A stretch of 64,000 nucleotides of DNA from Minisyncoccota bacterium (GTDB lineage: Bacteria > Patescibacteriota > Minisyncoccia > Phycocordibacterales > PALSA-1337), in the NCBI GenBank assembly GCA_041671485.1, contig JBAZBL010000003.1, forward strand, positions 25,412-89,411. The letters run 5' to 3'. The position numbers and the translations under genes are program-made. This document shows, in pieces, positions 1 to 64,000 of this stretch. Under the pieces are notes generated by a model. The model did no database searches. It saw only the letters and a list, made by a program, of their open reading frames with translations, and had not been told where the DNA came from. Positions within the stretch are counted from its first letter, which is position 1, and every line of letters starts with the position of its first letter.

Positions 1-1292
1 AGATTGTCGAATACAAATATATTGTGGACCATGTATCCTGCAATAAGTCCTGTAAGTAATGTTTTATTCTTGAATGAAATGTTCGATTTCCAGACTCCTC
101 GAAATGCTAGAAAGTACAGTGACAGATATGCGAGAATGCCGACCAGACCAGCATTGATGAGCCAGTCAAGATAAATATTGTGTGCTCGATCGAACCATTG
201 TTCATGAGCCCACATCTTTGGATTGTAATTTGCATTGAATACATAATTGAAATTCTCTTGTCCCCAGCCGAGAATAGGCCTCTCCGACCATCCCTTCAAG
301 GCCATTGGCCAAACATAGCCACGCGCTTGAGTTTGTGTTTCTTTGAGAGAAATAGATGCTAGACGATTCAAGACTTCATTGTCTCTCACAAAAGTCGAAT
401 CACGATTCATCCAGAATATTACACCGATAAAAATGATTGCTCCCATAATTCCTGCCGATATCCAACGACTCTTCTTTGTCTCACTTTTGCCAAATACAGA
501 GTACAAGAATAGGGCGAGCATCACACCACCTATGAGACCCAGTATTGTACCCCTAGTCCCTGTTTCAAAGAGTAAGAATGCTGAAATAAGTGAATATATT
601 CCATACACCAAAAGTTTAAACTTTGATGCAGAATAACCCTTTTGTTTTTCTAGGAAGAAGAAATAACCAGCCAAGAATGAATGGAAAAGCATATAGACTG
701 CCATATAGATAGCATTGCCAAGTGATGCATCTATACGAGTCGAACCTTGGTGAATATCTGCCCAGCCAAATAGTTGCGCAAAACCATATATAGCAACAAT
801 TGCTGATATAGCAAGAGAAGTATTGAGCCAACGATGCCAATATTTTATAGAATCACTATTCCCTGTTGATGAAATCTTTCGAACATTACTTTGCTCACCA
901 GAATTTTTTATGACTATATCATTTACACCAAATACAGAAGTGGTCACAATAAAGAATGCCCATAGATGCACAATCGTCATCCAACCCTCCATACGCTCAA
1001 AGTTGGACCAGATACTGCGGAGTGGATTGACACCTAGAAGATCTGCTACAAGAGCGACCAATGCAAATACAGTAACTGCTACTGTAAGCTTATTTAACTT
1101 CGGACGATATCTAGCATCCAAGAAAGCTAGGATAGCCCAAGAAGCAAAAGCAATCTCTACTAGAAGTCGGAAATAGAAAGCTTTGCCTGTGATAAATGGG
1201 AAAAAGAATGGATTGGCGACGATAAGAGGGAAAAGAGGTATCAAAAATATCACAGTCAGCACGATGGAACGGTTTATTTTCTTCAATATCAT
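1..1292 (-). CDS. O-antigen ligase/polymerase family (Wzy_C-like) polytopic membrane protein, partial; C-terminus lies beyond the window start
   Basis: Continuous - strand frame from the ATG (revcomp of cat at 1290-1292) to the window edge. It is missing from the ORF track because it has no in-window stop. Hand translation gives many hydrophobic segments plus ETGTRG and RAHNIYLDWLINAGLVG motifs typical of the O-antigen ligase family. Confidence 0.5.
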   Translation of the reverse strand, partial: MILKKINRSIVLTVIFLIPLFPLIVANPFFFPFITGKAFYFRLLVEIAFASWAILAFLDARYRPKLNKLTVAVTVFALVALVADLLGVNPLRSIWSNFERMEGWMTIVHLWAFFIVTTSVFGVNDIVIKNSGEQSNVRKISSTGNSDSIKYWHRWLNTSLAISAIVAIYGFAQLFGWADIHQGSTRIDASLGNAIYMAVYMLFHSFLAGYFFFLEKQKGYSASKFKLLVYGIYSLISAFLLFETGTRGTILGLIGGVMLALFLYSVFGKSETKKSRWISAGIMGAIIFIGVIFWMNRDSTFVRDNEVLNRLASISLKETQTQARGYVWPMALKGWSERPILGWGQENFNYVFNANYNPKMWAHEQWFDRAHNIYLDWLINAGLVGILAYLSLYFLAFRGVWKSNISFKNKTLLTGLIAGYMVHNIFVFDN

Positions 1293-1363
1293 ATATCCGA
1301 TAATACTAGCTTAAACAAATAAAAAACTCAACAATTTCCTTTAAATATGATAGTATATTCCTC

Positions 1364-2191
1364 ATGTCAAACACGACATTAACGGTCATAAAGCCAAAGC
1401 GCCTCTTTCATCTTTCGGATCTGAAGGAGCTTTGGAATTATCGTGAACTATTGTATTTCTTTAGCTGGCGTGATCTCAAGGTACGATACAAACAAACTGC
1501 AATTGGTGTTGTTTGGTCAATATTACAACCATTCATAACAATGGTCATATTTTCTATATTCTTTGGCAAATTGGCAGGAATTCCCTCTGATGGCGTACCC
1601 TATCCTATATTCGTTTATACTGGTTTACTCTTCTGGCAATTTTTCGCTGATGCTTTGGGAGAAACAAGCAATTCACTCATAGCCAATAAAGCAATTATTA
1701 CCAAGGTTTACTTCCCTCGCCTCATATTGCCTGTTTCTTCTGTTGTAACCAAATTTGTTGATTTTGCAATTGCTGCAATTATTCTTATTGGTCTTATGTT
1801 CTATTATGGTTATACACCAAATTTGGTTGGATTACTTATATTACCACTTCTACTACTACTAACTTTTATGATAGCTATAGGTCTTGGACTTTTCCTGTCT
1901 GCGGTGAATGTGAAATATAGAGATGTCCGCTATGCTCTACCTTTCTTCATACAACTTCTTCTATTTGTCACACCAGTCATATATCCCGCTTCTATTGCTG
2001 GTAAATATTCATATCTCTTAGCATTCAATCCAATGATGGGTGTTATACAAGGTGCTCGTGCAGCTCTTCTTGGAACAACACCCATCAACTGGTTACTTAT
2101 TTTGGCTTCAGCAGTTGGTTGTGTGATAGTGCTAACAATTGGAATCATATATTTCAAGAAAACAGAACGATATTTCGCAGATATTATTTAG
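1364..2191 (+). CDS. wzm: ABC-2 type polysaccharide/O-antigen export permease (Wzm/TagG-like)
   Basis: 275 aa with six predicted TM segments and the ABC-2 permease pattern (WRDLKVRYKQTAIGVVWSILQP). It sits immediately upstream of the ATPase. Confidence 0.8.
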   Translation: MSNTTLTVIKPKRLFHLSDLKELWNYRELLYFFSWRDLKVRYKQTAIGVVWSILQPFITMVIFSIFFGKLAGIPSDGVPYPIFVYTGLLFWQFFADALGETSNSLIANKAIITKVYFPRLILPVSSVVTKFVDFAIAAIILIGLMFYYGYTPNLVGLLILPLLLLLTFMIAIGLGLFLSAVNVKYRDVRYALPFFIQLLLFVTPVIYPASIAGKYSYLLAFNPMMGVIQGARAALLGTTPINWLLILASAVGCVIVLTIGIIYFKKTERYFADII

Positions 2192-2201
2192 AATAAAGAA
2201 A

Positions 2202-3449
2202 ATGGATAAACCAATTATAGAAGTAAAAAATATAGGCAAGAAATATAATATCACTCATATGAAGGGTGGATATATTGCATTGCGTGATGTAATAGCAAGT
2301 GCACTCAGAAATCCTTTTTCATTTATCAAGAACAAAGCCAAACAAGCTGTTGGCTTGACGAAGAAAGAAGAATTCTGGGCTCTAAAAGATGTTTCCTTCA
2401 CTGTGAAGAGAGGAGAGATCGTTGGTGTGATTGGCGCAAATGGAGCTGGAAAATCGACTCTCCTAAAAGTATTATCACAAATAACTCCACCAACAGAGGG
2501 TGAAGTTATGTTACATGGTCGTGTCGGTTCCCTACTCGAAGTTGGTACTGGTTTTCATCCAGAATTGACTGGCCGAGAGAATATATTCCTGAATGGAGCA
2601 ATTCTTGGCATGAAGAAAGGTGAGATTGCCTCCAAGTTTGATCAAATCGTAGAATTCGCAGGAATTGAGAAATTCCTCGACACACCGGTCAAATATTATT
2701 CGAGTGGTATGTATGTTCGTCTAGCTTTCTCCGTAGCAGCACATATGGAACCAGACATTCTACTCATAGATGAAGTCTTGGCAGTTGGCGATGCAGAATT
2801 CCAGAAGAAGTGTTTGGGTAAGATGAATGAGATCACAAAGAATGAAGGAAGGACGATTTTGTTCGTGAGCCACAATTTAGAAGCTATCCGTAATTTGTGT
2901 CCAACAACTATACTCCTAGAAGGTGGAAAGATTAATTTTAAAGGTTCCACAAATGAAGTTATCAAGAAATATAATAGCGTAACAAAAGATAATTTTGATT
3001 TTTCTAAAAATTTCAACAGACGAGGAAATGGATTGATCAAATTAACAGGATTCGATATCGTCGATGAAAATAATAAATCTGTTGAATTAATAAATACTGG
3101 AATGAAAATCTCATTTAATTTTTTCTATAGATGCGAGAATCCTGATAGCATATCAAATGTAGATGTTGGTTTCTCAATCTGTAAACAAGATGGAATGTTG
3201 CTTGGAACAAGATATAGCTCATATACCGGAGAAAAGTTAAATGTCAAAACAGAAGGTTGTTTCAAATATTCTATAGACAACCTACCTTTGGATCCAGGCA
3301 CATATGGCATTAATGCTAGAATACTTGCTAATGGTTCTGAGTCTGATTGGCCCAAAGAGCCGATTAAGTATTTGACATTGACTAGTAAAGAAAACGAAAG
3401 AACATACCCCGATTCGATCGTTTGTATTAGTGGAAAATGGTCTACATAA
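2202..3449 (+). CDS. wzt: ABC transporter ATP-binding protein Wzt/TagH-like with a C-terminal extension (possible glycan-binding domain)
   Basis: Walker A GANGAGKST, signature YSSGMYVRLAF and Walker B LLIDEVLAVGD are present. About 180 extra C-terminal residues follow the NBD. Start placed at the ATG at 2202 (MDKPIIEVKN), not at the ORF-track extension. Confidence 0.8.
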   Translation: MDKPIIEVKNIGKKYNITHMKGGYIALRDVIASALRNPFSFIKNKAKQAVGLTKKEEFWALKDVSFTVKRGEIVGVIGANGAGKSTLLKVLSQITPPTEGEVMLHGRVGSLLEVGTGFHPELTGRENIFLNGAILGMKKGEIASKFDQIVEFAGIEKFLDTPVKYYSSGMYVRLAFSVAAHMEPDILLIDEVLAVGDAEFQKKCLGKMNEITKNEGRTILFVSHNLEAIRNLCPTTILLEGGKINFKGSTNEVIKKYNSVTKDNFDFSKNFNRRGNGLIKLTGFDIVDENNKSVELINTGMKISFNFFYRCENPDSISNVDVGFSICKQDGMLLGTRYSSYTGEKLNVKTEGCFKYSIDNLPLDPGTYGINARILANGSESDWPKEPIKYLTLTSKENERTYPDSIVCISGKWST

Positions 3450-3470
3450 AAGATTTAAATTATTTACAAG

Positions 3471-4181
3471 ATGATAAAACAAATGATTTCTCACTTGATA
3501 CCATCGCGCTTACTTGAAAGAATAATGTTTTTAAAATTCAAGTATGCCACAGTCTCTTTTTCCCAACATGGCGAAGATACTATTCTACGAGATCTTCTTT
3601 GGAAGACAAAAAAGGGATTCTATGTGGATATTGGAGCGCACCATCCAACAAGATTCTCCAATACATATTGGTTCTATCGCAACGGTTGGAAAGGTATCAA
3701 TATAGATGCTTCACCTGGATCTATGAAGAATTTTAGAACTATTAGACCAAATGATATTAATATAGAGATAGGTATATCTGAAAAGCCAAATGTGATGAAC
3801 TTTTTTCGATTCAATAAGCCGGCTTTCAATACTTTCTCGATACAATTGGCAAATAAATACAAAGAACAAGGATTCAAATTATTAGATACGGTCAAAGTCA
3901 ACACTGATACTTTGGAAAATATATTAGATAAGAATTTTCCTTTGGGACAGACTATTGATTTTATGAGTATTGATGCCGAGGGATATGATCTAGAAGTATT
4001 AAAGTCCAACGACTGGTCTAGATTTATACCCAAAATCATAGTAATAGAGGACAATAATTTTTCAGTCGAGAATCCATATAATTCACCGATAGCCAACTTT
4101 CTAAAAGAAAAGAGTTACAAAATAATTACGTATACGGGACATACTCTTTTTTTATTAAACAATAATAATTATATTTCATGA
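3471..4181 (+). CDS. FkbM-family SAM-dependent methyltransferase
   Basis: FSQHGEDTILRDLL and DIGAHHPT motifs characteristic of the FkbM methyltransferase domain. Confidence 0.7.
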   Translation: MIKQMISHLIPSRLLERIMFLKFKYATVSFSQHGEDTILRDLLWKTKKGFYVDIGAHHPTRFSNTYWFYRNGWKGINIDASPGSMKNFRTIRPNDINIEIGISEKPNVMNFFRFNKPAFNTFSIQLANKYKEQGFKLLDTVKVNTDTLENILDKNFPLGQTIDFMSIDAEGYDLEVLKSNDWSRFIPKIIVIEDNNFSVENPYNSPIANFLKEKSYKIITYTGHTLFLLNNNNYIS

Positions 4182-5878
4182 AAACCCCAATTCTCTTTAT
4201 AACATTCAATAGACCTGAACAAACTGAACGTGTTTTCGCAGAAATCCGTAAAATACAACCCGAAAAACTTTTCATTGCTGCGGATGGACCTAGAGATAAC
4301 AGGCCTGAAGATGTAGAGAAGTGTGCAAAAACAAGAAAGATAATAGAGAAGGTTGATTGGCCTTGTGATCTGAAAACTTTGTTTCAGGATAAAAACCTTG
4401 GCTGTAAGATCGGAGCAACTACTGCTATTGGTTGGTTTTTTGATCATGTTGAAGAAGGGATAATCCTAGAAGATGATTGCATTCCCGATAAGTCTTTTTT
4501 CCCTTTTTGTGCAGAAATGCTCAACTATTTTAGAAATAAAGAGAAGATTATAATGATTTGCGGATATAATATCAACGAGAAATCAAATATCCCATATTCA
4601 TATACTTTTTCACGATATGGACATCTTTGGGGTTGGGCATCATGGAGACGAGTATGGAAACAGTATGATGTAACAATGAAGATTTGGGAAAGCAAAGAAA
4701 ATCAGAGAAAGATAAAGAAGGCCATGGGTGATCGCCAGCATTGGAATTATCGGCAATGGCTTTACAACGAAACGTATCATGGAAGAAAAGATACTTGGGA
4801 TTATCAATGGGAATCATACCGATTACTTCACAATCAATTATCAATCATTCCTGCAACCAATATGATAGAAAATATTGGTTTTGGAGCTGATGCAACACAT
4901 ACAAAACAAACAAATTCCCATTTGCTAATAAAAAGAAGGGCGATCACTTTTCCGATTGTTCACAATTCAAATATTATTGCTGATGACAATTATGACAAAT
5001 TATTGAGACCACCAAATAAAGCACCTAGCATGTGGATACGAAACATTAAAGAAATGATCAAGACAAATGCCAAAGACATTGTTCCACCACTTCTATACAG
5101 GACAATAAGACAGATACTTTTACGTCAAATAAAATTTAGACCTAGATGGAATACACTACAATACAAATCGATGGAAGGAGTACAAATGTATTTTGACCCA
5201 TCTGGATCGTGGCAAAAAAAGATGCTCGATGGTTCATATGACAAATTCCTCTTCGATAGACTTCGTGATATTGGTGCAAGTAACAAAGTTATCTATGATA
5301 TTGGTGCTCATGTCGGATATCACTCACTGTATTTTGCTCGAATGGTCGGTGAAGGTGGAAAAATCTTTGCCTTCGAACCAAATAATAATAATCTTGATCG
5401 AATAAAATTAAATCTTGACCATAATAAAGATCTGGAAAAAAGAATTAAGATTTTTAACATTGCTATTTCAGATGAGTATGGAAATGCAGAGTTTAATATC
5501 AACAATGATATTGAAAGTGGTAGAAGTTCTGGAAACTTTATTGGTGGGGCTCATCCTTTCTGGAGCCGAGATGTTTACAAGATAAAGGGGTTTATCAAAA
5601 CACGAGTGAAGACAATTCCGATTGACATGTTTAGAGAACATCTCGATATAAATAGTTCTCCAGATATTATCAAACTCGATGTTGAGGGAGCAGAATATCT
5701 AGCACTCAAAGGTGCGAAGAATACCTTGCTATCGAAGAGACCAATAATATTTATAGAAATTCATTCAATGCAGAGTATGTTCGAAGTTATTACATTTCTT
5801 ACATCATTATCATATAGCTCAAGAATTATTCATGTTGAAGATAATGGTGTTTGCTACATAGAAGCACAAAAATTATGA
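4178..5878 (+). CDS. Two-domain protein: N-terminal GT-A-like glycosyltransferase region fused to a C-terminal FkbM-family methyltransferase
   Basis: N-terminus ILFITFNRPEQTERV, typical of a nucleotide-sugar transferase. The C-terminal 230 aa has the FkbM pattern (YDIGAHVGYHSLYFA ... KLDVEGAEYLAL). It overlaps the upstream gene by 4 nt (ATGA). Confidence 0.6.
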   Translation: MKTPILFITFNRPEQTERVFAEIRKIQPEKLFIAADGPRDNRPEDVEKCAKTRKIIEKVDWPCDLKTLFQDKNLGCKIGATTAIGWFFDHVEEGIILEDDCIPDKSFFPFCAEMLNYFRNKEKIIMICGYNINEKSNIPYSYTFSRYGHLWGWASWRRVWKQYDVTMKIWESKENQRKIKKAMGDRQHWNYRQWLYNETYHGRKDTWDYQWESYRLLHNQLSIIPATNMIENIGFGADATHTKQTNSHLLIKRRAITFPIVHNSNIIADDNYDKLLRPPNKAPSMWIRNIKEMIKTNAKDIVPPLLYRTIRQILLRQIKFRPRWNTLQYKSMEGVQMYFDPSGSWQKKMLDGSYDKFLFDRLRDIGASNKVIYDIGAHVGYHSLYFARMVGEGGKIFAFEPNNNNLDRIKLNLDHNKDLEKRIKIFNIAISDEYGNAEFNINNDIESGRSSGNFIGGAHPFWSRDVYKIKGFIKTRVKTIPIDMFREHLDINSSPDIIKLDVEGAEYLALKGAKNTLLSKRPIIFIEIHSMQSMFEVITFLTSLSYSSRIIHVEDNGVCYIEAQKL

Positions 5879-6819
5879 GAACCCATATTGTTACAATATC
5901 TGACAAAAACCACCTAGGTAGGATGATAGCACTACGTCAATCGTTAACAGTTCATGCACCAGATTCACATATTTATTATTTATGTCTTGATGATTTGGGA
6001 TATCAAACTGCAAAGAAATTGAACATACCAGAAACAACTATTCTGAGACCAGAGGATCTAAACGATAAAGAGCTCCTAGCCTCACGTTCAACACGAACAA
6101 ATCCGGAATTTGCGTCAACATGTAAACCTGCTTTCTTATTGTTCACAATGAAGAGTGGCATTGTTAGATCAGATGATTTATTGGTATTTGTTGATCCAGA
6201 TTTTTATTTTTATAAATCAGCACAACCTTTATTCGAGAAAGTCTATAGTTTGGGTTCAATAACTATTACTCCGCATCGCTTTCCGCCCAATCGCGAGAAT
6301 GAACAATGCAAGAAAGGTATATATAATGCTGGAATAATGTTTTTTAAAAATGATGATTCTGCCCTCCAATGTTTGGAAGAATGGAGAAAACAATGTATTG
6401 ATTGGTGTTATCTACGTTACGAAAATGGGAAGATTGGCGACCAAGGATATCTGAGTGATTGGCCACGAAAATACAAAGGCGTTTATGAGCTTAGAGATAA
6501 GGGAGTTAACCTTAGTACTTGGAATATTAATAATTACAAAATAACAAAAAATAAAGATGGAGGGTTCTTTGTTGATAATGAACCTCTTATTTGTTTCCAC
6601 TTTCATGGACTAAAATTGTATTTCGACAGAAAAGGTTGTTTACGAGCATACCCTATCACAATATTTCACAAAGAAATATATCGATTGTGCCTTGAAGAAT
6701 TAGAGAGAGCATACGATAAAATACAAACTATAGATTCTTCATGGCGATTTGGTACATTATCACAACTAAACTTATTCAGAATAATAAAACAGACAGTATC
6801 AAGCTATTTTCCACGCTAG
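5875..6819 (+). CDS. GT-A-fold glycosyltransferase-like protein (DXD motif VDPD)
   Basis: 315 aa; Rossmann-like N-terminus (HIVTISDKNHL), a DXD-like VFVDPDFYFY and a conserved HFHG. 4-nt overlap with the upstream gene. Confidence 0.4.
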   Translation: MRTHIVTISDKNHLGRMIALRQSLTVHAPDSHIYYLCLDDLGYQTAKKLNIPETTILRPEDLNDKELLASRSTRTNPEFASTCKPAFLLFTMKSGIVRSDDLLVFVDPDFYFYKSAQPLFEKVYSLGSITITPHRFPPNRENEQCKKGIYNAGIMFFKNDDSALQCLEEWRKQCIDWCYLRYENGKIGDQGYLSDWPRKYKGVYELRDKGVNLSTWNINNYKITKNKDGGFFVDNEPLICFHFHGLKLYFDRKGCLRAYPITIFHKEIYRLCLEELERAYDKIQTIDSSWRFGTLSQLNLFRIIKQTVSSYFPR

Positions 6820-6916
6820 TTTGACTCTCGAAGGTTTGTAGACAGATGGATGTCTAACAGGTATATTGATCTTGGAAAGATAATTTGTTGTTTTACAACC
6901 AACTTTAGAAAGATGT

Positions 6917-8455
6917 ATGAAAACACTCTTAAACACGCAAACTTCGGTTCTTCTAGATAACACCTCAGGAAAAGTCTGTCTCATCATACCACCCTCTCCA
7001 TTTCTATTGGATGAGCGTGTATTCATGTCACTTGGAATTCTCAAGGTCGCAGCCACTCTGGAACAAGCAGGAGTTGATGTTGATGTACTTGATCTCTCTG
7101 GTATCAAGAATTTTCCAGATGTAATCTCTGATTATGTGAGAACTCGAACAGATACTATCTTGTTCGGAATAACATCTACAACACCTCAATTGCCTGCAAC
7201 AACAATAATTGCTCGCACAATACGTTGTTTACGTCCTTGTGCAAGAATTATAATCGGTGGTCCACATGTAACCCTTGTTAATGCTGCATTCAAAAAGGAA
7301 AGACTCCTCGGGCGAAATGGAAGAGCCACTAGAGCGATGGAACAATTAGAGACTTGTTTCGATGTTCTTGTCGCTGGGGATGGAGAGGAAGCTGTTTTTG
7401 GTGCATTGGATGAAAATCCACCCAAATTGATTGATGCTGATATAGTGGACTCACCTCTATTCCTAGACAATGAGCGTCTGACCGCACTTCCTTTCCCTGC
7501 ACGACATCTCATCGACGAAAAAAGCTATCACTATTCTATAGATAGTGTTCCCGCTTTATCACTTATCGCACAGCTCGGATGTCCATTCGCTTGTGGATTC
7601 TGTGGTGGACGAGAGTCTCCATCCCTTCGGAAAATACGCATGCGAACTTCCGAAAACATTGTTGCGGAAATGATCCACATCTACCAAACAACTGGAAAGA
7701 GAGGATTCATGTTGTATGATGATGAGCTCAATGTTAACAGAAACATGGTTCCTCTCATGAATCTTATTGCAAAGACACAGAGAGATCTAGGAGTTACGTG
7801 GCGATTACGTGGTTTCATAAAATCACAGCTTCTTACAGACGAACAAGCCCAAGCCATGTATGAAGCTGGATTCAGATGGATTCTGGTTGGCTTTGAATCA
7901 GGTTCGTCTGACATTTTAGAGGCTATTAACAAAAGAGCAACACGTGATGAGAATACTCGGTGTATGGAAATCGCGAGACGTCATGGGCTGAAAATAAAGG
8001 CACTGATGTCTATTGGTCATCCAGGAGAAAATATTGCAACTATTGAACAAACCAGGGACTGGCTCATTGAGACAAAACCTGACGACTTCGATATCTCTCT
8101 TATTACATGTTACCCAGGAACACCTTATTACGATCAGGCTATCCCATCCCATGGTAAAGATATGGTTTGGGTATATACCTATCCAAATACAGGTGCCAAA
8201 CTGTATCAATACGCTGTTGATTTTATGGAAACAGCAAACTATTACAAGGGCGATCCTGATGGTGGTTACAAAGCATATGTCTTCACGGACGAACTCTCAT
8301 CTGATGATTTAGTGTTCCAACGTGACCGCTTGGAGAGAGAAGTGCGTTCTATTCTTGGTATTCCATTCAATCCGAGTACAAAAGCAGTTCTTTACGAACA
8401 TTCAATGGGACAATGGGGAAAACTTCCTCACAATATTCTTCGTACCAAAGACTAA
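6917..8455 (+). CDS. B12-binding radical SAM protein (class B radical SAM; possible methyltransferase)
   Basis: N-terminal cobalamin-binding-like Rossmann segment followed by the CxxxCxxC radical SAM cluster motif (GCPFACGFCGG). Confidence 0.75.
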   Translation: MKTLLNTQTSVLLDNTSGKVCLIIPPSPFLLDERVFMSLGILKVAATLEQAGVDVDVLDLSGIKNFPDVISDYVRTRTDTILFGITSTTPQLPATTIIARTIRCLRPCARIIIGGPHVTLVNAAFKKERLLGRNGRATRAMEQLETCFDVLVAGDGEEAVFGALDENPPKLIDADIVDSPLFLDNERLTALPFPARHLIDEKSYHYSIDSVPALSLIAQLGCPFACGFCGGRESPSLRKIRMRTSENIVAEMIHIYQTTGKRGFMLYDDELNVNRNMVPLMNLIAKTQRDLGVTWRLRGFIKSQLLTDEQAQAMYEAGFRWILVGFESGSSDILEAINKRATRDENTRCMEIARRHGLKIKALMSIGHPGENIATIEQTRDWLIETKPDDFDISLITCYPGTPYYDQAIPSHGKDMVWVYTYPNTGAKLYQYAVDFMETANYYKGDPDGGYKAYVFTDELSSDDLVFQRDRLEREVRSILGIPFNPSTKAVLYEHSMGQWGKLPHNILRTKD

Positions 8456-8458
8456 GCT

Positions 8459-8536
8459 TCAAACGAAGCATAATGTTGTATTACACTTCAACTCCCCTTT
8501 CATTAGTCATCATAGCAATGTTGACTAAAAAAAGGG
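8459..8536. terminator. Nested hairpins in a convergent gene junction; likely bidirectional intrinsic terminator
   Basis: gcttcAAACgaagc directly after the radical SAM stop, then ccccttt...(ttagtca/tgactaa)...aaagggg followed by a T-run (tctatttttt). Confidence 0.4.
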
Positions 8537-8540
8537 GGGT

Positions 8541-9380
8541 CTATTTTTTAATAAATCGCCGATTTATATGGTATCGATAAGCCGCTTGAATTTTTCCAAA
8601 CCAATCGAATAGGAAAGCTGTTATAGGATCAAAACTTTCTTTGCCAAGAAAATAGATGATTGATTTCAGAAATGTCTTTTCATGTGTATCAATATATCGA
8701 ATCATTGGGAGTAGCATCATGCCTTTATTGCCAGCAAAATGGATAAAGCTATTTTCATGATACATTTTCAATATCTTTGATAAACCCCAACCATAAGCAT
8801 AACGATAACAAAAAACAACAGTATTGAATTCTGCTGGCATCAGAATCCCTCTGCCATCATTTAACAAATGATATGAAAGAGGTCCATTGTCACAACATTG
8901 CTGTTCTGGATAGTCATTATAGATCATCTCCATAATTGGTTTAATTTCTTTGGTAACAATAAATACACCAGAATTAATCAATTTATCTGGACGATTTTCT
9001 TTAGGGCAAAACTTATACAAATCTGGATCAGTCTTCTTGAGAAAATCTAGATTATAAACATTATTATCAACTATTCCCCATGGTTTGTTACCAACAACAT
9101 CAAATGGATTGTGTGCATGTTTGGTAATATATATGTCTGCATCCATGAACATTACCCTGTTGTATGGTGCTACTCGTGGATGATCGAAGATCAGCAATTT
9201 CTGCCAAGGAGCGCGTTTGTCAGACTGCTTGATAAATTCATCTACCACTACAAATTCTAGATTGTGTCTTTCGGCAAACATCTCGAAACTACCTCTAAAT
9301 TCCCTGTTAAAATTATCTAGATATTTCTTGCCAATAGCAAGAGTGACGAAAACGTCTTTTACTTTTTGATTATTATCCAT
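8541..9380 (-). CDS. GT-A-fold glycosyltransferase-like protein (DXD motif FMDADIY)
   Basis: Start moved to the internal ATG (MDNNQKVKDVFVTLAIGKKY). Has a DXD motif and shows no TM segments. Confidence 0.4.
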   Translation of the reverse strand: MDNNQKVKDVFVTLAIGKKYLDNFNREFRGSFEMFAERHNLEFVVVDEFIKQSDKRAPWQKLLIFDHPRVAPYNRVMFMDADIYITKHAHNPFDVVGNKPWGIVDNNVYNLDFLKKTDPDLYKFCPKENRPDKLINSGVFIVTKEIKPIMEMIYNDYPEQQCCDNGPLSYHLLNDGRGILMPAEFNTVVFCYRYAYGWGLSKILKMYHENSFIHFAGNKGMMLLPMIRYIDTHEKTFLKSIIYFLGKESFDPITAFLFDWFGKIQAAYRYHINRRFIKK

Positions 9381-9410
9381 AATATGTGATAGAGTAACAC
9401 AAAACAAAAA

Positions 9411-10727
9411 ATGAAGCACTCTAGAAATAATAATGTAATCCTAGGTGGTGGTATAACAGGGCTTTCGGCTGGATATGTATCCAAACTACCTATATATGAA
9501 GCAAATGATATTGCTGGTGGTATTTGCACATCGTATTATATGAGAAAGGGTGAAAAGAAACGCCTATCAGAACCTCCAAAAGATGCAGAATCTTATCATT
9601 TTGAGATAGGTGGTGGTCATTGGATTTTTGGTGGAGATCCTTCGATAATTCAATTCATTCAAAATCATTCCCCTTTCAAAAGATATTCTCGTAAAGCAAG
9701 TATTTATTTACCTGAAAAAAATATTTTCATACCCTACCCTATTCAAAATAATTTGTATTATTTGGACAAGAAAAGTTCGGCAAAAGTAGTCGACGAAATC
9801 ATCAATGTAAAAGTCACAGAATACAAGATTCTAACAATGTCCAAATGGTTGAAGATAAATTTTGGACAGACATTATGTAATATATTTTTTCATCCATTTC
9901 ATAAACTATACACGGCAAACTTATATCACAAGATCGCTCCACAAGATCCACACAAATCTCCTATCAATATGAAAGAGATTATGAATGGTCTTCGTGGTAA
10001 GGCAAATCCTGCAGGATATAACACAACATTTATATATCCAGAACACGGACTAGATTCTCTGATGAGAAGCTTGGAAAAAGAATGTAATATCAATTATGGA
10101 AAAAAGGTAGTCAAGATTGATATAAAAAAGAAAATAATAAAATTTTCCGATTCAACTACTATTGGATATAACAAAATCATATCAACATTACCACTAAACA
10201 AGATGATTCAGATGACTGGTATCAAGATCGGTGAAGAGCCTCATCCATCACCTGCTGTATTGGTAATAAATATAGGTGCCAAAAAAGGTCCAAAATGTCC
10301 AGATGATCAGTGGGTATATATTCCTAATTCAAATACAAAATTCCATCGAGTAGGTTTTTATAGCAATATTGATACTTCATTCTTACCGAAATCCAACAGA
10401 AAGAAGAATGATAGAACTTCAATATATGTAGAAAAAGCATATCCAGAAAATTCAAAGCCAAATAAGAAAGAGATAGAAGAGATCTGTCAAAAAACAATAA
10501 AAGAACTACAAGAATGGGGCTGGATAGATGAAGTCGATGTTTATGATCCAACATGGATAGAGACGGCGTATACTTGGAGTTGGCCCAATTCTTCTTGGAA
10601 AGAAAAGGCATTGAAAGAGTTGGAGAAAAATGGAATCTACCAGATCGGTAGATATGGAAGATGGATTTTCCAAGGCATTGCTGATTCTATCAAAGATGGA
10701 CTGATGGTTGGAGGTGCTTTCACATAA
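9411..10727 (+). CDS. FAD-dependent oxidoreductase, possibly UDP-galactopyranose mutase-like
   Basis: N-terminal dinucleotide-binding motif VILGGGITGLSAGY...ANDIAGG. GGGHWIF and IYLPEKNIFIPYP resemble Glf motifs. Divergent and longer than canonical Glf. Confidence 0.5.
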   Translation: MKHSRNNNVILGGGITGLSAGYVSKLPIYEANDIAGGICTSYYMRKGEKKRLSEPPKDAESYHFEIGGGHWIFGGDPSIIQFIQNHSPFKRYSRKASIYLPEKNIFIPYPIQNNLYYLDKKSSAKVVDEIINVKVTEYKILTMSKWLKINFGQTLCNIFFHPFHKLYTANLYHKIAPQDPHKSPINMKEIMNGLRGKANPAGYNTTFIYPEHGLDSLMRSLEKECNINYGKKVVKIDIKKKIIKFSDSTTIGYNKIISTLPLNKMIQMTGIKIGEEPHPSPAVLVINIGAKKGPKCPDDQWVYIPNSNTKFHRVGFYSNIDTSFLPKSNRKKNDRTSIYVEKAYPENSKPNKKEIEEICQKTIKELQEWGWIDEVDVYDPTWIETAYTWSWPNSSWKEKALKELEKNGIYQIGRYGRWIFQGIADSIKDGLMVGGAFT

Positions 10728-10760
10728 ATAGTATAATTTTGATGTAATCTTTATTCGATT

Positions 10761-11804
10761 ATGACAATAGACAAAGATAATCACGCAGAAATATCTATAT
10801 TAGTAACAGGTGGTCTTGGTTTCATCGGAAGCTGTTTTATCGAGATGCTCCTAAAGAAAGGAGATAGTGTTATAAATGTTGATAAAATGACTTATGCAAT
10901 AAGAGAAGACACCAATTTTGAAAAGCATCCAAATTATCAATTCGTTAAAAAAGATATATGTGATCTTAGAGGTTTACCTCAAAATATAAAATATATTGTA
11001 AATTTTGCAGCAGAATCCCATGTAGACAATTCAATAATAAGTACTGCCCAATTTTTCAAAAGCAATGTTCGTGGCGTATATAACTTGCTTGAATTGATAA
11101 GGAGATTACCGAAAGAAAGACGACCTGTATTTATTCAGATCTCAACTGATGAAGTCTATGGTGATATATTGACAGGATCATTCAAGGAAACAGATCCACT
11201 CAAACCCTCTAGTCCATATTCGGCAACAAAAGCAGCAGCAGATCAATTGGTCATGGGTTGGGGAAGGACTTATGGATTGAAATATCGAATAACTAGAAGT
11301 AGCAATAATTATGGATATGGGCAACGTCCAGAGAAATTGATACCAAAAGCAATGAAATTGGCTATGAAGAATGAGAAGATACCAATTCACGGTGATGGTT
11401 CATATCGTCGCGAATGGATATATACAGAGGACAATTGCAGAGCTATAATCCTTGTCATGGAAAGAGGTCTTGATGGTGAAATATATAATATTTCTACTGG
11501 AGAAGAATTCACAAATCTTGAAGTTGTAAAAAAAGTATTGGTAACCATGAATAAACCCAATAATATGTATAGATACGTAACAGATCGTCCAGGACAAGAT
11601 GTCAGATACTATGTCGATTCGAGCAAAATAAGAAGTCTTGGTTGGCAACCCAAAATGACACTCGATCAATATCTACCCATCTGTAAAAAACTGAATGAAG
11701 AAAGGACTCGAAATTTACCCCTCGGAAAAAAAGAACGTTTAGCAAGAATGTTTGGTCTATCAAAACTATTTTATGCCCAACCCAATAAGGAAAATATTCA
11801 ATAA
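10761..11804 (+). CDS. NAD-dependent epimerase/dehydratase, dTDP-glucose 4,6-dehydratase-like
   Basis: VTGGLGFIGS Rossmann motif, DKMTYA, STDEVYGD and the YSATKAAAD catalytic YxxxK. Confidence 0.65.
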   Translation: MTIDKDNHAEISILVTGGLGFIGSCFIEMLLKKGDSVINVDKMTYAIREDTNFEKHPNYQFVKKDICDLRGLPQNIKYIVNFAAESHVDNSIISTAQFFKSNVRGVYNLLELIRRLPKERRPVFIQISTDEVYGDILTGSFKETDPLKPSSPYSATKAAADQLVMGWGRTYGLKYRITRSSNNYGYGQRPEKLIPKAMKLAMKNEKIPIHGDGSYRREWIYTEDNCRAIILVMERGLDGEIYNISTGEEFTNLEVVKKVLVTMNKPNNMYRYVTDRPGQDVRYYVDSSKIRSLGWQPKMTLDQYLPICKKLNEERTRNLPLGKKERLARMFGLSKLFYAQPNKENIQ

Positions 11805-12474
11805 AGCTGGTATCGATCTGCATAGATATCATCCTTCGGCCGATCGTTTGGCTTGGCTTTCTGGTCTCAATATTAAAACGGTCTTTGATACAGGTGCAAA
11901 TATCGGCCAATTCGCAACCGAAATAAGAGAAAGACTTCCATTTGTACAAATATACTCTTTTGAACCAATCAAAGAATGTTACGAAAAATTGATAGTGAAC
12001 TTTGCTAATGACAAGAATTTTCAAGCTTTCAATTGCGCTTTGGGAGAAATAGAGGGATTATTGAATATGAATAAGAGTTCCTATACTCCTAGTTCTTCCC
12101 TTCTTGCTATGGCAGATTCGCACAAACAATTGTTTCCTCATACAAAAGACAATAGATCAGAGTCTATTAGCATTAGGCGTTTGGATGAAGTATCAAATGA
12201 GATCAATGTAGAAAAAGATATACTGATCAAGGTTGATACCCAAGGCTATGAAGACAAAGTCATTGCTGGTGGTATAAAAACATTTTTACAAGCCAAAGTT
12301 GCAATCATGGAAGCATCTTTCATACGTCTATATGAAGGTCAGCCATTATTCGATGATATATATGAAAAAATGAAATCTCTTGGTTTTACATACAATGGAG
12401 CACTACATCAAAAGATCAATCCAAAAACTGGTGAGGTCATATTTGAAGATGCTATATTTGTACGCAATCAATAA
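11773..12474 (+). CDS. FkbM-family methyltransferase
   Basis: TGANIGQFATEIRE and FEPIKECYEKL motifs; start placed at the internal ATG (MPNPIRK). Its 3' end overlaps the convergent GT1 gene by 23 nt. Confidence 0.6.
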   Translation: MPNPIRKIFNKAGIDLHRYHPSADRLAWLSGLNIKTVFDTGANIGQFATEIRERLPFVQIYSFEPIKECYEKLIVNFANDKNFQAFNCALGEIEGLLNMNKSSYTPSSSLLAMADSHKQLFPHTKDNRSESISIRRLDEVSNEINVEKDILIKVDTQGYEDKVIAGGIKTFLQAKVAIMEASFIRLYEGQPLFDDIYEKMKSLGFTYNGALHQKINPKTGEVIFEDAIFVRNQ

Positions 12475-13504
12475 TATCTCTTGCCAACTTCTTATTGGTT
12501 AATCTTTCCTCATACAGTTTTTTCCCATTCTCTGCAAGGCTTCGTACTAATTGGGGTTGATTTTTCAATAATAAAATCTTTTCTGCCAAATCTTCTGGAT
12601 CACCACAATTGACCATAAGACAATTGACATTATCAGTCAATAATTCGCTAATTCCATTTGTACGACCTGTGATATAAGGAAGACCGAGAGCTAGTGTTTC
12701 GAAAGCTTTATGAGGAATAGTACGTTCCAATCTTTCATGAATTCCAAACTGCCCCAAAGAAACATGACATTCGAGCATTTTCTGTCTTACTTCATTGGGC
12801 AAAATATGTTCAGTGATCCATTTGAGATTTTTTGGTTTCAATTCATCTATACAAGATTTGATCTCTTCTTCTGTGCGTCCACTACCAATAATGAGAAATT
12901 CTATATCCTCATTTTCAAGAAGTTTTGCTGTTTGGACAACATATTGAATACCAGCTTCAGGCAAGAATTTGCCACGGAAAATAGCGGTGAACTTTTCCCT
13001 CTTTTCGACACTTGAATCTTCATGAAAAATTTCTTCATCGGCACCCGTTAGAACACACACAACCTTTTCAGCTTCCAATAAAAATCTTTTTATGAAATAT
13101 TCTTTCTGATGATTTGTCTCTACCAAAATAAGATCAGCCGACTTTGCTGACAACAAATCGATAAGCCTAATCCATAATCTCATGAAAGGGTTATAACGAT
13201 AACGACCACGAGAAATAACTTCACCTTCATATAGAGAACAAAGAGCGTCGAAAACAATAGGTTTACAAGAAATCATTTTTGCGAAAGATACAACAATATG
13301 TCCTGGATAACCAACAATCATCACATCATAACCGCCATTTTTTATAATCATTCTGTGTTTCTTCCATAATCTCCAATACTTGAGAAGTCCAAGCGAATCA
13401 TCATGACATTCTATAATTTCTATACCATTTTGCCTCAGACCAGAAATATAGACCTTATTACGGCCAAAGTTACTATTATATATACCAAAATAACATATTC
13501 TCAT
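12452..13504 (-). CDS. Glycosyltransferase family 1 (GT-B); paralog of 18144-19196
   Basis: N-terminus MRICYFGIYN...ISGLRQNGIEIIEC is near-identical in pattern to the ORF at 18144-19196. The C-terminal half has the GT1 E-x7-E region (ETLALGLPYI). Confidence 0.7.
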   Translation of the reverse strand: MRICYFGIYNSNFGRNKVYISGLRQNGIEIIECHDDSLGLLKYWRLWKKHRMIIKNGGYDVMIVGYPGHIVVSFAKMISCKPIVFDALCSLYEGEVISRGRYRYNPFMRLWIRLIDLLSAKSADLILVETNHQKEYFIKRFLLEAEKVVCVLTGADEEIFHEDSSVEKREKFTAIFRGKFLPEAGIQYVVQTAKLLENEDIEFLIIGSGRTEEEIKSCIDELKPKNLKWITEHILPNEVRQKMLECHVSLGQFGIHERLERTIPHKAFETLALGLPYITGRTNGISELLTDNVNCLMVNCGDPEDLAEKILLLKNQPQLVRSLAENGKKLYEERLTNKKLARDIIDCVQI

Positions 13505-13506
13505 AA

Positions 13507-14232
13507 TTATTTATTTATTAGTATCTTTCGCAATCGAGATTTCAATCTTAAAAGATCACAAAACATCCCTATGGAATCTTTAAATAAAGTTACTTTGGAT
13601 TCAGAACTATCTCGCCAAATGATATCTATAGAATCAATCTTATACTTATACCATTGTGATATGACTATAAGTTCAGTATCGAATATCCAAGTCCTTTCCT
13701 GAAGAAGAGGGGCAATCTTTTCGAAAGAACTTCTTTTCATGGCCTTGAAACCACATTGATGATCTGCGAGACGACTACCGAATAAACTACGAACAAAAAA
13801 ATTATAGAACCATGACGAGATCTTACGCACTTTTTTCTTGGATATAACTTGGGATTGTGGCCCAAGACGATTCCCTATTGCCATATCATTCCCTTTTATA
13901 GCAATCGAATCAATAAGTGGTCTAAAAAAATCGAGATCTGAAGACAAATCTATATCCATAAAAGAAAGTACATCAGCCTCACTTTTCATCCATGCAGTCC
14001 TGATCGCCAATCCTTTTCCTTTACCATCTATTTTCAGACTTTTAACATTATTATACTTTCTCGATAAATCACTACATATTAAAGGTGTACGATCTCTACT
14101 ACCATTATCTGCAAGAATAATAGAATAGTCATAAGGAAAAGAAGAAGACTTCAAATGTTCCACAAGCTTCATTATTGAGTCTGTCAATATCTTTTCTTCA
14201 TTATATAACGGAATAACGATATCTACCTTCAT
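13507..14232 (-). CDS. Glycosyltransferase family 2 (polyprenol-phosphate sugar transferase-like)
   Basis: MKVDIVIPLYNEE ... ILADNGSRD ... DIDLSSD are the classic GT2 motifs. Start set at the third ATG. Confidence 0.7.
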   Translation of the reverse strand: MKVDIVIPLYNEEKILTDSIMKLVEHLKSSSFPYDYSIILADNGSRDRTPLICSDLSRKYNNVKSLKIDGKGKGLAIRTAWMKSEADVLSFMDIDLSSDLDFFRPLIDSIAIKGNDMAIGNRLGPQSQVISKKKVRKISSWFYNFFVRSLFGSRLADHQCGFKAMKRSSFEKIAPLLQERTWIFDTELIVISQWYKYKIDSIDIIWRDSSESKVTLFKDSIGMFCDLLRLKSRLRKILINK

Positions 14233-14276
14233 TAGTGTGGTATTATATAGCATATTACCCATTTTGGATACATTTT

Positions 14277-15170
14277 ATGAGAAATATATTGAGTGGCATT
14301 ATCAAACATATATTAGGAATCTTACCTCCTACTTTGCCGCCCAAAATATACAATTTTCTTATCAAAATACCTGTTTTCAAATATGTGTTAAATAAGCTTA
14401 TAAAGAATATAACTCCAGACTTTATTGATATTAGTGAGGGAAAGATCTACTTCAATAAAGCAGATCCAGTTATGACAGCGTGGACAACTATGGGTTCCTT
14501 TGAGCCCGGAACAGTAAAATTCTTTAGAGAAGCTATACGAGAAGGAATGAACATAATAGATATTGGTGCAAATATTGGTTATTACACTGTTATCGCCAGT
14601 AAGAGGGTTGGACAATCTGGAAAAGTTTTCTCATACGAACCAGATCCTGAAAATTTTCGTTTTCTAGAAGATAATATTAAAAAGAACAATTTAGAAAATA
14701 CTATACCATTAATGACTGCTCTATCTGACACGATCAGTGAGAGAAAACTTTATCTTGGTAATAATAAATGTACTACTCATGCTTTCACAGACAATTCAGG
14801 AACTGGTAAATCAGAACTTGTAAACACTGACACTCTTGATCATTCACTAATTCAATATGGTTCGCCGATAATAGACATTATCAAAATTGATATTGAGGGA
14901 GCAGAAATATTAGCACTTGAAGGTATGAAAGAGACAATCAATAGAAGCCCAAATCTAATTATGTTTACAGAACTTTACCCAAAAGCTATGAGGCGACTCA
15001 ATAGAAATCCAGTTGAATATCTAGAAAGATTACAAAGATTTGGATTCACACTATTTCTTATTGATGAGAACAAACAAAATCTTGATACGATAAATGATAT
15101 CAATAAATTTATTTTGACTTTTAGAGATGATGAATCAGTAGAAAATATTTATGCTGTCAAGAAACATTAA
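14277..15170 (+). CDS. FkbM-family methyltransferase
   Basis: IDIGANIGYYTVIAS ... FSYEPDPENF ... KIDIEGAEILALEG. ATG start at 14277. Confidence 0.65.
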   Translation: MRNILSGIIKHILGILPPTLPPKIYNFLIKIPVFKYVLNKLIKNITPDFIDISEGKIYFNKADPVMTAWTTMGSFEPGTVKFFREAIREGMNIIDIGANIGYYTVIASKRVGQSGKVFSYEPDPENFRFLEDNIKKNNLENTIPLMTALSDTISERKLYLGNNKCTTHAFTDNSGTGKSELVNTDTLDHSLIQYGSPIIDIIKIDIEGAEILALEGMKETINRSPNLIMFTELYPKAMRRLNRNPVEYLERLQRFGFTLFLIDENKQNLDTINDINKFILTFRDDESVENIYAVKKH

Positions 15171-15179
15171 TAGAATCTT

Positions 15180-16673
15180 CTAGCGATGTTTTAAAATTGA
15201 ATATTTATACGCCGTCTGATCTAAAATATAGTTTCCGAAGACAGTATCTTTTTGTGGATCATATTTTGATGTTTCAACTATAACCATATCTATTGTACCA
15301 GATTTGAGATGAGATAATTGTTCTTTACCGATCGTATTGATACGCGTCGTAAGAATAGATTGATAATAATTCTTGCTTTGAATAAATGGTGCAACTTCTG
15401 GTGTATCATAAAAAAATACTGATGTTGTAGTTGAGGTCTTGCTAAAATATTCTTGCCAAAACTCTGTTTTATGACTTCCATATGCTTCTGCAACCCAAGA
15501 ATTGAACATTAACTGATATAGGCCAAATAAAGAAAGAAGTACAATCGCAATAACAGGAATACTTTTCTCGTAATACTTAAAAATATTTAGATACCTAGAT
15601 CTATCAAAAATGAAATTATTTATAACTCTTAGTGTATTTGGCAAAAATACAAGTATCAATATCTGTGCTGGGAAAAAATATCTGAATATTCCACCAATGC
15701 GCAGATAAGAAACCATAATAGTAATACTAAATATAAAAGCAATTATCTCCTCGATATTGATCTTCTCTTTTATATATACTTTTATTGATATAGCGAAAAC
15801 CCAAAGTGATATGAGGATCACTGTATATATAGTACTTATATTTGTGAACAAAGCATTGATACTCTGCATAACAACGGTCAAAATACTCTTATGATAATTT
15901 GGATCTTCAAAAGCATAAGGATTGGCATAATAACTAAATACTTGAAATACCGAATCACCAGACTGAAATTGGATGAAAAACCAAGCAATAATTGGCATAC
16001 AAAAAGATAATACACCTATCAGAATACTCTTTTTGGAAATATCCCCACGTTTCCACCCAACAATAATCCCTACAATAATTGCAGGTGCCAATAGGATAAA
16101 AAAAGGTTTAGTTGATATACATAAACCTGCAAAGATGCCAGACAAGATTATCCACACTGTCTTCTTGTCTTTTGTAGATATGACAAGATTTAAAAATAAT
16201 AGAAATAAGATAAAATACAATAGACCAGGAACTTCACCCAGAATACTCTTGCCATTACCATACAATGGTGCAAACGTTGCAAGAAGAGCCATCGATCCAA
16301 GAGCTGTAATATTACTAAATATTCTTTTTACCAGAAAATAACTTGCTATTATGAGTGCCAAAATAAACACTGCCATAAGTGCGCGACCAGACAATACACT
16401 TATCCCAAAGACTTTCATCCATAAGGCCAATGGGTAAATAAGTGGATAACTCACTGTCTGATACATTGAAATATGCATGATATTTCCCGGAGCCAATTGG
16501 AGTCCAAATACACCACTTTCGGCCAAATTGGTGGCGCTTTGGAAATACCATCCTTCGTCATACCAAAAAGATGGACTTTCAGTTAGTTGATAGGTTGCAA
16601 AAAAAATAGTGACTACAAATAAGACACATATAATTACTTTACTTATTTGCCTGCTACTAAGATCTTTAAACAT
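15180..16673 (-). CDS. GT-C fold glycosyltransferase, PMT/ArnT-like (family 39/83-like) polytopic membrane protein
   Basis: About 12 TM helices. First extracytoplasmic loop carries SPSFWYDEGWY (DE motif) as in ArnT/PMT enzymes. Confidence 0.55.
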   Translation of the reverse strand: MFKDLSSRQISKVIICVLFVVTIFFATYQLTESPSFWYDEGWYFQSATNLAESGVFGLQLAPGNIMHISMYQTVSYPLIYPLALWMKVFGISVLSGRALMAVFILALIIASYFLVKRIFSNITALGSMALLATFAPLYGNGKSILGEVPGLLYFILFLLFLNLVISTKDKKTVWIILSGIFAGLCISTKPFFILLAPAIIVGIIVGWKRGDISKKSILIGVLSFCMPIIAWFFIQFQSGDSVFQVFSYYANPYAFEDPNYHKSILTVVMQSINALFTNISTIYTVILISLWVFAISIKVYIKEKINIEEIIAFIFSITIMVSYLRIGGIFRYFFPAQILILVFLPNTLRVINNFIFDRSRYLNIFKYYEKSIPVIAIVLLSLFGLYQLMFNSWVAEAYGSHKTEFWQEYFSKTSTTTSVFFYDTPEVAPFIQSKNYYQSILTTRINTIGKEQLSHLKSGTIDMVIVETSKYDPQKDTVFGNYILDQTAYKYSILKHR

Positions 16674-16684
16674 CTAAAATAATA

Positions 16685-17428
16685 TTATGGCTTTCTTCCA
16701 AAAATTATAACCGAACCAGAAATTTCTCTTAATAATGGTATCTTTTCAACTAATTTTCCAATCTTATTTACCAATGAAAGAAATATATTTGGTGTTGATG
16801 GATGTAGAAAATCATAAGTAAAAATAGAAATATCTATAAAGCCAATTCTCTTCATTAGTCTAGCGAATTTCCAACGAATAATTGCAGTCTCATCTGGAGA
16901 ATCTCCTAACCATTTCTTAATAAAAGGAATATTTTTTTGGACAAAGATTTGTGGATTCAACATATTCGGTTCAGCAAAAACCATTCTTCCTCCTGGTTTC
17001 AAGACCCTTAATATCTCAGTCAGTGCTGGAATGAAATCCAAATGATGAAGTATAGAGCTACCAAAAACAACATCAAATTCATTATCAACAAATGGTAAAT
17101 GCATTGCATCAGCGAGCAGAAAATTAACACCATGCACTTCATTCTTTGCTATATCTAATAAATCTGGAGATAGATCAGTTGCTATGATATTGGCTCTGGT
17201 CAATTCTTTGACTTTCTTTGTAAATAAACCAGTGCCACAACCAATTTCAAGTACTTTATCAGTTAAAGTAATTTTTCCAACAGAAACAAAATATCTAGCA
17301 CGACGTTCTGCTCTAATTTTCCCAGCTGGACTTGACCAATTCCAAATAGCCTCAGCTCCTTCACTTGTCAATTTTTTACCATGTTCTATCTCATGTTCAA
17401 GACGAATATTATATGATTTATCTGACAT
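16685..17428 (-). CDS. Class I SAM-dependent methyltransferase
   Basis: VLEIGCGTGLFT motif I, acidic DL at the end of strand 2, LKPGGRMVF. Confidence 0.7.
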   Translation of the reverse strand: MSDKSYNIRLEHEIEHGKKLTSEGAEAIWNWSSPAGKIRAERRARYFVSVGKITLTDKVLEIGCGTGLFTKKVKELTRANIIATDLSPDLLDIAKNEVHGVNFLLADAMHLPFVDNEFDVVFGSSILHHLDFIPALTEILRVLKPGGRMVFAEPNMLNPQIFVQKNIPFIKKWLGDSPDETAIIRWKFARLMKRIGFIDISIFTYDFLHPSTPNIFLSLVNKIGKLVEKIPLLREISGSVIIFGRKP

Positions 17429-17442
17429 AATATAATAGTAGA

Positions 17443-18132
17443 TTACTTAACCCTACAATAATAAACCATTCTAAAACCTAATAAATTTTTCCACAATCTT
17501 GGTAACCATGGCAAAAGTCCCCTGAATGAGAAACCATCAGAGACTGGTGTTGATATCACTTCAAGTCCCATTGCTTCCAGCCAATCGAGAAAATCAATAT
17601 GAGACCAGTAACGGAGATGTTCTGATGGATGATATACCCATTGAGTAAAGAATCTACCACGAAACATTAGTCCATAACGAAACTGATAAGAAGCACTATT
17701 CGGAACAGTTATTAGAAAATATTTCGTATATGGCTTTAATGCTTTGACGGTCTGCTCTGGATTGCGAGTATGTTCGAGAACTTCACTCAATATCAAATAA
17801 TCAAACTTATCTGACAATTTTATATTATTAACTTTCTCAATATCAATCTCAAAACCATCAATACCTAGTGTACGGTACTGATCAAGAACTATTTTCGAAA
17901 TATCTGCTACTTTGACATCACATCCTTTTTCTTTTACTTTCACTGGTAACAGTGAATTCCCACATCCAATATCAGCAATTTTGGCTCCGATAGGAATAAT
18001 ATCTAGCATAATTTGCTCCCTTGGTTTCAACTTTTTATTGAGTTGCCAACCACGATAATTCCAATAGTCATCATAGTCAATATCTTTTATATTGTGAAAG
18101 TCGGGCTTTCTTATCCAAGGTGATGTAAACAT
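17443..18132 (-). CDS. Class I SAM-dependent methyltransferase
   Basis: IADIGCGNS motif I; VADIS; ILSEVLEHTRNPEQTVKALKP. Confidence 0.65.
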   Translation of the reverse strand: MFTSPWIRKPDFHNIKDIDYDDYWNYRGWQLNKKLKPREQIMLDIIPIGAKIADIGCGNSLLPVKVKEKGCDVKVADISKIVLDQYRTLGIDGFEIDIEKVNNIKLSDKFDYLILSEVLEHTRNPEQTVKALKPYTKYFLITVPNSASYQFRYGLMFRGRFFTQWVYHPSEHLRYWSHIDFLDWLEAMGLEVISTPVSDGFSFRGLLPWLPRLWKNLLGFRMVYYCRVK

Positions 18133-18143
18133 AGATAATAAAA

Positions 18144-19196
18144 TTATTTAGAAATATATTTAGATATTACAGCAACAAGTGATTTTGCGACAGGTGCAGG
18201 GAAATATCTCGATACTGCAATATAACCATTCTTGGCAAGACTTGCACATCTCTCTTTATCATTTGCTAACATCTTTATACCATCTACTATAGATTTAATG
18301 TCATTATTTACAAGTAATATTTCACTATCAGAAAAGATTTCTCTTATTGCAGGAGTATCCATAGTAATTACTACTCTACCTGACGCCAATCCTTCATATA
18401 CTTTATTTGGTACGGCCCTTTGCCCTTTTGCAGTATCACCAAATATACCTAATATTATATCAGCTTCTGCCATGTATTTATTTAATTCACTCGGTGGTAC
18501 TGGTGCTCTTGATACAAATTCAATATTCTCTAGTTTATAACTCTCGGCAAGATCCTTGGTTCTTTTATATTCTTGACCATTACCAATGAGTCGAAATCTA
18601 AGTTTGGGATTATCTGCACACAATCGTGCTACTTCAATTATCTTATTTGTCCCTTGAACTGGAATAAATTTTCCATGCCAATTGATCAATATATAATCTT
18701 TATTGATATATGGTAATGGATGATAAAGCTTATCATTGACACCTAGATATACTGCATGTATTTTATCTTTATTCACACCAAACCATGACAACCAATATTG
18801 TCTATTACCTTCTGTATCAGTTATAGATACATGTGAAAACATTATTCCAAGCCAGTCAAGAATGAGTAGTTTCATCGCTCTAGGATGCCACCACGCAATC
18901 TCCTTACGATCGTAGACTACGGCTTCAAACATAGAATAAAAAGCATCAGAAATTATAGGTTTTGATGATATGAGACGAGCAAGAATGGTTGCAACAGGAG
19001 AAGGATATGCAACATATACACAATCATAATCATTATGTAATGCACGAAGATTTTTCCAGAGTTCGAAATATCTTCTCTTATATCTCCAATCTTCCCTACA
19101 CTCTGTAACTTCAACACCTATCTCTCTCAATCCAGATAAAAGAATATTATTTCTAGAATATGTAGGATCATAAATACCAAAAAAACAAATTTTCAT
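18144..19196 (-). CDS. Glycosyltransferase family 1 (GT-B); paralog of 12452-13504
   Basis: MKICFFGIYDPTYSRNNILLSGLREIGVEVTEC shares its N-terminal pattern with the paralog. C-terminal VYEGLASGRVVI motif. Confidence 0.7.
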   Translation of the reverse strand: MKICFFGIYDPTYSRNNILLSGLREIGVEVTECREDWRYKRRYFELWKNLRALHNDYDCVYVAYPSPVATILARLISSKPIISDAFYSMFEAVVYDRKEIAWWHPRAMKLLILDWLGIMFSHVSITDTEGNRQYWLSWFGVNKDKIHAVYLGVNDKLYHPLPYINKDYILINWHGKFIPVQGTNKIIEVARLCADNPKLRFRLIGNGQEYKRTKDLAESYKLENIEFVSRAPVPPSELNKYMAEADIILGIFGDTAKGQRAVPNKVYEGLASGRVVITMDTPAIREIFSDSEILLVNNDIKSIVDGIKMLANDKERCASLAKNGYIAVSRYFPAPVAKSLVAVISKYISK

Positions 19197-20489
19197 TTAA
19201 ATAAATTTAATCTTCCTCGCCGCAAACACCGTCATCTTGAGTAATAACCATCCATGTTTCCATCGACTTATATTGGTAGAACCGTAAGTCCTTTCTTGGT
19301 ATCGGATTGGTAAATCGATAATTTTCATATTGAGTTTTGCTGCGCCGAAGAGCAGATCGAAGTCACCAAAAGGATCAAAATCACCAAAGAATGCACGGTT
19401 GCTTTTTATCTTCTCATAATCCACACTCCAAAGCATCTTTGTACCACAGAGTGTATCTTTGATTGTTTGATTCAATATCCAACTGAAAGCCATTCCAAAG
19501 AATTTATTAGCGATAATATTGAGTAAACGCATTGAATCTTTTTCTAATGGATATACAAGTCGTGAACCATTGATAAAATCTCCTTTATTATTTACTATCG
19601 CATCATAAAATTTCACCATCTCAAATGCTGGTACAGTCATATCTGCATCATATATCGTCAAGATATCACCTGTTGCCATATCAAATCCTTTTCTTACTGC
19701 ATCACCTTTACCATTTCCTTCTTGTTTAGAATATTTGAATATTTTTTGTCCATTATCTGTATTTGGATTTTTATTTTTTTTATCAATATTCTCTCTTTCC
19801 ACTACCCTTCTGATTTCATCAAAAGTATTATCTGTTGAATTCCCTTCTACAAAGATGATTTCGGTGAATGAACCCAAACTTGGCAATTCTTTTGCAATCT
19901 TCTCTATAGTCCCAGATTCATTTCTTGCTGGAACGATAATTGATATAGATGGTAATTTATCATTTTCATTAATCCTAGTTATTGACTTTCGAATCACCAA
20001 ATAATGAAATAGACCAAAATAATTAAATGGCCAAATATTTGCAAGATATTTATTGAGTAAAAATGAGACAAGTGGAATATAAACTGGCATTAACATTTTT
20101 GTACCAGATTTGACTGTTTCAAATCCTGCCAAATATGCAAAATTCTTGAGATCTCCGATTGAGAGCCAATTTTGCTCTATTACAGCATCTCGGAGTTTCA
20201 ACCATGAAGCCAGCCTCAAAATAGGCTCCCAGAGTGCATTATATTGAGTTATGACGATCCTTCCATCACTATTTAGGCTTTTCCCTACTTCTTCTAGGAA
20301 TCCCTGTATATCGCCTATATTACCCAATAAATCAGAGGCAACTATATATTCATATTTTTCTTCTGATCTTTCATCTGATAAGACAGTATTTTCTTTATCA
20401 AAAATAAATGATTTTGCATTGGAAGGTACAAGAAAATCAGTTATTGATTTCAAGTAATTATAATAATATCTTTTCCAGAATGATTTCAT
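19197..20489 (-). CDS. Bifunctional methyltransferase-like / glycosyltransferase family 2 protein
   Basis: N-terminal SAM-MT-like segment (YIVASDLLGNIGDIQGFL...DGRIVI). C-terminal GT2 segment (ISIIVPARNE...EGNSTDNT...YDADMT). Confidence 0.65.
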   Translation of the reverse strand: MKSFWKRYYYNYLKSITDFLVPSNAKSFIFDKENTVLSDERSEEKYEYIVASDLLGNIGDIQGFLEEVGKSLNSDGRIVITQYNALWEPILRLASWLKLRDAVIEQNWLSIGDLKNFAYLAGFETVKSGTKMLMPVYIPLVSFLLNKYLANIWPFNYFGLFHYLVIRKSITRINENDKLPSISIIVPARNESGTIEKIAKELPSLGSFTEIIFVEGNSTDNTFDEIRRVVERENIDKKNKNPNTDNGQKIFKYSKQEGNGKGDAVRKGFDMATGDILTIYDADMTVPAFEMVKFYDAIVNNKGDFINGSRLVYPLEKDSMRLLNIIANKFFGMAFSWILNQTIKDTLCGTKMLWSVDYEKIKSNRAFFGDFDPFGDFDLLFGAAKLNMKIIDLPIRYQERTYGSTNISRWKHGWLLLKMTVFAARKIKFI

Positions 20490-20500
20490 AGTAATTATGA

Positions 20501-22210
20501 TTATATATTATTTAACAATGTTTTATTATTTGAACAGTCATATACGCTACCAACTATTGCTTTCGATGAAGTATCAAATAAGATATTACATTTATTGAAA
20601 AATTTTCCATAGAATGATTCTTGACCAAGAGGTGGAATACCTACTACCAAGAAATGTCCTCCGAGAGCGACATGTTTTGCAAATTTTTCTCTATAGCCCG
20701 ATTCGGATTCGGGTATAGCATAGATCCTACCACCATATTTCCCAATAGGAGATAAATATTGATTGCCAATATCATTGTAAGAAAGAACACTCTTTATCGA
20801 ATCATTTTCTTTTATATAATTAACCGATTCATTCAAGACTCTTGTTGCGCTACCATTCAACTTTCCAAATAGATATTCTTCAGCAAAAATAATATTATAA
20901 GTCATACCAGTAATAATTAAGATTGACATTATAGCGACTCTCCATTGCTTCTTGAAAAGAGCCACAATGCCCAAAGTGATAGATATTACAAATGAGACTA
21001 CAATAAACATAAAAGAGACATAGAATCCCAAAGGACCAGAACCACCATTGAATGGATTGAGCATTAACCATTGCCCATCAAGGACTCGAGAAAACCATAG
21101 TGTTTTCGGGTATAGAGGCAATACTTCATGTGGCAAGAAATTAGTCAAAATTAATACGACTGATAATACAGCACCTATTATGATCGGTATACGAAGAGTT
21201 TTCCAAATATTTTTGATATCAATCTTTTCAAATATATTAGAGAGTATCATGCCGACTATTATTGATAGTGGTACAATCAAGAACATAAGATATTTGTCGA
21301 GTGCTCCACGTGAGAAATCGAATAAAACAATATAGAATAACAAGCCGAGTATTATATATATAAAAAATATTCTGGTTCTATTGAATATTTCCTTTGTAAT
21401 AAATAGTAGAGGAATAATGAGAAGTGGAGATAAATAGAAAATTGCTTTTACAGCTTGGACAATTATTTGTAGCCAATTTCTGCCAAGACCGTCAGCAAAT
21501 TGATTTGCATGGCCAAGCATTATATTGATACTAAAAGCTGGATATATTGCCTCAAAAAAAGATAAGGAAATAATATATAACAAAGAAAAGCCGATTGTAA
21601 CCATTGAAACAAGTCCTATCTTCCGGATCGTAAACTGCTTCCAATTACTCCAAATATAATCAATTATTAAAACACCAATAACGAGAATAAAGTTCAATTT
21701 AATCAGAAATCCAAACAAAATAGAGACTGTGAGTAATACAAACCATTTCCATTTATTCTTATCTTCTGACTTATTGAATAAGTCATAAAAATAGACTGAT
21801 AGAAGAAAGAAGAAAGGAATGATTGCACCATCAACATCTGGTACTACAGAACCAAATATATTATAAAAACAGATAGTAAATAATACGATTACCCATGTGG
21901 CAATTTTCTTATCTGTCCTATTCCGAACAATTAGGAATAATAGGATACCAGAAGCAATGGAGAATAAAAGTGGAAATATACGAAAATTGTTCTCACCAAA
22001 GATATCGTATGCTGTCACAAATGCAATTTGCATGAGAGGTGGATGAGCAAAGAATCTACCTGCACCTTCTATCGTCTCTGAAGTAGCAACATTTTTCCAT
22101 TCATCTTGATGATACGGATAGTGAATAGCTGGCAATCGCAATACCAAAAAAACCAATGCAATCAATATTACAAAACGCCATTTCTTGATAAATCTAAATA
22201 GATGATGCAT
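20501..22210 (-). CDS. GT-C fold glycosyltransferase, PMT/ArnT-like polytopic membrane protein
   Basis: More than 12 TM helices. YPYHQDEW motif in the first loop (DE motif). Paralogous in architecture to 15180-16673. Confidence 0.55.
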   Translation of the reverse strand: MHHLFRFIKKWRFVILIALVFLVLRLPAIHYPYHQDEWKNVATSETIEGAGRFFAHPPLMQIAFVTAYDIFGENNFRIFPLLFSIASGILLFLIVRNRTDKKIATWVIVLFTICFYNIFGSVVPDVDGAIIPFFFLLSVYFYDLFNKSEDKNKWKWFVLLTVSILFGFLIKLNFILVIGVLIIDYIWSNWKQFTIRKIGLVSMVTIGFSLLYIISLSFFEAIYPAFSINIMLGHANQFADGLGRNWLQIIVQAVKAIFYLSPLLIIPLLFITKEIFNRTRIFFIYIILGLLFYIVLFDFSRGALDKYLMFLIVPLSIIVGMILSNIFEKIDIKNIWKTLRIPIIIGAVLSVVLILTNFLPHEVLPLYPKTLWFSRVLDGQWLMLNPFNGGSGPLGFYVSFMFIVVSFVISITLGIVALFKKQWRVAIMSILIITGMTYNIIFAEEYLFGKLNGSATRVLNESVNYIKENDSIKSVLSYNDIGNQYLSPIGKYGGRIYAIPESESGYREKFAKHVALGGHFLVVGIPPLGQESFYGKFFNKCNILFDTSSKAIVGSVYDCSNNKTLLNNI

Positions 22211-22646
22211 TTTCGGTTTTCTTCTTGAAGATAAATATTTGATAAATAAAAAAACTTTCTACCGCTATGAAAACACTTGCAATCAATTGAGCAACTATAT
22301 AATGAATACCTAGATATTCGACCTGCATATATAGTAAACCTGTATTTATAAACAAGTTAAATAGAGCAACAGTCAAATAAACCATAGCTTGTCTATGGAT
22401 TTGATCTTTCGACACATCTTGAAAAGTCCAGAATTTTTGCAAAGTAAAACTAACAATAAAAGCTATGGAAAAAGCCATGGCTGCCGAGGCTATATACCAA
22501 ATACCAAAAATTTCAGTAAATAAGTAAAGCAGGAGAATATTGGTAAAAGCAGCAGTACCACCAGATATTAGATAACGTACGACCTTTGCATGAATTGGAT
22601 ATCTACTACTGAGTTCTCCGTATTTGTTTTTTGTCCAGTCAATCAT
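22194..22646 (-). CDS. GtrA-family small membrane protein (polysaccharide synthesis/flippase-associated)
   Basis: Four TM segments; RYLISGGTAAFTNILLLY is the GtrA signature region. Start set to the internal ATG. Confidence 0.7.
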   Translation of the reverse strand: MIDWTKNKYGELSSRYPIHAKVVRYLISGGTAAFTNILLLYLFTEIFGIWYIASAAMAFSIAFIVSFTLQKFWTFQDVSKDQIHRQAMVYLTVALFNLFINTGLLYMQVEYLGIHYIVAQLIASVFIAVESFFIYQIFIFKKKTENASSI

Positions 22647-22651
22647 ATAGA

Positions 22652-23695
22652 TTATGTGATAGATTCTATAGCACCACACAAGGATAGAGCAAGTTTAGAA
22701 AGACTGTGTTTGGAGTCTACAAGTTCTATAGAGTCTCTACATAATTTATCTTTTTCTTGTCTCGATATGGTCAACAATGTTTGAAGTCTATTAGATAGAG
22801 AGTCATTATTACATTCTTTGAATAGGAGAGAACTAGCGATCATACCTTCAAGATTTTTATTTGATGAGATAGATAGACATCCACACGCCATGGCTTCAAA
22901 TATTGTCTTATCATACATACCACTTGGACTAAGGTTTACAAATATCTGATGGCTTGAATATATTAATGGTGTTTCGTGATTTGGTATACAAGAATGAAAT
23001 TTGATCTTTGGAATAAGATTGGAGTTTTGAACTTTATCAATTAATGATTGATAATACTCTCTACTATCATTTGAAGGATCACCATAGATTGAAGCAGAAA
23101 AATCAATACCCTTTTTATCGAGTAGAATCAGAGAATCAATGAGGATATCTGGTCTCTTTGACGGCGCAATCCTACCTAAAAATAAAATAGAATCTTTCAT
23201 ACGATCAACAGTATCGACAGGCTTAAATATTTCCGTATCTATACCAACGGGCATGAGAACGGTCTTCTTATATTTTGCCGTAAAAGAATATTTGGAAGTA
23301 CAAAATATTTTATGACAGAATATTGATGCAACATCAGTGAGAGATGACCCTTCATAATGATTCCTCCACATATATACCTTCTTGCCCCACAGTCTCCAGA
23401 GCCAACCTGCCAATATTAGATACTCTTGATTCATATGCACAAAAACTGCATCATAATTTTTCTTTTCATGCTGAATATACCAATAAAAATGAATGAGATA
23501 CTGTAGTCGTGATTGTTTCTCCTCCTTCCCTAGAGAAAGCACCTTCACATTCTTTGGCAATTCATATTTACCCATCTCTAGACATATGACTGTGATTGAC
23601 TCAAAATGCTTCGCAAATTCTATGATCCATCTATGAAAAAAGCCGAGGATCGGATCGTCTTTATTTACTTTCTGTGTGACGATGAGTAATTTCAT
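22652..23695 (-). CDS. Glycosyltransferase family 1
   Basis: GT-B architecture; FLGRIAPSKRPD and FEAMACGCLSIS motifs. Confidence 0.65.
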   Translation of the reverse strand: MKLLIVTQKVNKDDPILGFFHRWIIEFAKHFESITVICLEMGKYELPKNVKVLSLGKEEKQSRLQYLIHFYWYIQHEKKNYDAVFVHMNQEYLILAGWLWRLWGKKVYMWRNHYEGSSLTDVASIFCHKIFCTSKYSFTAKYKKTVLMPVGIDTEIFKPVDTVDRMKDSILFLGRIAPSKRPDILIDSLILLDKKGIDFSASIYGDPSNDSREYYQSLIDKVQNSNLIPKIKFHSCIPNHETPLIYSSHQIFVNLSPSGMYDKTIFEAMACGCLSISSNKNLEGMIASSLLFKECNNDSLSNRLQTLLTISRQEKDKLCRDSIELVDSKHSLSKLALSLCGAIESIT

Positions 23696-23722
23696 TTTAT
23701 TCTCTTTATATCATGGATCTGT

Positions 23723-24745
23723 TTAAGACTTACTCAATTGATTTACTACCGCCCTCGCCACACTCTTCTCGCAAAACTCCACAATAGTTGCCCCCATTTC
23801 TTTTGCCACCCCCACATCAGTCGATATTATCGAACAATCTGCTGACTTGGCTTCTACGAAAGTCATACCATATCCTTCATATAGTGAAGTAGACAAGAAG
23901 GCATCAGCAGTCTTGTAATACGATGCAAGTGTCTGATTGCTTGTCCATGTTTCAAATTTTACAGAATTAGAAAGACCAAGCTTCTTCACCAATGACCTTA
24001 ACTTTGATCCTTGTGAACCCAAACCCACTATGATCAAACCCGCTTTTGGTAATTTCTCTACAACTTTCTTCCAAGAATTTATTGCAAGATCAATATTTTT
24101 CTCCTTTTCAAATCGTGATGCCATGAGAACAATATTATCGAATTGACCATACTTATCATGAAGATCAACTGTTATTGGCGCATTCTTTATCCATTCCGTA
24201 TCAATTGATATTGGTCTTACTATGATCTTTGAATCATCTATTTTTAATCTTTTTATCAGATAATCTTTCAATCTATTTGAAACAACCCTTATCGTATCTG
24301 CTTTTGGCAAGTAAGATAAAGCCATAAATTTACGTATGCCATTCAAGACCGAATGACTAAAATACTGACTTGCAATATCTGTATGCAGTTGTATCTCTAG
24401 TGGAATCTTGAATCTTTTCTTGAGAGATATTCCAGCCATAGATGTCAAAAATGGATCTTGGCATGTGATATGACTTATTTTTCTCTTTTCAATGATAAAT
24501 CTGCCAAGCCTTATAGCATCAAGTGAATATGTAAATTGACTTATAGACTCTGTAGAATATGCCCAACAATTGTCGGAGAGAACTACTTCACTCGGAACAC
24601 CCACATTTTGTGTTGCAAAGACAATTATATGCACTTCATCCCATTGTTTTGCATATTCTATCTGTCGCATACGTACAGCACTATCACTTTCGAATATCTT
24701 TCGATCTGTCGATATCATTAGTAATTTTTTAACTAGATTATTCAT
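23723..24745 (-). CDS. Glycosyltransferase family 1
   Basis: GT-B; VLMASRFEKEKN...SLYEGYGMTFVEAKSADCSIIST. Confidence 0.65.
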   Translation of the reverse strand: MNNLVKKLLMISTDRKIFESDSAVRMRQIEYAKQWDEVHIIVFATQNVGVPSEVVLSDNCWAYSTESISQFTYSLDAIRLGRFIIEKRKISHITCQDPFLTSMAGISLKKRFKIPLEIQLHTDIASQYFSHSVLNGIRKFMALSYLPKADTIRVVSNRLKDYLIKRLKIDDSKIIVRPISIDTEWIKNAPITVDLHDKYGQFDNIVLMASRFEKEKNIDLAINSWKKVVEKLPKAGLIIVGLGSQGSKLRSLVKKLGLSNSVKFETWTSNQTLASYYKTADAFLSTSLYEGYGMTFVEAKSADCSIISTDVGVAKEMGATIVEFCEKSVARAVVNQLSKS

Positions 24746-24755
24746 TATTTTAATT

Positions 24756-25907
24756 TTAGCATTTACCAGAACATGTATGATGAGAATTATTTTTAATATC
24801 CATCAAAAATAGTTTACATAGTTGATCCAATGTATTATCTATAGAAAATTGTTTTGATTTTTGCTTTGCTATCATCCTTATTTTCTCTCTAAAATCAGAA
24901 TCATCTAGTATTTTGAGAATTGATATTTTCAATGCTTCTCTATCATCTGGCTTCACTAGAATACCAGAATTACCATCTTCTATTATTTCTGGAATATTTC
25001 CAATATTTGTCGATACAACAGGTATTCCAGCATACATTGCTTCGACTATTTGGAATGAAAAACTCTCAAAAGAAGTATTCAAAACAAAAATGTCAGAAGC
25101 TATAAGATAAGAGAACATCTCTGATCTTGATATTGATCCTGTCAATATGACTATACTTTCAAGACCTTTGTCTACTATATATCTTTCCAATGCAGGTCTG
25201 TCTGGACCATCACCTATTATATATAGTTTACAATTCGGTATATCTTTTACTAGATTTCCTATAACATCGATCAATGTGAAAAAACCTTTCCATGGAACCA
25301 GGCGACCAGAGGATACAATTGATATCACATTATTTGAAATAGAAACTTTTTCTCTCGCAACATCTTTAGATTCATCAAGTGTAGGGAATTCAATACCATT
25401 ATAAATATGAAAAACTCTTTTTTGTTTTTTATTCCATCTAGATACCAAATCTCGAAAATAGATACTAGGAGTAATAACAGTATCCGCATGACCTACAACA
25501 AACTTTTGTATTGATCTCAAGAATTCAACATTCGTTTTGTATTTCTTGTTTTGAAAATCATCTATAGTATCACTGATACCAAATCTCTGCATCGATTGTT
25601 CCCAAGCATAATCACCAGCTACTCGTATAAAAAATTTCTTACCCAATATCTTGGATACAAATAAAGATGGCAGACCAACAGAGACAGGATCTTGGGCAAA
25701 TATAATATCACACCCTCTGGATCTTTTAATAAGTTTAAAGAAGAAAACAATATGTCTTATAACCTTGGGCAAATGCCTCACCTCACCAAATGACAAAATC
25801 AAAACCTCTATCCCTCTTTTTGGCAATTCATCATTTAGGAGTTTGGAATAGGTTGCCGGCCCCCCAATATCTGGCGGATATATACCCGTTGCTATCAATA
25901 TTTTCAT
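24756..25907 (-). CDS. Glycosyltransferase family 1
   Basis: MKILIATGIYPPDIGGPATY ... SFESFSFQIVEAMYAGIPVVSTNIGNIPEII (E-x7-E). Confidence 0.7.
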   Translation of the reverse strand: MKILIATGIYPPDIGGPATYSKLLNDELPKRGIEVLILSFGEVRHLPKVIRHIVFFFKLIKRSRGCDIIFAQDPVSVGLPSLFVSKILGKKFFIRVAGDYAWEQSMQRFGISDTIDDFQNKKYKTNVEFLRSIQKFVVGHADTVITPSIYFRDLVSRWNKKQKRVFHIYNGIEFPTLDESKDVAREKVSISNNVISIVSSGRLVPWKGFFTLIDVIGNLVKDIPNCKLYIIGDGPDRPALERYIVDKGLESIVILTGSISRSEMFSYLIASDIFVLNTSFESFSFQIVEAMYAGIPVVSTNIGNIPEIIEDGNSGILVKPDDREALKISILKILDDSDFREKIRMIAKQKSKQFSIDNTLDQLCKLFLMDIKNNSHHTCSGKC

Positions 25908-25944
25908 GAGTGTAGTCTACCAAAAATCCACGAAATTCCAAGTG

Positions 25945-26135
25945 TTTTGGATAATTGCAAGCAACATTTGATTTTTAGTTTTGGCAACCTGTTTGAGCGC
26001 AGTATAAATTTCTTGACAAAATACTGCTGTTAGCTGGAATTGCTCGATGTATGACATCGAGCAATTCCGCAAGTATTTTGTCTAGAAATTTAACGGAGCG
26101 AGTCTTGCCAAAACTAAAAATCAAATGTTGCTTGC
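25945..26135. repeat. Family A long nested palindromic repeat, copy 1
   Basis: Perfect 32-bp terminal inverted repeat (ttgcaagcaacatttgatttttagttttggcaa / ttgccaaaactaaaaatcaaatgttgcttgca). Inner perfect 15-bp IR (ggaattgctcgatgt-atg-acatcgagcaattcc). Conserved unpaired motifs tgagcg (left) and ggagcgagt (right). Confidence 0.6.
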
Positions 26136-26139
26136 ACTA

Positions 26140-27360
26140 TCACATATTCTCAAATATCTCATTCATCTTTTCTGCAACCATATCCCAATCATATTTTTGT
26201 CTGACCATCTCACTCGCCTGTCTTATGATATATTCTCGGGATTCTTTGTCTTTCATAAGCTTTTCTACTTTCTGTGCAATACTCTTTGGATTCTTAACCT
26301 CACAGAAAAGTCCAGTCTCACCATTCTGGAGGAAATCAACAATACCTCCAACTGGCGTTGCAATAACTGGAATACCCGCAGCCATCGCTTCTATAAATGA
26401 ATTGCCAAATCCTTCAGAAAGTGATGGACGTACAAATATATCAGACACTTGCAAATATTTTGGTAATTGATCGTGTGGAATATTCCCTAGGAATTGAACT
26501 CTCGATCCGAGGGTAGGCCCGCCTTCGGCGGGGTAGGCCTCGGGAACCACCTCCGACATCGCTTTCAATCTACTTTCTTCATAACCACTTCCCAATATCA
26601 ACAATTTGACATTTTCTGGCAAATATTGAAGAGAGTCAATAATGTCATTCACTGCATTTTTCACGACCAATCTGGATGTTGTTATGATGAAAATATCGTC
26701 TTTTTGCTTGCCCAATTGCCCTTTTAAGGCCTCTAAACGCCCACTAGAGACCTGTTTAGAGAAATAAGCATAATCTACACCATTTGGCACTATTTTCACC
26801 TCGCATTTGGCCCCCATATCTACAGCCCAATCTGCCAGATATTTTGATATTGTCTGAATACAATCTGCACGTCTAAATATCATTTTGAAAAGTGGATATA
26901 GTGGTCTAGCGCGTTTCTTGATATATGGTATAGGATCGCCATCTTGGAGAGTAAATATAAATGGGACTTTCGGATGAATGAGTTTGAAGAAAAGTGCAGC
27001 AAATGAATTGTATGTAGCCATAAGTGACCATATAGCATCGTATTTCTTTTTCCTATGAAGAGAGACTGCTTTCAGAAAACCAGTTATCAAGAAAGCATAT
27101 TTATTCAAATCTAAATACCAATGCAAAGAATCTGAAGAAGTTTTTTGCTTACCCGTCCAACCTACACGATATATATCAACATTCCCAATACGTTCAAATT
27201 TGGGCAAGCTAGAATCCAGATGCAAAGTCACCATGTCAAACTGGACATCATCTGTAGATATCCTATCTGTTATTTCTTTTATCGCTATCTCTGCCCCGCC
27301 TATATAACGTGGATAGTAGACTAGCGAAAATATGAGTATTTTGCGCATATCTTCATTCAA
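26140..27360 (-). CDS. Glycosyltransferase family 1
   Basis: GT-B; RVQFLGNIPHDQLPKYLQVSDIFVRPSLSEGFGNSFIEAMAAGIPVIATPVGG. Contains the GC-rich in-frame insertion at 26497-26553. Confidence 0.7.
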   Translation of the reverse strand: MNEDMRKILIFSLVYYPRYIGGAEIAIKEITDRISTDDVQFDMVTLHLDSSLPKFERIGNVDIYRVGWTGKQKTSSDSLHWYLDLNKYAFLITGFLKAVSLHRKKKYDAIWSLMATYNSFAALFFKLIHPKVPFIFTLQDGDPIPYIKKRARPLYPLFKMIFRRADCIQTISKYLADWAVDMGAKCEVKIVPNGVDYAYFSKQVSSGRLEALKGQLGKQKDDIFIITTSRLVVKNAVNDIIDSLQYLPENVKLLILGSGYEESRLKAMSEVVPEAYPAEGGPTLGSRVQFLGNIPHDQLPKYLQVSDIFVRPSLSEGFGNSFIEAMAAGIPVIATPVGGIVDFLQNGETGLFCEVKNPKSIAQKVEKLMKDKESREYIIRQASEMVRQKYDWDMVAEKMNEIFENM

Positions 27361-29120
27361 TCAACTTTCAAGACATTTTTCAAGACATATTCTGGAACTT
27401 CTTTTGGTTGTGGAGAACCATGATCAGTTGAATTATTTTGGACCTGATCTTTTGTATCATTTGGCTTTGGATTATTTAGTATTACAGGATTTGGCTTAAC
27501 ATTCTTGCTCATAATTGCTTGAAGCGCACTTTTCAATTCATTAACATTTTCTTTTGTCTGTACTTTGGGATCGCTCTTTAATTTATTTTTATTTAATACT
27601 GATAGTGGAGCAGGTTTAACATTTGTATTCATTGTATGTCCGTGTTGAATCGGCATATCATACTGTTTCTTTTGATGATTTATATTTGGGCTGACATTTG
27701 GTACTTCAACATTTTTTGGCACACTAGTACTACTGTAGTCAGTTTTGACAGGAATTGGAGGAATTGGCTTTGAAATATTTATAGTTTGATTTATAGGAAT
27801 TGACTTCAGTACTGATGGTGGTGCCACTTTTACAGGTGGTTCATGGAATTTGATGATTTCTTCCTCTACTCCTGCCCTCTTCCTTGCAAATTGCTCTCTC
27901 GAAGCCTCGATAATCTCTTTTACAAAGGATTCATCTGGCTGTGTTATGGGTGGTAATGTTACAGCAGAGAAAGGTGGTGATGTTAGTCCATCTATCATAA
28001 GTTTGAGATATACCTGTGCAAAGCCGAGATTTACCAAATCTTCTATGACAAATGTTGGCGAGAATTCTTTTTCCAATAATTCTGCATCTGTTGCACCTAC
28101 TCTAAATACAATCATTGTTCCAACGTTACCAAATACTGCAGCACAAACATCTTCATCCATTTGTTCGACATATTGATGTGCAATAGTTAGATTCAACTTG
28201 TATTTCCTAGCTTCTGACAAAATATCAGCAAAAGAAGCATTTGCAAAGTTTTGGAATTCATCTACATATAGATAGAAATTTGGCAACGCCTTTGCTATCC
28301 TATCCGGCGTATCAGCCCTAGACATTGCCGAGAGATATATCTTTGTTACAAGCATACCTCCTAGGAGCTTCATATTTTCATCACCTATCCTTCCTTTCGA
28401 AAGGTTTATTATCACAATCTTTTTAGAATCCATAGCTTCTCTAAAGTCAAAAGATGATTGTGGTTGACCTATCATATTCCTGATCAGAGGATTGGCTGTG
28501 AATTGACCAACTTTATTTTGTATAGCTGGTACAGCTTCGGCGGCCATGCGTTCTGTATAGTTAGCAAATTCTTTTGCCCAGAAGTTTTTGACCGATGGGT
28601 CTTTGATCTTGGAGACAATCTCTTTTCTATATTCTTTATCAGAGAGAATCCTATTTACCCCTAAAAGTGTTGAGCCAGGAACTTCGAGCAATGCCAAGAG
28701 AGTATTCGTCAATATGTATTCCATTCTGGCTGACCAAGCATCAACCCATATTTTCTTGAATGTACTCATGAGACCCGATACTACTAGATGCCTCTTGTCT
28801 ATATCTACACTCTCTAGAACATTGAATGATATCGGGTATTCAACATCAAATGGTGCAATATAGATAACATCTTTTATTCTTTCTTTTGGAACATATTCGA
28901 GAAGTAAGTCAGCAGTCTTGCCGTGTGGATCAATGAAGCATAGACCTTCGCCGGCCTGAATGTCCTGCACAGCCATATTCTCGAGCATTGTTGACTTGCC
29001 CATGCCTGTCTTACCTATGACATATACATGCTTCGTCCTGTCTTTTGCTTTGATACCAAATCTTACTCGTTTATTACGAGCATCTGTTTCTCCGAAATAT
29101 GTTATGCGATTTTCATCCAT
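27357..29120 (-). CDS. P-loop NTPase of the FtsK/HerA/TraD-VirD4 superfamily (possible type IV secretion coupling-protein-like ATPase) with a Pro/Asn-rich low-complexity C-terminal tail
   Basis: Walker A VIGKTGMGKST, FIDPHG, Walker B YLYVDEFQNF and TIAHQ. The last 170 aa or so are low-complexity and Pro/Lys/Asn-rich. Confidence 0.5.
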   Translation of the reverse strand: MDENRITYFGETDARNKRVRFGIKAKDRTKHVYVIGKTGMGKSTMLENMAVQDIQAGEGLCFIDPHGKTADLLLEYVPKERIKDVIYIAPFDVEYPISFNVLESVDIDKRHLVVSGLMSTFKKIWVDAWSARMEYILTNTLLALLEVPGSTLLGVNRILSDKEYRKEIVSKIKDPSVKNFWAKEFANYTERMAAEAVPAIQNKVGQFTANPLIRNMIGQPQSSFDFREAMDSKKIVIINLSKGRIGDENMKLLGGMLVTKIYLSAMSRADTPDRIAKALPNFYLYVDEFQNFANASFADILSEARKYKLNLTIAHQYVEQMDEDVCAAVFGNVGTMIVFRVGATDAELLEKEFSPTFVIEDLVNLGFAQVYLKLMIDGLTSPPFSAVTLPPITQPDESFVKEIIEASREQFARKRAGVEEEIIKFHEPPVKVAPPSVLKSIPINQTINISKPIPPIPVKTDYSSTSVPKNVEVPNVSPNINHQKKQYDMPIQHGHTMNTNVKPAPLSVLNKNKLKSDPKVQTKENVNELKSALQAIMSKNVKPNPVILNNPKPNDTKDQVQNNSTDHGSPQPKEVPEYVLKNVLKVD

Positions 29121-29203
29121 ACAAGATACGAATTAACGAATTATTCAAATTACGAATGGATACAAATGTAACACATATTATTTTACCATATAATAAAGAA
29201 AAC

Positions 29204-29240
29204 CGGCACGCGCTCCTGTGGCGTGCCGGGGAAGATTACG
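29204..29240 (-). terminator. Rho-independent terminator downstream of the small ORF at 29267-29479
   Basis: On the - strand: ccggcacgccacaggagcgcgtgccgg (9-bp GC stem) followed by ttttcttt. Confidence 0.6.
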
Positions 29241-29266
29241 GTTGTCATTAGTACCACTGTGGCACA

Positions 29267-29479
29267 CTAATGAGTAGCGGGTAACATTGTTTCCGGAGGG
29301 ATCCATCCTTTTTGGATCAATAGATGAGCTTGAGCTCTGTCCTTGATCCGACGTCCAATACCGTGCCTCATAAGAAACCTCTGAACCTTGTCAAAGGCTT
29401 CATTAGGGACATGTACTCTTGGCGTTTTTGAATGATCCTTGAGAACAGGACCTACCGGTAACTGGAATGTTCTAGCCAT
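29267..29479 (-). CDS. Small hypothetical protein (70 aa), possible ribbon-helix-helix DNA-binding fold
   Basis: Intact ORF with its own terminator and a plausible upstream promoter. Pattern PRVHVPNEAFDKVQRFLMRHG..RRIKDRAQAHLL is compatible with a beta-strand plus two helices. Noticeably GC-richer than its neighbours. Confidence 0.35.
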   Translation of the reverse strand: MARTFQLPVGPVLKDHSKTPRVHVPNEAFDKVQRFLMRHGIGRRIKDRAQAHLLIQKGWIPPETMLPATH

Positions 29480-29499
29480 AACTTAACTAACGAACGTTA

Positions 29500-29575
29500 A
29501 CCGATTTTGATTTTGTATGTGCTTCCCACCCATCGAACAATCATCCGACTAGCACATGCTCCGAGTGAAGATAGT
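29500..29575 (-). promoter_or_regulatory. Putative sigma70-like promoter and long 5' leader for the small ORF
   Basis: - strand ttgcca-N17-actatc / tggtactat (extended -10-like) about 100 nt upstream of the ATG. Confidence 0.25.
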
Positions 29576-29608
29576 ACCACTTATGAAAAATATGGCAAGT
29601 GCATAACT

Positions 29609-29830
29609 ATTACTAATATTGTAGGCATCTAGGAAATATGAGTTTTCGCAAATCGAGGACTGTCTGAGCGACTAAAAATTGCTTGATAAAATGCGTAGGT
29701 TGCGGGAATTGCTACGATACTGAGGCATTTCTAATGCCGAAGTATCGAGCAATTCAATAGCATTTTATCTAGCAATTTAAGGAGCGAGTTCCGCAGATTT
29801 GCGAAAACTCATATTTCCTAGATGCCTACA
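29609..29830. repeat. Family A long nested palindromic repeat, copy 2
   Basis: Perfect 35-bp terminal IR (tgtaggcatctaggaaatatgagttttcgcaaatc and its reverse complement). Inner IRs aaattgcttgataaaatgc/gcattttatctagcaattt and gaattgctacgatact/agtatcgagcaattc. Shares actgtctgagcg and ggagcgagttccgcag motifs with the other copies. Confidence 0.6.
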
Positions 29831-31013
29831 TAGGAGACTCTTCGAGAAAAATCCTCTTATCATACACACTCCCTGCATTCCACAACATCCAACTATCGAA
29901 GCCAGCGTCATATGTCGCTTGCATTTGTTTCCTCACCATTTCTGGCGTATATGTTGCACCAAGGTTAAATGCTTGAAGCCATGGACGTAATTTGTTTGGT
30001 GTAGAAGAAGCATTGTATATTTTCACAAAAGCTTGATCCATAGAATATTTCACGACTTTATATGGTTCTGTAGCAGGTTTCTCTATACCGATAAAGCCAT
30101 ATGCAAAATGTGATGGATATACCATAGGACCAACATAGTCAAAATATATGAGAGCATCTTCTAGAACTTGACCAATACCCAAGTCACCACTAGCACTAGT
30201 CGTAAGCCCAAATAGATCCGCGGAGAGAACTGCTTTTGTTTCTGACATTTGCTGGCGCAGATATGCAAAGAAACTAGAAAGAATATTCGTTCTATGTGTT
30301 GTAGAACTTATATTATAAAGTATGTCTTTTATATTTCCATCAGATGGAAAACGTATATAGTCATAATTCAATTCATCGAAACCAATAGATGAAGCTTCTT
30401 TGGAAAGATCTACTATATAATCCCAAAATACTTTTGAACCAGGGTGAATATAAGCGAGACCCATATTGTCATGCCAAGACGATTCAGGATTGGATACTTT
30501 CTTTATAGCTGATTCAGGATACTTGGATGCATATAGAGGATCTTGGAATACTGTAATCCTAGCTATTACATATATACCCAATTCATGCAATTCATTTATA
30601 AATTCTGGAAAATCTTGTACGATACAACCTCTACCACGAGCATAATTCCCTACCGTCGTAGAAGAATACGATACTGTACCTGTATAGTCTTTTAGATCAA
30701 CAACGATACTATTCAATTCTGTTCCTTTGAAAAGTTCAATGGTTTTATTGCGCAATCTCTTTTCGCTAGCTGTACATGCGGTGATATATATAGCTTTGAC
30801 AGGAATGGGTGTAGCGATATGAGTGATGGTAGGTTTGGCAATAATATTATTGGTCAAAGTTGATACATCAATATCATCTGATGTATTTGAATATTTGATT
30901 ACGCCAATAGATGATATAAATATCAAATAAGAGAGTATTGCAAGAATAAAAAAAGCACCAACGATGACCGTGACAATTCGCGTTGCGCCAAACTTACGCC
31001 ACTCTTTTATCAT
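29826..31013 (-). CDS. Membrane-anchored putative glycoside-hydrolase-like (TIM-barrel) protein
   Basis: N-terminal TM anchor followed by a roughly 350-aa domain with alternating beta/alpha pattern and conserved acidic residues (GFDELNYDYIRFP). Family assignment is tentative. Confidence 0.35.
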   Translation of the reverse strand: MIKEWRKFGATRIVTVIVGAFFILAILSYLIFISSIGVIKYSNTSDDIDVSTLTNNIIAKPTITHIATPIPVKAIYITACTASEKRLRNKTIELFKGTELNSIVVDLKDYTGTVSYSSTTVGNYARGRGCIVQDFPEFINELHELGIYVIARITVFQDPLYASKYPESAIKKVSNPESSWHDNMGLAYIHPGSKVFWDYIVDLSKEASSIGFDELNYDYIRFPSDGNIKDILYNISSTTHRTNILSSFFAYLRQQMSETKAVLSADLFGLTTSASGDLGIGQVLEDALIYFDYVGPMVYPSHFAYGFIGIEKPATEPYKVVKYSMDQAFVKIYNASSTPNKLRPWLQAFNLGATYTPEMVRKQMQATYDAGFDSWMLWNAGSVYDKRIFLEESPM

Positions 31014-31015
31014 TT

Positions 31016-31276
31016 TTATATTTCGGATAATGGACGACTAATAATTGTTTCATCTCTTGTAGGAGGAGAAAGTGATTTTTCTTTATGTTCAATATATGGC
31101 AATGCTTCTTGATCGGCCTTACTCATCTCACGAGTAGTGCAAATCCTATAAGCCAAGAATATTATGAGAAGACCGATAAATATATATATTATATTGTCCC
31201 AAGTAGATGGAAAACCAAGATATGGTAATACCATAACGATGATTCCAAGAATTATTAACCATTGTCTTTTTGACAT
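31016..31276 (-). CDS. Small membrane protein (2 TM)
   Basis: 86 aa with two hydrophobic helices; tightly packed with the upstream gene. Confidence 0.4.
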   Translation of the reverse strand: MSKRQWLIILGIIVMVLPYLGFPSTWDNIIYIFIGLLIIFLAYRICTTREMSKADQEALPYIEHKEKSLSPPTRDETIISRPLSEI

Positions 31277-31334
31277 GTTGCAATTATAACCCGAAATGAT
31301 AGAATCGCGCTAGAAGGATAGTACGAAAAAAAAT

Positions 31335-31715
31335 ATGAATGAAATATCTGCGCAGATACCTGATGCAACATACTACAAGGTATGTATGTTTGGCACAGCG
31401 TTTGATGACAATTACGCTGGAGAATTGCGAAGTGCACATTTTGTGGAAAATGAGCTCCACGTAATCTTTCATTTTGTAACAAGGATACATAAGAGAGGTG
31501 ACCCTCCAAAGTGGCAGGTTGATGATAAGGGTAAGGTTATATGTGATTATGAGATCATCTTTGAGGGTTGTGTGGTCTTGGAAAATAATGGTATAGACCG
31601 CATCAAAGTCAAATCTACACAGGGAGATGTTGTAACCCTTTCCTCTACGAAACAAGACATTGCGATTGTCCACGAATTGATCGAGAATGCACTTGAGATC
31701 ATACGCAGTCGTTAG
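31335..31715 (+). CDS. Hypothetical protein
   Basis: 126-aa ORF with a downstream hairpin terminator; no recognisable motif. Confidence 0.4.
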   Translation: MNEISAQIPDATYYKVCMFGTAFDDNYAGELRSAHFVENELHVIFHFVTRIHKRGDPPKWQVDDKGKVICDYEIIFEGCVVLENNGIDRIKVKSTQGDVVTLSSTKQDIAIVHELIENALEIIRSR

Positions 31716-31721
31716 CAAAGC

Positions 31722-31753
31722 CACGTCTATTCAATTTCACTGACGTGGCTCTT
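31722..31753 (+). terminator. Hairpin terminator (agccacgtc...gacgtggct followed by cttttatttgg)
   Basis: 9-bp stem with a T-rich tail immediately after the stop of 31335-31715. Confidence 0.45.
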
Positions 31754-32560
31754 TTATTTGGAAACTATTACTACAAATTCACCGCGGACTTTATCGGAAT
31801 TCAATTCAAAATATTTCACAACTTCATCTACCGAACCACTGACTACTTCTTCGAATATTTTTGTAAGTTCTCTGCATACAGTTATTTTCATCGATTTTTG
31901 AATATCTTCATAGTATGCATGGCAACAGTCTCGTAACGAAGCCGACACCCCCCGACGAGACTTAACAGCGTGGTGCGATGCGTCTCGGAGGGGGGTAGTC
32001 GGCGAAGTTATCGAGATTGTTGCCAATGACTTCAGCGTCTTCAATATCCTATGTGGTGATTCGTAGAAAATCATGGTTCGTTTTGATGCAATAATTTCTT
32101 TTAGCAAAGTCTCTTTCCCCTTCTTATGAGGCAAAAATCCCAAGAAGGTGAAATCATTGTGAGATATTCCTGCAATAGAAAAAGCAGAGATGAGAGCAGA
32201 TGGACCAGGAATAGATTCTATTTTCAATTCATTTTCTTCTATCTCTTTTGCACATTCTTTCCTGATCCTCGCTACAAGCTCCGAACCAGGATCAGATATA
32301 CATGGTGTACCTGCGTCAGAGACAAGAGCAAGATTTTTGCCAGATTTCAAAAGTCCTATTATCTCCTCTACTCGCGAAAGTCTACTATGCATATGATATG
32401 AAAGTGTATGTGTTTTGATCTCATATTTATCGAGAAGTTTGCGTGTGACTCTGGTATCTTCGCACAATATCAAGTCCACATTCTTGAGTACTTCAATAGC
32501 CCGAAGTGTGATATCACCGAGATTGCCAATTGGAGTGCCAACGACAGATAAAGTAGACAT
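31754..32560 (-). CDS. rsmI: 16S rRNA (cytidine1402-2'-O)-methyltransferase RsmI, carrying an in-frame GC-rich palindromic insertion
   Basis: MSTLSVVGTPIGNLGDITLRAIEVLKNVDLILCEDTR ... YESPHRILKTL ... CRELTKIFEE tetrapyrrole-methylase-fold motifs. About 37 extra residues sit between LKSL and KITVCRELTK. Confidence 0.75.
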   Translation of the reverse strand: MSTLSVVGTPIGNLGDITLRAIEVLKNVDLILCEDTRVTRKLLDKYEIKTHTLSYHMHSRLSRVEEIIGLLKSGKNLALVSDAGTPCISDPGSELVARIRKECAKEIEENELKIESIPGPSALISAFSIAGISHNDFTFLGFLPHKKGKETLLKEIIASKRTMIFYESPHRILKTLKSLATISITSPTTPLRDASHHAVKSRRGVSASLRDCCHAYYEDIQKSMKITVCRELTKIFEEVVSGSVDEVVKYFELNSDKVRGEFVVIVSK

Positions 32561-32601
32561 AATAAAATGTTATTTAATTCGTTTAATAAAATTACTTTCA
32601 T

Positions 32602-33150
32602 CTACTCCTGATGAATGATATTTGTCAAAATAGCGTATTCATCCTTTTCCTTGACTTCATTATCTTTCCAATAATCTGTAAGATTATTCCGGATTTCCTG
32701 CCCCATCATTCTTTGTTGAATCCATTTTTGACTTCGTCCCATTCCCTGCCAATAATGTCTACTACGATTGAGCGCCTTTTCTGGGTCGTTTATTTCTTCG
32801 ATTCTTTCATAACCCACTTTCGCCAACCACAATTTGAACGGCTCAGCTTTTGGTGATGGGATTGACTGGATTACACGAAACATCGTCTCCGTATCAGCCG
32901 CATCTGTTAGATAAAATTTACCATCCGCAGCTCGCATTTTCAGTTGGTTACATTTTGTAACCACCTCACTTCCTTCTTGTTTTAAGCGGTTTTTCAACAC
33001 TTTCCAATAATTTCTCGGATTTTCACTAGCATTGAGCGCACCAACCACATCAACCACCGAAAAATACCATAACTCTTTTTCCTCATCCCAAATCCTGCGT
33101 ATTTTTTTGCCTTCGAATATGGCTAACTTATTTGATTTCATGATTACCAC
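32602..33150 (-). CDS. Bro-N domain protein, DinD-like (DNA-damage-inducible protein D / phage antirepressor-like)
   Basis: FEGKKIRRIWDEEKELWYFSVVDVVGAL (Bro-N) and IQSIPSPKAEPFKLWLAKVGYERIEEINDPE, as recalled for DinD-like proteins. Confidence 0.6.
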   Translation of the reverse strand: MVIMKSNKLAIFEGKKIRRIWDEEKELWYFSVVDVVGALNASENPRNYWKVLKNRLKQEGSEVVTKCNQLKMRAADGKFYLTDAADTETMFRVIQSIPSPKAEPFKLWLAKVGYERIEEINDPEKALNRSRHYWQGMGRSQKWIQQRMMGQEIRNNLTDYWKDNEVKEKDEYAILTNIIHQE

Positions 33151-33230
33151 TCTACCATACTCTTCACATCCATCAACTGAAATTTAACAATCATTTTACA
33201 TTTATCCATTTAGACACTAATATAGGTACT

Positions 33231-34460
33231 ATGTCTGCAAACGAACCAACAAACCGTATCGTTTATGTAACCCGCGACATCGAACGCGCTTTGGGTGTTT
33301 TGCCAAATGATAACTATATGATTGTCTCAAATAAGACTTCATACTCCGAAAAGATATTGAAAAATTTGAATAATACAAACAATTCGATTGGAAACAATAT
33401 TCTTTTAATTGAAAATGCGACCATTCTTGACACTGCAGAACTATTAGAACAGAACAAGGTACGAGATTATATCAATCAGAACGATTCTACAGTTTTGGTT
33501 TTTAAGAATACTTCGCTGATTGAAGATATCGTCAAAAAGAATGGCTGGAATTTACTCAATCCTCCATCCACATTAGCGGAAAAATATGAGAATAAGATCA
33601 CACAAGTCGAATGGCTCGGAGAATTGGCGAAATATTTACCACCACACTCTATTTCACTTGCTAAAAATTTGAAATGGTCCGACCAACCTATTGTCGTCCA
33701 GTGGGCGCACGGACATACAGGAGATGGAACTATTCTTGTAAATTCTCAAAAGGAACTTGATACCATTCAAGCAAAGTTTCCAGAAAGGTTGGCTCGAGCC
33801 ACAACTTTTATCAACGGACCTTCATTTACCGTTAATATGGTAGTGGCACCAAATACTATCTTAATTGGAAATATTAGTTATCAGATAACAGGTCTCCCAC
33901 CATTTACAGATAACCGATTCAGCACGATTGGTAATGATTGGGGGAAAATCGTACCAGCGTTACTCAATAAATCAGAGGTTGAATATATCCATCAAATAGC
34001 GCGAGAAATTGGTGAAAAAATGCACAAGGATGGTTGGAAAGGACTTTTTGGTATTGATATTATCAAAGAAGAAAAGACTGGTAAAATCTTTCTAATAGAG
34101 ATAAATGCTAGACAACCAGCTTCGACGACTTTTGAATCACAGTTGCAATCAAGATACGGAGGTCAGACCTCCGTATTCGAAGCACATTTACTTGCTTTGC
34201 AAGATATACAAATAGAAAGACCCATAATTGAGATCGAGGAGGGCGCGCAGATAATTCAAAGGGTTACAAAAGATATTACAAATATTTCAAAGAGTGTGAT
34301 CGACTCTCTGGAATCATCCGGATACAATGTTATTGCATATTCAAATACAGAGATAAATTCAGATCTTGTCAGGATACATAGTAATAAAGGGATAATCTCT
34401 AAACACAATCAATTTAATGAAGCGGGTGAGAAAATCAGAGCTTGCATTATTGGAAAATAA
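33231..34460 (+). CDS. ATP-grasp domain protein
   Basis: Central ATP-grasp pattern (IVVQWAHGHTGDGTILV ... GLFGIDIIKEEKTGKIFLIEINARQPAS). Confidence 0.6.
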   Translation: MSANEPTNRIVYVTRDIERALGVLPNDNYMIVSNKTSYSEKILKNLNNTNNSIGNNILLIENATILDTAELLEQNKVRDYINQNDSTVLVFKNTSLIEDIVKKNGWNLLNPPSTLAEKYENKITQVEWLGELAKYLPPHSISLAKNLKWSDQPIVVQWAHGHTGDGTILVNSQKELDTIQAKFPERLARATTFINGPSFTVNMVVAPNTILIGNISYQITGLPPFTDNRFSTIGNDWGKIVPALLNKSEVEYIHQIAREIGEKMHKDGWKGLFGIDIIKEEKTGKIFLIEINARQPASTTFESQLQSRYGGQTSVFEAHLLALQDIQIERPIIEIEEGAQIIQRVTKDITNISKSVIDSLESSGYNVIAYSNTEINSDLVRIHSNKGIISKHNQFNEAGEKIRACIIGK

Positions 34461-34492
34461 TCTGATAAAGAATTAATATAGTACCAACCACC

Positions 34493-35290
34493 ATGAACAC
34501 CAAAACGCTCTCATCTCGCGCCCTATCTGTTATTGATCAATATCGCCATTTCGCTGTAGGTAGTGCAGTGTGTAATGTTCCATATTTCAATAATAAAGCC
34601 TCTCGCGCACGAGCAACTCTCCGCACATACGGTGGCAAAGGAAGTCCAAAAGATATTTTTGAAGAAGTTCAAGGACTAATGATAAAGAGTCATATTTCTC
34701 CAAGTCTTTTGAATGATGAAGCATTGAAGAAAATGCTAGTAGAAAATAATATTGGTATAGATTGTTCTGGCTTTGCATACTATGTTCTAAATGCAGAAAA
34801 TGAAGAGCGTGGCTATGGATCGCTCGATAAACATATTCATTTTACCAGTTGCAAAGGAATAGTTGGCAAGATACGATGTCACTTTCGACCAGTAGAGAAT
34901 TGTGATGTGGCAACATTTGCAAATGATAAAAATAGTCGAATAATTGCTATAAAAGAAATACAAGTTGGAGATGTGATAACAATGCTTGCAAAAATAGATT
35001 CCAATAGTGATACCCAGATCCGCAACACTGAACGTGATCATATTCTAATCATTCATCAGGTTGATTATCAAAATTTTGTGCCAATAAAGATTTATTATAG
35101 TCACACAGTTGCATATCCAGAAGATGGTCTATATGGAACAGGCGTGAAGCAAGGTAGTATAGAAATACTCGATTTAAACAAATCAATTACCGAACAGAGT
35201 TGGAGTGAAAATGAAAGTGATACAAACAATCGCATCTTCAATAGAGCTCAAATATCAAATACAGAAGTTAGGAGAGTGATAAAGGATTGA
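34493..35290 (+). CDS. Hypothetical protein with a possible papain-like Cys/His (NlpC/P60-type) motif
   Basis: GIDCSGFAYYVL Cys motif and a later ILIIHQ His; weak assignment. Confidence 0.35.
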   Translation: MNTKTLSSRALSVIDQYRHFAVGSAVCNVPYFNNKASRARATLRTYGGKGSPKDIFEEVQGLMIKSHISPSLLNDEALKKMLVENNIGIDCSGFAYYVLNAENEERGYGSLDKHIHFTSCKGIVGKIRCHFRPVENCDVATFANDKNSRIIAIKEIQVGDVITMLAKIDSNSDTQIRNTERDHILIIHQVDYQNFVPIKIYYSHTVAYPEDGLYGTGVKQGSIEILDLNKSITEQSWSENESDTNNRIFNRAQISNTEVRRVIKD

Positions 35291-35295
35291 TACAA

Positions 35296-35466
35296 ATCAG
35301 GAAAAGGTTATGTCATTTCGTGAATCGAGTACTGTCCGAGCGTAGTCATTCGACTAGTATTTCCCAAAAGATGAGGCCGTTTATGTCCGAGAGGCCGAGT
35401 CTTTTGTGGAAATACAGGAGAATGACGCAAGCGAGTTACGCAGATTCACGAAATGACATAACCTTT
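35296..35466. repeat. Family A long nested palindromic repeat, copy 3
   Basis: Perfect 29-bp terminal IR (caggaaaaggttatgtcatttcgtgaatc / gattcacgaaatgacataaccttttcctg). Interior shares gtactgtccgagcg and gcaagcgagttacgcagatt motifs with copies 1 and 2. Confidence 0.6.
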
Positions 35467-35529
35467 TCCTGAGACTCATTCAAGGTTCTATAATCGCCAA
35501 AAACAGCTTTTTATGGTATCCTTTTTGTC

Positions 35530-36657
35530 ATGTTAACATTCCTGCAAGGAACTGCCGATCTGGCCTATATCCTCGGTTTTGCGATTATTGGGGCTGTCGT
35601 AGCTTTTGCTTGGGCACCACTCCTCACCAAATTCCTATATCAATTCAAGATCGTAAAAGGAGCAAAAGTTGAGCTTTCAAATCTCGGCTCTCATGCTTAC
35701 AAAGCTCAAACTCCTGTAATGGGTGGTTTACTAGTCATAATAACAACAGCAGTTGTAACTTATACTCTCAATTGGTCAAGAGGTTTCACTTGGGTACCAG
35801 TAGGTATCATGATTATGGCAGCACTTTTGGGATTTATTGATGATCTCATGAATGTATACGGTGCAGAGCGCCGTTCGCGCAAACTATCTCATATTTGGAA
35901 CTTGATACGTATTCACAAAGACTTTCGAATGCGTGTCTGGTATTTTATTACATTACCGTGGACTGCTTTCAAGCGCATTTCTGTTTGGTTCGGTTCGCGC
36001 ACTAGACGTGGAGTATTTGTACACGAGAAATTGATACTACAATTCATCGCAGGAACGATAGCCGCATATTGGATATATTCCAAGCTCGGACCTGCTTGGC
36101 ACTATGTCTATTTCCCATTCGGGTTCGAATGGTTGGCAGGCTGGATAATCGTACCAATAATGATCTTTGTAATCATGTTCACAGCAAATGCAGTAAATAT
36201 TGCAGATGGTATGGATGGTCTGGCTGGTGGAATGTTGATCACCACTTTCAGCGCTTTAACATTTTTGAGCTGGATCAATGGCTTCGGAGAAATTGCAATC
36301 CTAAATGCCACCCTCGTAGGCGCCTTGGCTGTTTATACATATTTCAATATCAAACCTGCACGATTTATGATGGGTGATGTTGGCTCTTTAGGCTTGGGAG
36401 CTTTGCTTGCGGTCAATGCACTTGCAATAGGTGAAATGCCATCTCTCATTTTCCTCGGCTTTATGTTCTATGTAGAAGCAGGATCAGTAGTCATACAAGT
36501 GATATCTAGATATTTATTTGGCAAGAGGATATTTGCTATGGCTCCTCTTCATCACCATTTTGAGATCAGAGGATGGAGTGAAGAGAAGACTGTTATGCGT
36601 TTTTGGGTTGTTCACTTTATCTTCGTAGTATTTGGTTTTTGGTTGGCATTACATTGA
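35530..36657 (+). CDS. mraY: Phospho-N-acetylmuramoyl-pentapeptide transferase MraY
   Basis: Polytopic membrane protein with NAVNIADGMDGLAGG and the MGDVGSLGLGA motifs of the MraY/WecA family. Confidence 0.7.
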   Translation: MLTFLQGTADLAYILGFAIIGAVVAFAWAPLLTKFLYQFKIVKGAKVELSNLGSHAYKAQTPVMGGLLVIITTAVVTYTLNWSRGFTWVPVGIMIMAALLGFIDDLMNVYGAERRSRKLSHIWNLIRIHKDFRMRVWYFITLPWTAFKRISVWFGSRTRRGVFVHEKLILQFIAGTIAAYWIYSKLGPAWHYVYFPFGFEWLAGWIIVPIMIFVIMFTANAVNIADGMDGLAGGMLITTFSALTFLSWINGFGEIAILNATLVGALAVYTYFNIKPARFMMGDVGSLGLGALLAVNALAIGEMPSLIFLGFMFYVEAGSVVIQVISRYLFGKRIFAMAPLHHHFEIRGWSEEKTVMRFWVVHFIFVVFGFWLALH

Positions 36658-37310
36658 TGAAATATTTGAAATGGGATGAAAAAACAATAACTGATTTCTC
36701 TACAGAGAATATAGATGTCATGTATGACAATGGCTATCTATTTACTCGTCTAGGCAAAGGTATTATGCATGAGACGAGAGGCGTTAGGATTGATCTGGAG
36801 AAATTTGAAAAAAGTAGTGAAAACCGCAGAATATTAAGAAAGATTCAGAATATAAATTTCAAGGTGAATAATTTACCTATGAAAGACTATGATTGGAAAA
36901 TATCCAAGTTGGCCAAAGACTTTTATGATTTGAAATTTGGGCCAGATATTATGAGTGCACAGAAGGTAAAAGAGATGCTCTCTAATGATTCAAAAAGTAA
37001 TTTCAATACTTTATTGGAATATTCAATAGATTCAGAAAAGGTCGGATATGCAATATGCTATCAAGATGATGCAATCATTCACTATAGCTACCCATTCTAT
37101 GATATAGAGTCTGCAATAAAAGATATGGGTTTGTGGATGATGATAAATGCAATAATATACGCAAAAGATTCTAGGAAAAGATACATATATCTCGGTTCAC
37201 TTCAAAGACCAAATGATACTTATAAACTCCAATTCAAGGGCCTACAATGGTTCGATGGCAAAGAGTGGTCAGATGATATAGAAAAAGTAAAAATACTGCT
37301 TAAAAAATAA
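36657..37310 (+). CDS. Hypothetical protein (possibly acyl/aminoacyl-transferase-like fold)
   Basis: ATG at 36657 overlaps the mraY stop (TGATGA). No confident motif. Confidence 0.3.
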   Translation: MKYLKWDEKTITDFSTENIDVMYDNGYLFTRLGKGIMHETRGVRIDLEKFEKSSENRRILRKIQNINFKVNNLPMKDYDWKISKLAKDFYDLKFGPDIMSAQKVKEMLSNDSKSNFNTLLEYSIDSEKVGYAICYQDDAIIHYSYPFYDIESAIKDMGLWMMINAIIYAKDSRKRYIYLGSLQRPNDTYKLQFKGLQWFDGKEWSDDIEKVKILLKK

Positions 37311-37378
37311 CTTAGAACACAATATTTTCATGTCTACAATATTGCAAGAATATATTTTTTAGTGATAAAATTATCCCT

Positions 37379-37774
37379 ATGAAAGCAAAGCAATCAAAAA
37401 AGAAAATACCGATCAAGAGTAGGTTTGTAACAGAAGGATTTGTCCATGAAGAGGTGGATAGTCTTGCTCGTATGTCGGCAGTGCAATTCACGTCTATAGA
37501 TAATAGATTTGATGGGATTTATAAAAGACTTGATAATGTAGAATGCCGACTAGATGGAGTCGAACAAGGACTTGGTAATTTGAGTTTAGAATTGATGAAT
37601 TTCAAAAAGGAGGTCTATATACAGTTCTCCCACCTAAGAGAAGACATGAAATATATGAAAGATATGCAAGAAAAGGGACAAATGGAAATACGAGCTTTGA
37701 TAGTATTCATGAAAGGTCATGAATCCAGAATCTCAAATCTAGAAGACAAGGTCACTGTATTAGAAAGAGTTTAG
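37379..37774 (+). CDS. Hypothetical coiled-coil protein
   Basis: 131 aa, Lys-rich N-terminus, heptad-like pattern. Confidence 0.35.
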   Translation: MKAKQSKKKIPIKSRFVTEGFVHEEVDSLARMSAVQFTSIDNRFDGIYKRLDNVECRLDGVEQGLGNLSLELMNFKKEVYIQFSHLREDMKYMKDMQEKGQMEIRALIVFMKGHESRISNLEDKVTVLERV

Positions 37775-37775
37775 T

Positions 37776-39191
37776 ATGGCTTCTCAATCACAAAATCTTC
37801 CAGGCCGAGTCCATATCATCGGTATATGTGGTGTAGCCACAAGCGCACTCGCAATTGCACTTCATAACAAAGGCGTGAAGGTTACTGGTAGTGATAAAGG
37901 ATTCTTCCCTCCTATTTCAACAGAATTAGAAAATAAAGGAATATCATTTTATGCTGGTTGGCATACAGAGAAAATGATAGAGAATGGAAATCCAGACATA
38001 GTCATTGTTGGTGGTAGTGGTACTAGTCCCAACAATCCAGAAACAATAAATGCAAAAGAGTTGGGCATACCAGTTATTTCATTTGCAGAAGCATTGGCAA
38101 AATATATTATAAAGAAAAATTCGATAGTTGTTGTTGGAACATGGGGCAAAACAACTTCATCAGCATTGTTGTCTTTTATTCTTGGAAATACCGAGATAAA
38201 ACCGAGCTATTTCACCGGCGGACTTTCCCTATCACATGATACTGGTCTCATCACTGATTCTGACTGGTCTGTAGTCGAGGGAGATGAATATCAGATTTCT
38301 ATTTCTGATAGAAGACCCAAATTCGATTTATTCTCGCCAACTCATTTATTATTAACATCTGTATCATGGGATCATGCAGATCTGTATCCGACAGAAAAGG
38401 ATTACTTTAATACATTCGAAAAACTTGTAAGACAAATTCCAGATTCTGGGATCGTAGTTGCTTGCATAGACAATGCTGGTGTAAATAAAATTTTGGCCAA
38501 TGCCAAAACAAAAGTAATTACATATGGAGAAAATCCTTCTTCAGATTTCAGATTGCATTCAATAGAACATACAAAGAAAGGATTGAGATTCAAAATTGAT
38601 CAACAAAATACTTCTTATGAAATAGTGTCCCCCATGCTCGGACGATTCAATGCAGAAAATATCACTGGGGCTTTTGCTATGGCAGTATCTATTGATATAG
38701 ATCCAAAAGAAATCATAAAAAGTATTGGTGAATTCAAAGGCATAAAAAGGCGATTTGAAAAGAGATTGGATGGAGATATAACAGTTCTAGACTGTCATGC
38801 ACCAACTCCAGAGAAAGCAAGTTCAGTACTTACAAGTATCCGTGAAGTCTATGATGCCAAAATTATCGCTGTTTATGAACCAAACATTGGTGGCAGACAA
38901 AGGGATTCTATAAAAGCATACAATAATGCTTTCAAAGATGCTGACTCTGTCTTGATTCCACGTCTCACAAAACTAAAAGTTGACCCTACAAATCCGAATA
39001 AACCACTTGAAGGAGAAGAATTGGCTAGCACCATGTCTTATACTCATGCAAATACAAAATACATTGACGATGATGAAATATTGATTCAATCACTCAAATC
39101 ACAATCAGAAAAAGGTGATGTTATCGTATTCTTGGGATCTCATGGTTTCCGTGGGATGATCGAAACTATTGTGAAGATACTAAGTAATTAA
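37776..39191 (+). CDS. murC: UDP-N-acetylmuramate--L-alanine ligase (MurC/Mpl family)
   Basis: HIIGICGVATSALAIALHNKG-VKVTGSD N-terminal MurC signature; VVGTWGKTTSSAL P-loop. Confidence 0.7.
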   Translation: MASQSQNLPGRVHIIGICGVATSALAIALHNKGVKVTGSDKGFFPPISTELENKGISFYAGWHTEKMIENGNPDIVIVGGSGTSPNNPETINAKELGIPVISFAEALAKYIIKKNSIVVVGTWGKTTSSALLSFILGNTEIKPSYFTGGLSLSHDTGLITDSDWSVVEGDEYQISISDRRPKFDLFSPTHLLLTSVSWDHADLYPTEKDYFNTFEKLVRQIPDSGIVVACIDNAGVNKILANAKTKVITYGENPSSDFRLHSIEHTKKGLRFKIDQQNTSYEIVSPMLGRFNAENITGAFAMAVSIDIDPKEIIKSIGEFKGIKRRFEKRLDGDITVLDCHAPTPEKASSVLTSIREVYDAKIIAVYEPNIGGRQRDSIKAYNNAFKDADSVLIPRLTKLKVDPTNPNKPLEGEELASTMSYTHANTKYIDDDEILIQSLKSQSEKGDVIVFLGSHGFRGMIETIVKILSN

Positions 39192-39201
39192 GATCAGTTT
39201 T

Positions 39202-39358
39202 CAAAAAAGCCCAACGAAATATACTCTCGAGCTGACACGCAATGCAATGTGAGCCATGAACAAATTGCCCATATTTGCTGAATCCTTGTAAGCAAATATG
39301 GTTGCAATTTGGAATGGCGACCTTGCGTGGAGGCGAGAGAGATATTTCGTCGGGCTTT
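39202..39358. repeat. Family B structured palindromic repeat, copy A (bidirectional terminator-like)
   Basis: Roughly 155-nt rod: an outer 25-bp stem flanked by T-runs on both strands and an inner long hairpin (cccatatttgct/agcaaatatgg). About 90 percent identical to 57180-57335, with compensatory substitutions in the stems. Confidence 0.6.
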
Positions 39359-39367
39359 TAATATAAA

Positions 39368-39568
39368 TCACTTCCCTTCATCAACAATATCAGTCTTGAT
39401 TTCGCCACTATCGGTAATATCCTTTACAAGAAGTGTCATACCACAATGATCACATTCTATAACCATACCTTGTGCAAGATTTGGATATCTAGACAAATTG
39501 ACAGTGTTTTTGCATTCTGGACAAATTAGCAATGAATTTTCGCTTTTCATATTTTGATGTATTGGCAT
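39368..39568 (-). CDS. Small zinc-ribbon protein, LysW-like
   Basis: CPEC...(24)...CDHC double CxxC plus an acidic C-terminal tail (DIVDEGK), as in LysW/ArgW carrier proteins. Confidence 0.4.
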   Translation of the reverse strand: MPIHQNMKSENSLLICPECKNTVNLSRYPNLAQGMVIECDHCGMTLLVKDITDSGEIKTDIVDEGK

Positions 39569-39646
39569 ATATTTATAACTCTGACCTATCGAATTAGCTG
39601 TCGATAATGCCTTTTAATAATAGCGAGAAAAGTGTAATATTGCAAT

Positions 39647-40525
39647 ATGATTACTCCGTATCAAAAATATGAAAAATTGGCGCAAGCAATCGGCTTTTCA
39701 GGAAATCTTTACTTCAAACGCGAAGATCTGCATCCCCTAGGATCTCATAAAGGTAGATCAATACCTTTTATGATTGACCATTATCTTAAAAGTGGTGATA
39801 GACATTTTGCAATCTCTTCATCTGGTAATGCAGGTTTAGCAGCAACATTATATGTGAAAGAAATCAATGCAAAGAATTTAGATGCTCCAATCAAGCTCGA
39901 TATATTTGTTGGGAATAATATAGAAAGAGATAAATTGGAAAAGTTGAATAATCTTATTGATGAGAATATCAAGATATCCAAAATAGATCGTCCACTTCAG
40001 GCTCTAACTGAAGCAGCAAAGAGTGGTGCTAGAAGTTTACGTCAATCAACAGATGATATTGCCCTTATCGGTTATCAATCTTTAGCAGAAGAAATATCGA
40101 GCATTAGTAATATTGGTGCGGTCTTTATTGGCACTTCTTCTGGCACAACTGCACAATCTTTGGCTCAAAACTTTTCTGATAATAAATTACCAATTCAAGT
40201 TCATATCGTTCAAACTTCTTCTTGTCATCCGATTATAGATTCATTTGGGCCTTTTGATACTTCAAAAGAGAGATCTGTCGCTGATGCCATAGTCGATATA
40301 GTAGCAAATCGGAAAGACGTACTAGTATCACTTATCCAAAGAGCTGGTGGGAATGGATGGTTAGCTACAAATGACGATATTCACTCTGCAATACAACTAG
40401 CAAAAGAAAATACTGGAATAGAAATATCTACAAATAGTGCATTATCTATAGTCGGTGCAATGAAAGCAGTAAAGACAAAACATCCTATAAATGGAGCTAT
40501 TGTATGCCTGATTTGTGGTGATTGA
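39647..40525 (+). CDS. PLP-dependent enzyme of the tryptophan-synthase-beta superfamily (threonine synthase-like)
   Basis: REDLHPLGSHKGR (PLP lysine) and SSGNAG motifs. Confidence 0.55.
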   Translation: MITPYQKYEKLAQAIGFSGNLYFKREDLHPLGSHKGRSIPFMIDHYLKSGDRHFAISSSGNAGLAATLYVKEINAKNLDAPIKLDIFVGNNIERDKLEKLNNLIDENIKISKIDRPLQALTEAAKSGARSLRQSTDDIALIGYQSLAEEISSISNIGAVFIGTSSGTTAQSLAQNFSDNKLPIQVHIVQTSSCHPIIDSFGPFDTSKERSVADAIVDIVANRKDVLVSLIQRAGGNGWLATNDDIHSAIQLAKENTGIEISTNSALSIVGAMKAVKTKHPINGAIVCLICGD

Positions 40526-40550
40526 TAATATGTGGCAGTCATTTTATAAA

Positions 40551-41852
40551 CTACAATCCTCTCACAGATTTTACAAACCTTTCACCTCGATCTTTTCTCG
40601 ATGGATCTATGCCATTTGCAGAAAATCCTGGACTAAATAAAATCTTATCCCCACTTCTCGCATGTTCGCGAGCCAATACTGTCGCTTCTTCTATGGATGG
40701 TACTGACATGACTTCGACATGATCGAGTCTTTCTATCGTTCTTCTTTCTTTCATTGTCCCACTACCAGGGATAAGTATCACCGTATGTACATATTGTGGC
40801 AAGATTGCATGCAATTCACGATAATCAAAGCCACTCTCTGCTCCACCTAGGATAAGAATAATATTTCGATTTAGAGACAATGAAATAATACTAGCTATTG
40901 TTGAAGCAGGATTTACAGATGCACTATCATTATAAAATTCAATACCTTTGATCTTCTTTATAAGTTCTATTCTACCCTTGAGTGGTTTCCAATTGCTCAA
41001 TATTTCTTGGATAAAGTCATCTGGAACCTTGAATAATCTTGCAGCCTGAAATGAAAGAGCCGCATTTTCACGATCATGTGTTCTACCTTTGAAATCAAAC
41101 TCTTCTGTAATAAGAGATGGTTTGGTACGTAACATCTTGGCTTTTGGCTGGAATCTATAGAGACGAGTAGCATCTATGATCTCATCACTCGCAATAATAA
41201 AATTATTGTATGTCTGAAAATCCAATATCTCAAAAGGAGAATCTGCATATGTGCCTTTTTGAGGTACAGTAGTAAATATTGCAACTTGTGGACTGATCCT
41301 TACTTCTCGCAATTCATTGAATATGATGTCTGTTATCTTCAATATCAAAATGTCTCCATTTTTTGCTTTTCTTAAAAAAGATAATATCCCTTTGCCAGAT
41401 TCATGATCAGCAGTGAAAACACTATCACTCACTTTTTCGAGCATAGGCCGTAGCATTGAGATCAAAGATGTCTTGCCACACATACCCATAATACCAACAA
41501 CAGTAAGTGGTGGAGCGAGTCTGAAAAATAAAGTCTCTGGATATTCGATCTGGATATTCTCTTTTTTTGCTAGTGTGAGAAATGATGAATCCCGTGGGTA
41601 TTCATGTGACAATATGATGAGATCCATATCAACAAGGTCATCCATGGGTATTGATCCACAAACATAGTTGGCTAGACCTTCTCCACGCAAAAAAACAAGA
41701 TAGCTCTTGAGTTTGGCTTCGCTCTGTAAATCATATACTGACAGTATCGCCCCTGCCTTTATAAGAAATCTTGCATCTTCAACCATTTCACCATTATGGC
41801 CAAGACCTATAAGGGCAACTCTTTTTCCTTTGAAATAATCCCGGGAAGTCAT
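40551..41852 (-). CDS. murD: UDP-N-acetylmuramoylalanine--D-glutamate ligase (MurD-like Mur ligase)
   Basis: KRVALIGLGHNG N-terminal motif; GMCGKTS P-loop; Mur ligase middle and C-terminal domains. Confidence 0.65.
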   Translation of the reverse strand: MTSRDYFKGKRVALIGLGHNGEMVEDARFLIKAGAILSVYDLQSEAKLKSYLVFLRGEGLANYVCGSIPMDDLVDMDLIILSHEYPRDSSFLTLAKKENIQIEYPETLFFRLAPPLTVVGIMGMCGKTSLISMLRPMLEKVSDSVFTADHESGKGILSFLRKAKNGDILILKITDIIFNELREVRISPQVAIFTTVPQKGTYADSPFEILDFQTYNNFIIASDEIIDATRLYRFQPKAKMLRTKPSLITEEFDFKGRTHDRENAALSFQAARLFKVPDDFIQEILSNWKPLKGRIELIKKIKGIEFYNDSASVNPASTIASIISLSLNRNIILILGGAESGFDYRELHAILPQYVHTVILIPGSGTMKERRTIERLDHVEVMSVPSIEEATVLAREHARSGDKILFSPGFSANGIDPSRKDRGERFVKSVRGL

Positions 41853-41909
41853 AAAGACAGTTTACGGTAAAAAGAGATAGGTGAAAAGAGTGTGTATAGA
41901 GAGTGAAGT

Positions 41910-42230
41910 TTATTCTGATTTTGTATTTTGAGCCAAAAGTTTTTTTACTTTCGTGAATTCTTGTAACATTGCCTGCAATTTTACTGCCTCATCAGATGAA
42001 GGTGAAGCATCTATAGAGAATTGAGAAATCTTTTTTATCAATACTCCATATAGATCATGAAAATAATCTTCGATAATATGTCGTTCTGGTAACTTTTCTC
42101 TATTACACCATTCTGGCCGATCAAATATCCTTACAATTTCGAGAGGTCTCTTCAAGCCATCATATACTACTGATTCATGAGATAATATCCCATCTAGAGA
42201 TGGGGATACAATATTATAATTTCCAACCAT
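41910..42230 (-). CDS. Hypothetical protein
   Basis: 106-aa ORF with tight spacing to radC. Confidence 0.35.
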   Translation of the reverse strand: MVGNYNIVSPSLDGILSHESVVYDGLKRPLEIVRIFDRPEWCNREKLPERHIIEDYFHDLYGVLIKKISQFSIDASPSSDEAVKLQAMLQEFTKVKKLLAQNTKSE

Positions 42231-42244
42231 TTGTTTTTTATTAT

Positions 42245-42976
42245 TTAATAATTTGCCTTTATACTGACGAATTCATCTTTTGTTATTATGATATGATCGA
42301 GAAGTGAAATACCTAGAATTTTACCTGCTTGTATGATCTGTTTGGTTATCTCTATATCTTCGGATGAAGGTGTCGCTTCACCAGAAGGATGATTGTGAGC
42401 AAGAACTATAGCAGATGCATTTGACTCTATTGCAGGACGAAAAACTTCACGGGGGTGAACAATATTTGTATTTATTGTGCCTATTGATATAACTTCATCA
42501 CGAATGATATGATTTCGACTATTCAAATACAATCCACGTAAATGTTCTTTTGGCAAATTACGCATATCCTGTAAATATTCATAGGCATCTTTTGCACTTC
42601 TTATCGTCGCGAAATTTGATTGGTTTCGATCGTAAAAACGTCGTCCGAGTTCACCACAAGCTACAATAACACACGCTTTAACAATCGGTACATTCATCTC
42701 AAAAGCAAGATGCTTAGCATCTTTTTCGGCCAAGATGCTCTTTTCACCATATTCACGAATGAGACGGTTTGCCATTTCGAGTACATCTTCTTTGACCGTA
42801 CCGACGCCTAGGACTACCGCTAAAAGCTCCTTCACACTCAATGCTTCTGGCCCTTGTGACATCAATCTTTCGCGTGGTTTCTCTTCTGTCGGCAAATCAT
42901 GGATCGTCTGAACATACTCACGATTCATGATCGAGTCGAGAAACAAAACATTTGAACGAATGGCATAAGTCTGCAT
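42245..42976 (-). CDS. radC: RadC-family JAB-domain protein
   Basis: HhH N-terminal region and JAMM motif HNHPSG. Confidence 0.8.
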   Translation of the reverse strand: MQTYAIRSNVLFLDSIMNREYVQTIHDLPTEEKPRERLMSQGPEALSVKELLAVVLGVGTVKEDVLEMANRLIREYGEKSILAEKDAKHLAFEMNVPIVKACVIVACGELGRRFYDRNQSNFATIRSAKDAYEYLQDMRNLPKEHLRGLYLNSRNHIIRDEVISIGTINTNIVHPREVFRPAIESNASAIVLAHNHPSGEATPSSEDIEITKQIIQAGKILGISLLDHIIITKDEFVSIKANY

Positions 42977-43010
42977 ATCGGGATTATATCATATAATATA
43001 ATTATGCAAA

Positions 43011-44894
43011 TTATATCCTTCGTCTTTTATTGATTTCTGCTTTACGGATCGAAAGGGCCTGACATTTCTTTGCCAATTCTGCAACAGATTTTGTATTATG
43101 ACGAGCTTCGGCAATTTTCAATTCTTGCATAGTATCTATCAATTCTATATTGATGAGATCCTCTTCAAAATTGATCAATAATTCTTTTGCATTTTTTTCC
43201 CATAAATCTTCATCATTGCCAAAGAATGCTTCAGCCTCAAATACTAGATCACTCGCTATACTATCTGCTCTAGCTTTACGTATGTCATAAGATTTCTGAT
43301 CAAGTCTCTTCAATTCTTCTATAAATGTATCTACCTTTTTTGACTTCTCTTTTTTCATGAGATACAAAAGTCCAAATAGACGTCTTTCTATAAGATCAAT
43401 GCGTTTGGATTGTTCATCGCTGGTCTTGGTAACAATTTTATCATCGGTTTTATTTTCTTGCTTCAAACGCTTTTCTATAACTTTCAAATCTTGCCATATT
43501 GTATCTATTGGAGTCTTTGAATGATCGGCAATCATCTGTACAAAATGTGATTGATCACTAGCACTTTCTATCCTTGCAAGTAATGGTAATACACGCTCTT
43601 CTATTGCTCGGATAAGTTTGCGTTTATCTTGAAATTCACGTAAAACATTGTTTATCTCAAATTCAATAACTGGTTTTGCATTGCGCAATACTTCTTTCCA
43701 CTTGTTTGTATCTTCTCTTGCAAGATCGGCAGGATCTTTGCCTCCGACAATATCAGCAATCTTTACATCCATGCCGAGCGATAAAGCAATACCTGATGCT
43801 CTCATAGCTGCTTTTCGTCCTGCAGGATCGGAGTCAAATGCAATAATTATATTTGGTGATAGGCGTCTCACCAAGCCGAGATTACTCACAACTCCATCAC
43901 TTTTATAAACTTCATCTCCTAGAGCAGTTCCTGAAGATGCAACTGTATTACAAATCCCTGCTTGATGTGACATGACTAGGTCCATTTGACCTTCGACAAA
44001 TATAGAATAATTGAGTCTTCTTATCTCACTTTTTGCTTTGTCCAAGCCATACAAGACTGCGGATTTATCGAATAGTGGTGTATCTGGACTATTCAGATAT
44101 TTTGCAGATTGGCCATCATCTTTGAGTATTCGTCCGGAGAATGCAATCACCCGACCACTAGAGTCATTTATTGGAAACATTATTCGTCCACGAAATCGGT
44201 CGTAAAACCCACTGTCATTCCCGCGAAAGCGGGAATCCATATTTACATGAGCAGGATCCGCCGCTCCCTCCTCGGGGCGACTAAATGCCTTCGTTCGCTT
44301 CGCGAAGTCGCCATTTGTCGCCCCTGCGACGGTCGCGGCTCCTATCCCACTTGATTCTTTCCTCTTCACAAGACCCACTTTTTCGAGGATGGCATCATTG
44401 TAACCTTTACCCTTCATATAAATAGAAAGATTGCGCCAACCATCTGGAGCAAAACCTATTCGAAATAGTTTTCGAGTTTCTTCTTTTATTCCACGACATT
44501 TCAAGTATTCCCTTGCTTCTTTGGATCTTTCGAATTGAAATTCAAAATACTTTGTTGCTTCTTCTATGAGAGCGTATAGATGATCTCTTTCACCATCAGA
44601 TTTTTGATCATGAACAATAGGTACGCCAGCCTTTTCTGCAAGAAGCTTCAATGCCCCACGAAAGTCCAGTCCTTCAAACTGTTCAACAAATGAGAATATA
44701 TCTCCTTTGGCACCACAGCCAAAACAATAATAACCACCTCTTTCCGGAGAGACGAAAAAAGAAGGAGTCTTTTCATTGTGAAATGGACACTTTGCTTTCA
44801 ATGATTTGCCTGCTCTTTCTAGTTTTATATAAGAACCAAGAACATCTTCTATTGAAAGTCGAGCTTTGATTTCTTCTACGGTAGAACGATTCAT
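43011..44894 (-). CDS. dnaG: DNA primase DnaG, carrying a roughly 45-aa GC-rich in-frame insertion
   Basis: CHC2 zinc finger CPFHNEKTPSFFVSPERGGYYCFGCGAKGD and TOPRIM motifs. Extra segment lies between KRKESSG and FYDRFRGRIMFPI. Confidence 0.85.
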   Translation of the reverse strand: MNRSTVEEIKARLSIEDVLGSYIKLERAGKSLKAKCPFHNEKTPSFFVSPERGGYYCFGCGAKGDIFSFVEQFEGLDFRGALKLLAEKAGVPIVHDQKSDGERDHLYALIEEATKYFEFQFERSKEAREYLKCRGIKEETRKLFRIGFAPDGWRNLSIYMKGKGYNDAILEKVGLVKRKESSGIGAATVAGATNGDFAKRTKAFSRPEEGAADPAHVNMDSRFRGNDSGFYDRFRGRIMFPINDSSGRVIAFSGRILKDDGQSAKYLNSPDTPLFDKSAVLYGLDKAKSEIRRLNYSIFVEGQMDLVMSHQAGICNTVASSGTALGDEVYKSDGVVSNLGLVRRLSPNIIIAFDSDPAGRKAAMRASGIALSLGMDVKIADIVGGKDPADLAREDTNKWKEVLRNAKPVIEFEINNVLREFQDKRKLIRAIEERVLPLLARIESASDQSHFVQMIADHSKTPIDTIWQDLKVIEKRLKQENKTDDKIVTKTSDEQSKRIDLIERRLFGLLYLMKKEKSKKVDTFIEELKRLDQKSYDIRKARADSIASDLVFEAEAFFGNDEDLWEKNAKELLINFEEDLINIELIDTMQELKIAEARHNTKSVAELAKKCQALSIRKAEINKRRRI

Positions 44895-44943
44895 ATTGCA
44901 AGTATATGATAAGATAGCAAAAGTACAAATATTCAGATCTTAT

Positions 44944-47900
44944 TTATTCATTTGACTTTATCTCTCTTTTCATATCATTTATCATCTTTTGCTTTGGTGA
45001 ACCAGGGAAGCCAGTACCAGCTGGTACAAGGCGTCCGATAATAACATTTTCCATTAGTCCAGTTAGATCATCCTCTGCCGAGCGCACGGAATTTGCTATG
45101 AGAACACGAGTAGTATGTTGGAAAGATGCAGCCGAAAGGAAAGATTGTCTTGTAAGAGAAGTCTCTGTGATTCCCATAACAATCTTTGTCACTTTTGCTA
45201 TAGAACCCCCTTTAGCTTTTGCCATAACATTTTCTTCTGCTAGTTGAACATCATCAACTATCATACCTTCTGTTAGATTTGTATCTCCTCCTTCAGAGAC
45301 ACGACGTCTGGAGAACATTTGTTTTACGATAATTTCGATGTGTTTTCTGGATACTGTTTCTCCTTGTAATTCATATATCTTACCAACCTCTGTAATAACA
45401 TAGTCTTTTGCACGCTCCTCTCCTCCATATTCAAATACTTCATCAATTTCGGCAGAACCATCTGTCAATAGATCACCCTTCTTTACTTTATCACCAGCTT
45501 TTACAAAAGGTGTTCTACGATATGGGAATACATATTCAATTTCACTTGCTTTTTTGTTTTTACCTTTATCTTCGATCTCTGGTATAACACGAATTAGTCT
45601 TTCTTTGCCCATATCTTTGACTTCAGTAACCATACCGTTAACAGTTGCAACTACAGCTGGATTCTTTGGACGACGTTTTTCGAATATTTCTTCAACTCGA
45701 GGTAAACCTTGTGTTATATCTCCACCATGTGAAGCAGTACCTCCAGCATGGAATGTTCTCATTGTAAGTTGTGTTCCTGGCTCACCTATTGCTTGTGCAG
45801 CAACGGTCCCTACAGCTTCACCTAGAGCAATTAGCTCGTTTTTACCCAAGTCTAGTCCATAACACTGTGCACATACACCCCTCATTGTTTTACATGAAAG
45901 TGGAGAACGTACATGAACTTCATTTACACCAGCTTCTTCTATTTTGAGTGCATCGCCTTTACTGATAATATGACCTTTATTGAATATCGTATTACCACTT
46001 ATATCTTTTACGGATTCTGCCAATACTCTGCCACGAATACTCTTCGAAATTGGAATATTTATACCAGAAGCTGTTTGTTTGTGGATAATAATAAAATCTT
46101 TTGTACCACAATCATCTTCAGAAATAACAACATCTTGGGCAACAACGAATAGTTTACGCGTGAGATAACCTGCTTTGGCAGTATTGAGCGCTGTATCTGT
46201 AAGACCTTTACGTGAACCGTGAGTAGTGATGAAATATTCGATAGGAGTTAGACCTTCCTTTGCACAAGAAATAATAGGAAATTCAATAGTCTCTCCAGAG
46301 ACTGAAGCAATCAATCCTTTCATTCCAGCCATTTGTGTGATCTGGGATAGAGAACCTCTAGCACCAGAAGTTACCATATCATAAACAGAACCATTCTTAT
46401 CCAAACTTGGTGGGATAGCTTTCTCGACTTCTCCTTTGACTTTTTGCCATGTTTCAATATGTTTCCTTATACGTTCTTCCTCGGTCAAAAGTCCTTCATT
46501 AAATTGTTGTGTAACGATATTTGCTTGTCTCTTGCCTTTTATTATTAACTCTCCTTTTGAAGAAGGAATCATAATATCATCAATTCCCCAAGTCGTACCA
46601 GAATAAGTCGCAAAACTAAAACCAAAACTCTTTATCTTATCGAGTATTGGGGCAATATTCTTGGCTCCATGGAAAGTGATCATATCATCAATTATTTGTC
46701 CCAATTTCTTTCGACCTACCTCTTCATTGACAAAAGGATAATCATCAAACAAAATATTATTGAATAATATCCTACCGACAGTCGTTTCAAATATAGCATT
46801 ATTGAATTTTTCGTATTTCTTATTGTTTGTTGCCAATACTTTTATAGGTTCACGGAGATCGATTGACTTAAAATCATAGGCGAGTACAGCAGCCTCTGGT
46901 GATTCAAACATTCTTATATTGTTAGCAGCATTTTTATTATTATCTCTCACTTTTATCTTTGTGACCCAGAAACAACCGAGAACAATATCCAACATTTTTG
47001 CAACAACAGTTGGATCATTGTTACCTGGTTTCAATACATTCTTATCAGCAGCCATAATTTCTCTGGCTTCAAGCTGTGCCTCCTCGGAAAGTGGTATATG
47101 TACTGCCATTTGATCGCCATCAAAGTCAGCATTGAAAGCAGTGCAAACCAATGGATGAACCTGGATTGCATTCCCTTCTATAAGTATAGGCTGAAAAGCT
47201 TGTATACCTAGGCGATGCAATGTAGGAGCACGATTTAGCAATACATATTTGTTTTTGATTACTTCTTCTAGGATTTCCCAGACTTCTTTTGAATCATCAT
47301 CTATCAATCTATTTGCACCACGAATATTGTAAGCCAATTCTCTTTTCAAAAGTCCAGAAATAACAAATGGTCGGAATAATTCTAATGCCATATGCTTTGG
47401 CAAACCACATTGATCTAGTCTCAATTCTGGACCAACTACGATGACAGAACGTCCTGAATAGTCTACACGTTTACCGAGAAGGTTTTGGCGAAATAGTCCT
47501 CTCTTTGATTTCAAACTATCAGACAGAGACTTGAGTGCTCGTTTTTGTGCAGCAGCTGCAGCAGCACCAGCAGAAGAGCCGTGACGGATAGAGTTGTCTA
47601 TGAGAGCGTCTACTGCTTCTTGGAGAATGCGCTTTTCATTGCGCAATATAACTTCTGGAGCATTGATATCTTTTAGTTTTAGTAAGCGATTGTTTCTATT
47701 GATTACTCTCCTATATAAGTCATTGACATCAGAAGTGGCAAATCTGCCACCATCTAGAGCAACCATTGGACGGATGCCTGGTGGGATTACAGGGATCTTG
47801 GTTAGGAACATCCATTCTGGACGAATATTTGCTTTTATCATCTGTTTTACCAATGATATCCTCTTGGCCAATTTGTCTTTGTCAGCAGAGCTTACAGTTT

Positions 47901-48633
47901 CATATTCTTTATCGAGTTCTACTTTGAGTTTTGGCATATCAACCTTCTTCAATATTTCAAATATTGCTTCTGCTCCAATTCCAGATTCAAAGAGTCCTCC
48001 ATACTTCATTGCATATTTATGATATGTAACTTCGTCCATAACAAAACCAGGAACAATTGTCTCTATCTCTCTTCTCGCATTTAATACCAGCTCTTTCAAT
48101 GCTTCTTTTGTTTTATCATCTTGAGAACTTTTTACTTTTGTTTTGTATTCATTGTCAAGTTCTTTCAAGAATTTTACTTTCTCTTGTTCATGAACTTTGA
48201 TGACTATATATCCAGCAAAGTAGACGACTTTTTCTAGATCTCCTGACGTCATACCTAGTATAAGACCAATCCTTGATGGTACACTCCTCAAGAACCAAAT
48301 ATGAGAAACAGGAGATGCAAGTTCGATATGGCCCATCCTTTCCCGTCTTACTATCGAACGAGTGATCTCTACACCACATTTTTCACAAACAATACCTTTG
48401 TATCGTATTCCTCTATATTTACCGCAATAACATTCATAGTCACGATCTGGTCCAAATATTCTTTCATCGAATAGACCACCCTTTTCACTTCTTTGCGTTC
48501 TATAGTTGATCGTCTCTGGCTTGGTAATCTCGCCATAAGACCATTCCAATATCTTCTCAGGGGACGCTATAGTCAATCGAATGAGGTCAAAGTCCTGAAT
48601 GTCTTGGGATTTTTTGGTTGTTTGTGTTTGCAT
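44944..48633 (-). CDS. rpoC: DNA-directed RNA polymerase subunit beta' (RpoC)
   Basis: 1229 aa with the NADFDGD catalytic motif and the zinc-binding N-terminus CYCGKYRGIRYKGIVCEKCGVE. Confidence 0.95.
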   Translation of the reverse strand: MQTQTTKKSQDIQDFDLIRLTIASPEKILEWSYGEITKPETINYRTQRSEKGGLFDERIFGPDRDYECYCGKYRGIRYKGIVCEKCGVEITRSIVRRERMGHIELASPVSHIWFLRSVPSRIGLILGMTSGDLEKVVYFAGYIVIKVHEQEKVKFLKELDNEYKTKVKSSQDDKTKEALKELVLNARREIETIVPGFVMDEVTYHKYAMKYGGLFESGIGAEAIFEILKKVDMPKLKVELDKEYETVSSADKDKLAKRISLVKQMIKANIRPEWMFLTKIPVIPPGIRPMVALDGGRFATSDVNDLYRRVINRNNRLLKLKDINAPEVILRNEKRILQEAVDALIDNSIRHGSSAGAAAAAAQKRALKSLSDSLKSKRGLFRQNLLGKRVDYSGRSVIVVGPELRLDQCGLPKHMALELFRPFVISGLLKRELAYNIRGANRLIDDDSKEVWEILEEVIKNKYVLLNRAPTLHRLGIQAFQPILIEGNAIQVHPLVCTAFNADFDGDQMAVHIPLSEEAQLEAREIMAADKNVLKPGNNDPTVVAKMLDIVLGCFWVTKIKVRDNNKNAANNIRMFESPEAAVLAYDFKSIDLREPIKVLATNNKKYEKFNNAIFETTVGRILFNNILFDDYPFVNEEVGRKKLGQIIDDMITFHGAKNIAPILDKIKSFGFSFATYSGTTWGIDDIMIPSSKGELIIKGKRQANIVTQQFNEGLLTEEERIRKHIETWQKVKGEVEKAIPPSLDKNGSVYDMVTSGARGSLSQITQMAGMKGLIASVSGETIEFPIISCAKEGLTPIEYFITTHGSRKGLTDTALNTAKAGYLTRKLFVVAQDVVISEDDCGTKDFIIIHKQTASGINIPISKSIRGRVLAESVKDISGNTIFNKGHIISKGDALKIEEAGVNEVHVRSPLSCKTMRGVCAQCYGLDLGKNELIALGEAVGTVAAQAIGEPGTQLTMRTFHAGGTASHGGDITQGLPRVEEIFEKRRPKNPAVVATVNGMVTEVKDMGKERLIRVIPEIEDKGKNKKASEIEYVFPYRRTPFVKAGDKVKKGDLLTDGSAEIDEVFEYGGEERAKDYVITEVGKIYELQGETVSRKHIEIIVKQMFSRRRVSEGGDTNLTEGMIVDDVQLAEENVMAKAKGGSIAKVTKIVMGITETSLTRQSFLSAASFQHTTRVLIANSVRSAEDDLTGLMENVIIGRLVPAGTGFPGSPKQKMINDMKREIKSNE

Positions 48634-48726
48634 ATTTGTTAAATTAAAATTGCAGTTGTGATAATCTCTGTAATCTTCAATATTGAACCTTTTTGTGTAT
48701 TTGTTTTCATAATATTAATCAAAAAA

Positions 48727-48984
48727 TTATTCATACAATTCACTGTGTGAACCAATCTTCAGAAGACGAATCCCATTTGCTTTTATTTCATAAATTACTC
48801 GTATATTTCCAGTCACATTGATACTACGACATCCTAAATACTTGCCATGAAGAGTATGATTATTCAATTCTGGTGCAGTTGGATCTTTCATGAAGATTTC
48901 TAATTTATCATCAAACTTTTGTTGTAATTTGGTTGGTAATTTATCATATTGCTTAACAAATCTCTTGTGAAAATCTATGATCAT
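48727..48984 (-). CDS. relE: Type II toxin, RelE/ParE family
   Basis: 85 aa; HTLHGKYLGCRSINVTGNIRVIYEI...IRLLKIGSHSELY. Confidence 0.75.
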   Translation of the reverse strand: MIIDFHKRFVKQYDKLPTKLQQKFDDKLEIFMKDPTAPELNNHTLHGKYLGCRSINVTGNIRVIYEIKANGIRLLKIGSHSELYE

Positions 48985-49265
48985 GATCTTTTCGAATGTA
49001 GATAACCAATAGCTTCCTTGGCAGAATCAAATGGTCCAACAAAATTCTTATTCTCTTTAGAATCAGCCAGAAGTTCATCCAATACTTTTCTTGTCTTTGC
49101 ATTTGGCATAGGATGGTCAGCAAAAGTGACTTTTCTTTCAGAAATAAATTCCTTTATAAAGCCATTGATAACCGCATTCAGAGACACGCCCAGATCATGG
49201 GCCAGATTTAAAGCCTGATCTTTCAATGTTTTCTCGATTTTCACACTCATCATAGTGATAGTCAT
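48981..49265 (-). CDS. relB: Type II antitoxin, RelB/DinJ family
   Basis: 94 aa; SVKIEKTLKDQALNLAHDLGVSLNAVINGFIKEF. 4-nt overlap with the toxin gene. Confidence 0.7.
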   Translation of the reverse strand: MTITMMSVKIEKTLKDQALNLAHDLGVSLNAVINGFIKEFISERKVTFADHPMPNAKTRKVLDELLADSKENKNFVGPFDSAKEAIGYLHSKRS

Positions 49266-49329
49266 AGTATTTTAATAATTGATTGTTAATTGATAGTATA
49301 TACAAAGTATATACTTAGTATAATATCTG
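49266..49329 (-). promoter_or_regulatory. Putative promoter/operator of the relBE cassette
   Basis: - strand TTGACA-N16/17-TATACT with the direct repeat gtatatact x2 overlapping the -10 region. Confidence 0.4.
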
Positions 49330-52300
49330 TCAATCCTTTTCATTACCAACTTCATCTTCTTTGACTAGCTCCACATTCAAGGCAAGACCTCTAAGAGTCT
49401 TCAAAAGTACATTGAATGATGCAGGCAGATTTGGTGGTTTCAGAGCTTCACCCTTCACGATCGAATCGAAAGTCTGCGAACGACCGATGATATCGTCAGA
49501 CTTGACTGTAAGGATCTCACGTAGTGTATGTGCAGCACCATGCCCCAACAATGCCCAGACTTCCATTTCTCCGAAGCGTTGACCACCTCCTTGTGCCTTA
49601 CCACCCAAAGGTTGCTGTGTAATGAGTGAATATGGTCCGATAGAGCGCATATGGATCTTATCTTCGACCATATGATGCAATTTCATTATATACATATATC
49701 CAACAGCTATCGGTTGATCGAAGTATTCTCCATTTCGCCCATCACGCAATTTCATCTTGCCAGAAGCATCATGTCCCGCTTTTACCAATTCTTCTTTTAT
49801 CTCGGATTCCAAAGCTCCCATAAATGGAGGAACAATGGCTTGATATCCGAGAGTATTTGCAGCAAGACCCAAATGTAATTCGAGGATCTGTCCTAGATTC
49901 ATACGTGATGGCACACCCAGCGGTGTAAGGATGACATCTATAGGAGTACCATCTTCCATATATGGCATATCTTCTTCTGGAAGGATTTTGGATATGACAC
50001 CCTTATTACCGTGACGACCGGCCATCTTGTCTCCTACAGATATATTTCTTACTTGAGCAACTTCTATATATATCTTTTTTATTATTCCTGATTCCAATTT
50101 ATCACCTTTCTCACGTGAGAATATTTTGATAGAAATAACTCGGCCCTGTTTGCCATTTTCCATTCTCTTTGAAGTATCCTTGACATCACGTGCCTTTTCT
50201 CCAAATATAGATCGGAGCAATCGCTCTTCTGGAGTTAGTTGTGTCTCACTCTTGGGAGAAATCTTTCCGACCAATATATCCCCAGGTCTCACTTCTGCAC
50301 CAACCCTTACGATACCTTCTTCAGTCAGATTTTTTAGTTTTGCTTCGCCAACATTTGGTATATCACACGTTGTCACTTCTGGACCAAGTTTTGTATCACG
50401 TACATTGACCAAGAATTCTTCTATATGTATAGAACTCCATTTGGCATTTTTGACTACACGTTCGGATAGAATTATGGCATCTTCATAGTTTGATCCTGAC
50501 CAAGACATGAATGCAACCAAGGCATTGTGTCCAAGAGCTATCTCTCCATGATCAGAAGTCGATGTATCAGCCAAAACATCACCTTTTTTGACCTTCTCTC
50601 CGAGTTCTACTATCGGTCTTTGATGAAATGCAGTAAAACCATTTGTCCTAGAAAATAGGATTAGACTGAAATCTTTTATTCCATTCTTGGTCTTGAGTGA
50701 TATACTTCTGGCATCAACTTTTGTGATCTCACCATCTTCTGGAGCAATCACAATGCGACCAGTTTCTATGATTGCTTTGCTCTCCATGCCCGTTGCAACG
50801 ATCGGCACTTCTGGTACGAGACATGGTGTTGCTTGTTTTTGCATATTTGAACCCATGAGAGCACGGTTTGCATCATCATGATTTAGAAATGGTATAAGTG
50901 ATGTTGCTACAGAAAATGCTTGATTTGCAGAAACATCGATAAGATCAACGTCTTTTTTATTGACTATTGCTGGTTTGCCATTTCTCCTAACTTCGACTTC
51001 ATCAATAGTTATATTTCCAGAATTGTCCCTAGGTATAGCAGCATGAGCAATATTGAAGCTTTCTTCTTCTAGAGCATTAAAATATGAAATCTCTTTTGTG
51101 ATTTTCCCATCTTTGACTTTTGCATAAGGAGTTTCTATCATGCCAAAATGATTGATACGTGCATAGTTGGTCAAGTGCAAAACCAAACCAATGTTTGGAC
51201 CTTCTGGAGTGTGTATTGGGCATAATCGGCCATAATGAGATGGATGGACATCACGTACTTCGAAGCCTGCACGTTCACGAGACAAACCACCCGGTCCAAG
51301 TGCCGACAATAGACGCAGATGTTCGATTTCATCTAGAGTATTGGTCTGTTGCATGAATTGAGAAAGCTGATTGGTAGTAAAAAATTCTTTGATCCTAGCC
51401 TGAAGTGGTCTTGGATAAACAAAAGATATGGGTTGAGTTATATCTGGCTCTATCGTAGACATCCTATCCTGAATATTTCTCTTCATCTGTGTAAGGCCCA
51501 ATCTGATCCTCTGTTCTATCAATTCACCGACATATCTCACACGACGTGAACCCAAATGATCAATATCATCAGCTTGCATTTCCGGATTAACATTCAAAGC
51601 AACAATATGTTTGATCGTTATAGAGAGGTCATTTGTATCTACAGTTCTGCGTTCCAATGATTTCTCATCCATTGTTTTATTGAAACGTTTATTGAAACGG
51701 AATCTACCAACTCGAGAAAGATCGTATCTTTCTACACTCAATATAGCTCGAACAAAAGAACGAGCATTTTCGGCTGTAGCTAGATCACCATCTCGAAGTC
51801 TTTTGTAGATCTCAACATAAGCCTCTTCCTGTGTTTTGGCATGATCCTTGGAAAGAGTAAGTTCAATAGTCTTTTTGGCATCTTCATCGTCTTTGAATAG
51901 GTCCATTATGTCTTCATTTTTCTCTGCACCCAAGACTCGTAGAAGTGAAGTGATGGGGAACTTTCTTTTCCTGTCTATTCTACAATACATCACACCATCA
52001 ATATCAGTCTCGATTTCCATCCATACGCCTCGTGAAGGGATGATCTTTGCACCATAATATACTTTGCCTCTAACGTCATTGGCAGTGAAGAAAACCCCAA
52101 AAGAACGAGCCAATTGTGGTACTATCACTCTCTCAACACCATTTATAATAAATGTGCCGTGGTTTGTCATCAATGGAAAATCTGCAAGAAACATTTCTTG
52201 CTCTTTTACTACATTTAGAGATTTATTTTTGAGTGTTACCTTTATCTTGATCTGTCCTTCATAATTGAGCTTATTGCTTTTTGCATAATGTTCATCGAAC

Positions 52301-52518
52301 TTTGGTTTGATCACTTCGAAACCACCGAGTGAAAGTTCAAACTTCTTTTCAGCATAATCTTTGATTGGTGAGAATTCCTTGAGAAGGTTTGGGATATTTT
52401 CTCCCAAAAGTTGCTTGAATGATGCCGCTTGTGCTTCAACCAAATTGGGCATATCTGCCAATGGAGCCTGATAGCGAGAAAAATATTTTTTTGGACGAGG
52501 AGCATGAGTATTGAACAT
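49330..52518 (-). CDS. rpoB: DNA-directed RNA polymerase subunit beta (RpoB)
   Basis: Start trimmed to MFNTHAPRPKKYFSRY; the ORF-track N-terminal 45 aa look like a spurious extension. Conserved rifampicin region and C-terminal motifs are present. Confidence 0.9.
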   Translation of the reverse strand: MFNTHAPRPKKYFSRYQAPLADMPNLVEAQAASFKQLLGENIPNLLKEFSPIKDYAEKKFELSLGGFEVIKPKFDEHYAKSNKLNYEGQIKIKVTLKNKSLNVVKEQEMFLADFPLMTNHGTFIINGVERVIVPQLARSFGVFFTANDVRGKVYYGAKIIPSRGVWMEIETDIDGVMYCRIDRKRKFPITSLLRVLGAEKNEDIMDLFKDDEDAKKTIELTLSKDHAKTQEEAYVEIYKRLRDGDLATAENARSFVRAILSVERYDLSRVGRFRFNKRFNKTMDEKSLERRTVDTNDLSITIKHIVALNVNPEMQADDIDHLGSRRVRYVGELIEQRIRLGLTQMKRNIQDRMSTIEPDITQPISFVYPRPLQARIKEFFTTNQLSQFMQQTNTLDEIEHLRLLSALGPGGLSRERAGFEVRDVHPSHYGRLCPIHTPEGPNIGLVLHLTNYARINHFGMIETPYAKVKDGKITKEISYFNALEEESFNIAHAAIPRDNSGNITIDEVEVRRNGKPAIVNKKDVDLIDVSANQAFSVATSLIPFLNHDDANRALMGSNMQKQATPCLVPEVPIVATGMESKAIIETGRIVIAPEDGEITKVDARSISLKTKNGIKDFSLILFSRTNGFTAFHQRPIVELGEKVKKGDVLADTSTSDHGEIALGHNALVAFMSWSGSNYEDAIILSERVVKNAKWSSIHIEEFLVNVRDTKLGPEVTTCDIPNVGEAKLKNLTEEGIVRVGAEVRPGDILVGKISPKSETQLTPEERLLRSIFGEKARDVKDTSKRMENGKQGRVISIKIFSREKGDKLESGIIKKIYIEVAQVRNISVGDKMAGRHGNKGVISKILPEEDMPYMEDGTPIDVILTPLGVPSRMNLGQILELHLGLAANTLGYQAIVPPFMGALESEIKEELVKAGHDASGKMKLRDGRNGEYFDQPIAVGYMYIMKLHHMVEDKIHMRSIGPYSLITQQPLGGKAQGGGQRFGEMEVWALLGHGAAHTLREILTVKSDDIIGRSQTFDSIVKGEALKPPNLPASFNVLLKTLRGLALNVELVKEDEVGNEKD

Positions 52519-52750
52519 ATTTGGTGAAAAGATTATTTTGACGCATAAAAATGCCGTCAAATTTAAACGGATTATTAAAACTAATTGCTTTATTATCTCT
52601 TTATCACGGTTTGGATGACTATCCAAATCCTCCGCATTTTGGCCGGAACTCAATCACGGCGAAGTTGTATGTACCCTAGCATATACAAAATCCTCGTCAA
52701 TATTGACATCTGATAACTTGTGTCTTGTAATAAGAATTGAGAGGATCTAA

Positions 52751-53470
52751 TTACTTCCCTTTTCTATTGACTTTCCAATCATTGATCTTTGAATGGTGCC
52801 CACTCAATAAGACTTTTGGTACACGATATTTCTTTTTCCCAAATTCTATAACTTCTGGCCTTGTATAGACATCTGGACTTGCAATCCTCTCTTCTTCGAT
52901 TGATAGTTTATCACCAAGTACACCATCTATTCTCCTTGCAATAGAATCAATAACTATCATTCCAGGCAATTCTCCACCTGTCAGAGTATATGGTCCAACA
53001 GAGATATCTGTCATCTTGAACATCTTCTTTATTCTAGCGTCTATACCTTCGTATCGTCCACATATTAAAATAATATCAGTATATTTTTTTAGTGTGTCCG
53101 CAACCTTGTTTGTAAACTGTTTTCCTGACGGACTAAAAAATACAATCTTTATTTTTTTATTTTTATTTTTTATCTTATTTATCGTCTCTTCTATCGCTCT
53201 TGCGATTGGCAATGCCTCAATAACCATACCCGGTCCCCCACCATATGGTCTATCATCAATTCTTCTTTCTGCATAAGTCATCTTTTTACTTTTTTTCGAA
53301 GGCTTGCCCGCCTCCGCTCGTATGAGCGAGCTTCGGCGTGGTAAAACGAAATCTCTAGGATTGTAATATTCAATCCCAATATATCCTTCTTTTTGCGCTC
53401 TCTTTACTATTGAAACATTGAGATACGATTCGAAGCTTTCAGGAAATAATGTAATTATGTGGAAATTCAT
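52751..53470 (-). CDS. trmD: tRNA (guanine37-N1)-methyltransferase TrmD, carrying a roughly 25-aa GC-rich in-frame insertion
   Basis: MNFHIITLFPESF...DDRPYGGGPGMV...ILICGRYEGIDAR...GGELP motifs. Confidence 0.85.
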   Translation of the reverse strand: MNFHIITLFPESFESYLNVSIVKRAQKEGYIGIEYYNPRDFVLPRRSSLIRAEAGKPSKKSKKMTYAERRIDDRPYGGGPGMVIEALPIARAIEETINKIKNKNKKIKIVFFSPSGKQFTNKVADTLKKYTDIILICGRYEGIDARIKKMFKMTDISVGPYTLTGGELPGMIVIDSIARRIDGVLGDKLSIEEERIASPDVYTRPEVIEFGKKKYRVPKVLLSGHHSKINDWKVNRKGK

Positions 53471-53482
53471 GGGATCTCACAC

Positions 53483-53818
53483 TTATTCCAATTTGAGGTC
53501 TGCCATTGCTTCATCTACAGACTTTGAAGCTTTTAGAGCAGCCGAAGGCATCTGATCCTTGAGTCCTCCAACAGGCTCATTTATCTTGAGGTTAACGCGA
53601 GAATTATTCTTCATACCCACGACACGGAGTAATGTACGGATTGATTTGGCAGTATTGCCTTGACGACCAATAATCTTGCCCATATCTGCTGCAGAAACTT
53701 CGAGAGTAAGCAGTACTCCCATCTCATCTACTGTGCGAACAATCTTGACCTGATCTGGATAGTCTACCAAAGCTTTGATAACCAATTCGAGAAACTGCTG
53801 ATCTGCGTGCTGATTCAT
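53483..53818 (-). CDS. KH-domain RNA-binding protein (YlqC/UPF0109-like)
   Basis: GKIIGRQGNTAKSIR KH motif; sits in the usual position between rpsP and trmD. Confidence 0.7.
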   Translation of the reverse strand: MNQHADQQFLELVIKALVDYPDQVKIVRTVDEMGVLLTLEVSAADMGKIIGRQGNTAKSIRTLLRVVGMKNNSRVNLKINEPVGGLKDQMPSAALKASKSVDEAMADLKLE

Positions 53819-53960
53819 GATATTTATAAGCTAAATTATAATCGTACAGTTCGCTGTACTACAAATATTCTATCAGAAAAATAATTACCGTCAATCGTTT
53901 TTGTTTCAAGTGATAATGTAATATTTTGAATCCTCTTCGGAGGCACCATAAAGTAAGATT

Positions 53961-54992
53961 TTAAAATGACCGCAGATATTCCTCAAGCAATCGGTCATAT
54001 ATTGGTTGCAATATGCACTGATAATTATAGGCATTACCATGCTTTAACATACCCAAATAAGACGAGACTGTTTCGAACTTTGGCTCGTTATTGCATTTAT
54101 TCATCATTCTTCTTCTGGTAGTTGTCCTTAACACCCGATGATCTGGAAAGTGTATCCAGCCCAAAAAGTCAACGCCCGAAGCAAAAGTCTTGAGAAATGT
54201 TTTGTCGGGATGTAATGACAAATGGAGTTTTTCTTTCAAAAATTGGTCCATATCTGTAAGCATAGATAAAAGTAATTTGTGATCAGTGTTAAGGATTACA
54301 AAATCATCGGCATAACGAATATAGTATTTGACTTTGATTTTATGCTTCATGAATTGATCGAATTTATTCATGTAAATATTCGCGAATAATTGAGAAGTTA
54401 AATTTCCTAGTGGCATACCAACATTTGGGTCACCCGAATGAAAACTGTTTATTATTTGATCTAACAGATGAAGAATGTCCCGGTCGGGAATATAGGAATT
54501 GAGTATGTCAAATAATATTTGATGATCTATTGAAGCAAAGAACTTTCTAATATCACATTTCAAAACCCAAACAGTTTTTGTATGATTGCACGATGCTTGT
54601 CTGGCAAACTCGCTAAATTTTTTGAAGGCTCTATGTGTACCTTTGTCGATCCTACAAGAATATGAATCAGAGATGAAAGTTCGGTCAAAGAATGGGTATA
54701 GTTTCCTGTAAAGTGCTCGATGTAAAATTCGATCTCTTACAGTAGCTTTATGGATATTACGAGGTTTGGGATCATTGATTTTGAAGGGCATATATGGACC
54801 ATGTACAAATGTTCTATTTTTCAAATCTTTGTGGAGTTGTAATAGGTGTCTCATTAACTGTAATCGAAATTCAGCTACATCTTCCCTTCTGTCTTTGTCG
54901 GCTGAAAATTCATTCCACGCCTCTAGTAAATTCTCAATGGATATGATAGCTTCGTAGTTATGGCTGAATTGAATTCGTCCCATATTTCTCAT
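53961..54992 (-). CDS. Diversity-generating retroelement (DGR) reverse transcriptase
   Basis: 343 aa; RT motifs including PLGNLTSQLFANIYM (the DGR-type I/LGxxxSQ motif rather than the group II QGxxxSP) and YIRYADDFVIL (YADD). Lies directly downstream of the TR on the same strand. Confidence 0.85.
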   Translation of the reverse strand: MRNMGRIQFSHNYEAIISIENLLEAWNEFSADKDRREDVAEFRLQLMRHLLQLHKDLKNRTFVHGPYMPFKINDPKPRNIHKATVRDRILHRALYRKLYPFFDRTFISDSYSCRIDKGTHRAFKKFSEFARQASCNHTKTVWVLKCDIRKFFASIDHQILFDILNSYIPDRDILHLLDQIINSFHSGDPNVGMPLGNLTSQLFANIYMNKFDQFMKHKIKVKYYIRYADDFVILNTDHKLLLSMLTDMDQFLKEKLHLSLHPDKTFLKTFASGVDFLGWIHFPDHRVLRTTTRRRMMNKCNNEPKFETVSSYLGMLKHGNAYNYQCILQPIYDRLLEEYLRSF

Positions 54993-55017
54993 AATACCCC
55001 CCCCACGGTTTTTACCA

Positions 55018-55404
55018 GTTGTCGAAAAGCTTAAATCAAGCTACAAACTTTGGCATGAATATCACGGACTCGTACCGAAAACACAAAGATATTCGCTTGG
55101 CAATAGAATAGATAATCTCTTAGTAGAAAGCATCGAAGCGACAGTAACTGCGACATTTTTATCAAAAGAAGAGAAATTACCGTGGATACGACTGGCAATT
55201 CGAAAAACCGATACATTGAAAGTTTTACTCATGATTTTATGGGAAACTAAATCAATAGATGATAAAAAATATATTGCTCTTTCTGTGAAATTAGATGAGG
55301 TCGGCAAGATGCTCGGTGGTTGGAGTGGACAGCTTATAAAATCTACCTCTACTAAAACTATAGTGAATAAACAAAACTCTCCAGCAAAAGCAGGAGAGAA
55401 ATGA
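55018..55404 (+). CDS. Avd-like four-helix-bundle protein (accessory variability determinant family) on the opposite strand to the RT; no canonical start codon as sequenced
   Basis: Frame open from 54973 to the TGA at 55402-55404. Translation ...KLKSSYKLWHEYHGLVPKTQRYSLGNRIDNLLVESIEATVTATFLSKEEKLPWIRLAIRKTDTLKVLLMILWETKSIDDKKYIALSVKLDEVGKMLGGWSGQLIK matches the 23S-rRNA-IVS/Avd four-helix-bundle pattern. An ATG at 54960 is one frame off, across a C8 tract. Confidence 0.45.
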   Translation, partial: VVEKLKSSYKLWHEYHGLVPKTQRYSLGNRIDNLLVESIEATVTATFLSKEEKLPWIRLAIRKTDTLKVLLMILWETKSIDDKKYIALSVKLDEVGKMLGGWSGQLIKSTSTKTIVNKQNSPAKAGEK

Positions 55405-55412
55405 AGAGAGTC

Positions 55413-55534
55413 GCCGACACCGCCGCAGGGTTGTTGTCTTTGAAGTCGTTGTCAAGCCAGTTGTAGTTCCAGTCCCACCTGCCGCCGTTCCAGTTGAGGT
55501 AACGAACATAGAGGTTGTCATCGGCGCTGCGGTA
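55413..55534 (-). repeat. DGR template repeat (TR)
   Basis: 122 nt aligning gap-free with 55861-55982. All 17 differences are at TR adenines (sense = - strand). The TR sense strand is rich in AAC codons. Confidence 0.85.
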
Positions 55535-55778
55535 TCGTATGAAGCACCATCCATACCACCACCCCTCGGATACCCTCAGGGCTGAATCGTATTTGGCATC
55601 GTAATGCCTTAGCACCTCATACCAAGTATTTTCATTTTTTAATGAAGTTCTGCATACACCACTCTACCCAAAATCTTGGTCGTGGATATTCTCGATGTAT
55701 GGATACTGGTTTCGGTAGCAAGCAACATTAGTCGCTCACATATTCACCTACTCCCGCCACATCTTACCATATAAATCA

Positions 55779-55802
55779 GCCCCGCGCGTTGTCGCACGGG
55801 GC
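55779..55802 (-). other. GC-rich stem-loop downstream of the VR (candidate DGR homing-enhancing hairpin/cruciform)
   Basis: gccccgcgcg-ttgt-cgcacggggc: 10-bp stem (one C-A mismatch) with a 4-nt loop, about 58 nt beyond the IMH-like end of the VR. Confidence 0.45.
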
Positions 55803-55853
55803 CAAGGTCAAAGGTCACAGGTTCTGAAGAACAAAGTGACTGATGTTCAAGAG

Positions 55854-56474
55854 CTAACTTGCCGACACCGCCGCAGGGTCGAGGCCCCTGAAGTCGTTGT
55901 CAAGCCAGCGGCAGTTCCAGCCCCACCTGCCGCCGCCCCAGCGGAGGCAACGAACATAGAGGTCGTCATCGGCGCCGCGGTAGATGGTCCCCCAGAAGAA
56001 GATGTAGCGGGTGTTTCCGTTTTCATCCTTTTTCCATGCCTCGGGAATGAGGTGCGGGTTCTTCAGGAGATAATCCAAAACATTGGCGTTGAGGACTCGT
56101 TGCTTGGCGAGTTCCTTGCGCAGGTCATTGCCACGGATGGCATTGCCTTTCTTCTGGAGCTTGGACAACCAAAACTCGATTTTCTTGCCATCGAGATAGA
56201 GGTCGTCTCCACGGCATTCGAGCTTGGCAACCTTGCCACTCTGGTGTTCTTCCACCTTCCAGCCGTCAGGAAGGTAGGGGTCGGCACCGAGGTCAATGGC
56301 GTGTTCGATAGGCTTGATTTCATACAAACCCAGTTGGACACCCCTCACACGACCGAGGAAATCCCCGACAGTGAGCGCTTTGACTTCTTCCAGCGATTGG
56401 AAGCCGTTGCGGTTGAGCGCATGCTCGATTTCTTGAGCCAAACCAACACCGAGCGTTAACTTTATATTATCCAT
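55854..56474 (-). CDS. DGR target (variable) protein, 206 aa, with C-terminal VR
   Basis: Intact ORF whose last 40 codons or so are the VR. GC content is far above the genomic background. No obvious signal peptide. Confidence 0.8.
   Translation of the reverse strand: MDNIKLTLGVGLAQEIEHALNRNGFQSLEEVKALTVGDFLGRVRGVQLGLYEIKPIEHAIDLGADPYLPDGWKVEEHQSGKVAKLECRGDDLYLDGKKIEFWLSKLQKKGNAIRGNDLRKELAKQRVLNANVLDYLLKNPHLIPEAWKKDENGNTRYIFFWGTIYRGADDDLYVRCLRWGGGRWGWNCRWLDNDFRGLDPAAVSAS
55861..55982 (-). repeat. DGR variable repeat (VR) at the 3' end of the target gene
   Basis: Cognate of the TR. Encodes YRGADDDLYVRCLRWGGGRWGWNCRWLDNDFRGLDPAAVSA, against TR-encoded YRSADDNLYVRYLNWNGGRWDWNYNWLDNDFKDNNPAAVSA. 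Confidence 0.85.
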
Positions 56475-56539
56475 AATGTGTTCTTTTTCTGTTTCGTGGA
56501 CATGTCCTTTTCGAGGACTGGTCCAAACTGTTGGGCTCG

Positions 56540-56586
56540 CAATTTAGCTTTGCCACAGCAGAGAATGGCCTAAAAAGCTACTTTCT
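56540..56586. repeat. Perfect 13-bp inverted repeat (ttgccacagcaga / tctgctgtggcaa) upstream of the DGR target gene
   Basis: Seen directly; 21-nt spacer; no T-run on either side, so it looks more like an operator or structural element than a terminator. Confidence 0.35.
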
Positions 56587-56784
56587 GCTGTGGCAAATGC
56601 AAGTTAGCATATCAAAGAACTTTACGCTAAAAGTCTATCACACCAATAACTTAAAGTCAAGGGCTTGAATTCACCGAGGAGGAATAATCCCACCTATTTT
56701 GCACTCTATTGAGTAAAGTAGATTTTAAGTTGTTGGTGCTACAGGTGGGGTTGTTACTGAAGCCTCTTTTGCTGTAATCTCAAC

Positions 56785-57135
56785 TTATTCTGACGGAACA
56801 GGTACAGGTTCAGTCACAACCACTTTCGGAGCTTCTTTCACCTCTTCCTTTTTGATCGGAGTTTTCCTAGGTAATGCATTCATCTTTTTGCCAGCAATTA
56901 CCTTCTGCGAAACAAGATAATTGTGAATTGTTACAGATGTTTGTGCACCTTTTGATATCCAATACTTGATACGTTCAACATTCAATTGTTCCAATTTATT
57001 CTTGAGTCTAGAATCATACCAACCCAAATTTTCTAGATATTTACCACTCTTTGGTCCATTTTTGGAATCAGTCAAAACCAACCGAAAAGTTGGTTCGTGT
57101 TTCCTACCAGTGCGTTGCAGTCTTATCATCAACAT
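56785..57135 (-). CDS. rpsP: 30S ribosomal protein S16 (with short C-terminal extension)
   Basis: MLMIRLQRTGRKHEPTFRLVLTDSKNGPKSGKYLENLGWYD is the canonical S16 N-terminus. Confidence 0.85.
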   Translation of the reverse strand: MLMIRLQRTGRKHEPTFRLVLTDSKNGPKSGKYLENLGWYDSRLKNKLEQLNVERIKYWISKGAQTSVTIHNYLVSQKVIAGKKMNALPRKTPIKKEEVKEAPKVVVTEPVPVPSE

Positions 57136-57179
57136 GGCTATGATGCTAACATATACAATCTATTTCTGCAATTGTCTTA

Positions 57180-57335
57180 TAAAAAGCTTGGTGAAATATC
57201 TCTCGAGCCAACACGCAATGCGATCTGAGCCATGAACAAATTGCCCGTATTTGCCGAATCCTTGTAGGCAAATACGGTGCAATTTGGAATGGCGACCTTG
57301 CGTGGAGGCGAGGGAGATATTTCACCAAGCTTTTT
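57180..57335. repeat. Family B structured palindromic repeat, copy B (bidirectional terminator-like)
   Basis: Homologous to 39202-39358 with covarying stems (gcttggtgaaatat/atatttcaccaagc versus gcccaacgaaatat/atatttcgtcgggc; ccgtatttgcc/ggcaaatacgg versus cccatatttgct/agcaaatatgg). T-runs on both strands. Confidence 0.6.
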
Positions 57336-58381
57336 TAGAATTCAGTTACCTTATCACGAATATGTACTTCACTTTCGATACGCATTGCTATTTCTGCCAT
57401 TTCCTTCACCGTCTCTATCGGATATTCACCTATAGCAGTCTCTTCGGATAACATCACTGCATCAGCTCCATCTATGATTGCATTTGCAACATCGGATACT
57501 TCTGCCCTAGTCGGAATAGGATTCTTGACCATAGACTCCATCATTTGTGTTGCAACTATTACCGGCTTATTGGATACATTACATTTATATATTATAGTCT
57601 TCTGTATCAATGGTACTTCTTCGGCTGGAACTTCTATAGACAGATCGCCACGAGCCACCATTATGCCATCTGCTTCTTTTATGATTTCATCAATATCTTT
57701 TAGAGCTTCAGGTGTTTCGATCTTGGCAATGATTCTTGAAGTCAAACCTTTGTCTTTCAATATCTGTTTCAAATGAATTATATCTCCAGCATTGCGTACA
57801 AATGAAAGAGCAACTAGATCAACTTTATTCTTTACACCAAATTCAATGTCTCTCATATCTTTCTCTGTAATAGAGTCTAGTGATAGACCTGCGCCAGGAA
57901 TATTCATGCCAACATTATTCTGGACTTTTCCTCCTATTATTACTTTTGTAATTATTTCATTGCCATTTATTTCCATGACTTCCAATTTCCTTGTACCATC
58001 TTGCAATAAAACAATATTTCCAACTTTGATTTCTTTTGGTAGTCCAGAATGATTGATACTAACGACCTCATTTCCTCCTTCAATATCATCAGTAGTCAAG
58101 GTAAAAGTCTGATCTTGTTTCAATTCTACCATTCCACCTTTGAAAGTCCCTACTCTTATCTTTGGACCACAGAGATCTTGCATTATTTTGATTGATTTGC
58201 CGATCTTCTTCTCTACCTCTTTTACGGTATCAAATCTTCTCTCATGAACTTCAAATTTATCGTGCGAGAAGTTGAATCGCGCTATATCCATACCAGCTTG
58301 TATGAGTTTTTCGATCTTATCAGCACTTTCAGTTGCTGGACCAATAGTACATACAATCTTTGTCTTTTTGGCTATATTCAT
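57335..58381 (-). CDS. pyk: Pyruvate kinase (short form lacking the C-terminal regulatory domain)
   Basis: [10 protein letters not shown]..., [16 protein letters not shown] and the [12 protein letters not shown] motifs. Confidence 0.8.
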
Positions 58382-59385
58382 TGTTGGATTATGATTTGCT
58401 TTACTGGTACTTGTCTCAATAGTTCATTCTTCGAATATATTTCTGGATCAATCATTCTATCAAAACAAGTATTTCCAGATCTATGATTCCAAGAATCATT
58501 GTTGTATTTTAGGTCGGGTGCATTGACATATACTGATGTTGGACCACGGTTCTTCATATCTTCCGATGGTAGTGCAAATATTGCACAAAGTTCAAATGTA
58601 GTATCGCCTTTTTTATTATAAACATAATCAGTATCATCCTTGGGATCTTGTGGGATCAACCATCCAGATATAGGATCATTTGTATCATCCAATACGTTTG
58701 GTAATTTACTCTTATTCTGCCAATAATTGATAATTTGCCATTGAATATTCGTCAAATCATTTACCCTCTGATTGTCAAAACGAAGATTTCTTTGTTTGGA
58801 TGGAGAACCAACTGCTACAAAACCTCCGATAATTCCTGCAATAACTATTATGATACCTATACCTGCAAGTATTTTGCGCAGACTTCTTCGTGTCTCAATA
58901 GATCTTTCAAAGAGATAATAAGCAAATATGATTATAGAAACAATGAGTACAGCCAATATTTTGTATACAAACCGACTAGTTATTTCTCCGTTCAAATATG
59001 TATTTATGAGTGCAATGAGATCAACAATGATAGCTACACCTGCCGAGAAAAGTGTGAGATATATTCTCCAACGACGTATCCATATCTCTCTTTTTTCTGG
59101 TGTTATAGATATATCACGATTCGTTAGCCATTCTAGGATATATAGGATTGGTACAAGGACAATAAGCATAGAGACTGGCCATACGATACTATTGCCATAG
59201 AAATATCCTGCAAGTCTATCAGGAAGAAAATAATTTATCACACTGAAAAGCAAGTTGAGTAAAGCAATCGCTGAAGCATATAGGGCTATAGTTGCACCCA
59301 AATGCAAGAAGAAGTCCTTTGGTGTCATCTTAGGAGATACTGTATCCATAGAAGTAGTGTTTGTCGGTAAATTATTTGGTGGCAT
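58378..59385 (-). CDS. Polytopic membrane protein of unknown function
   Basis: Six or seven TM helices in the N-terminal two-thirds and a hydrophilic C-terminal domain. Confidence 0.45.
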
Positions 59386-59456
59386 AAATATAATGATTAA
59401 TTACTAAAAACTTATGTTGATTATAACATATTGGTGTATTTAGAATTTTTGAAAGA

Positions 59457-60269
59457 TTAACTATCAGAATAAGAAGTTAAATATAAATGAACTATTTTTG
59501 ATAAATATCTTTGATCAATTTTAAAGAATTTCGTAATTCTTCTAACATTATCTAAAGCAAACTTTGATGCCATTCTTTCTTCTTCTAATATATTTGCAGT
59601 ATCACTAACTTTTCTAGTTTTTTGTTCTTTCTTACGACTTTCTTTTAATTCTTCTTTTCTTTCTATATCTAATTTAGCCATATATTTTAAATGTCCAATT
59701 TCATGAAATAAATTAAATATTGCTAGGATATTATCTATTGGTAATCCTGAATATATAATACCAGAATCTGGATTAGTTCTAGATAATAACATTCTTTTGA
59801 ACCTATCTTTTGATGAAATGCCACTATTAATCAATGGAGAAATTATAAAATATTCTTGATCTTCGCTTGGTTTTAAATCTAATTCTTCATTACCTATCTT
59901 GATTTTTAAATTAGAAATATGAAATGTTCGTTCTTTTATACCATCTTGTTTAAAACTTTGTTCTAGATTAAAAAATGCTAAAGTTTGATTTGTCGATAAA
60001 GAATATATATCTAGTTTTTCACAGAAAAAAGAAATTTGTAAAGTATCTTTTTCATTACCAAAACTAAATTGATTAAAACCTTCCTTTATTCCGTAAATTG
60101 GAGTAGAAAGGTCCTCTATGGCAACTAAAATTGTTTTATCTTCAAAAGATTGTTCTATAATATTTCTTGATTGTCTAGTTTTTCTATCTATATAATCAGA
60201 ATCAATTTCTTCCTGTGTTTCTGGTTTGACAAGATCATCTGGTACTTTAAATAGTTTAAAAAATTCCAT
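59457..60269 (-). CDS. Hypothetical protein with an HExxH motif (possible zinc metallopeptidase)
   Basis: FHEIGHLKYM. The gene is distinctly more AT-rich than its neighbours. Confidence 0.4.
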   Translation of the reverse strand: MEFFKLFKVPDDLVKPETQEEIDSDYIDRKTRQSRNIIEQSFEDKTILVAIEDLSTPIYGIKEGFNQFSFGNEKDTLQISFFCEKLDIYSLSTNQTLAFFNLEQSFKQDGIKERTFHISNLKIKIGNEELDLKPSEDQEYFIISPLINSGISSKDRFKRMLLSRTNPDSGIIYSGLPIDNILAIFNLFHEIGHLKYMAKLDIERKEELKESRKKEQKTRKVSDTANILEEERMASKFALDNVRRITKFFKIDQRYLSKIVHLYLTSYSDS

Positions 60270-60407
60270 ACAAATATATTAACACGATTGCGGAGACAAT
60301 GGGATGAAGTTGGAACTTATTTGGCCTGTAATATAACCGAAATCTAAATCTTTAATTTTGCTGGCACAAAAAGCCATGTAGGTATATTATTATGTCTAAT
60401 AAATATT

Positions 60408-60667
60408 ATGAAAAAAGATTTTGACTCATGGAATACCCGTAAAAAAGAAATTAATGAAAAAGGTTCAAATTTCTACCGAATGAGAGACATCAGATGGTGT
60501 TCGCTTGGTATTAATGTTGGCTTCGAACAAGATGGCACAAGTGAAGCATATCGTAGACCAGTACTCATTTTAGATTGATTGACACAAAACGGCTACATGA
60601 TCGTCTTGCCATTCTTGACCAAGAGAAGTTTGAGGAAATAAGAAAAGCCATCAGAAACTTAATCTAA
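60408..60667 (+). pseudogene. Degraded MazF/PemK-family toxin gene (internal stop and frame jump)
   Basis: MKKDFDSWNTRKKEINEKGSNFYRMRDIRWCSLGINVGFEQDGTSEAYRRPVLILD-stop-LTQNGYMIVLPFLT... then a frameshift to QEKFEEIRKAIRNLI. The segments match the order of MazF-like motifs but are interrupted. Confidence 0.5.
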
Positions 60668-60840
60668 TGGCTTTCCCTTGTTCTCTCCGACTTTCATCGG
60701 AGGACGGCCCGAAGGCATTTGTACCAATATACTATCAAATCAAAGCTGAAAGTCAAGCAAAATCGGTTCTTTAAATAATTGGTTCCAAACCACCAAACTA
60801 TTACCGAAAATAACATTGATAAATAAGGCTAAAATATTTG

Positions 60841-60927
60841 CGGAGACGATGGGATTCGAACCCATGAAGCCGGTTAAGGCTTACCTCGTTAGCAGTGAGG
60901 CGCTTTCGACCGCTCAGCCACGTCTCC
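60841..60927 (-). tRNA. tRNA-Ser (anticodon GCU), class II with long variable arm; CCA not encoded
   Basis: Hand-folded: acceptor GGAGACG/CGTCTCC, anticodon loop CUGCUAA, variable arm AAGCC-TTAACC-GGCTT, T-arm ATGGG-TTCGAAT-CCCAT. Confidence 0.75.
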
Positions 60928-60984
60928 TTTCATGTCGATCGAATCTTATTCTTGCACAAAATCTGTATTTTTCAAAGCGAGTAA

Positions 60985-61005
60985 TACGGAGGTCTGACCT
61001 CCGTA
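60985..61005. repeat. 21-bp perfect palindrome tacggaggtc-t-gacctccgta; second copy at 34155-34175 inside the ATP-grasp gene
   Basis: Identical palindrome arms at both sites (centre base a versus t, i.e. reverse-complement orientation). Confidence 0.4.
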
Positions 61006-61068
61006 TGAGAATCAATATGAGAACAGGTCTATTTGCGTGTAAATCATTTAAAGCCTAAAATAAAATCC

Positions 61069-63255
61069 ATGAACATCTCCCTCTCCGATGCCGTGGTAGA
61101 ACACTTCCGCCTTACTCCCATACAAAAGCTGGCCCTAAAGAAGCTTGGCATAACAAGTATCCGTGATCTCTTGTATCATTTCCCTTCTCGATACGGCGAC
61201 ACAGCAGAGACTTGTAATATTGATTCACTAGACAAGGGTGATACTGCTGTTGTATATGGCAAGATCACAGGGCTCAAAACTAGCAAGGGCTTCAAATCCA
61301 AAATCCCGATGGCAGACGGTTACGTACAGGATGAAACAGGTAAGATACATTGCGTATGGTTCAATCAGCCATATCTAGCAAAAACAATACAAGAAGGTTC
61401 TATGGTTAGGATTGAAGGCAGAGTCAGTCAGAGACAAAAGACCAATGAACTCTATTTCTCAAATCCGAAAGTAGAAATGGTTACAAAGTTGCCAATAGGA
61501 GTTGGCGATTCCCTATTTAGTGGATCTACAGATGACAGCGAATCACATACACTGTATCCAGTATATCCAGAGTCTCGTGGCATCACTTCGATCTGGATAT
61601 ATCACAATATACAAAAGATATTTAGGAGTGGTTTATTGGATACGATATCAGAATGCATTCCAGAAGATATACTAGAAAAATACCATTTACCTCAAGTAAA
61701 AACTGCACTTATATGGATACATACCCCGATGAAGCGTGACGATGCTCTATCTGCACGCAAACGATTTTCTTTCGAAGAAATATTCTTGATACAGATAGGA
61801 AAATATCAAGAAAGAAAGAAATATGAAAGTCTTCCATCATTTACTATTGAAGAAAATCCAAGAAGTGTACAAGAATTTATCCGCCGCTTCCCATTCCATG
61901 CAACAGAAGCACAAGAGAAGAGTATAGATACTATCCTAAATGATATGAAAAGGGGCATTGCTATGTCACGACTCTTAGAAGGAGATGTTGGCTCCGGCAA
62001 AACCGCCGTGGCAGCAACATCTGCTTATTCAGTCATTACATCCAGAGATGAAACAGGCAAAAACAATTATTTCCAAGTAGCATATATGTGCCCAACAGAA
62101 ATATTGGCAATGCAACATTTCGAATCATTCATACAATATTTCTCATATCTAGGTGTACAAGTAGGACTTTTGACATCCTCTGGTTGTCGCAAATTCCCAT
62201 CGAAAGTCAATCCAAAGGGCTGGACAGATATTTCACGATCCCAACTTTTGAAATGGGTGGAGGGAGGTGAAATACCAATAGTCATAGGCACACACTCTCT
62301 CATACAAAAGTCTGTTCAATTCAAGAAACTTGCTTTTGTTATTATAGATGAACAACATCGTTTTGGTACATCACAGAGAGCACAATTGGTTAGGAAAAAT
62401 GGACATAGTTCTGTTGCACCACACCTTCTGTCTATGACAGCTACACCTATTCCACGCACATTAGCACTCACCATGTATGGCGACCTCGATCTCACTCTAC
62501 TCGATCAATCTCCATCTGGTCGCAAGCCGATAATAACAGAGATTGTCTTGCCAAATCATCGTGATCAAGTATATGAAAAAGTTCGTCAAGAATTGAAGAC
62601 TGGGCGACAAGTATATGTTATTTGTCCTAGGATAGATGAGCCAGATCCAGACAAAGAATTGGCATTGAATGCAAGATCAGTCAAAGCCGAAGCAAAAAGG
62701 TTGAAAGATGATGTATTCCAAGAATATGAAATAGGTATTTTGCATAGTAGGATGAAACCAAAAGAAAAAGATATGGTAATGAATCAATTCAAAAATGGAG
62801 ATATAAATATACTCTGTGCTACTTCGGTCGTAGAAGTGGGTGTCAATGTACCAAATGCAACAGTGATAATCATAGAAGGCGCAGAAAGATTTGGTCTAGC
62901 ACAACTCCATCAATTGCGTGGACGAGTCATGAGAAGTACCTATCAACCATATTGCTATGCATTCACAGAATCAAATGGAGCAAAATCAATAGAGCGTCTC
63001 AAGGCTCTCCAAAACGCAAAGAATGGCTTTGAATTAGCAGAACTCGATCTAGTCCAGCGTGGTACTGGTGGTTTGTCTGGCAATAAACAATGGGGTGTAT
63101 CTGATGTCGCTATGGAAGCCCTGAAGAATCTGAAAATGGTCGAAGCCGCGCGCAATGAAGCACAAAGATTGGTAGACCTAGACTCTACTCTCACTAACTA
63201 CCCTGTCTTGAAACAAGAAGTAGATAATAAGAAAAAGAATTTGCATTTTGAATAA
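61069..63255 (+). CDS. recG: ATP-dependent DNA helicase RecG
   Basis: Wedge/OB N-terminal domain, Walker A GDVGSGKT, DEQHRFG, TATPIPRTLAL and the C-terminal helicase motifs (HGRMK-like ILHSRMKPKEK). Confidence 0.85.
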   Translation: MNISLSDAVVEHFRLTPIQKLALKKLGITSIRDLLYHFPSRYGDTAETCNIDSLDKGDTAVVYGKITGLKTSKGFKSKIPMADGYVQDETGKIHCVWFNQPYLAKTIQEGSMVRIEGRVSQRQKTNELYFSNPKVEMVTKLPIGVGDSLFSGSTDDSESHTLYPVYPESRGITSIWIYHNIQKIFRSGLLDTISECIPEDILEKYHLPQVKTALIWIHTPMKRDDALSARKRFSFEEIFLIQIGKYQERKKYESLPSFTIEENPRSVQEFIRRFPFHATEAQEKSIDTILNDMKRGIAMSRLLEGDVGSGKTAVAATSAYSVITSRDETGKNNYFQVAYMCPTEILAMQHFESFIQYFSYLGVQVGLLTSSGCRKFPSKVNPKGWTDISRSQLLKWVEGGEIPIVIGTHSLIQKSVQFKKLAFVIIDEQHRFGTSQRAQLVRKNGHSSVAPHLLSMTATPIPRTLALTMYGDLDLTLLDQSPSGRKPIITEIVLPNHRDQVYEKVRQELKTGRQVYVICPRIDEPDPDKELALNARSVKAEAKRLKDDVFQEYEIGILHSRMKPKEKDMVMNQFKNGDINILCATSVVEVGVNVPNATVIIIEGAERFGLAQLHQLRGRVMRSTYQPYCYAFTESNGAKSIERLKALQNAKNGFELAELDLVQRGTGGLSGNKQWGVSDVAMEALKNLKMVEAARNEAQRLVDLDSTLTNYPVLKQEVDNKKKNLHFE

Positions 63256-63370
63256 TATCTCATTTACAACATAATCATACAAAACAAACAATCACCAAAT
63301 CCAAATTCATCCGAACATCAAAGCACAATGTTTCAAAGCGCAAGAATATCAATGATTCAAGGTGCAATAA

Positions 63371-64000
63371 TCAAATCTCGAGGAGCACAACACGACAGCT
63401 CGAGTCCCACTCATCGTCGAGCCAACCCGCACCGCGGAGCCACCCAGCCCCATTCCACCCCGCATAAGGCAAATACCAGCTGCCATCCGAGAGGCGAACA
63501 AGAGAGCCGAAGTTGAAGTACCAGTTTCCGTCTTTTAGTTGATCTGGGACTTTGTCAGGGTTTTCTAACATGAATTTCCAGTATTCTATGCCTGGTATTT
63601 TGTATTTGTCGGAGTATTTCTCAATCAAACGGTTGGCAACATCCTGAACTGTACTACAATCTTCAAATTCCTTGGGATCTGGTATGAATATCTTGTCCTT
63701 GAGTGCTTCCCAGTCTAGGCCTTGTGTGTCAGGATTTAGGGTGAATTGACCAAATTTGTCTGGATCTATGTCTGCTTTTCTTTCTGAATAGTCTTCGTCC
63801 TTTGGATTCTTGATTTCTACAGATATTTGAGTGTCTTTGATCTTTTCTTCGTCTACACCCCATATCTTCCATGTTTCCTTGAGGAAAGAGGTAAAAGAGC
63901 CATATATGTGTTCTGCTTGTTCTACTGTGACTTCTTGATTGCCAAGCTTGATCTTTGTACCTTTTAGGGACTCTCTTAGTTTGGTGATGCTTTCAGTTGT
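63371..64000 (-). CDS. Hypothetical acidic protein, partial (N-terminus beyond the window end) with a GC-rich Trp/Gly-rich C-terminus resembling a DGR VR-type segment
   Basis: Open - strand frame from the window edge to the stop at 63371. C-terminus ...SDGSWYLPYAGWNGAGWLRGAGWLDDEWDSSCRVVLLEI. Local GC spike at about 63380-63500. Confidence 0.5.
   Translation of the reverse strand, partial: TTESITKLRESLKGTKIKLGNQEVTVEQAEHIYGSFTSFLKETWKIWGVDEEKIKDTQISVEIKNPKDEDYSERKADIDPDKFGQFTLNPDTQGLDWEALKDKIFIPDPKEFEDCSTVQDVANRLIEKYSDKYKIPGIEYWKFMLENPDKVPDQLKDGNWYFNFGSLVRLSDGSWYLPYAGWNGAGWLRGAGWLDDEWDSSCRVVLLEI

Follow-up and report, generated by a model that had tools for sequence, protein, structure and literature searches.

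A CPR-type DGR cassette between rpsP and the KH gene of a Patescibacteria genome

We found that a stretch of 64,000 nucleotides from a Minisyncoccota bacterium (GCA_041671485.1 JBAZBL010000003.1:25412-89411), hereafter called the window, carries a complete DGR between the ribosomal protein gene rpsP and the gene of a KhpA-type KH protein. Our reading of the sequence, to which we give a probability of about 0.8, is that a chromosomal CPR-type DGR (target, TR, reversed avd and RT) has entered the space separating the rpsP stop codon from the KH promoter, and that it probably brings promoters of its own. The junction would tolerate the insertion because KH and trmD form a unit with a promoter and leader stem-loop of their own; the empty state would be ancestral and the cassette modular.

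Results and Discussion

The window is part of a Patescibacteria genome; among named relatives, the closest carries the label Saccharibacteria. In the window, KH and trmD are 12 bp apart and followed by rpoB, and the 2,966 bp from the rpsP stop to the KH start hold the complete DGR with target and VR, TR, Avd and RT (Table 1). The initial annotation had described an insert of about 2.9 kb between rpsP and the KH-trmD genes, and both its location and its size are borne out, with all DGR parts found in the gap. The statement that everything is encoded on the same strand proved wrong, as the Avd homologue lies on the plus strand, opposite to everything else. The proposed conserved tight operon stood only in part. 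When synteny was compared across 66 related loci, in which the genes are all co-oriented, linkage of rpsP and KH turned out to be common, with a median gap of 96 bp and less than 400 bp in 62/66, while KH and trmD are less than 400 bp apart in 41/66 and more than 400 bp apart in the other 25. The bacterial rpsP-(KH)-rimM-trmD-rplS cluster is the "trmD operon" of E. coli. As there, rpsP, the KH gene and trmD are co-oriented neighbours in the window. Unlike the trmD operon, the cluster in the window contains neither rimM nor rplS, rpoB comes after trmD, a conserved promoter-like site and a leader hairpin belong to the KH gene itself, and the KH-trmD junction is interrupted in the 25 relatives mentioned.

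Table 1. Coordinates of the cassette and its flanking genes, counted from the first nucleotide of the window and listed from rpsP to trmD.
Feature	Position	Strand	Basis or remark
rpsP (ribosomal protein S16, 116 aa)	56785-57135	-	Pfam PF00886 Ribosomal_S16, E=3.6e-17; left flank of insertion
Promoter-like site of target gene, sigma-70-like (TTGACT-17 nt-TAGACT, upstream TG)	56632-56660	-	promoter scan
Long conserved hairpin in target-gene 5' leader	56549-56597	-	inverted repeat I4
DGR target gene, 206 aa	55854-56474	-	ORF
VR	55861-55982	-	repeat family D1; 3' end of target ORF
GC-rich hairpin after VR, then T-rich run	55776-55805	-	terminator scan; 13 pairs, 4-nt loop
Extended -10 box TGgTAAGAT just upstream of TR RNA	55761-55769	-	read from sequence
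Structured RNA domain (~210 nt) directly 5' of TR	55537-55748	-	covariation
TR, 122 nt	55413-55534	-	repeat comparison with VR
Stem-loop just 3' of TR, then UUUUGUUU	55377-55398	-	overlaps last avd codons on other strand
avd homologue	about 55009-55404	+	Pfam PF22296 bAvd, E=2.2e-11, 44.6 bits vs cut-off 40
C8/G8 homopolymer between RT start and avd body	54997-55004	.	sequence
DGR reverse transcriptase (RT), 343 aa	53961-54992	-	Pfam PF00078 RVT_1, E=1.2e-23
KH promoter-like site (TTGACG, 16 nt, TAGAAT, upstream TG)	53867-53894	-	promoter scan; right edge of insertion
Hairpin GTACAGCGAACTGTAC	53844-53859	-	starts ~7 nt past KH -10 box
KH-domain protein (KhpA type, 111 aa)	53483-53818	-	Pfam PF13083 KH_KhpA-B, E=1.8e-19; right flank
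trmD (tRNA m1G37 methyltransferase)	52751-53470	-	Pfam PF01746, E=6.4e-33

The empty sites are uniformly tight. In the loci L006 and L010, rpsP and KH are separated by 78-79 bp, and the site of L002, judged from the contig end, reads as empty as well. The -35 box of KH lies 0-7 nt from the rpsP stop, and in L006 it overlaps the stop codon. A DGR at the rpsP junction was found in two other genomes, namely L004, which has the full rpsP-DGR-KH order and 99% rpsP identity to the window across the conserved 94 residues, and L090, whose contig stops inside RT so that its right junction is missing; the RT-KH junction is also present in L005. The left junction falls within the low-complexity tail of rpsP, which cannot be aligned. 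The nearest relative of L090 is the empty L010 (rpsP 98%, PK 84% identical, versus 80% and 65% to the window).

The window comes from a metagenome-assembled genome, and TR/VR repeats can confuse assemblers, so that a DGR contig might have been wrongly joined to a ribosomal contig. The chance of this is vanishingly small. The arrangement is no assembly chimera because an independent assembly (L001, ENA ERZ27249449) matches the window at 100% over 19,990 bp, including an identical VR, and because rpsP-DGR-KH in L004, RT-KH in L005 and rpsP-DGR in L090 come from different samples. It is also quite improbable that the common ancestor of the whole group already had the DGR here and that repeated losses followed, which would turn the insertion into a mere retention. 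Its patchy spread would fit such a history, since of the two close relatives L090 and L010 only the former has the DGR, and since the window and L004 carry it and the similarly distant L006, L002 and L013 lack it. Against it speak the compactness of nearly all related loci and the small minority of DGR-bearing genomes, spread over two lineages; many separate deletions of ~2.9 kb would each have to recreate exactly the same tight anatomy. Searches of the "empty" intergenic regions with nhmmer and tblastn (80 metagenome loci) revealed no remnants of TR, RT or target leader. From parsimony and the anatomy of the junction we argue that the empty site is probably the ancestral state.

Within the cassette, the target gene stands out by a GC content of 0.55, versus 0.36 for the window. 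CPR bacteria encode over 1,000 homologues of its product, which has no Pfam domain match. The AlphaFold2 model (pLDDT 93) gave no significant match in a fold search, only weak matches to C-type lectins (TM ~0.45, E >0.1). VR takes up the final 41 codons of the target ORF (206 aa) and is 86% identical to TR over 122 nt. All 17 mismatches are located at TR adenines, 17/31 of which are changed in VR, and 16 of the 17 changes affect codon positions 1-2. The final 18 nt of TR (CCCTGCGGCGGTGTCGGC), GC-rich and IMH-like, are identical to the VR end. The predicted hairpin behind VR corresponds to the post-VR hairpin of DGRs and resembles a terminator; its place is kept, with different sequence, in L004, L089, L090 and L091. 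Upstream, the leader hairpin has 22 predicted pairs, 10 of them with compensatory changes in an alignment of 8 target leaders. The close relative L004 has the predicted target-gene promoter in unchanged form, and in 9/10 target modules checked the motif TTGAC[AT]-N17-TAnAnT is present 130-200 nt before the target gene.

The region encoding the TR RNA is preceded by its own -10 element, as it is in all relatives compared, and aligned TGCTAGAAT or TACAAT boxes are found before the TR RNA in L004, L090, L091, L093, L100 and L103. The structured domain directly 5' of TR contains 52 pairs, of which 35 show compensatory changes among 8 sequences. Here, 94% of cells are paired, versus 39-50% when the partners are slid, and 0/500 shuffles reached the observed values. 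The domain has no Rfam match, and a limited survey of the DGR literature gave no mention of such a structured RNA 5' of TR. The stem-loop 3' of TR has 9 pairs, 6 with compensatory changes in 9 sequences. A stem-loop downstream of TR has been described as Avd-binding (bioRxiv 10.1101/2023.10.23.563531); by analogy with this element, which it matches, the stem-loop of the window is a candidate Avd-binding element and/or terminator. For the avd homologue, we found no in-frame ATG, GTG or TTG before 55216, and upstream of the helix-1 region no canonical start; at the putative start position the window has TTA where L089 and L100 have TTG. The adjacent homopolymer tract varies in relatives from C6 to C12. 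RT contains the motifs LGNLTSQ (residue 195) and YADD (residue 227).

The layout TR-(avd)-RT, called B3, accounts for 90% of CPR DGRs (PMC5758913, Wu et al. 2018) and is found in the window and in the same form in L004, L090, L091 and L100. DGR clade 2 occurs in Patescibacteria only (Roux et al. 2021, PMC8144416). The window DGR shares with CPR B3/clade 2 DGRs the order and orientation of target, TR, reversed avd and RT, the single short target with C-terminal VR and no recognisable domain, and an RT that is 60-67% identical to thousands of Patescibacteria (CPR) RTs. The element is a standard CPR-type DGR of known class; among its distinctive traits is the setting between rpsP and the KH gene. 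Like the prototype DGR of Bordetella phage BPP-1 (mtd-avd-TR-brt), it shows TR-to-VR differences that are specific to adenines, encodes an Avd homologue and has a GC-rich IMH-like end, a hairpin after VR and a stem-loop just downstream of TR. In contrast to BPP-1, avd is inverted, so that the sequence 3' of TR is antisense to avd, and the large conserved RNA domain is on the 5' side of TR, whereas the BPP-1 spacer (Sp) is on the 3' side. Moreover, the window DGR is chromosomal, in a tiny-genome bacterium, and that of BPP-1 resides in a phage.

At the right edge of the insertion, the KH promoter-like site is conserved in the empty-site relatives L002 and L006 and is present in 59/75 relatives, versus 9.8 expected by shuffling. 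Just behind it is the hairpin GTACAGCGAACTGTAC, which had been noted between RT and the KH gene. The hairpin is real, but it is located at 53844-53859 rather than 53848-53863 and it is no DGR feature. Its sequence also occurs in L002, L004, L006 and L010; the pattern GTACAG, 3-6-nt loop, CTGTAC is matched in 13/75 relatives, and others have longer loops. The hairpin passes a lax terminator scan (6 pairs, 3 GC, tail GATTATAATT). Because it comes shortly after a conserved -10 box and empty-site relatives have it too, it is probably better described as a leader stem-loop of the KH mRNA than as a terminator. In the ompA and aprE leaders, 5'-terminal mRNA stem-loops stabilise the transcripts. The GTACAGCGAACTGTAC hairpin resembles them in lying at the predicted mRNA 5' end, and it is conserved with variable loops. 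It could also serve S16 or KhpA as a site of autoregulation.

The initial annotation had further suggested that DGR expression is coupled to the rpsP transcript. If target, TR RNA and RT were made by read-through from a strong rpsP promoter, diversification would be tied to the growth rate. Target, TR and RT do share the strand of rpsP, KH and trmD, and the terminator scan found no site between the rpsP stop and the target gene, for which reason read-through from rpsP into the target gene is possible. DGRs of the same RT family also lie directly upstream of tuf-rpsJ-rplC on the same strand (L100), near rpsT (L098) and next to metG (L089), and ribosomal protein genes have been noted inside five CPR DGRs (PMC5758913), which likewise counts for coupling. 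We nevertheless regard coupling as unlikely, and our data lend it no support. Target gene, TR RNA and KH gene each have a conserved promoter-like site, avd is opposite in strand to rpsP, and two terminator-like stem-loops within the cassette, the 13-pair GC hairpin with T-rich tail after VR and the stem-loop with UUUUGUUU after TR, would limit read-through; these promoters and terminators are consensus matches supported by conservation. In addition, the target module keeps the same promoter in L091, L093, L100 and L103, loci without ribosomal neighbours, and L091 and L103 show that the DGR family works in unrelated contexts.

The comparison with L004 points to a modular build of the inserted cassette. 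The two loci are 99% identical in rpsP and KH, 98% in rpoB, 93% in Avd and 90% in RT. The window target, though, finds no tblastn match in L004 (BLASTP E=0.08), and the TR is different. Instead, modules in L091, L093 and L096 match the window target module at 79-81% nucleotide identity, and the RT of L091 is only 55% identical to that of the window. Because L004, with its 90%-identical RT, has a different target and TR, we infer that another target/TR type has taken the place of a block that starts in the target leader and stops at the TR 3' end, with RT, Avd and the flanks kept. The predicted breakpoints are the conserved leader and the TR 3' end with its stem-loop. The VR-TR spacer shares 83.5% identity with L004 and 77-79% with L091 and L093, which fits one replacement event or two. 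Such a block differs from the published pattern in which the VR class generally follows the RT tree (PMC5758913).

One may ask whether the junction is even a preferred landing or exchange site, with cassettes spreading between lineages by homologous recombination through conserved translation-gene flanks (rpsP/khpA here, tuf/S10 elsewhere) and with target and TR payloads being swapped in conserved non-coding RNA elements. The breakpoints just described would agree with this, as would the occupation of the same junction in two lineages whose nearest relatives are empty, with 80% identity between L090 and the window in both RT and rpsP and 65% in PK. Other inserts are also found at this junction (pyrF plus a phosphoribosyltransferase-like gene in L086, a 137-aa ORF in L078), and about 5/8 independent DGR loci, by hand count, have a translation-related neighbour. 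Yet this sample of DGR loci is small and non-random, and such neighbours are often to be expected in CPR genomes, given their small size and wealth of translation genes. The incomplete right junction of L090 and the rpsP tail at the left junction also weaken the case, and no recombinase or att-like repeat was seen. We therefore hold a preferred exchange site to be a tentative proposal, less probable than a plain insertion at a tolerant junction.

Conclusion

In summary, we describe a DGR cassette at the rpsP-KH junction for which the conserved motifs suggest the following working. The target promoter would drive a unit of leader hairpin, target ORF and VR that ends at the GC hairpin, and the extended -10 promoter would drive a non-coding RNA composed of the ~210-nt structured domain, the 122-nt TR and the short stem-loop with U-run, while avd would be read divergently from RT. 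Following the Bordetella phage paradigm, RT and Avd would reverse-transcribe the TR RNA, making errors at adenines, and the resulting cDNA would replace VR. On the right side, the KH-trmD unit would keep its own promoter and leader stem-loop intact. The DGR thus has the appearance of an accessory cassette, placed at a gene junction that tolerates it, and not of a mutator wired into ribosomal-protein expression. More speculatively, the CPR DGRs of this clade may be exchangeable modules bounded by conserved RNA elements, one reaching from promoter and leader over target and VR to the hairpin, the other being a TR RNA made of the previously undescribed ~210-nt domain, TR and stem-loop. Recombination at these elements might give a resident RT/Avd a new target and TR, and the cassettes might prefer junctions in conserved translation-gene clusters (rpsP/khpA, upstream of tuf-S10, near rpsT, metG), the flanks of which would allow transfer between lineages.

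Results and Discussion

As the initial annotation had proposed, a diversity-generating retroelement (DGR) with target gene, template repeat (TR), avd and reverse transcriptase (RT) lies between rpsP and the gene for a KhpA-type KH protein; the features are collected in the table. The target gene ends in a variable repeat (VR) that forms a 122-nt direct repeat with TR. The two copies differ at 17 positions, each of which is an adenine in TR, so that 17 of its 31 adenines are altered, and 16 of the 17 changes fall at codon positions 1-2. Such adenine-only differences are the signature of a DGR template and variable repeat and, read from the sequence, show that the element has been active in the past. 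The RT motifs and the match of avd to bAvd bear out the rest of the inventory. The assumption that all parts run in the same direction is wrong: avd is encoded on the plus strand, the other DGR parts on the minus strand. Target, TR, reversed avd and RT follow one another as in architecture B3, which accounts for 90% of CPR DGRs (Wu et al., PMC5758913); such elements form a Patescibacteria-restricted clade with targets without known domains (Roux et al., PMC8144416). The window DGR belongs to this already known CPR type.

Features of the rpsP-DGR-KH region (window coordinates unless a related locus is named)
Feature	Position	Strand	Evidence or remark
DUF5671 protein	58378-59385	-	ORF and Pfam
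Pyruvate kinase	57335-58381	-	ORF and Pfam
rpsP	56785-57135	-	ORF and Pfam
Target promoter-like site	56660-56632	-	TTGACT-17-TAGACT, upstream TG
Long target-gene 5' leader hairpin	56549-56597	-	equivalent place in 7 other target modules
DGR target ORF, 206 aa	55854-56474	-	ORF; no Pfam domain
VR	55861-55982		end of target ORF
Non-coding stretch	between target ORF and RT
Extended -10 box	55769-55761	-	TGgTAAGAT; 3' of post-VR hairpin; TGCTAGAAT or TACAAT in relatives
Structured RNA domain, ~210 nt	55748-55537	-	directly 5' of TR; no Rfam match
Structured RNA equivalents	L004 1546-1785; L090 1972-2210; L091 6770-7032; L093 11868-12115; L098 110-350
TR	55413-55534
Replaced block	~55413-56628		L004 ~719-1870
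Stem-loop, 9 pairs, then UUUUGUUU	55398-55377	-	3' of TR; covaries in 9 sequences
avd (bAvd homologue)	~55009-55404	+	score above Pfam cut-off
RT	53961-54992	-	motifs LGNLTSQ and YADD
Hairpin GTACAGCGAACTGTAC	53844-53859	-	KH leader
KhpA-type KH protein	53483-53818	-
trmD	52751-53470	-
rpoB	49330-52653	-

The arrangement is not an assembly chimera. An independent ENA assembly of the same genome (L001, ERZ27249449) is identical to the window over 19,990 bp, including the VR; the rpsP-DGR-KH order recurs in the close relative L004 (a Logan contig from another sample), whose RT-KH junction is also found in L005, and the rpsP-DGR junction recurs in the NCBI MAG L090 (GCA_038061925.1). The MAG proteins carry the NCBI label "Candidatus Paceibacterota", and the named genome contig nearest to it carries the label uncultured Candidatus Saccharibacteria (TrmD 72%, RpoB 83% identity). 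We assign the window to Patescibacteria.

Because a TrmD search of genome contigs gave two loci only, one of them distant, we built the synteny set from a KH-protein scan of metagenomes and exact-protein look-ups, which furnished 66 loci with both rpsP and KH. The median distance from rpsP stop to KH start is 96 bp, and only four loci exceed 400 bp: the window's own genome (2,966 bp), L004 (2,835 bp), L086 (2,173 bp) and L078 (604 bp). The gap of L086 (3822-5994) holds genes for OMP decarboxylase and a phosphoribosyltransferase-like protein, that of L078 (2970-3573) a 137-aa ORF without Pfam match. In the empty sites L006 and L010 (Ga0265595_1000050) the gap is 78-79 bp; L002 appears empty as read from its contig end. 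The rpsP-KH linkage is thus conserved in relatives, and the comparison supports the view that the window DGR was inserted into a conserved junction. The description of rpsP, KH and trmD as one tight operon is overstated, since KH and trmD lie more than 400 bp apart in 25 of the 66 loci and rimM and rplS are outside the window's cluster. Less than 8 kb from the DGR, a type II toxin-antitoxin pair (48727-49265, minus strand; toxin with a YafQ/ParE match, E=8.6e-11, antitoxin with a weak RelB match) is another accessory insert between two core genes: rpoB and rpoC lie 701 bp apart in the window versus 19-190 bp in 15 relatives.

How did the junction come to be filled? L090 carries a related DGR directly 3' of rpsP, with an RT 80% identical to that of the window. 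Its nearest relative among the loci is the empty L010 (rpsP 98%, pyruvate kinase 84% identity), while it shares only 80% and 65% with the window for the same proteins, so that the junction is occupied in two lineages. An old DGR that was precisely lost again and again would also give filled and empty sites side by side; this seems unlikely, because the tight layout is the same from one empty site to the next and a search of the 80 metagenome loci found no remnants of a DGR. On these comparisons the junction was more likely filled by independent gain, or by a transfer that used the conserved flanks for recombination. The right junction of L090 is missing from its contig, and exact mapping by alignment of filled and empty sites failed on the left side, where the low-complexity C-terminal tail of rpsP is unalignable.

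Other DGRs of the same RT family likewise adjoin translation genes: immediately upstream of, and co-oriented with, tuf-rpsJ-rplC-rplD-rplW-rplB (L100, 2609-9035), beside ruvA and rpsT (L098, 869-2885) and beside pth (L103, 2547-5555). The sample of DGRs beside translation genes is too small for a statistical test; ribosomal protein genes have been reported inside five CPR DGRs (PMC5758913).

We next turn to expression, which the initial annotation had suggested to be coupled to the rpsP transcript. The target promoter-like site and the next 60 nt are identical in L004. Of the 10 target modules checked, 9 have an equivalent promoter ahead of the target gene, among them modules without ribosomal neighbours, and in most cases a conserved hairpin in the leader comes after it. 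This hairpin (22 predicted pairs, 10 with compensatory changes), preceded by the conserved box AAGYTCYTTGATA, is present in both target types, that of the window and that of L004. Behind VR stands a 13-pair GC hairpin with a T-rich tail. At the far end, the hairpin between RT and KH is real, yet its position had been given wrongly, and it is no part of the DGR. It begins about 7 nt past the -10 box of a promoter-like site, TTGACG-16-TAGAAT with upstream TG. Promoter and hairpin are both present in L002, L006 and L010, where the site is empty; the -35 box and the rpsP stop codon overlap in L006. Of 75 relatives, 59 have the pattern TTGnnn-N16-18-TAnnnT no further than 120 nt from the KH start, where shuffling predicts 9.8, and many relatives keep a GTACAG-loop-CTGTAC stem with varying loops. 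The hairpin therefore belongs to the KH leader. We infer a 5'-terminal stabilising or regulatory stem-loop, which may also act as a weak terminator.

The cassette thus appears to have its own promoters and stops, with KH keeping its own promoter, which would explain why the site tolerates the insertion. Coupling to rpsP is then not needed, and the predicted promoters for target, TR RNA and KH together with the terminator-like stem-loops leave that proposal unsupported. Some read-through from rpsP into the target gene is possible, since a terminator scan found none between the two. Upstream of rpsP, between genes, lies a 38-nt inverted repeat (57181-57335; 87% complementary, arms 79 nt apart); an overlapping match to a plant microRNA precursor was below the Rfam threshold and was taken as chance. 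Rfam otherwise gave nothing relevant for 52500-57500 at E up to 1, and only one tRNA for the whole window at gathering scores.

The comparison with L004 revealed a further change. The two genomes are 99% identical in rpsP and KH, 98% in rpoB, 90% in RT and 93% in Avd; the window target, in contrast, gave no tblastn match in L004, a BLASTP match of E=0.08 only and a profile comparison of just 8.7% probability, confined to the C-terminal half, and the TRs differ in sequence and length. The L090 target is of the L004 type (48% identity). The window target module (~56628-55800) is 79-81% nucleotide-identical to those of the related loci L091, L093 and L096; the window TR shares 81% identity with that of L091, whose RT is only 55% identical. 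With flanks and enzymes alike and target and TR unlike, the block from target leader to TR 3' end has, by these identities, been replaced in the window's lineage; the breakpoints map to the conserved leader and to the 3' end of TR. Either a single event with the spacer conserved or two separate events may account for this; the spacer RNA identities (83.5% to L004, 77-79% to L091/L093) fit both. Wu et al. (PMC5758913) found VR classes to follow the RT tree in general, with limited resolution for CPR, and the replacement is a fine-scale exception to this rule.

Both target types occur in L093: a window-type target without adjacent RT (6001-6618), with a partial inverted copy of the TR-upstream RNA nearby (7183-7310), and, 5 kb away, an L004-type target beside spacer RNA and an Avd remnant (11152-12245). 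L089, a contig from Hainich groundwater, encodes a close RT relative (84% identical) and, after it, an additional target-like gene of 217 aa that is GC-rich and has the family promoter and post-VR hairpin (region 1499-2763). Two 89-nt copies of the 3' end of RT (74% identical) flank this gene, with metG next, and it may be what is left of a second DGR in tandem.

More than 1,000 proteins across Patescibacteria belong to the target family, which has no Pfam domain. The AlphaFold2 model is confident (pLDDT 93), and a fold search of PDB and BFVD gave no significant match; C-type lectin domains recur among the weak structural matches of the model (TM ~0.45). Target genes and TRs have a GC content of 0.52-0.58 versus 0.35-0.40 for RT, avd and host genes, in three genomes and both types (window; L004 831-1469; L090 1236-1865). 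Recent foreign origin was considered as the cause, but L004 and L090, with their different target types, show values just as high, so the GC content is no simple transfer signal.

The RNA that starts from the extended -10 box is predicted to consist of the ~210-nt structured domain, TR and the 9-pair stem-loop. Across 8 sequences the domain has 52 pairs, 35 of them with compensatory changes; 94% of cells are paired versus 39-50% with partners slid, and none of 500 shuffles reached the observed values. Full-length matches adjoin a TR in the loci examined, while partial copies lie close to an isolated target in L093-L095 and, in L096, at the end of the contig; a 20-nt-specified motif from this RNA gave no match in a viral-contig scan. 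The 3' stem-loop matches the Avd-binding stem-loop predicted just 3' of TR for most Avd-containing DGRs by Handa et al., who looked at only 40 nt upstream of TR (bioRxiv 10.1101/2023.10.23.563531). By analogy, the ~210-nt domain could be the CPR counterpart of the Bordetella phage RNA scaffold that positions the template on RT-Avd.

In every family member a C/G homopolymer of 6 to 12 nt separates the start of RT from the body of avd (54997-55004 in the window; equivalents in L004, L089, L090, L091 and L100). A reading of the C8 tract as an avd frameshift relative to L004 was rejected: the upstream ATG that seems to open avd ('MAELNSSH') is the complement of codons for the conserved N-terminus of RT, and 5 of 6 family members do not have it in frame. 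No canonical in-frame start was found in the window. Translation of avd likely starts at TTG in L089 and L100; the same position reads TTA in the window, L004, L090 and L091.

Conclusion

Further work would best be directed at the recurrent site, the replacement of target and TR, and the RNA domain upstream of TR. Filled and empty versions of one site in close relatives, in two lineages, provide a natural before/after pair, useful for dating and tracing DGR acquisition. The swap of target and TR with RT and Avd staying is a clear case counter to the rule that VR follows RT, and the covariation-supported RNA 5' of TR in the dominant CPR architecture may likewise be of use to DGR specialists. 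DGRs are very common in CPR bacteria, and the one described here seems able to drive its own expression. What its position illustrates is a place where accessory DNA can fit into a very compact genome, not a new regulatory link.

Follow-up and report, generated by a model that had tools for sequence, protein, structure and literature searches.

How is a targeted hypermutation machine kept in check? Unrestrained mutagenesis of a functional protein is costly, and to our knowledge little is established about the control of diversity-generating retroelements (DGR). A 64,000-nt stretch of DNA from a Candidatus Paceibacterota MAG, here called the window, brings this question into focus, as it carries a DGR whose accessory gene, avd, has a homopolymer at its 5' end and no usable start codon as assembled. 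Is such an element broken, wrongly assembled, started elsewhere, or switched off?

A chromosomal DGR of ordinary layout

There is little doubt that the element is a chromosomal DGR of Candidatus Paceibacterota (Patescibacteria/CPR) with the B3 layout typical of the clade. It is inserted between the rpsP and khpA-trmD genes, in the order target(VR) - hairpin - TR - (avd, reverse strand) - RT. The B3 layout, TR-(avd)-RT with avd in reverse orientation, is reported to make up 90% of the CPR DGR set (PMC5758913), and the host of the window DNA is itself a CPR member. Set against the CPR DGRs assigned to B3 by Wu et al. 2018 (PMC5758913), the gene order with its reversed avd is identical and the core shows no differences; the host phylum is also that of clade 2 of Roux et al. 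2021 (PMC8144416). A neighborhood of ribosomal-protein genes has been noted for several other CPR DGRs, and their targets, like this one, have no recognizable domain (PMC5758913, PMC8144416). At least 12 CPR relatives share both the layout and mismatches confined to adenines, and avd is conserved and divergent from the RT in all 19 relatives with upstream sequence. The DGR is in itself ordinary: thousands are known in CPR bacteria, where the B3 architecture is standard. A promoter scan of the window found nothing above chance.

A preliminary description of this DNA had claimed a complete DGR. The claim of a DGR is supported by the A-only mismatches, the kinship of the RT and the variation seen in relatives. 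As for completeness, target, VR, TR and RT are all present, but the avd on the opposite strand, with its unusable start codon, had been overlooked. The C8 homopolymer at the 5' end of avd and a GC-rich hairpin 3' of the VR had also been missed.

The window VR has undergone A-to-N diversification in the past. The target ORF (55854-56474, - strand) encodes the 206 aa previously proposed and has the VR at its 3' end. The VR (55861-55982, - strand; 122 nt) covers target codons 165-205 and ends 4 nt before the stop codon, while the TR (55413-55534, - strand; 122 nt) contains 31 adenines and has AAC as its commonest codon (8 of 40). Both repeats had been described already, with the trivial discrepancy that the gap between them is 326 nt and not 325. 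They align over 122 nt without gaps at 86% identity, and the aligner check upholds the earlier claim that every difference falls on a TR adenine: 17 of 17 mismatches do so (hypergeometric P 1.0e-12). Seventeen of the 31 TR adenines are thus substituted in the VR, 16 of the 17 substitutions being at codon position 1 or 2, and the repeat has only these two copies within the 64-kb window.

The flanking elements also have counterparts in known DGR. A GC-rich block of 19 nt, ACCCTGCGGCGGTGTCGGC, forms the 3' end of the VR (55861-55879, - strand). It is identical in TR and VR, which diverge directly after it, and is a putative IMH-like element by comparison with the IMH/IMH* of BPP-1 (PMC5758913), there being no consensus for IMH/IMH* scoring. 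A terminator-like scan located a GC-rich hairpin 55 nt 3' of the VR (55776-55805, - strand), with a 13-bp stem (nine G-C pairs) and a 4-nt loop. Its folding z-score is -4.65, none of 200 shuffles fold equally well, and a search 3' of the TR found no comparable hairpin. About a third of DGRs have a GC-rich inverted repeat 3' of the VR and not of the TR; the hairpin is either such a DGR-type cruciform/hairpin or the terminator of the target gene. The 420-nt TR-RT spacer (54993-55412, - strand; assigned by position) runs antisense to avd and, by analogy with the Sp region of BPP-1, presumably makes up the 3' portion of the DGR RNA that contains the TR.

The RT (53961-54992, - strand; PF00078 E 1.2e-23) has the 343 aa and both motifs earlier attributed to it, LGxxxSQ as LGNLTSQ (54390-54410, - strand; residues 195-201) and YADD (54303-54314, - strand; residues 227-230). 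Could it instead come from a group II intron or a retron, with the 122-nt repeat a coincidental duplication? Its best NCBIfam model is group_II_RT_mat (TIGR04416; E 1e-42), and database names of its relatives read 'group II intron RT' or 'retron-type RT'. However, the RT scores far under the NCBIfam cut-offs, with 146 bits against 300 for the group II model and 59 against 235 for the retron RT model. NCBIfam apparently has no DGR-RT model, so the RT was placed by comparison with the PDB. There its best match is 8ub7 (E 2e-42), which is BPP-1 brt at 100% identity; the next stands at 4.7e-21, group II intron and retron-type RTs do no better, and Brt is ahead of the other solved RT relatives by 21 orders of magnitude. 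An Rfam search of the window found no group II intron or retron RNA families. Chance duplication is also at odds with mismatches confined to adenines (P 1e-12) and with an Avd gene adjoining the RT. On the RT scores, the Rfam search, the A-only mismatches and Avd, a group II intron or retron identity was rejected; its probability is negligible. The expected placement in the DGR group is borne out, with Brt nearest and neither NCBIfam cut-off reached. An exact look-up of the RT in the contig index returned no record, its start probably being called differently there.

The prototype for comparison is the DGR of Bordetella phage BPP-1 (mtd-avd-TR-brt). The two have homologous RTs, with [I/L]GxLTSQLFAN common to both, an Avd homologue, adenine-specific TR/VR substitutions, a VR at the 3' end of the target and, after a GC-rich VR 3' end, a hairpin that is also GC-rich and has a 4-nt loop. 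Unlike the phage element, the window DGR is chromosomal and resides in a CPR bacterium. In the window avd is inverted and sits between TR and RT, whereas that of BPP-1 is upstream of the TR on the same strand, and the 420-nt spacer runs antisense to avd. As its catalytic motif the window RT has YADD in place of YMDD, and the target is a small unannotated protein in place of a tail-fibre tip. The simple-sequence repeat at the 5' end of avd is a further difference from BPP-1.

The target family is hypervariable at TR-adenine codons. It is Patescibacteria-wide and unannotated, with more than 1000 proteins, and across 62 members the TR-adenine codons have an entropy of 2.47 bits, the other codons one of 0.63 (P 7e-7). 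The window target, with a GC content of 53-59% against ~36% for the window, gave no Pfam, NCBIfam or PDB sequence match; the family has a high-confidence fold model, and the C-terminal domain is probably C-type-lectin-like. In one relative, VR turnover is a present-day process: four contigs with an identical RT (L039-L042) show 19 differences in 1.6 kb, and all 19 lie in the VR on TR adenines. The variation data from relatives thus agree with what the preliminary description had led one to expect. The only other assembly with the window target (L026) is 100% identical, so the window element itself has no independent population sample.

The avd gene and the repeat at its 5' end

Target, TR and RT share one strand; the open frame of avd (54973-55404, + strand; 143 codons), located between the latter two, is on the other. 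It scores 44.4 bits against Pfam bAvd (cut-off 40) and 56.8 bits (E 2.3e-15) against NCBIfam DivGenRetAVD, under the equivalog cut-off of 80; a sequence search of the PDB with Avd gave nothing usable. The frame has no ATG, GTG or TTG before 55216, which puts the first canonical start at codon 82, and as assembled it is not an intact, translatable reading frame. Because avd lacks a usable start as assembled, the cassette may currently be switched off.

A C8 homopolymer (54997-55004, + strand; G8 on the RT strand) occupies the N-terminus of avd, 4 nt upstream of the RT ATG, and no other G/C run in the 64-kb window reaches 7. A 24-codon frame (MAELNSSHISHNTPPTVFTSCRKA, then a stop codon; 54960-55034, + strand) begins with an ATG at 54960, reaches the tract 37 nt later, directly before the conserved avd body, and enters it one frame off avd. 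With one C less (C7) or two more (C10), this ATG frame fuses to avd and gives a basic Avd of 147/148 aa with a pI of 9.7.

Relatives show that this arrangement is a property of the clade. A repeat occupies the avd 5' site in 44 unique relatives, as poly-C of 6-13, (CT)14-21 or (CA)14; the range of tract length is also given as up to 20 nt. In 221 kb of relatives, all but one of the G/C runs of 7 or more are at the avd/RT junction. The position of the repeat relative to the avd body is fixed, and on the RT strand it is part of the 5'-UTR, separated from the RT ATG by 4-42 nt, or part of the RT ORF in (AG)n cases. The upstream ATG frame relative to avd is 0, +1 and -1 in 14, 20 and 13 states (49 states), in-frame states making up only 29%, and 16 states, the window included, have no canonical avd start whatsoever. 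Three of four repeat-less relatives have a plain in-frame ATG. Gene callers truncate or miss the 'defective' avd genes of CPR DGRs, and the junction repeat goes unmentioned in the literature searched, which included Wu et al. 2018 (PMC5758913) and Roux et al. 2021 (PMC8144416). A literature search for DGR together with homopolymers, simple sequence repeats, phase variation or slipped-strand events found no relevant report, Paul et al. 2017 being outside its scope.

Two other roles for the tract were considered and rejected. A Shine-Dalgarno function of the poly-G for the RT is contradicted by a distance to the ATG that ranges over 4-42 nt while the position relative to the avd body is fixed. 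A structural need for poly-proline at the Avd N-terminus is contradicted by proline codons that are all CCC in an AT-rich genome, by tract lengths that are not multiples of three, and by the (CT)n/(CA)n substitutes.

The repeat also varies between close relatives. Among 13 clusters of near-identical contigs, 5 show a 1-nt difference in its length, with the reservation that 1-nt changes in 8-12-nt poly-G are perhaps partly Illumina or assembly error. Three of the pairs that differ by 1 nt have no other difference in 1000 nt, and two contigs with C9 and C12 (L007 and L072) have identical VRs. In one pair (L044/L045) the ATG is in frame with C10 and out of frame with C11, and a length change likewise toggles the ATG frame in two others (L101/L099 and L102/L103).

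Could the tract lengths and frame problems be poly-G sequencing or assembly artefacts, with avd intact in vivo? Illumina chemistry is error-prone at long G runs, several of the length-polymorphic contigs have only 3-8x coverage, and one contig (L037) is possibly from a long-read assembly. Yet the same length was independently recovered in five contigs of one group (P0233; G9, OFF), in five of another (P0134; C12), in L011/L014 and in others. Moreover, 1-nt errors cannot make a conserved tract, its range of 6-13 (up to 20) nt, or the (CT)n/(CA)n substitutes. Artefact as the explanation is highly improbable.

A second possibility is decay, in which avd would be a frameshifted pseudogene without a start, the DGR inactive, and the VR differences a trace of past activity only. 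This agrees with the run of 81 avd codons lacking ATG, GTG or TTG in frame, with the identity of both known assemblies of the locus, and with orphan target homologues that lack a cassette in their vicinity and occur in identical form on more than 24 contigs. Against it, neither the remaining avd (143 codons) nor the RT (343 aa) has any interruption, both are conserved, and the TR and the IMH-like end are intact. Across the clade, 33 of 49 states have the same 'defect' at the same repeat, a pattern unlike random decay. These observations make decay an unlikely account of the window element.

Other routes to a translated Avd

Could avd simply start downstream of the repeat? The repeat would then be a non-coding part of the avd and RT leaders, and the DGR would be constitutively competent. 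A TTG, GTG or ATG is found at or within a few codons of a conserved 'LP' just after the repeat in 27 of 49 states, and any of these could be the true avd start. The one relative for which VR turnover is proven (L039 group) counts as OFF when judged by its ATG, which is out of frame, yet it has a TTG at 'LP'. The frame distribution is near-uniform, as expected of a non-coding tract, and on the RT strand the tract is clearly 5'-UTR. Both the frame distribution and the codons at 'LP' count as evidence against a switch. On the other side, a canonical start near 'LP' is missing from 20 of 49 states, the window having TTA there, and repeat-less relatives start 5-15 codons upstream of 'LP'. About 10 elements have ATG-to-repeat leaders of 4-15 nt that lie outside the RT coding sequence, and the only start that a (CT)n element (L065) could use is the ATG in front of the repeat. 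On balance, a downstream start with constitutive competence seems doubtful. Were it correct, the start would be the TTG at 'LP', or a non-canonical ATA/ATT in the window, and the repeat might still tune expression or serve as a DGR RNA element; the interchange of poly-C, (CT)n and (CA)n speaks against a sequence-specific RNA element.

Alternatively, the frame could be restored at the level of the RNA or the ribosome, by polymerase slippage or by +1/-1 frameshifting on CCC_CCC_C. tRNA-Pro re-pairs perfectly on poly-C in every frame, runs of 9-13 nt are within the range of polymerase slippage, and a +1 slip on CCC-C in the window would give exactly the product of the C7 version. However, 20 states need a shift of +1, another 13 need one of -1, and 14 need no shift. 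Because these numbers are comparable, a single programmed +1 frameshift was rejected, and no other single programmed event would serve. In addition, the site carries dinucleotide repeats in some elements, and these are not among the classical slippery sequences of ribosomes; the length differences are seen directly in DNA. Recoding is quite improbable.

A candidate switch on targeted hypermutation

The reading preferred here, which comparison of the sequences makes slightly better than an even bet, is that the repeat at the overlapping 5' ends of avd and the RT gene is hypermutable and that its length sets the translation of Avd from the ATG. For the window this reading makes C8 an OFF state of avd, and loss of one C would switch it ON. 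By homology with BPP-1, an RNA containing the TR and the downstream spacer would be reverse-transcribed by an RT-Avd complex, with random misincorporation opposite template adenines during cDNA synthesis. The cDNA would then replace the VR, which would be marked as recipient by its GC-rich IMH-like end and the hairpin beyond it, and up to 21 codons would be recoded in the C-terminal domain, probably C-type-lectin-like, of the 206-aa target. Gating Avd by the repeat, and in some elements the RT, would gate mutagenic retrohoming, and DGR activity would be turned on and off heritably and reversibly by repeat length. That the repeat is an ON/OFF switch for Avd, in some elements for the RT too, throughout the main Patescibacteria DGR clade has about an even chance of being right.

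Phase-variable contingency loci offer a precedent, with poly-G in Campylobacter jejuni and poly-C/G and short repeats in Neisseria and Haemophilus. Known phase-variable poly-G tracts match in length the 6-13 nt of the avd tracts. As in those loci, only a few codons separate an ATG from a homopolymer or short tandem repeat, after which comes the body of the ORF. Genomes that are otherwise identical have different repeat numbers, out-of-frame alleles are in the majority, and the AT-rich genome background is without other such tracts. The window's relatives thus present a repeat in the 5' coding region, length differences and frame toggling, subject to the poly-G error caveat. Contingency loci gate surface or restriction-modification genes, whereas here the gated gene would encode the accessory subunit of a targeted hypermutation machine. 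The avd repeat also differs in lying within the 5'-UTR of the divergent RT gene, or within the RT ORF in (AG)n cases, and the evidence for its proposed switching is length differences between assembled contigs. A comparison of ON/OFF state with VR activity within near-identical clusters had too little data, only one cluster showing VR turnover.

What would such a switch mean? The target family is in any case a defined set of hypervariable binding proteins in Patescibacteria, open to characterization. If the switch is real, the 'defective' avd genes of CPR DGRs need a different annotation. A switch would also explain why the assembled elements, the window included, mostly look 'broken' at the same spot, and why the Patescibacteria DGR clade has lower than average activity in metagenomes (Roux et al., PMC8144416). 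The repeat would then be a contingency locus that gates a targeted hypermutation machine. With a repeat switch on an obligatory accessory factor, most cells of a small-genome symbiont would keep a fixed working variant of the target while a minority re-diversifies it.

The cassette and its hypermutation signature

The preliminary description of the minus strand was accurate, since the TR/VR alignment, the target ORF and the RT ORF with its motifs were all found. The 206-aa target ORF lies at 55854-56474 (-) and, as claimed, its 3' end is the variable repeat (VR; 55861-55982, -); the template repeat (TR; 55413-55534, -) lies 326 nt past it. Both are 122 nt long and align without gaps at 86% identity over that length, with all 17 mismatches on TR adenines (P = 1e-12 for random placement). 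Substitution thus affects 17 of the 31 TR adenines, 16 of these changes falling at codon position 1 or 2 of the target frame, and the commonest TR codon is AAC (8/40). The 19-nt repeat core occurs only twice within the window. The GC-rich 19-nt 3' end of the VR is also present in the TR, the sequences parting right after it, and is IMH-like; a hairpin with a 13-bp stem (9 GC) and a 4-nt loop follows 55 nt downstream of the VR, and none follows the TR. An 85-codon ORF at 55358-55615 (-) spans the TR in the frame of the VR (…YRSADDNLYVRYLNWNGGRWDWNYNWLDNDFKDNNPAAVSA…), and an independent gene caller also predicts its counterpart in L026, the other assembly of this locus. It is most likely an unmutated "template" copy of the target C-terminus and not a gene.

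The reverse transcriptase (RT) is encoded at 53961-54992 (-). This 343-aa protein matches PF00078 and carries the DGR-type motifs ascribed to it, as LGNLTSQ (residues 195-201) and YADD (227-230). It scores far under the cut-off of every NCBIfam RT model, these being group II intron, retron and DRT models only (146 vs 300 bits for group II). In a comparison with all solved structures, 8ub7 comes out far ahead (E 2e-42; next a retron-type RT, E 4.7e-21). The 8ub7 entry matches brt of Bordetella phage BPP-1, the DGR RT taken as prototype, at 100% sequence identity. Rfam detects neither group II intron nor retron RNA in the window, its sole match there being a tRNA-Ser.

Overlooked at first was the accessory variability determinant, avd, a 143-codon open frame on the plus strand (54973-55404) between TR and RT, which matches Pfam bAvd (44.4 bits vs a cut-off of 40) and NCBIfam DivGenRetAVD (E 2e-15). 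The same order, TR-(avd)-RT and avd reversed, recurs in 19/19 related loci with upstream sequence, at least 12 of which also have a VR/TR pair with essentially A-only mismatches. This order is architecture B3, found in 90% of CPR DGRs (Wu et al. 2018, PMC5758913), and the Patescibacteria-restricted lineage is DGR clade 2 (Roux et al. 2021, PMC8144416); by database names the host is a Candidatus Paceibacterota MAG. Assignment of the element to the CPR B3-type DGRs is secure, with hardly any room for doubt, and DGRs of this architecture and host range are already known. By analogy with BPP-1, TR-containing RNA would serve an RT-Avd complex, misincorporation would be specific to adenines, and the cDNA would home to the VR with the IMH-like end and the hairpin as guides.

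Target family, VR turnover and genomic setting

The target gene has a GC content of 53-59% (vs ~36% for the window mean), and its product has no match in Pfam, NCBIfam or PDB sequences. Over 1000 homologues are on record, none annotated, and those with a named source come from Patescibacteria. Alignment of 62 of them shows a conserved N-terminal two-thirds, followed by 40 C-terminal residues in which an invariant scaffold (W, L, R, P) is interleaved with hypervariable positions. Column entropy averages 2.47 bits at the 21 TR-adenine codons, defined as those whose TR counterpart carries A at position 1 or 2, vs 0.63 at the other 19 (P 7e-7). One homologue, P0005 (loci L027-L036), is 78% identical to the target and recurs, with no change in protein sequence, on over 24 contigs drawn from many samples. 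Neither RT nor avd lies within 3.5 kb of its loci. Two readings fit this homologue, a DGR target that is remote or orphan and a paralogue that has become fixed.

The window element itself is known from one other assembly only, which is identical. A relative with matching architecture and 64% RT identity is present on contigs from four samples (L039-L042) that encode an identical RT protein. These contigs differ at 19 positions over 1.6 kb, and 19/19 lie in the VR on TR adenines (P 8e-16), a direct example of DGR activity. VR differences are absent within other clusters of near-identical contigs.

The cassette sits inside the widely conserved rpsP-khpA-trmD cluster (52751-57135), flanked by rpsP (S16; 56785-57135) on one side and khpA (KH-domain protein; 53483-53818) and trmD (52751-53470) on the other, with rpoB farther out. 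The neighbours of L039 are tuf-rpsJ-rplC, and ribosomal protein genes within CPR DGR cassettes were noted by Wu et al. (PMC5758913). The 310-nt rpsP-target gap holds an inverted repeat (56549-56597; 21-nt arms, 86% complementary, 7-nt loop), which may terminate rpsP or act as a regulatory hairpin of the target. Another (57181-57335; 38-nt arms, 87% complementary, 79 nt apart) fills the pyruvate kinase-rpsP intergenic gap, and GC falls to 23-25%, vs ~36% for the window mean, at 59300-59900, just past a DUF5671 membrane-protein gene.

The avd/RT junction carries a simple-sequence repeat

The avd frame of the window has no ATG, GTG or TTG before codon 82. A run of eight C (54997-55004, +) precedes the conserved avd body; on the RT strand it reads G8 and stands 4 nt before the RT ATG, and it is the sole G/C run of at least 7 in the 64-kb window. 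A 24-codon frame opening with the ATG at 54960 (+) reaches C8 one frame off avd, and computed removal of one C, or addition of two, yields a basic Avd of 147/148 aa (pI 9.7). The window copy could simply have decayed. The TrmD enzyme suppresses +1 frameshifting at CCC-N codons; that it is encoded near a poly-C-interrupted gene is probably coincidental.

Across 221 kb of the first 23 related loci, all but one of the G/C runs of at least 7 lie at this junction. With further loci from a metagenome scan and contig look-ups, 44 unique elements carry a junction repeat: poly-C, 6 to 13 nt long and most often 10, a single G20 in L063, some 22 nt ahead of the RT N-terminus, (CT)14 in L065, (CT)20 in L074, (CT)21 in L088 and (CA)14 in L068. 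The repeat always stands directly ahead of the conserved (I/F/L)-L-P of the avd body, whereas its distance to the RT ATG varies from 4 to 42 nt, which rules out that it is merely the RT ribosome-binding site. The open RT frame of the (CT)n/(AG)n elements also contains the repeat, and as no start codon separates (CT)n from the conserved RT N-terminus, the repeat appears to be inside both divergent ORFs. Every proline codon is CCC even though the genomes are AT-rich, and the homopolymer can give way to dinucleotide repeats; selection thus seems to act on repetitiveness and not on the peptide or RNA sequence.

Could the length differences be poly-G sequencing error? The repeat differs by 1 nt in 5/13 clusters of near-identical contigs: C11/C10 in L014/L080 (no other difference in 1000 nt of flanks), in L044, L047 and L048 vs L045 and L046 (0-2 others) and in L099/L101 (3 others), C9/C8 in L076/L077 (none) and C6/C7 in L102/L103 (8). 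L007 and L072/L073 have C9 vs C12 with identical VRs. The remaining clusters are monomorphic, among them one of five contigs that all have G9 and one of five that all have C12, and this speaks against sequencing noise as the whole explanation.

A putative switch of Avd translation

In three of the polymorphic pairs the length change moves an upstream ATG into or out of the avd frame. Among 49 repeat-bearing states, an ATG is in frame through the repeat in 14 (29%), only GTG/TTG in 2, and no start in 33, the nearest ATG reading into the repeat at +1 in 20 and at -1 in 13. Slippage on the repeat, at the RNA level or on the ribosome, might reconcile such frames. Best supported, at somewhat better than an even chance, is the reading that the tract works as a contingency-type switch: slipped-strand changes in its length would turn Avd translation, and with it DGR activity, on or off, and the window element would then be OFF, one contraction short of ON.

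The repeat might instead be a non-coding leader, with avd initiating after it. The near-uniform frame distribution is equally compatible with a fast-switching coding tract and a non-coding one. A TTG in many elements supports this, as does the active L039 group, itself OFF by the ATG criterion; 17 of the 33 out-of-frame states have a TTG, GTG or ATG as possible alternative start at or near "LP" (the conserved avd residues that follow the repeat). However, the other 16 states, the window among them, have no canonical start at all, the short ATG-to-repeat leaders lie outside RT coding sequence, and the sole possible start of L065 is upstream of its (CT)14, all favouring a coding tract. Of the four relatives lacking the repeat, three carry an ordinary ATG in frame, 5-15 codons ahead of "LP".

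DGR activity in Patescibacteria (clade 2) is below average (PMC8144416), which would fit a switch. The searchable literature, a scope outside which the primary CPR-DGR paper (Paul et al. 2017) falls, holds no report linking DGRs to homopolymers, simple-sequence repeats, slipped-strand mispairing or avd phase variation; a prior mention is possible. Automatic gene calls for L037 and L039-L053 treat the junction inconsistently, with avd truncated (65-108 aa) or missing and the RT sometimes lengthened upstream through the G-tract, so a systematic error is likely here in the public annotation of accessory genes of CPR DGRs.

Follow-up and report, generated by a model that had tools for sequence, protein, structure and literature searches.

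A C8 repeat that breaks the avd reading frame in a CPR-type DGR: a candidate phase-variation switch at the overlapping starts of avd and the reverse transcriptase gene

What is to be made of a DGR whose avd gene is conserved along its whole body and has no start codon, and in which the break is a run of eight cytosines lying just where avd and the reverse transcriptase (RT) gene begin? Among natural systems that diversify proteins, DGRs (diversity-generating retroelements) are the most extreme, and they are abundant in bacteria of the candidate phyla radiation (CPR). The DGR considered here lies in a 64,000-nt stretch of a Minisyncoccota genome (hereafter the window) and its features are collected in Table 1. 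It shows an adenine-only pair of template repeat (TR) and variable repeat (VR), with 17/17 mismatches at TR adenines and none elsewhere, an RT adjacent to the TR and, following the VR, a GC-rich inverted repeat like the one described downstream of VR/IMH in the Bordetella phage DGR (PMC5758913). The RT is most similar, among NCBIfam families, to group II intron RTs and is 49-93% identical to the Avd-adjacent RTs of 151 related loci; exact-product look-ups with starts at 54992 and 54983 returned no record. The target gene matched no Pfam or NCBIfam family, and no Rfam family was found in a scan of 54800-56000. The first-pass annotation of this DNA regarded the antisense avd as a departure from canonical DGRs. 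That view has to be given up, as a reverse-strand avd between TR and RT is the B3 arrangement, TR-(avd)-RT, which accounts for 90% of CPR DGRs (Wu et al. 2018, PMC5758913), and the RT is antisense to avd in 151/151 related loci. CPR B3 DGRs have the same order and orientation as here (target/VR, TR, reverse-strand avd, RT). The BPP-1 DGR (avd-TR-brt) shares the Avd fold, the adenine-specific TR/VR differences and the GC-rich post-VR hairpin, but unlike here its avd precedes the TR on the same strand, and Avd sequence identity is ~15%. BPP-1 is not known to have a repeat tract.

Table 1. Coordinates of the features of the DGR locus within the window
Feature	Position	Strand	Description or basis
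DGR reverse transcriptase	53961..54983	-	RVT_1 E 1.2e-23; start ATG 54983 from relatives
Head-to-head overlap of avd and RT starts	54960..54983	.	24 nt, ATG-N18-CAT; cluster survey
avd 5' segment, conserved ATG 54960 through tract	54960..55004	+	MAELNSSHISHNTPP; homologue N-termini
avd frame	54973-55404	+	open, 143 codons + TGA; translation IRPIFLIIPPPRFLPVVEKLK...
C8 simple-sequence repeat (G8 on RT strand)	54997..55004	.	+1 offset; C7 or C10 in frame
Avd body (four-helix bundle), C-terminal tail and TGA stop	55006..55404	+	Pfam/NCBIfam profiles, AlphaFold, Foldseek
Conserved hairpin (55377-55398), then UUUUGUUU (55369-55376)	55369..55398	-	just 3' of TR (TR-sense strand); covariation
Template repeat (TR)	55413..55534	-	122 nt, 31 adenines
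GC-rich hairpin downstream of VR	55776..55805	-	13-bp stem, 9 GC pairs, 4-nt loop; computed
Variable repeat (VR), 3' end of target gene	55861..55982	-	17 mismatches to TR
DGR target gene	55854..56474	-	206 aa; ORF

The product of the avd frame is a four-helix bundle of the Avd family. This had been proposed from the letters of the sequence, with an HMM search as the check, and the frame matches both Pfam bAvd (PF22296; E 2.5e-11, 44.4 bits, cut-off 40) and NCBIfam DivGenRetAVD (NF033474; E 2.3e-15, 56.8 bits, under the equivalog cut-off of 80). Position 1 of the Avd profile falls at residue 14, directly past the tract. No PDB sequence matched the corrected Avd at E <= 1, and therefore a fold search was used for a structural match. 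The AlphaFold model (pLDDT 82.6) has helices at residues 14-31, 36-61, 65-91 and 97-134, and Foldseek matched it to Bordetella phage Avd (4dwl; target-normalised TM 0.84-0.88, rmsd 1.6-1.9 Å) and also to Avd chains of 8ub7.

The window holds no intact translatable avd gene. The earliest ATG, GTG or TTG within the body frame is TTG 55216, codon 82 of the open frame, whilst the ATG at 54960 sits in the neighbouring frame (translation MAELNSSHISHNTPPTV), which continues to a TAA at 55032. The Avd frame is without a usable start because the C8 tract offsets ATG 54960 by +1. A C7 version of the window would read MAELNSSHISHNTPPRFLPVV..., in agreement with the family N-terminus M.ELN..H....TPP(P).RFLPV; the N-termini of homologues, M.ELN..H....TPP(P), are those of the frame-corrected product, whose sequence across the junction is ...NTPPRFLPVVEK... 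Moreover, in 14 of 16 clusters of relatives without a tract the equivalent ATG shares the frame of the Avd body. On these comparisons ATG 54960 is the real avd start. On recheck, the first-pass annotation proved right in its sequence statements: the avd frame is open on the + strand and has no ATG, the C8 tract parts it from the ATG of the neighbouring frame at the positions given, and loss of one C would join the two into a product that fits the homologues. It was also right that avd stops before the TR, whereas the distance is 8 nt (from 55404 to the TR/VR homology) rather than 9 nt. Apart from the frame break, the Avd body of the window is undamaged, and it shares 91% identity with a relative that reads in frame. 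Gene calls on at least 4 contigs give this Avd as a stub of 57 aa with an ATG start; a 62-aa stub with a TTG start gave no record on exact-product look-up. An alternative genetic code, in which TGA would be read as sense, was tried by inspection of the sequence and still leaves avd with no start.

The tract sits at avd codons 13-15, where its length sets the reading frame. It is the sole run of seven or more C or G in the window, in which composition predicts ~0.09 C runs of at least 8, and the 432 kb of flanking sequence contain only two other C or G runs of at least 8. CCC makes up 8% of the Pro codons of the window's genes and CCCCCC is used in 0/28 of their PP dicodons. Coding need alone is insufficient to explain the tract, which is over-represented and conserved beyond it. 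Two independent Logan assemblies of this strain, SRR18595301 and SRR6484324, also carry C8 (contigs L167 and L168; 100% identity over 2687 and 1170 nt), which is therefore no random assembly error. For the window's own strain C8 is the only length seen, in three assemblies, and SRR18595301 has exactly the VR of the window; the allele appears to be a stable OFF state in the populations sampled. Look-ups with the KH-protein and S16 genes recovered same-strain contigs that end inside the RT or the target gene, short of the tract. The tract evidence throughout is assembled consensus, with many contigs from low-coverage MAGs. A C8 uniform among reads, combined with the lack of a profile match, had been named in advance as counting against the Avd and switch reading; C8 is uniform at consensus level and for this strain only, and the profile match exists. 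A synonymous form of the tract, CCACCTCCA, would be a "locked ON" version of it.

The picture is different among the relatives. The survey of them covered ~130 (133) species-level clusters, of which 117 have a poly-C tract of 6-13 and 16 have no tract. An in-frame ATG is found in 36/117 poly-C clusters (31%), a fraction that does not differ from 1/3 (p 0.62), against 14/16 of those without a tract (Fisher p 1.9e-5). Using a narrower search range, the non-ON clusters with an upstream ATG comprise 36 at +1 and 26 at +2; using a wider one, all 116 tract-bearing clusters could be assigned, 36 being ON, 50 at +1 and 30 at +2. Concordance of frame state with the nearest neighbour is 0.31 (0.35 by chance) and only 2/24 for neighbours at least 85% identical, and by this measure frame state is without phylogenetic signal. 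Moreover, tract length is polymorphic between near-identical genomes. Three contigs that trace to Rifle data sets (L014, L109 and L139) have zero substitutions across 3.39 kb and carry C9, C8 and C10, respectively. Further same-strain pairs are C10 and C11 (L087 and L088, from Hainich) and C9 and C8 (L047 and L063), and another two loci, L064 and L153, differ by one 4-nt repeat unit. In some lineages the poly-C is replaced at the same site by (CAAT)7, (CAAC)7, (CAAC)3 or (GA)6. Typical tract lengths are C8-C11; as many as ~75-79% of C7-C8 tracts are non-ON, and longer tracts show no higher share. To judge from their sequences, the OFF loci show no decay: the open frame of the Avd body is complete, with a median of 120 codons in ON and OFF loci alike, and TR/VR pairs are equally clean in both (93-94% of the mismatches fall at A, with a median of 1 at other bases). 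A GTG or TTG (a Leu/Val codon) lies near the start of the body in 64/81 non-ON clusters and might permit some initiation, although such alternative starts showed no enrichment in OFF over ON loci (p 0.2-0.26).

We read the locus as the start junction of a B3 CPR-type DGR, ordered target/VR, TR, antisense avd and RT, in which avd codons 13-15 are written as pure poly-C. The tract is probably hypermutable as a simple-sequence repeat. Its length would change in the DNA in vivo when strands slip and mispair during replication, and this would bring the four-helix-bundle body into register with the conserved ATG or take it out of register, gating the synthesis of Avd. In the Bordetella phage DGR, mutagenic retrohoming depends on Avd (PMC5758913), a requirement demonstrated for that DGR alone, and therefore the tract would switch the whole diversification machine ON or OFF in a stochastic, heritable and probably reversible manner, a function for which it may have been selected. 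C8, the allele of the window, would be OFF (+1) and C7 or C10 would be ON. We put the probability of a slipped-strand phase-variation switch on avd, with the window in a stable OFF state, at roughly 0.6. Phase variation had already been suggested in the first-pass annotation. Its proposed comparison with orthologous DGRs yielded C8/C9/C10 variants on otherwise identical contigs, and length polymorphism, randomised frames and repeat replacement strongly support the idea at the level of the clade; for the window's own strain it lacks a second allele, as only C8 is seen there.

Such a switch would resemble the contingency loci of Neisseria, Haemophilus and Campylobacter, in which poly-G/C or CAAT/CAAC-type repeats lie in the 5' coding region. 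Shared features are a repeat within the first ~15 codons, its typical length of C8-C11, ON and OFF alleles in all three frames, length polymorphism and, in some CPR lineages, the same tetranucleotide motifs. It differs from them in that the hosts are free-living or episymbiotic CPR bacteria, that the switched gene encodes a mutagenesis accessory factor and no surface or restriction-modification protein, and that the tract is common to the 5' region of a divergent overlapping gene. The text of PMC5758913 as searched mentions no repeat tract, out-of-frame avd, overlapping start codons or post-TR hairpin, and full-text searches on DGRs brought up no earlier description of homopolymer, phase-variation or frameshift control of avd of this kind. 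If the switch is real, a stochastic switch sits atop a targeted mutator and only the changing subpopulation bears the cost of hypermutation. Tract phase could then be used to stratify surveys of DGR activity from existing metagenome read sets. Moreover, about two thirds of CPR avd genes would be liable to be miscalled by gene finders as truncated, missing or GTG-started.

The tract also adjoins the start of the RT gene. The starts of avd and RT overlap head to head, with the His8 codon of each gene being the antisense of its partner's ATG; the spacing is ATG-N18-CAT in 55/133 clusters and ATG-N15-CAT in 26, with 1-8 clusters at each other spacing. On the RT strand the modal layout is Gn-TAnnnT-N7-ATG, with a distance of 13 nt between tract and ATG in 36 of ~100 clusters, and TAnnnT is found at this exact offset in 67% of anchored loci vs 0-4% at other offsets. 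On a rival view the tract owes its retention to the RT strand, where it would be a G-rich 5' element acting as Shine-Dalgarno, as standby site or as promoter spacer directly upstream of TAnnnT, with breaks in avd tolerated as a side-effect or Avd started elsewhere; the modal layout and the fixed offset of TAnnnT both speak for this. The first-pass annotation had likewise taken the G8, 4 nt upstream of an RT start, for its Shine-Dalgarno region. That start, ATG 54992, lies within the RT ORF but is not conserved, being ATC in the closest relative, and the case for a Shine-Dalgarno is weak because the conserved RT start, ATG 54983, is 13 nt from the tract, which is long for such spacing. Nor is there a G-run in the tetranucleotide lineages, (CAAT)n and (CAAC)n, or in the dinucleotide or CCGCCGCCG lineages. 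A generic promoter scan gave nothing above chance near the avd/RT junction, and the only -35 box seen by eye in the window upstream of the RT-side TAnnnT is TCGACA, 23 nt off and too far to be workable. Alternative starts for Avd are un-enriched in OFF loci and the window has none before codon 82. We therefore consider a role on the RT strand alone to be improbable.

An expression mechanism indifferent to the genomic frame deserves more weight, though we still think it unlikely. Ribosomes are prone to shift by +1 at CCC-C and stall on PPP. RNA polymerase could slip on the tract, so that mRNAs gain or lose one or two C, or stalled ribosomes could slip on CCC CCC C; either would yield some full-length Avd at any tract length whilst the genomic frame drifts. 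An ON fraction at the neutral 1/3 with no phylogenetic signal is equally expected under such expression; the Avd bodies and TR/VR pairs of OFF loci are intact, and the stable C8 OFF allele of the window keeps a fully conserved Avd body. Precedents exist in endosymbiont poly-A tracts, where polymerase infidelity rescues interrupted genes, and in CCC-C sites that allow +1 ribosomal frameshifting; as here, the homopolymer-interrupted gene stays conserved. However, the precedents concern runs of A or T, or a shift in one direction only, whereas here the runs are of C and both offsets are common. The shift required is thus inconsistent in direction across the 116 clusters, and a single directional programmed frameshift fits poorly. 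Moreover, homopolymer re-pairing would not work in the same way where the tract is (CAAT)n, (CAAC)n or (GA)n, and the length differences between identical backgrounds are present in the DNA. Two further explanations remain. In one, avd has been lost and the DGR is a permanently inactive, decaying pseudogene, as the fixation of C8 in all assemblies of the strain and the identical VR in SRR18595301 might suggest. Against this, the Avd body is lesion-free and close to its in-frame relative, TR/VR mismatches remain confined to adenines, and OFF loci across the clade are as intact as ON loci, which makes decay very improbable. In the other, also raised in the first-pass annotation, the true sequence is C7 or C10 and the homopolymer was miscalled in sequencing or assembly. 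Frame breaks are indeed limited to loci with a repeat tract and many contigs come from low-coverage metagenome assemblies, but Illumina consensus calls are reliable at C7-C8, two independent assemblies agree on C8, and a tetranucleotide locus also differs by one unit. With ~69% of tract clusters non-ON and a non-ON share that is no higher in longer tracts, the pattern is unlike that of homopolymer miscalls, and for the window we find error very unlikely.

Beyond the proposed phase-variation switch on avd, a second conserved element may bear on how this DGR is expressed. A hairpin just 3' of the TR has 95.6% of its cells paired across relatives, vs 39-69% when slid, with 119 double-sided changes vs 40 in shuffles and with U-G pairs that are valid on the - strand only. 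A fold of the whole region 55330-55425 was no better than shuffles (z -0.71), and the hairpin is thus one supported by covariation, not by energy. It is conceivable, if rather doubtful, that the repeat is a two-sided control point of the CPR DGR clade. It would set the frame of avd and adjoin a TAnnnT-N7-ATG box possibly driving a leaderless RT mRNA, or else serve as a frame-independent recoding site at a poly-proline stall; a terminator-like hairpin would end the TR RNA within the antisense avd tail, so that template RNA, Avd and RT would each have a transcript under its own control, with a hypermutable tract as the gate. The hairpin is antisense to the tail of Avd (KQNSPAKAGEK), whose conservation is easily mistaken for that of a protein motif when it would really reflect an RNA hairpin on the opposite strand. 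Both arms of the hairpin were located in 83 clusters, and in at least 16 of these the avd stop itself lies within it.

Between the template repeat (TR) and the reverse transcriptase (RT) gene of the diversity-generating retroelement (DGR) lies an open + strand frame, 54973-55404, which matched the Pfam bAvd profile above threshold and NCBIfam DivGenRetAVD (E 2.3e-15), the Avd profile beginning at residue 14, immediately past the C8 tract (54997-55004; G8 on the RT strand). The AlphaFold model (19 homologues as input, pLDDT 82.6) has four helices. It can be overlaid on Bordetella phage Avd (4dwl) with an rmsd of ~1.7 A and TM 0.88 normalised to target, and likewise on the Avd chains in 8ub7, a DGR RNP. 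These profile matches and superpositions identify the frame as the accessory gene avd, as the first-pass annotation proposed. Its coordinates and frames were rechecked and also hold: the Avd frame has no ATG, GTG or TTG upstream of 55216, and ATG 54960 opens the neighbouring frame (MAELNSSHISHNTPP..., stop at 55032), the two frames joining within the tract, which is the sole C/G run of ≥7 across the 64-kb window. More than 1000 "four helix bundle" proteins of the candidate phyla radiation (CPR) match the Avd body at 57-91% identity, and full-length homologues begin M.ELN..H....TPP(P).RFLPV. A tract one base shorter (C7), the change suggested previously, or C10, would yield exactly this N-terminus. 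The closest relative (L001/L002, 91% identical) shares the synteny KH protein - RT - avd - target - S16; its tract site reads CCCCCCACAC and its avd is in frame. In L003, a relative from Hainich, the tract is C11 and avd is once more shifted by +1.

The DGR on the - strand of the window is complete, comprising target gene, variable repeat (VR), hairpin, TR and RT (see table). All 17 mismatches between TR and VR fall at TR adenines. A Pfam and NCBIfam profile search with the 206-aa target protein gave no match; the VR-encoded C-terminus of this protein contains ...YRGADDDLYVRCLRWGGGRWGWNCRWLDNDF... The opposite strand of avd had been read as a departure from canonical DGRs; it is no anomaly but an already known architecture. 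As defined in the available text of Wu et al. 2018 (PMC5758913), architecture B3 is TR-(avd)-RT with avd on the reverse strand, the same layout as in the window. RT is antisense and head-to-head to avd in 151/151 loci where this is visible, out of 155 retrieved from species genomes in GTDB and from JGI/ENA metagenomes.

Features of the DGR and its junctions (window coordinates)
Feature	Position	Strand	Remark
DGR target gene, 206 aa	56474-55854	-	VR at its end
VR	55982-55861	-	repeat pair with TR
GC-rich hairpin, after VR	55805-55776	-	
TR	55534-55413	-	
Hairpin	55398-55377	-	antisense to Avd tail KQNSPxKxGEK; then UUUUGUUU
U-tract	55376-55369	-	3' of hairpin
TAnnnT box, RT side	54996-54991	-	
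RT ORF	54992-53961	-	RVT_1 E 1.2e-23
TAnnnT box, avd side	54947-54952	+	

A plain homopolymer sequencing error had been offered as one explanation of the broken frame. We reject random error, as C8 recurs in two Logan (per-run) assemblies from different runs, L167 (SRR18595301) and L168 (SRR6484324), which are 100% identical to the window over 2687 and 1170 nt, respectively; the VR of L167 is likewise identical. Within the collection searched, avd of the window's strain is called as the same 57-aa stub on every contig bearing it, and no in-frame variant of this strain was found among the protein matches.

The 155 loci form 133 clusters at 95% flank identity; in 117 of these the tract is a run of 6-13 C, most often 9-10. 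The conserved ATG is in frame (ON) in 36/117 poly-C clusters (31%) vs 14/16 clusters without poly-C (Fisher p 1.9e-5), and the ON share is statistically indistinguishable from one third (p 0.62). A wider frame assignment placed 36 clusters in frame, 50 at +1 and 30 at +2. Nearest relatives do not tend to have the same frame (concordance 0.31 vs 0.35 by chance; 2/24 for neighbours ≥85% identical). Among C7-C8 tracts 75-79% are already non-ON, and longer tracts show no higher share, unlike what homopolymer miscalls would give. Out-of-frame (OFF) loci show no decay: the Avd body ORF is intact in all of them (median 120 codons in ON and OFF alike) and TR/VR pairs are equally clean in both, with 93-94% of mismatches at A and a median of one non-A mismatch. 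GTG/TTG codons near the Avd body start are no commoner in OFF than in ON loci.

Comparison of orthologous DGRs bore out the suspected length variation. Three loci from different assemblies, identical over 3387-3397 nt outside the tract, have C9 (L014, in frame), C8 (L109) and C10 (L139). Further pairs are C10 and C11 (L087, L088; 3 substitutions in 1.1 kb), C9 and C8 (L047/L058, L063), C13 and ATTAC11 (L055, L123), and L064 and L153, one 4-nt unit apart. At the poly-C position one sub-lineage has (CAAT)7 (L028/L122), (CAAC)7 (L037) or (CAAC)2-3, and L071 has (GA)6; in these repeat loci (L028/L122, L037, L064/L150/L153, L071) the junction lies ~20-45 nt upstream of the Avd body. Such repeats encode no PPP, and on the RT strand they cannot provide a G-rich element for ribosome binding. 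This argues that mutability itself is the conserved property. Codon usage in the window's long ORFs agrees with this, as CCC makes up 8% of Pro codons and CCCCCC occurs in 0/28 PP dicodons. The locus flanks, 432 kb in all, contain just two other C/G runs of ≥8; both are homopolymers of 8, ~2365 nt downstream (L014) and ~2522 nt upstream (L063) of the Avd body start.

The simplest account is that the tract is a contingency-locus phase switch on avd (probability roughly 0.58), in which slipped-strand mispairing would alter tract length and so toggle the avd frame. Since Avd is needed for mutagenic retrohoming, as shown for the Bordetella phage element (available text of PMC5758913), toggling would turn the DGR on and off heritably but reversibly. 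A less likely alternative is frame-independent recoding, through slippage of RNA polymerase or of the ribosome on CCC..PPP; it too predicts that frames are distributed neutrally and that the genes are preserved. A classical programmed frameshift fits poorly with the occurrence of two offsets (+1 and +2) and with the tetranucleotide lineages. We infer that the window's locus combines a simple-sequence-repeat phase switch with a B3 DGR, and its OFF (+1) allele looks stable.

The proposal that G8, 4 nt upstream of the RT start, serves as a Shine-Dalgarno region is weak in the light of the relatives: ATG 54992 is not conserved (ATC in L001), and the (CAAT)n, (CAAC)n and (GA)n lineages have no G-rich element. 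The conserved start is ATG 54983 (MGRIQFSH...), giving 340 aa vs 343 aa from the first ATG (54990-54992). The modal RT-strand layout is Gn-TAnnnT-N7-ATG, the tract ending 13 nt before the RT start in 36 of ~100 clusters. ATG 54960 and ATG 54983 form a 24-nt head-to-head overlap (ATG-N18-CAT in 55/133 clusters, N15 in 26/133), so that each start codon, read on the opposite strand, encodes the conserved His8 of the other peptide. Exactly 7 nt upstream of the ATG there is a TAnnnT box, on the avd side in 93% of loci and on the RT side in 67%, vs 0-20% at other offsets. The two boxes may mark face-to-face promoters of leaderless mRNAs, only a lead given that both overlap coding sequence.

At its other end avd does stop just before the TR, and this region overlaps a conserved hairpin. 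On the TR-sense strand, directly 3' of the TR, CGCAAC-UCUCUUCA-UUU is followed by a 9-bp hairpin and then invariant GAGUUUUGUUU. The hairpin covaries strongly: in an alignment of 119 sequences, 95.6% of cells pair vs 39-69% with the partner slid, with 119 double-sided changes vs 40 in shuffles. Its many U-G pairs are valid only on the - strand and would be C-A mismatches on the avd strand. Among the 83 clusters with both arms located by pattern, at least 16 have the avd stop inside the hairpin and still conserve the 3' arm. The Avd tail KQNSPxKxGEK, which hardly varies, is unstructured in the AlphaFold model and is really a nucleic-acid element. The element has no match in Rfam; it resembles an intrinsic terminator or a structural module at the 3' end of the TR RNA.

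We know of no literature description of the head-to-head start overlap or the antisense hairpin. Both are absent from the searched passages of Wu et al. 2018 (PMC5758913). A full-text literature search, with Paul et al. 2017 outside its coverage, found no description of a conserved hypermutable repeat that puts roughly two in three CPR avd genes out of frame.

Lastly, in the region 52751-57135 the DGR lies within the conserved ribosomal operon, flanked by rpsP (S16) and, at its other end, by trmD and the gene of a KH-domain protein. The insertion site is the same in the closest relative, L001/L002, and the available text of Wu et al. 2018 (PMC5758913) associates CPR DGRs with ribosomal protein genes. 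Logan contigs of the window's strain (L084, L085, L086, L167, L168) break within the RT gene at 54300, 54327, 54554 and 54581, and one of them terminates within the target gene.

Follow-up and report, generated by a model that had tools for sequence, protein, structure and literature searches.

The locus analysed here raises the question of whether two closely similar stretches on the minus strand of a patescibacterial contig, one of them at the end of a gene, are the template repeat (TR) and variable region (VR) of a diversity-generating retroelement (DGR), a known kind of element that alters the end of one protein through substitutions at adenines, and, if so, how a template flanked by an antisense accessory gene would be copied. 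In DGR biology, as worked out on the Bordetella phage BPP-1, the TR is transcribed and the reverse transcriptase (RT) together with Avd makes a cDNA, misincorporating opposite adenines. The cDNA then replaces the VR, while the TR stays intact. We analysed the repeats in their genomic setting (the window, the whole stretch of 64 kb). The single reading that explains the locus best, and that we regard as very probably correct, is a chromosomal DGR of the Patescibacteria (CPR) type, together with a model of the template RNA deduced from conservation. The coordinates of the features are collected in Table 1.

Table 1. Features of the cassette, in order of position in the window; roles of RNA elements and signals are putative.
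Feature	Position	Strand	Remarks
DGR reverse transcriptase	53961..54992	-	343 aa; LGNLTSQ and YADD motifs
G8 run	54997..55004	-	4 nt 5' of the RT ATG; Shine-Dalgarno-like, putative function
Avd accessory gene	55009..55404	+	131 codons; convergent with TR
Hairpin CUCUCCUGC-UUUU-GCUGGAGAG and U tract	55369..55398	-	Terminator-like; last Avd codons on the opposite strand
Post-TR strand UCUUCAUUU	55399..55407	-	Predicted partner of 55637-55629, closing the TR into a loop
Template repeat (TR)	55413..55534	-	122 nt; 31 adenines; 8 in-frame AAC codons
Structured 5' domain of the DGR RNA	55537..55752	-	Conservation and covariation; about 215 nt
P3	55622-55537	-	In the 5' domain; 12-bp stem ending 2 nt before TR
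A-rich strand AAAUGAAAA	55637-55629	-	Within the 5' domain
P2	55701-55653	-	Helix of the 5' domain
P1	55748-55714	-	Helix of the 5' domain
Extended -10 promoter-like element TGgTAAGAT	55761..55770	-	Putative function, from conserved position
Target-gene intrinsic terminator	55776..55805	-	13-bp stem, ACAA loop, T-rich tail
Target (variable-protein) gene	55854..56474	-	206 aa; C-terminal half a likely divergent C-type-lectin-like domain
Variable region (VR)	55861..55982	-	Residues 165-204 of the 206-aa target; C-terminus

When the two repeats were realigned pairwise on the minus strand and their differences were tabulated directly, the ungapped alignment spanned 122 nt and contained 17 mismatches but no indels. 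The TR consists of 31 A, 36 C, 33 G, and 22 T. Seventeen of the 31 adenines were changed in the VR (13 A>G, 3 A>C, and 1 A>T), whereas none of the 91 other positions differed, and the chance that all 17 changes fall on adenine is p = 1.0e-12 (hypergeometric). These counts bear out the sequence-only reading, which had described an adenine-only substitution pattern with invariant non-adenine positions and with 17 changes among about 31 TR adenines, a number that proved exact. The sharp 5' boundary that it had placed at 55534 in the TR and 55982 in the VR was likewise found, the match falling to 4 of 16 bases upstream; downstream, the repeats diverge immediately. A scan that tolerated any change at A detected no further VR copies on either strand of the window.

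The VR is in the frame of the target ORF and occupies its 3' end. Twelve codons carry the 17 changes, every one of them nonsynonymous, and 16 of the 17 are at codon positions 1 or 2. The TR contains eight AAC codons as had been claimed, but only six of them are altered (to D, R, G, R, L, and D) and two are kept; both Cys codons of the VR, which had been derived from AAC, come from TAC (Tyr). The remaining changed TR codons are AGC, GAC (twice), and AAA. In the proposed mechanism, replacement of the VR would recode 12 or more codons of the ligand-binding surface.

The 18-nt end of the repeat, CCCTGCGGCGGTGTCGGC, is the same in TR and VR and has 83% G+C, so that the description of a GC-rich invariant 3' end was correct. 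Since this end contains no adenine, its identity is predicted by adenine-only mutagenesis, whether or not it is an IMH, and the IMH label that it had been given is consistent with the sequence rather than demanded by it. Of an IMH/IMH* pair, only this identical adenine-free end was seen; a pair distinguished by a few mismatches was not observed, because the flanks of TR and VR diverge at once.

The neighboring genes fit the assignment. The RT carries its two motifs in the contexts PLGNLTSQ and YIRYADD; the combination of [LIV]GxxxSQ in motif 4 with a YxDD catalytic box defines the DGR clade of RTs. It matched the RVT_1 (1e-23) and PHROG 1423 (2.7e-104) profiles, and a tblastn comparison with phage RTs gave 172 records at 33-38% identity, including those of Bordetella and Bacteroides DGR phages; no exact sequence of the RT protein was found on record. 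The Avd protein scored 44.7 bits against Pfam bAvd (cut-off 40) and 2e-14 against PHROG 3206 ('Avd protein of DGR'); its match to NCBIfam DivGenRetAVD (1.7e-15) is under the cut-off of that model. Its identity to the Avd proteins of related cassettes is 45-73%. The cassette is flanked by rpsP and khpA-trmD, the genome having about 36% G+C, and its order on the minus strand is target gene with VR, terminator, promoter-like element, structured RNA, TR, hairpin, Avd (on the opposite strand), and RT. The interpretation of the repeats as the TR and VR of a DGR is thus backed by a DGR-type RT, Avd, the position of the VR at the 3' end of an ORF, and the recurrence of the cassette.

A scan of species-representative genomes for related loci yielded 245 loci, 80 of which were analysed. 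Roughly 30 of the 80 carry Avd and RT, in the same gene order as in the window, and this order was also seen in L001 and L003. Close relatives with identical gene order also have precomputed bAvd and RVT_1 matches, and one of these cassettes lies directly after rplB. About 45 of the 80 loci contain a target homologue and no TR within 6 kb, and two TR-less loci (L046, L083) still match Avd and RT.

The start of the Avd gene bears on whether the element is still capable of homing. The Avd frame is open from 54973 and has no ATG, GTG, or TTG ahead of 55216 (codon 70), which is why the gene was absent from the ORF list. Most relatives start Avd at a TTG Leu codon, and the same Leu is encoded by TTA here. 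The element could therefore be impaired, and a recently inactivated or decaying DGR, in which homing was lost since Avd cannot be translated, is the alternative that survives best. Decay does occur in this family: in three DGR-less loci (L013, L027, L067), the RNA domain is truncated and TR, Avd, and RT are all absent, suggesting loss of the DGR, and another one (L038) shows the rpsP-target-khpA-trmD-1107aa synteny of the window with no DGR. However, no non-adenine position differs between TR and VR, the Avd frame is intact over its 131 codons and retains the identity to its relatives given above, the RT is likewise intact and has its catalytic motifs, and every helix of the RNA described below is intact. 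Moreover, two further cassettes (L045, L057) likewise have no canonical Avd start, which suggests that a non-canonical start is tolerated. We thus consider decay rather unlikely. As for an assembly error behind the missing start, it is unlikely because an independent Logan assembly of the Avd region, built from the same kind of underlying data, is identical. One possible route of Avd synthesis would be a frameshift at the C8 run following initiation at an ATG at 54960. On the Avd strand, this run (the G8 run of the RT strand) encodes Pro-Pro-Pro, and a 'PPP' ahead of Avd is conserved in nearly all relatives.

To return to the preferred reading, a DGR with a dedicated template RNA, the 320-nt spacer between VR and TR was more conserved in nucleotide sequence than the flanking coding genes. 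Two alignments were used, one of 36 cassettes (A3) and a de novo alignment of 52 independent metagenome loci (A4). The order of conserved elements in A3 is TGnTAnAAT, a block of about 215 nt, the TR, GCAACUC-UCUUCAUUU, a hairpin (CUCUCC...GGAGAG), and a U tract. The TGnTAnAAT consensus lies directly past the target terminator and just upstream of the point where conservation starts. RNAalifold predicted 71 pairs, 44 of which showed compensatory changes; a long-range pairing (CCAG:CUGG) that reached into the TR and several pairs inside the TR were dropped because they showed no compensatory change. The curated RNA model contains 64 pairs in 10 helices and was compared with controls in which the partners had been slid. 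In A3, 95.8% of the cells of the 64 pairs were paired, versus 41-51% in the slid controls, and double changes were observed at 47 pairs (328 cells, versus 36-82 cells in the controls). The values for A4 were 96.7% versus 40-54%, with double changes in 48 pairs (489 cells). The hairpin before the U tract was kept with compensatory changes in both alignments. Conserved G-U pairs were frequent, indicating that the RNA strand is that of the TR.

The model includes a long-range helix of 9 bp between AAAUGAAGA of the 5' domain and UCUUCAUUU just past the TR. It was 89% paired in A3, with five covarying pairs, and 91% paired in A4, in which the terminal pair was seen as AU, UA, and CG. The corresponding duplex of the window, AAAUGAAAA against UCUUCAUUU, contains one A-C mismatch.

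The independent metagenome set was collected by means of a pattern of 17 bases taken from the P1 region, which matched at least 120 contigs, and 80 of them were analysed. An upstream VR with at most 4 non-A mismatches per 100 nt was present in 53 of the 80, Avd and RT lay downstream in most of the 80, and the contigs with the RNA motif carried at least five different VR scaffolds. A relaxed version of the RNA motif was detected in all 36 DGR loci of the genome scan versus 3 of 45 DGR-less loci, all three of which were truncated remnants. Together, these sequence comparisons strongly support the structured domain 5' of the TR as a real conserved RNA.

It is very improbable that the conserved sequence 5' of the TR is instead a protein-coding remnant or a DNA-level regulatory region with no part in a DGR RNA. 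An 85-aa ORF at 55358-55615 on the minus strand overlaps P3 and the TR, which would suit a coding remnant. However, the substitutions are compensatory in pairs and not three-periodic, the loops contain insertions whose lengths are not multiples of three, the overlapping ORFs have no Pfam matches, and the structure is specific to one strand because of its many conserved G-U pairs.

The adenine-specific pattern itself also recurred. In about 36 non-redundant loci, the TR lies 320-470 nt downstream of the VR and the mismatches are essentially confined to A; when a fixed 105-nt probe was applied to these cassettes, most had 0-2 non-A mismatches. In the 36 cassettes pooled, 520 of 994 TR adenines were changed (A>G 62%, A>T 21%, and A>C 16%), and the cassette, again with mismatches at A only, was present in about 50 metagenomic loci. 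That the 3' end of the gene was simply duplicated and then diverged through point mutation or gene conversion, with an A bias arising from chance or compositional drift, can be set aside with near certainty: the sequence 5' of the TR, when translated in frame, bears a faint resemblance to the target protein and the preponderance of A>G (13 of 17) could mimic drift toward GC, but the hypergeometric probability is 1e-12, A>C and A>T changes occur too, RT and Avd adjoin the repeats, and the same pattern is found independently in dozens of cassettes.

The cassette was then compared with described DGRs. In the available text of Wu et al. 2018 (PMC5758913), architecture B3, TR-(avd)-RT, accounts for about 90% of CPR DGRs, and ribosomal-protein genes adjoin several of them. 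In that of Roux et al. 2021 (PMC8144416), DGR clade 2 is restricted to Patescibacteria and has targets with no recognisable domains, for which novel C-type-lectin variants are predicted. As far as these portions describe them, the CPR B3 and clade 2 DGRs share with the window the gene order and strands (target with VR, TR, opposite-strand avd, RT), the host phylum, the ribosomal-protein gene neighbors, and a small target with no recognisable domain or transmembrane segment. Since nothing essential differs from these descriptions, the cassette is a member of this group, and an ordinary one of a well-described type. It provides a clean, fully dissected case of the commonest DGR type of Patescibacteria, and four features of a public MAG that were "hypothetical" or unannotated are now annotated.

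BPP-1 (mtd-avd-TR-brt) shares with this cassette the adenine-specific transfer, a VR at the C-terminus of the target protein (of the C-type-lectin type in BPP-1 and probably so here), Avd, and an RT with an xGxxxSQ motif. In BPP-1, however, avd is on the same strand as the TR and upstream of it, whereas Avd is antisense and downstream here; and BPP-1 has a structured spacer of 140 nt 3' of the TR (the Rfam RT-10 motif), whereas the large structured domain is on the 5' side here. Only about 45 nt (the duplex strand, the hairpin, and the U tract) lie downstream of the TR before the antisense avd. The cassette thus does not encode an RNA of the BPP-1 type with a 3' spacer, its structured domain being upstream and matching no Rfam family. 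An Rfam scan of 53800-56900 at E <=1 returned no family at all. Weinberg's RT-10 motif corresponds to the BPP-1 spacer. We found no mention of a structured domain 5' of the TR in the available text of Wu et al. 2018 and Roux et al. 2021, and the survey of Handa et al. was restricted to 40 nt on the 5' side of the TR and 100 nt on its 3' side. The domain therefore appears to be undescribed in Rfam 15 and in the literature covered, although this is not certain.

Handa et al. reported that a strand of the BPP-1 spacer pairs with the 3' end of the TR to form a template:primer duplex, with priming from the 2'-OH of A56, and that 2 nt further on this strand pairs with the segment immediately 5' of the TR (the "cPRT Stop"). 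These two duplexes leave the TR as a loop, and the stop duplex marks the end of cDNA synthesis. A similar arrangement, with adjacent duplexes flanking the TR, a stop on the 5' side and a primer on the 3' side, is proposed here. The strand 55637-55629 is followed without interruption by six conserved nucleotides and then by the 5' strand of P3, and the partner of the long-range strand begins 6 nt past the TR. Whereas the pairing strand is downstream of the TR in BPP-1, it is upstream here, with order and polarity the same. The 9-bp long-range duplex beside the 3' end of the TR would resemble the template:primer duplex and position priming, and a conserved adenosine at about 55629 is the candidate priming nucleotide. 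The 12-bp stem of P3, abutting the 5' end of the TR, would act as the stop of reverse transcription; since it ends 2 nt upstream (55537 versus the TR start at 55534), it would explain the sharp 5' boundary of the repeats. The terminal hairpin may be an Avd-binding stem-loop, such as those that 207 DGRs carry immediately 3' of the TR (Handa et al., bioRxiv 10.1101/2023.10.23.563531), and/or a terminator that spares avd from antisense transcription. The promoter, terminator, priming, and stop roles are suggested by conservation and by analogy with BPP-1.

From the conserved signals, we infer that the template RNA is transcribed as a separate unit of about 385 nt, from a promoter of its own to a terminator of its own. 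It counts against this model that a TR RNA ending at the hairpin leaves the transcription of the RT gene unaccounted for. The template RNA would be a permuted counterpart of the BPP-1 RNA. Tentatively, and with somewhat more doubt than belief, we propose that the domain of about 215 nt represents an undescribed RNA family of Patescibacteria DGRs that is a circularly permuted equivalent of the BPP-1 spacer, in which primer and stop strands both precede the template, in a retron-like order, the adenosine near 55629 primes, and P3 sets the 5' edge of mutagenesis. Should the 5' domain correspond in function to the BPP-1 spacer, the priming and stop machinery of DGRs would tolerate circular permutation. 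The proposal, if true, would provide an independent natural test of the cis-priming model, account for how an architecture with antisense avd can work, and offer a compact, well-defined template RNA for the engineering of targeted mutagenesis. The retron msr-msd RNA serves as an analogy only: there, as here, a structured priming RNA precedes the template, and the 3' flank of the template forms a duplex with a strand further 5' in that RNA. Unlike in retrons, the RT here is of the DGR type, the template is homologous to a coding VR, and Avd is present.

A GC hairpin follows the VR about 50 nt past the stop codon of the target gene and 56 nt past the VR, and it was considered as a possible DGR cruciform. 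A hairpin at about 50 nt past the stop codon was present in 23 of 36 DGR-linked target homologues versus 27 of 44 DGR-less ones. Since it is equally frequent with no DGR nearby and resembles a terminator, it is most probably an ordinary gene terminator, and its assignment as a DGR-specific cruciform was discarded. In the comparison with BPP-1, the cassette differs in that it shows no visible IMH/IMH* pair and in that its post-VR hairpin is probably a generic terminator. In the available text of Wu et al. 2018 (PMC5758913), repeats of the hairpin/cruciform type after the VR occur in only 34% of DGRs.

The target protein had no match in Pfam, NCBIfam, PHROGs, or the PDB sequences (the last by single-sequence and profile search) and no obvious signal peptide. 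Its sequence is that of a hypothetical protein from a Candidatus Paceibacterota MAG (100% identity), and an exact look-up gave only one other contig that encodes it, with no difference over 2687 nt. The family comprises more than 1078 homologues, each about 200 aa long, essentially all in Patescibacteria and none with a Pfam domain. An alignment of 46 family members showed a conserved scaffold whose variable columns are the codons containing TR adenines. The VR motif of the target, YRxSDGxLxVRxLxWxGGxWxWxxxWLDxxWxxxxPAAVSAS, differs from the usual FGE-type VR.

A confident AlphaFold2 model of the target was obtained with the family alignment, its pLDDT being 94.2 and its pTM 0.83. A Foldseek search of this model against the PDB gave nothing significant, the best C-type-lectin match having E = 0.27. 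The order of secondary-structure elements in residues of about 97-206 fits a minimal C-type-lectin fold. The model thus weakly suggests, as the likely assignment, that the C-terminal domain is a compact and very divergent C-type-lectin-like fold. The analysis also identifies, as DGR targets, a family of more than 1000 unannotated proteins of 200 aa whose variable domain is probably minimal and lectin-like. Structural scores against Mtd (1yu0) and TvpA (2y3c) were weak, with no sequence or Pfam similarity. Intimin, invasin, and many animal C-type-lectin domains were also named in the fold comparison of the model. The lectin-like domain of the target, at about 110 aa, is much smaller than those of Mtd and TvpA.

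Among the metagenome contigs retrieved by a 17-base pattern from the P1 region of the RNA 5' domain (L087-L166), the RNA 5' domain, the post-TR element, Avd and RT of the cassette recurred together with at least four other VR scaffolds. The C-termini of these scaffolds read ...RFVFxRRK, ...WWFAGVRK, ...GFAFAVSQV and ...WFxFRK. Thus, the core machinery of the DGR is common to different cassettes, and the targets are swapped.

The target gene was also found by itself. In the species-representative genomes, no DGR adjoined roughly half of the homologues of the target, which suggests repeated loss of the DGR or targeting in trans. One such locus (L038, 5249-11581) retained the rpsP-target-khpA-trmD-1107aa synteny of the window and contained no TR, Avd or RT. 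In three others (L013, L027 and L067), truncated RNA 5' domains were retained after or near the target gene, together with neither Avd nor RT, and the TR was at most partial (L067).

The features found upstream of the target gene and at the Avd/RT junction are listed in the table. Together, the inverted repeat and the promoter-like site may represent a terminator or attenuator of rpsP and an own promoter of the target gene. A second case of a cassette adjoining a ribosomal-protein operon was observed in a related genome (L003/L004/L005, ~1290-8488), where the same DGR type lies directly 3' of tuf-rpsJ-rplC-rplD-rplW-rplB, at the place where rpsS normally follows.

Sequence features of the target gene upstream region and the Avd/RT junction
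Feature	Position	Strand	Description	Location
Inverted repeat	56549-56597		21 nt, 86% complementary, 7-nt loop	Between rpsP and target gene
Promoter-like site	56632-56660	-	TTGACT-17-TAGACT with TG	Just upstream of inverted repeat
Homopolymer	54997-55004		C8/G8	Divergent Avd/RT junction

The open Avd frame of the window begins at 54973 (+) and overlaps head-to-head with the RT coding sequence, which starts at 54992. Its first ATG, GTG or TTG is found at 55216 (codon 70). The leucine codon of the 'LLP' motif is a TTG start in most relatives and TTA in the window, and Avd likewise lacks a canonical start in two other cassettes (L045 and L057). An ATG at 54960 is in a different frame, from which entry into the Avd frame needs a frameshift in the C8 run. 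In the Avd frame, this run encodes Pro-Pro-Pro, and nearly all relatives retain it. Since the RT strand reads GGGGGGGG-TATT-ATG across the homopolymer, the conservation of C8/G8 is probably due to a ribosome-binding site of RT or an RNA element.

Substitutions at the A-sites were skewed toward A>G, which accounted for 62% across the 36 related cassettes and 13 of 17 in the window. Either a misincorporation preference of the RT or selection on the VR may cause this skew.

The G+C content of the target gene outside the VR (within 55854-56474) was 52%, as compared with 37% in the flanks and 35% in RT and Avd. Family-wide, the G+C content of the target gene exceeded that of its own flanks by 7 points on average (70 of 83 loci among L001-L085, the loci fetched with a target homologue), whether the DGR was present or not, and RT was on average 4 points poorer in G+C. 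Elsewhere in the window, the G+C content falls to 23-25% at 59300-59900, over a 270-aa ORF (59457-60269, minus strand), as against ~36% in the surroundings.
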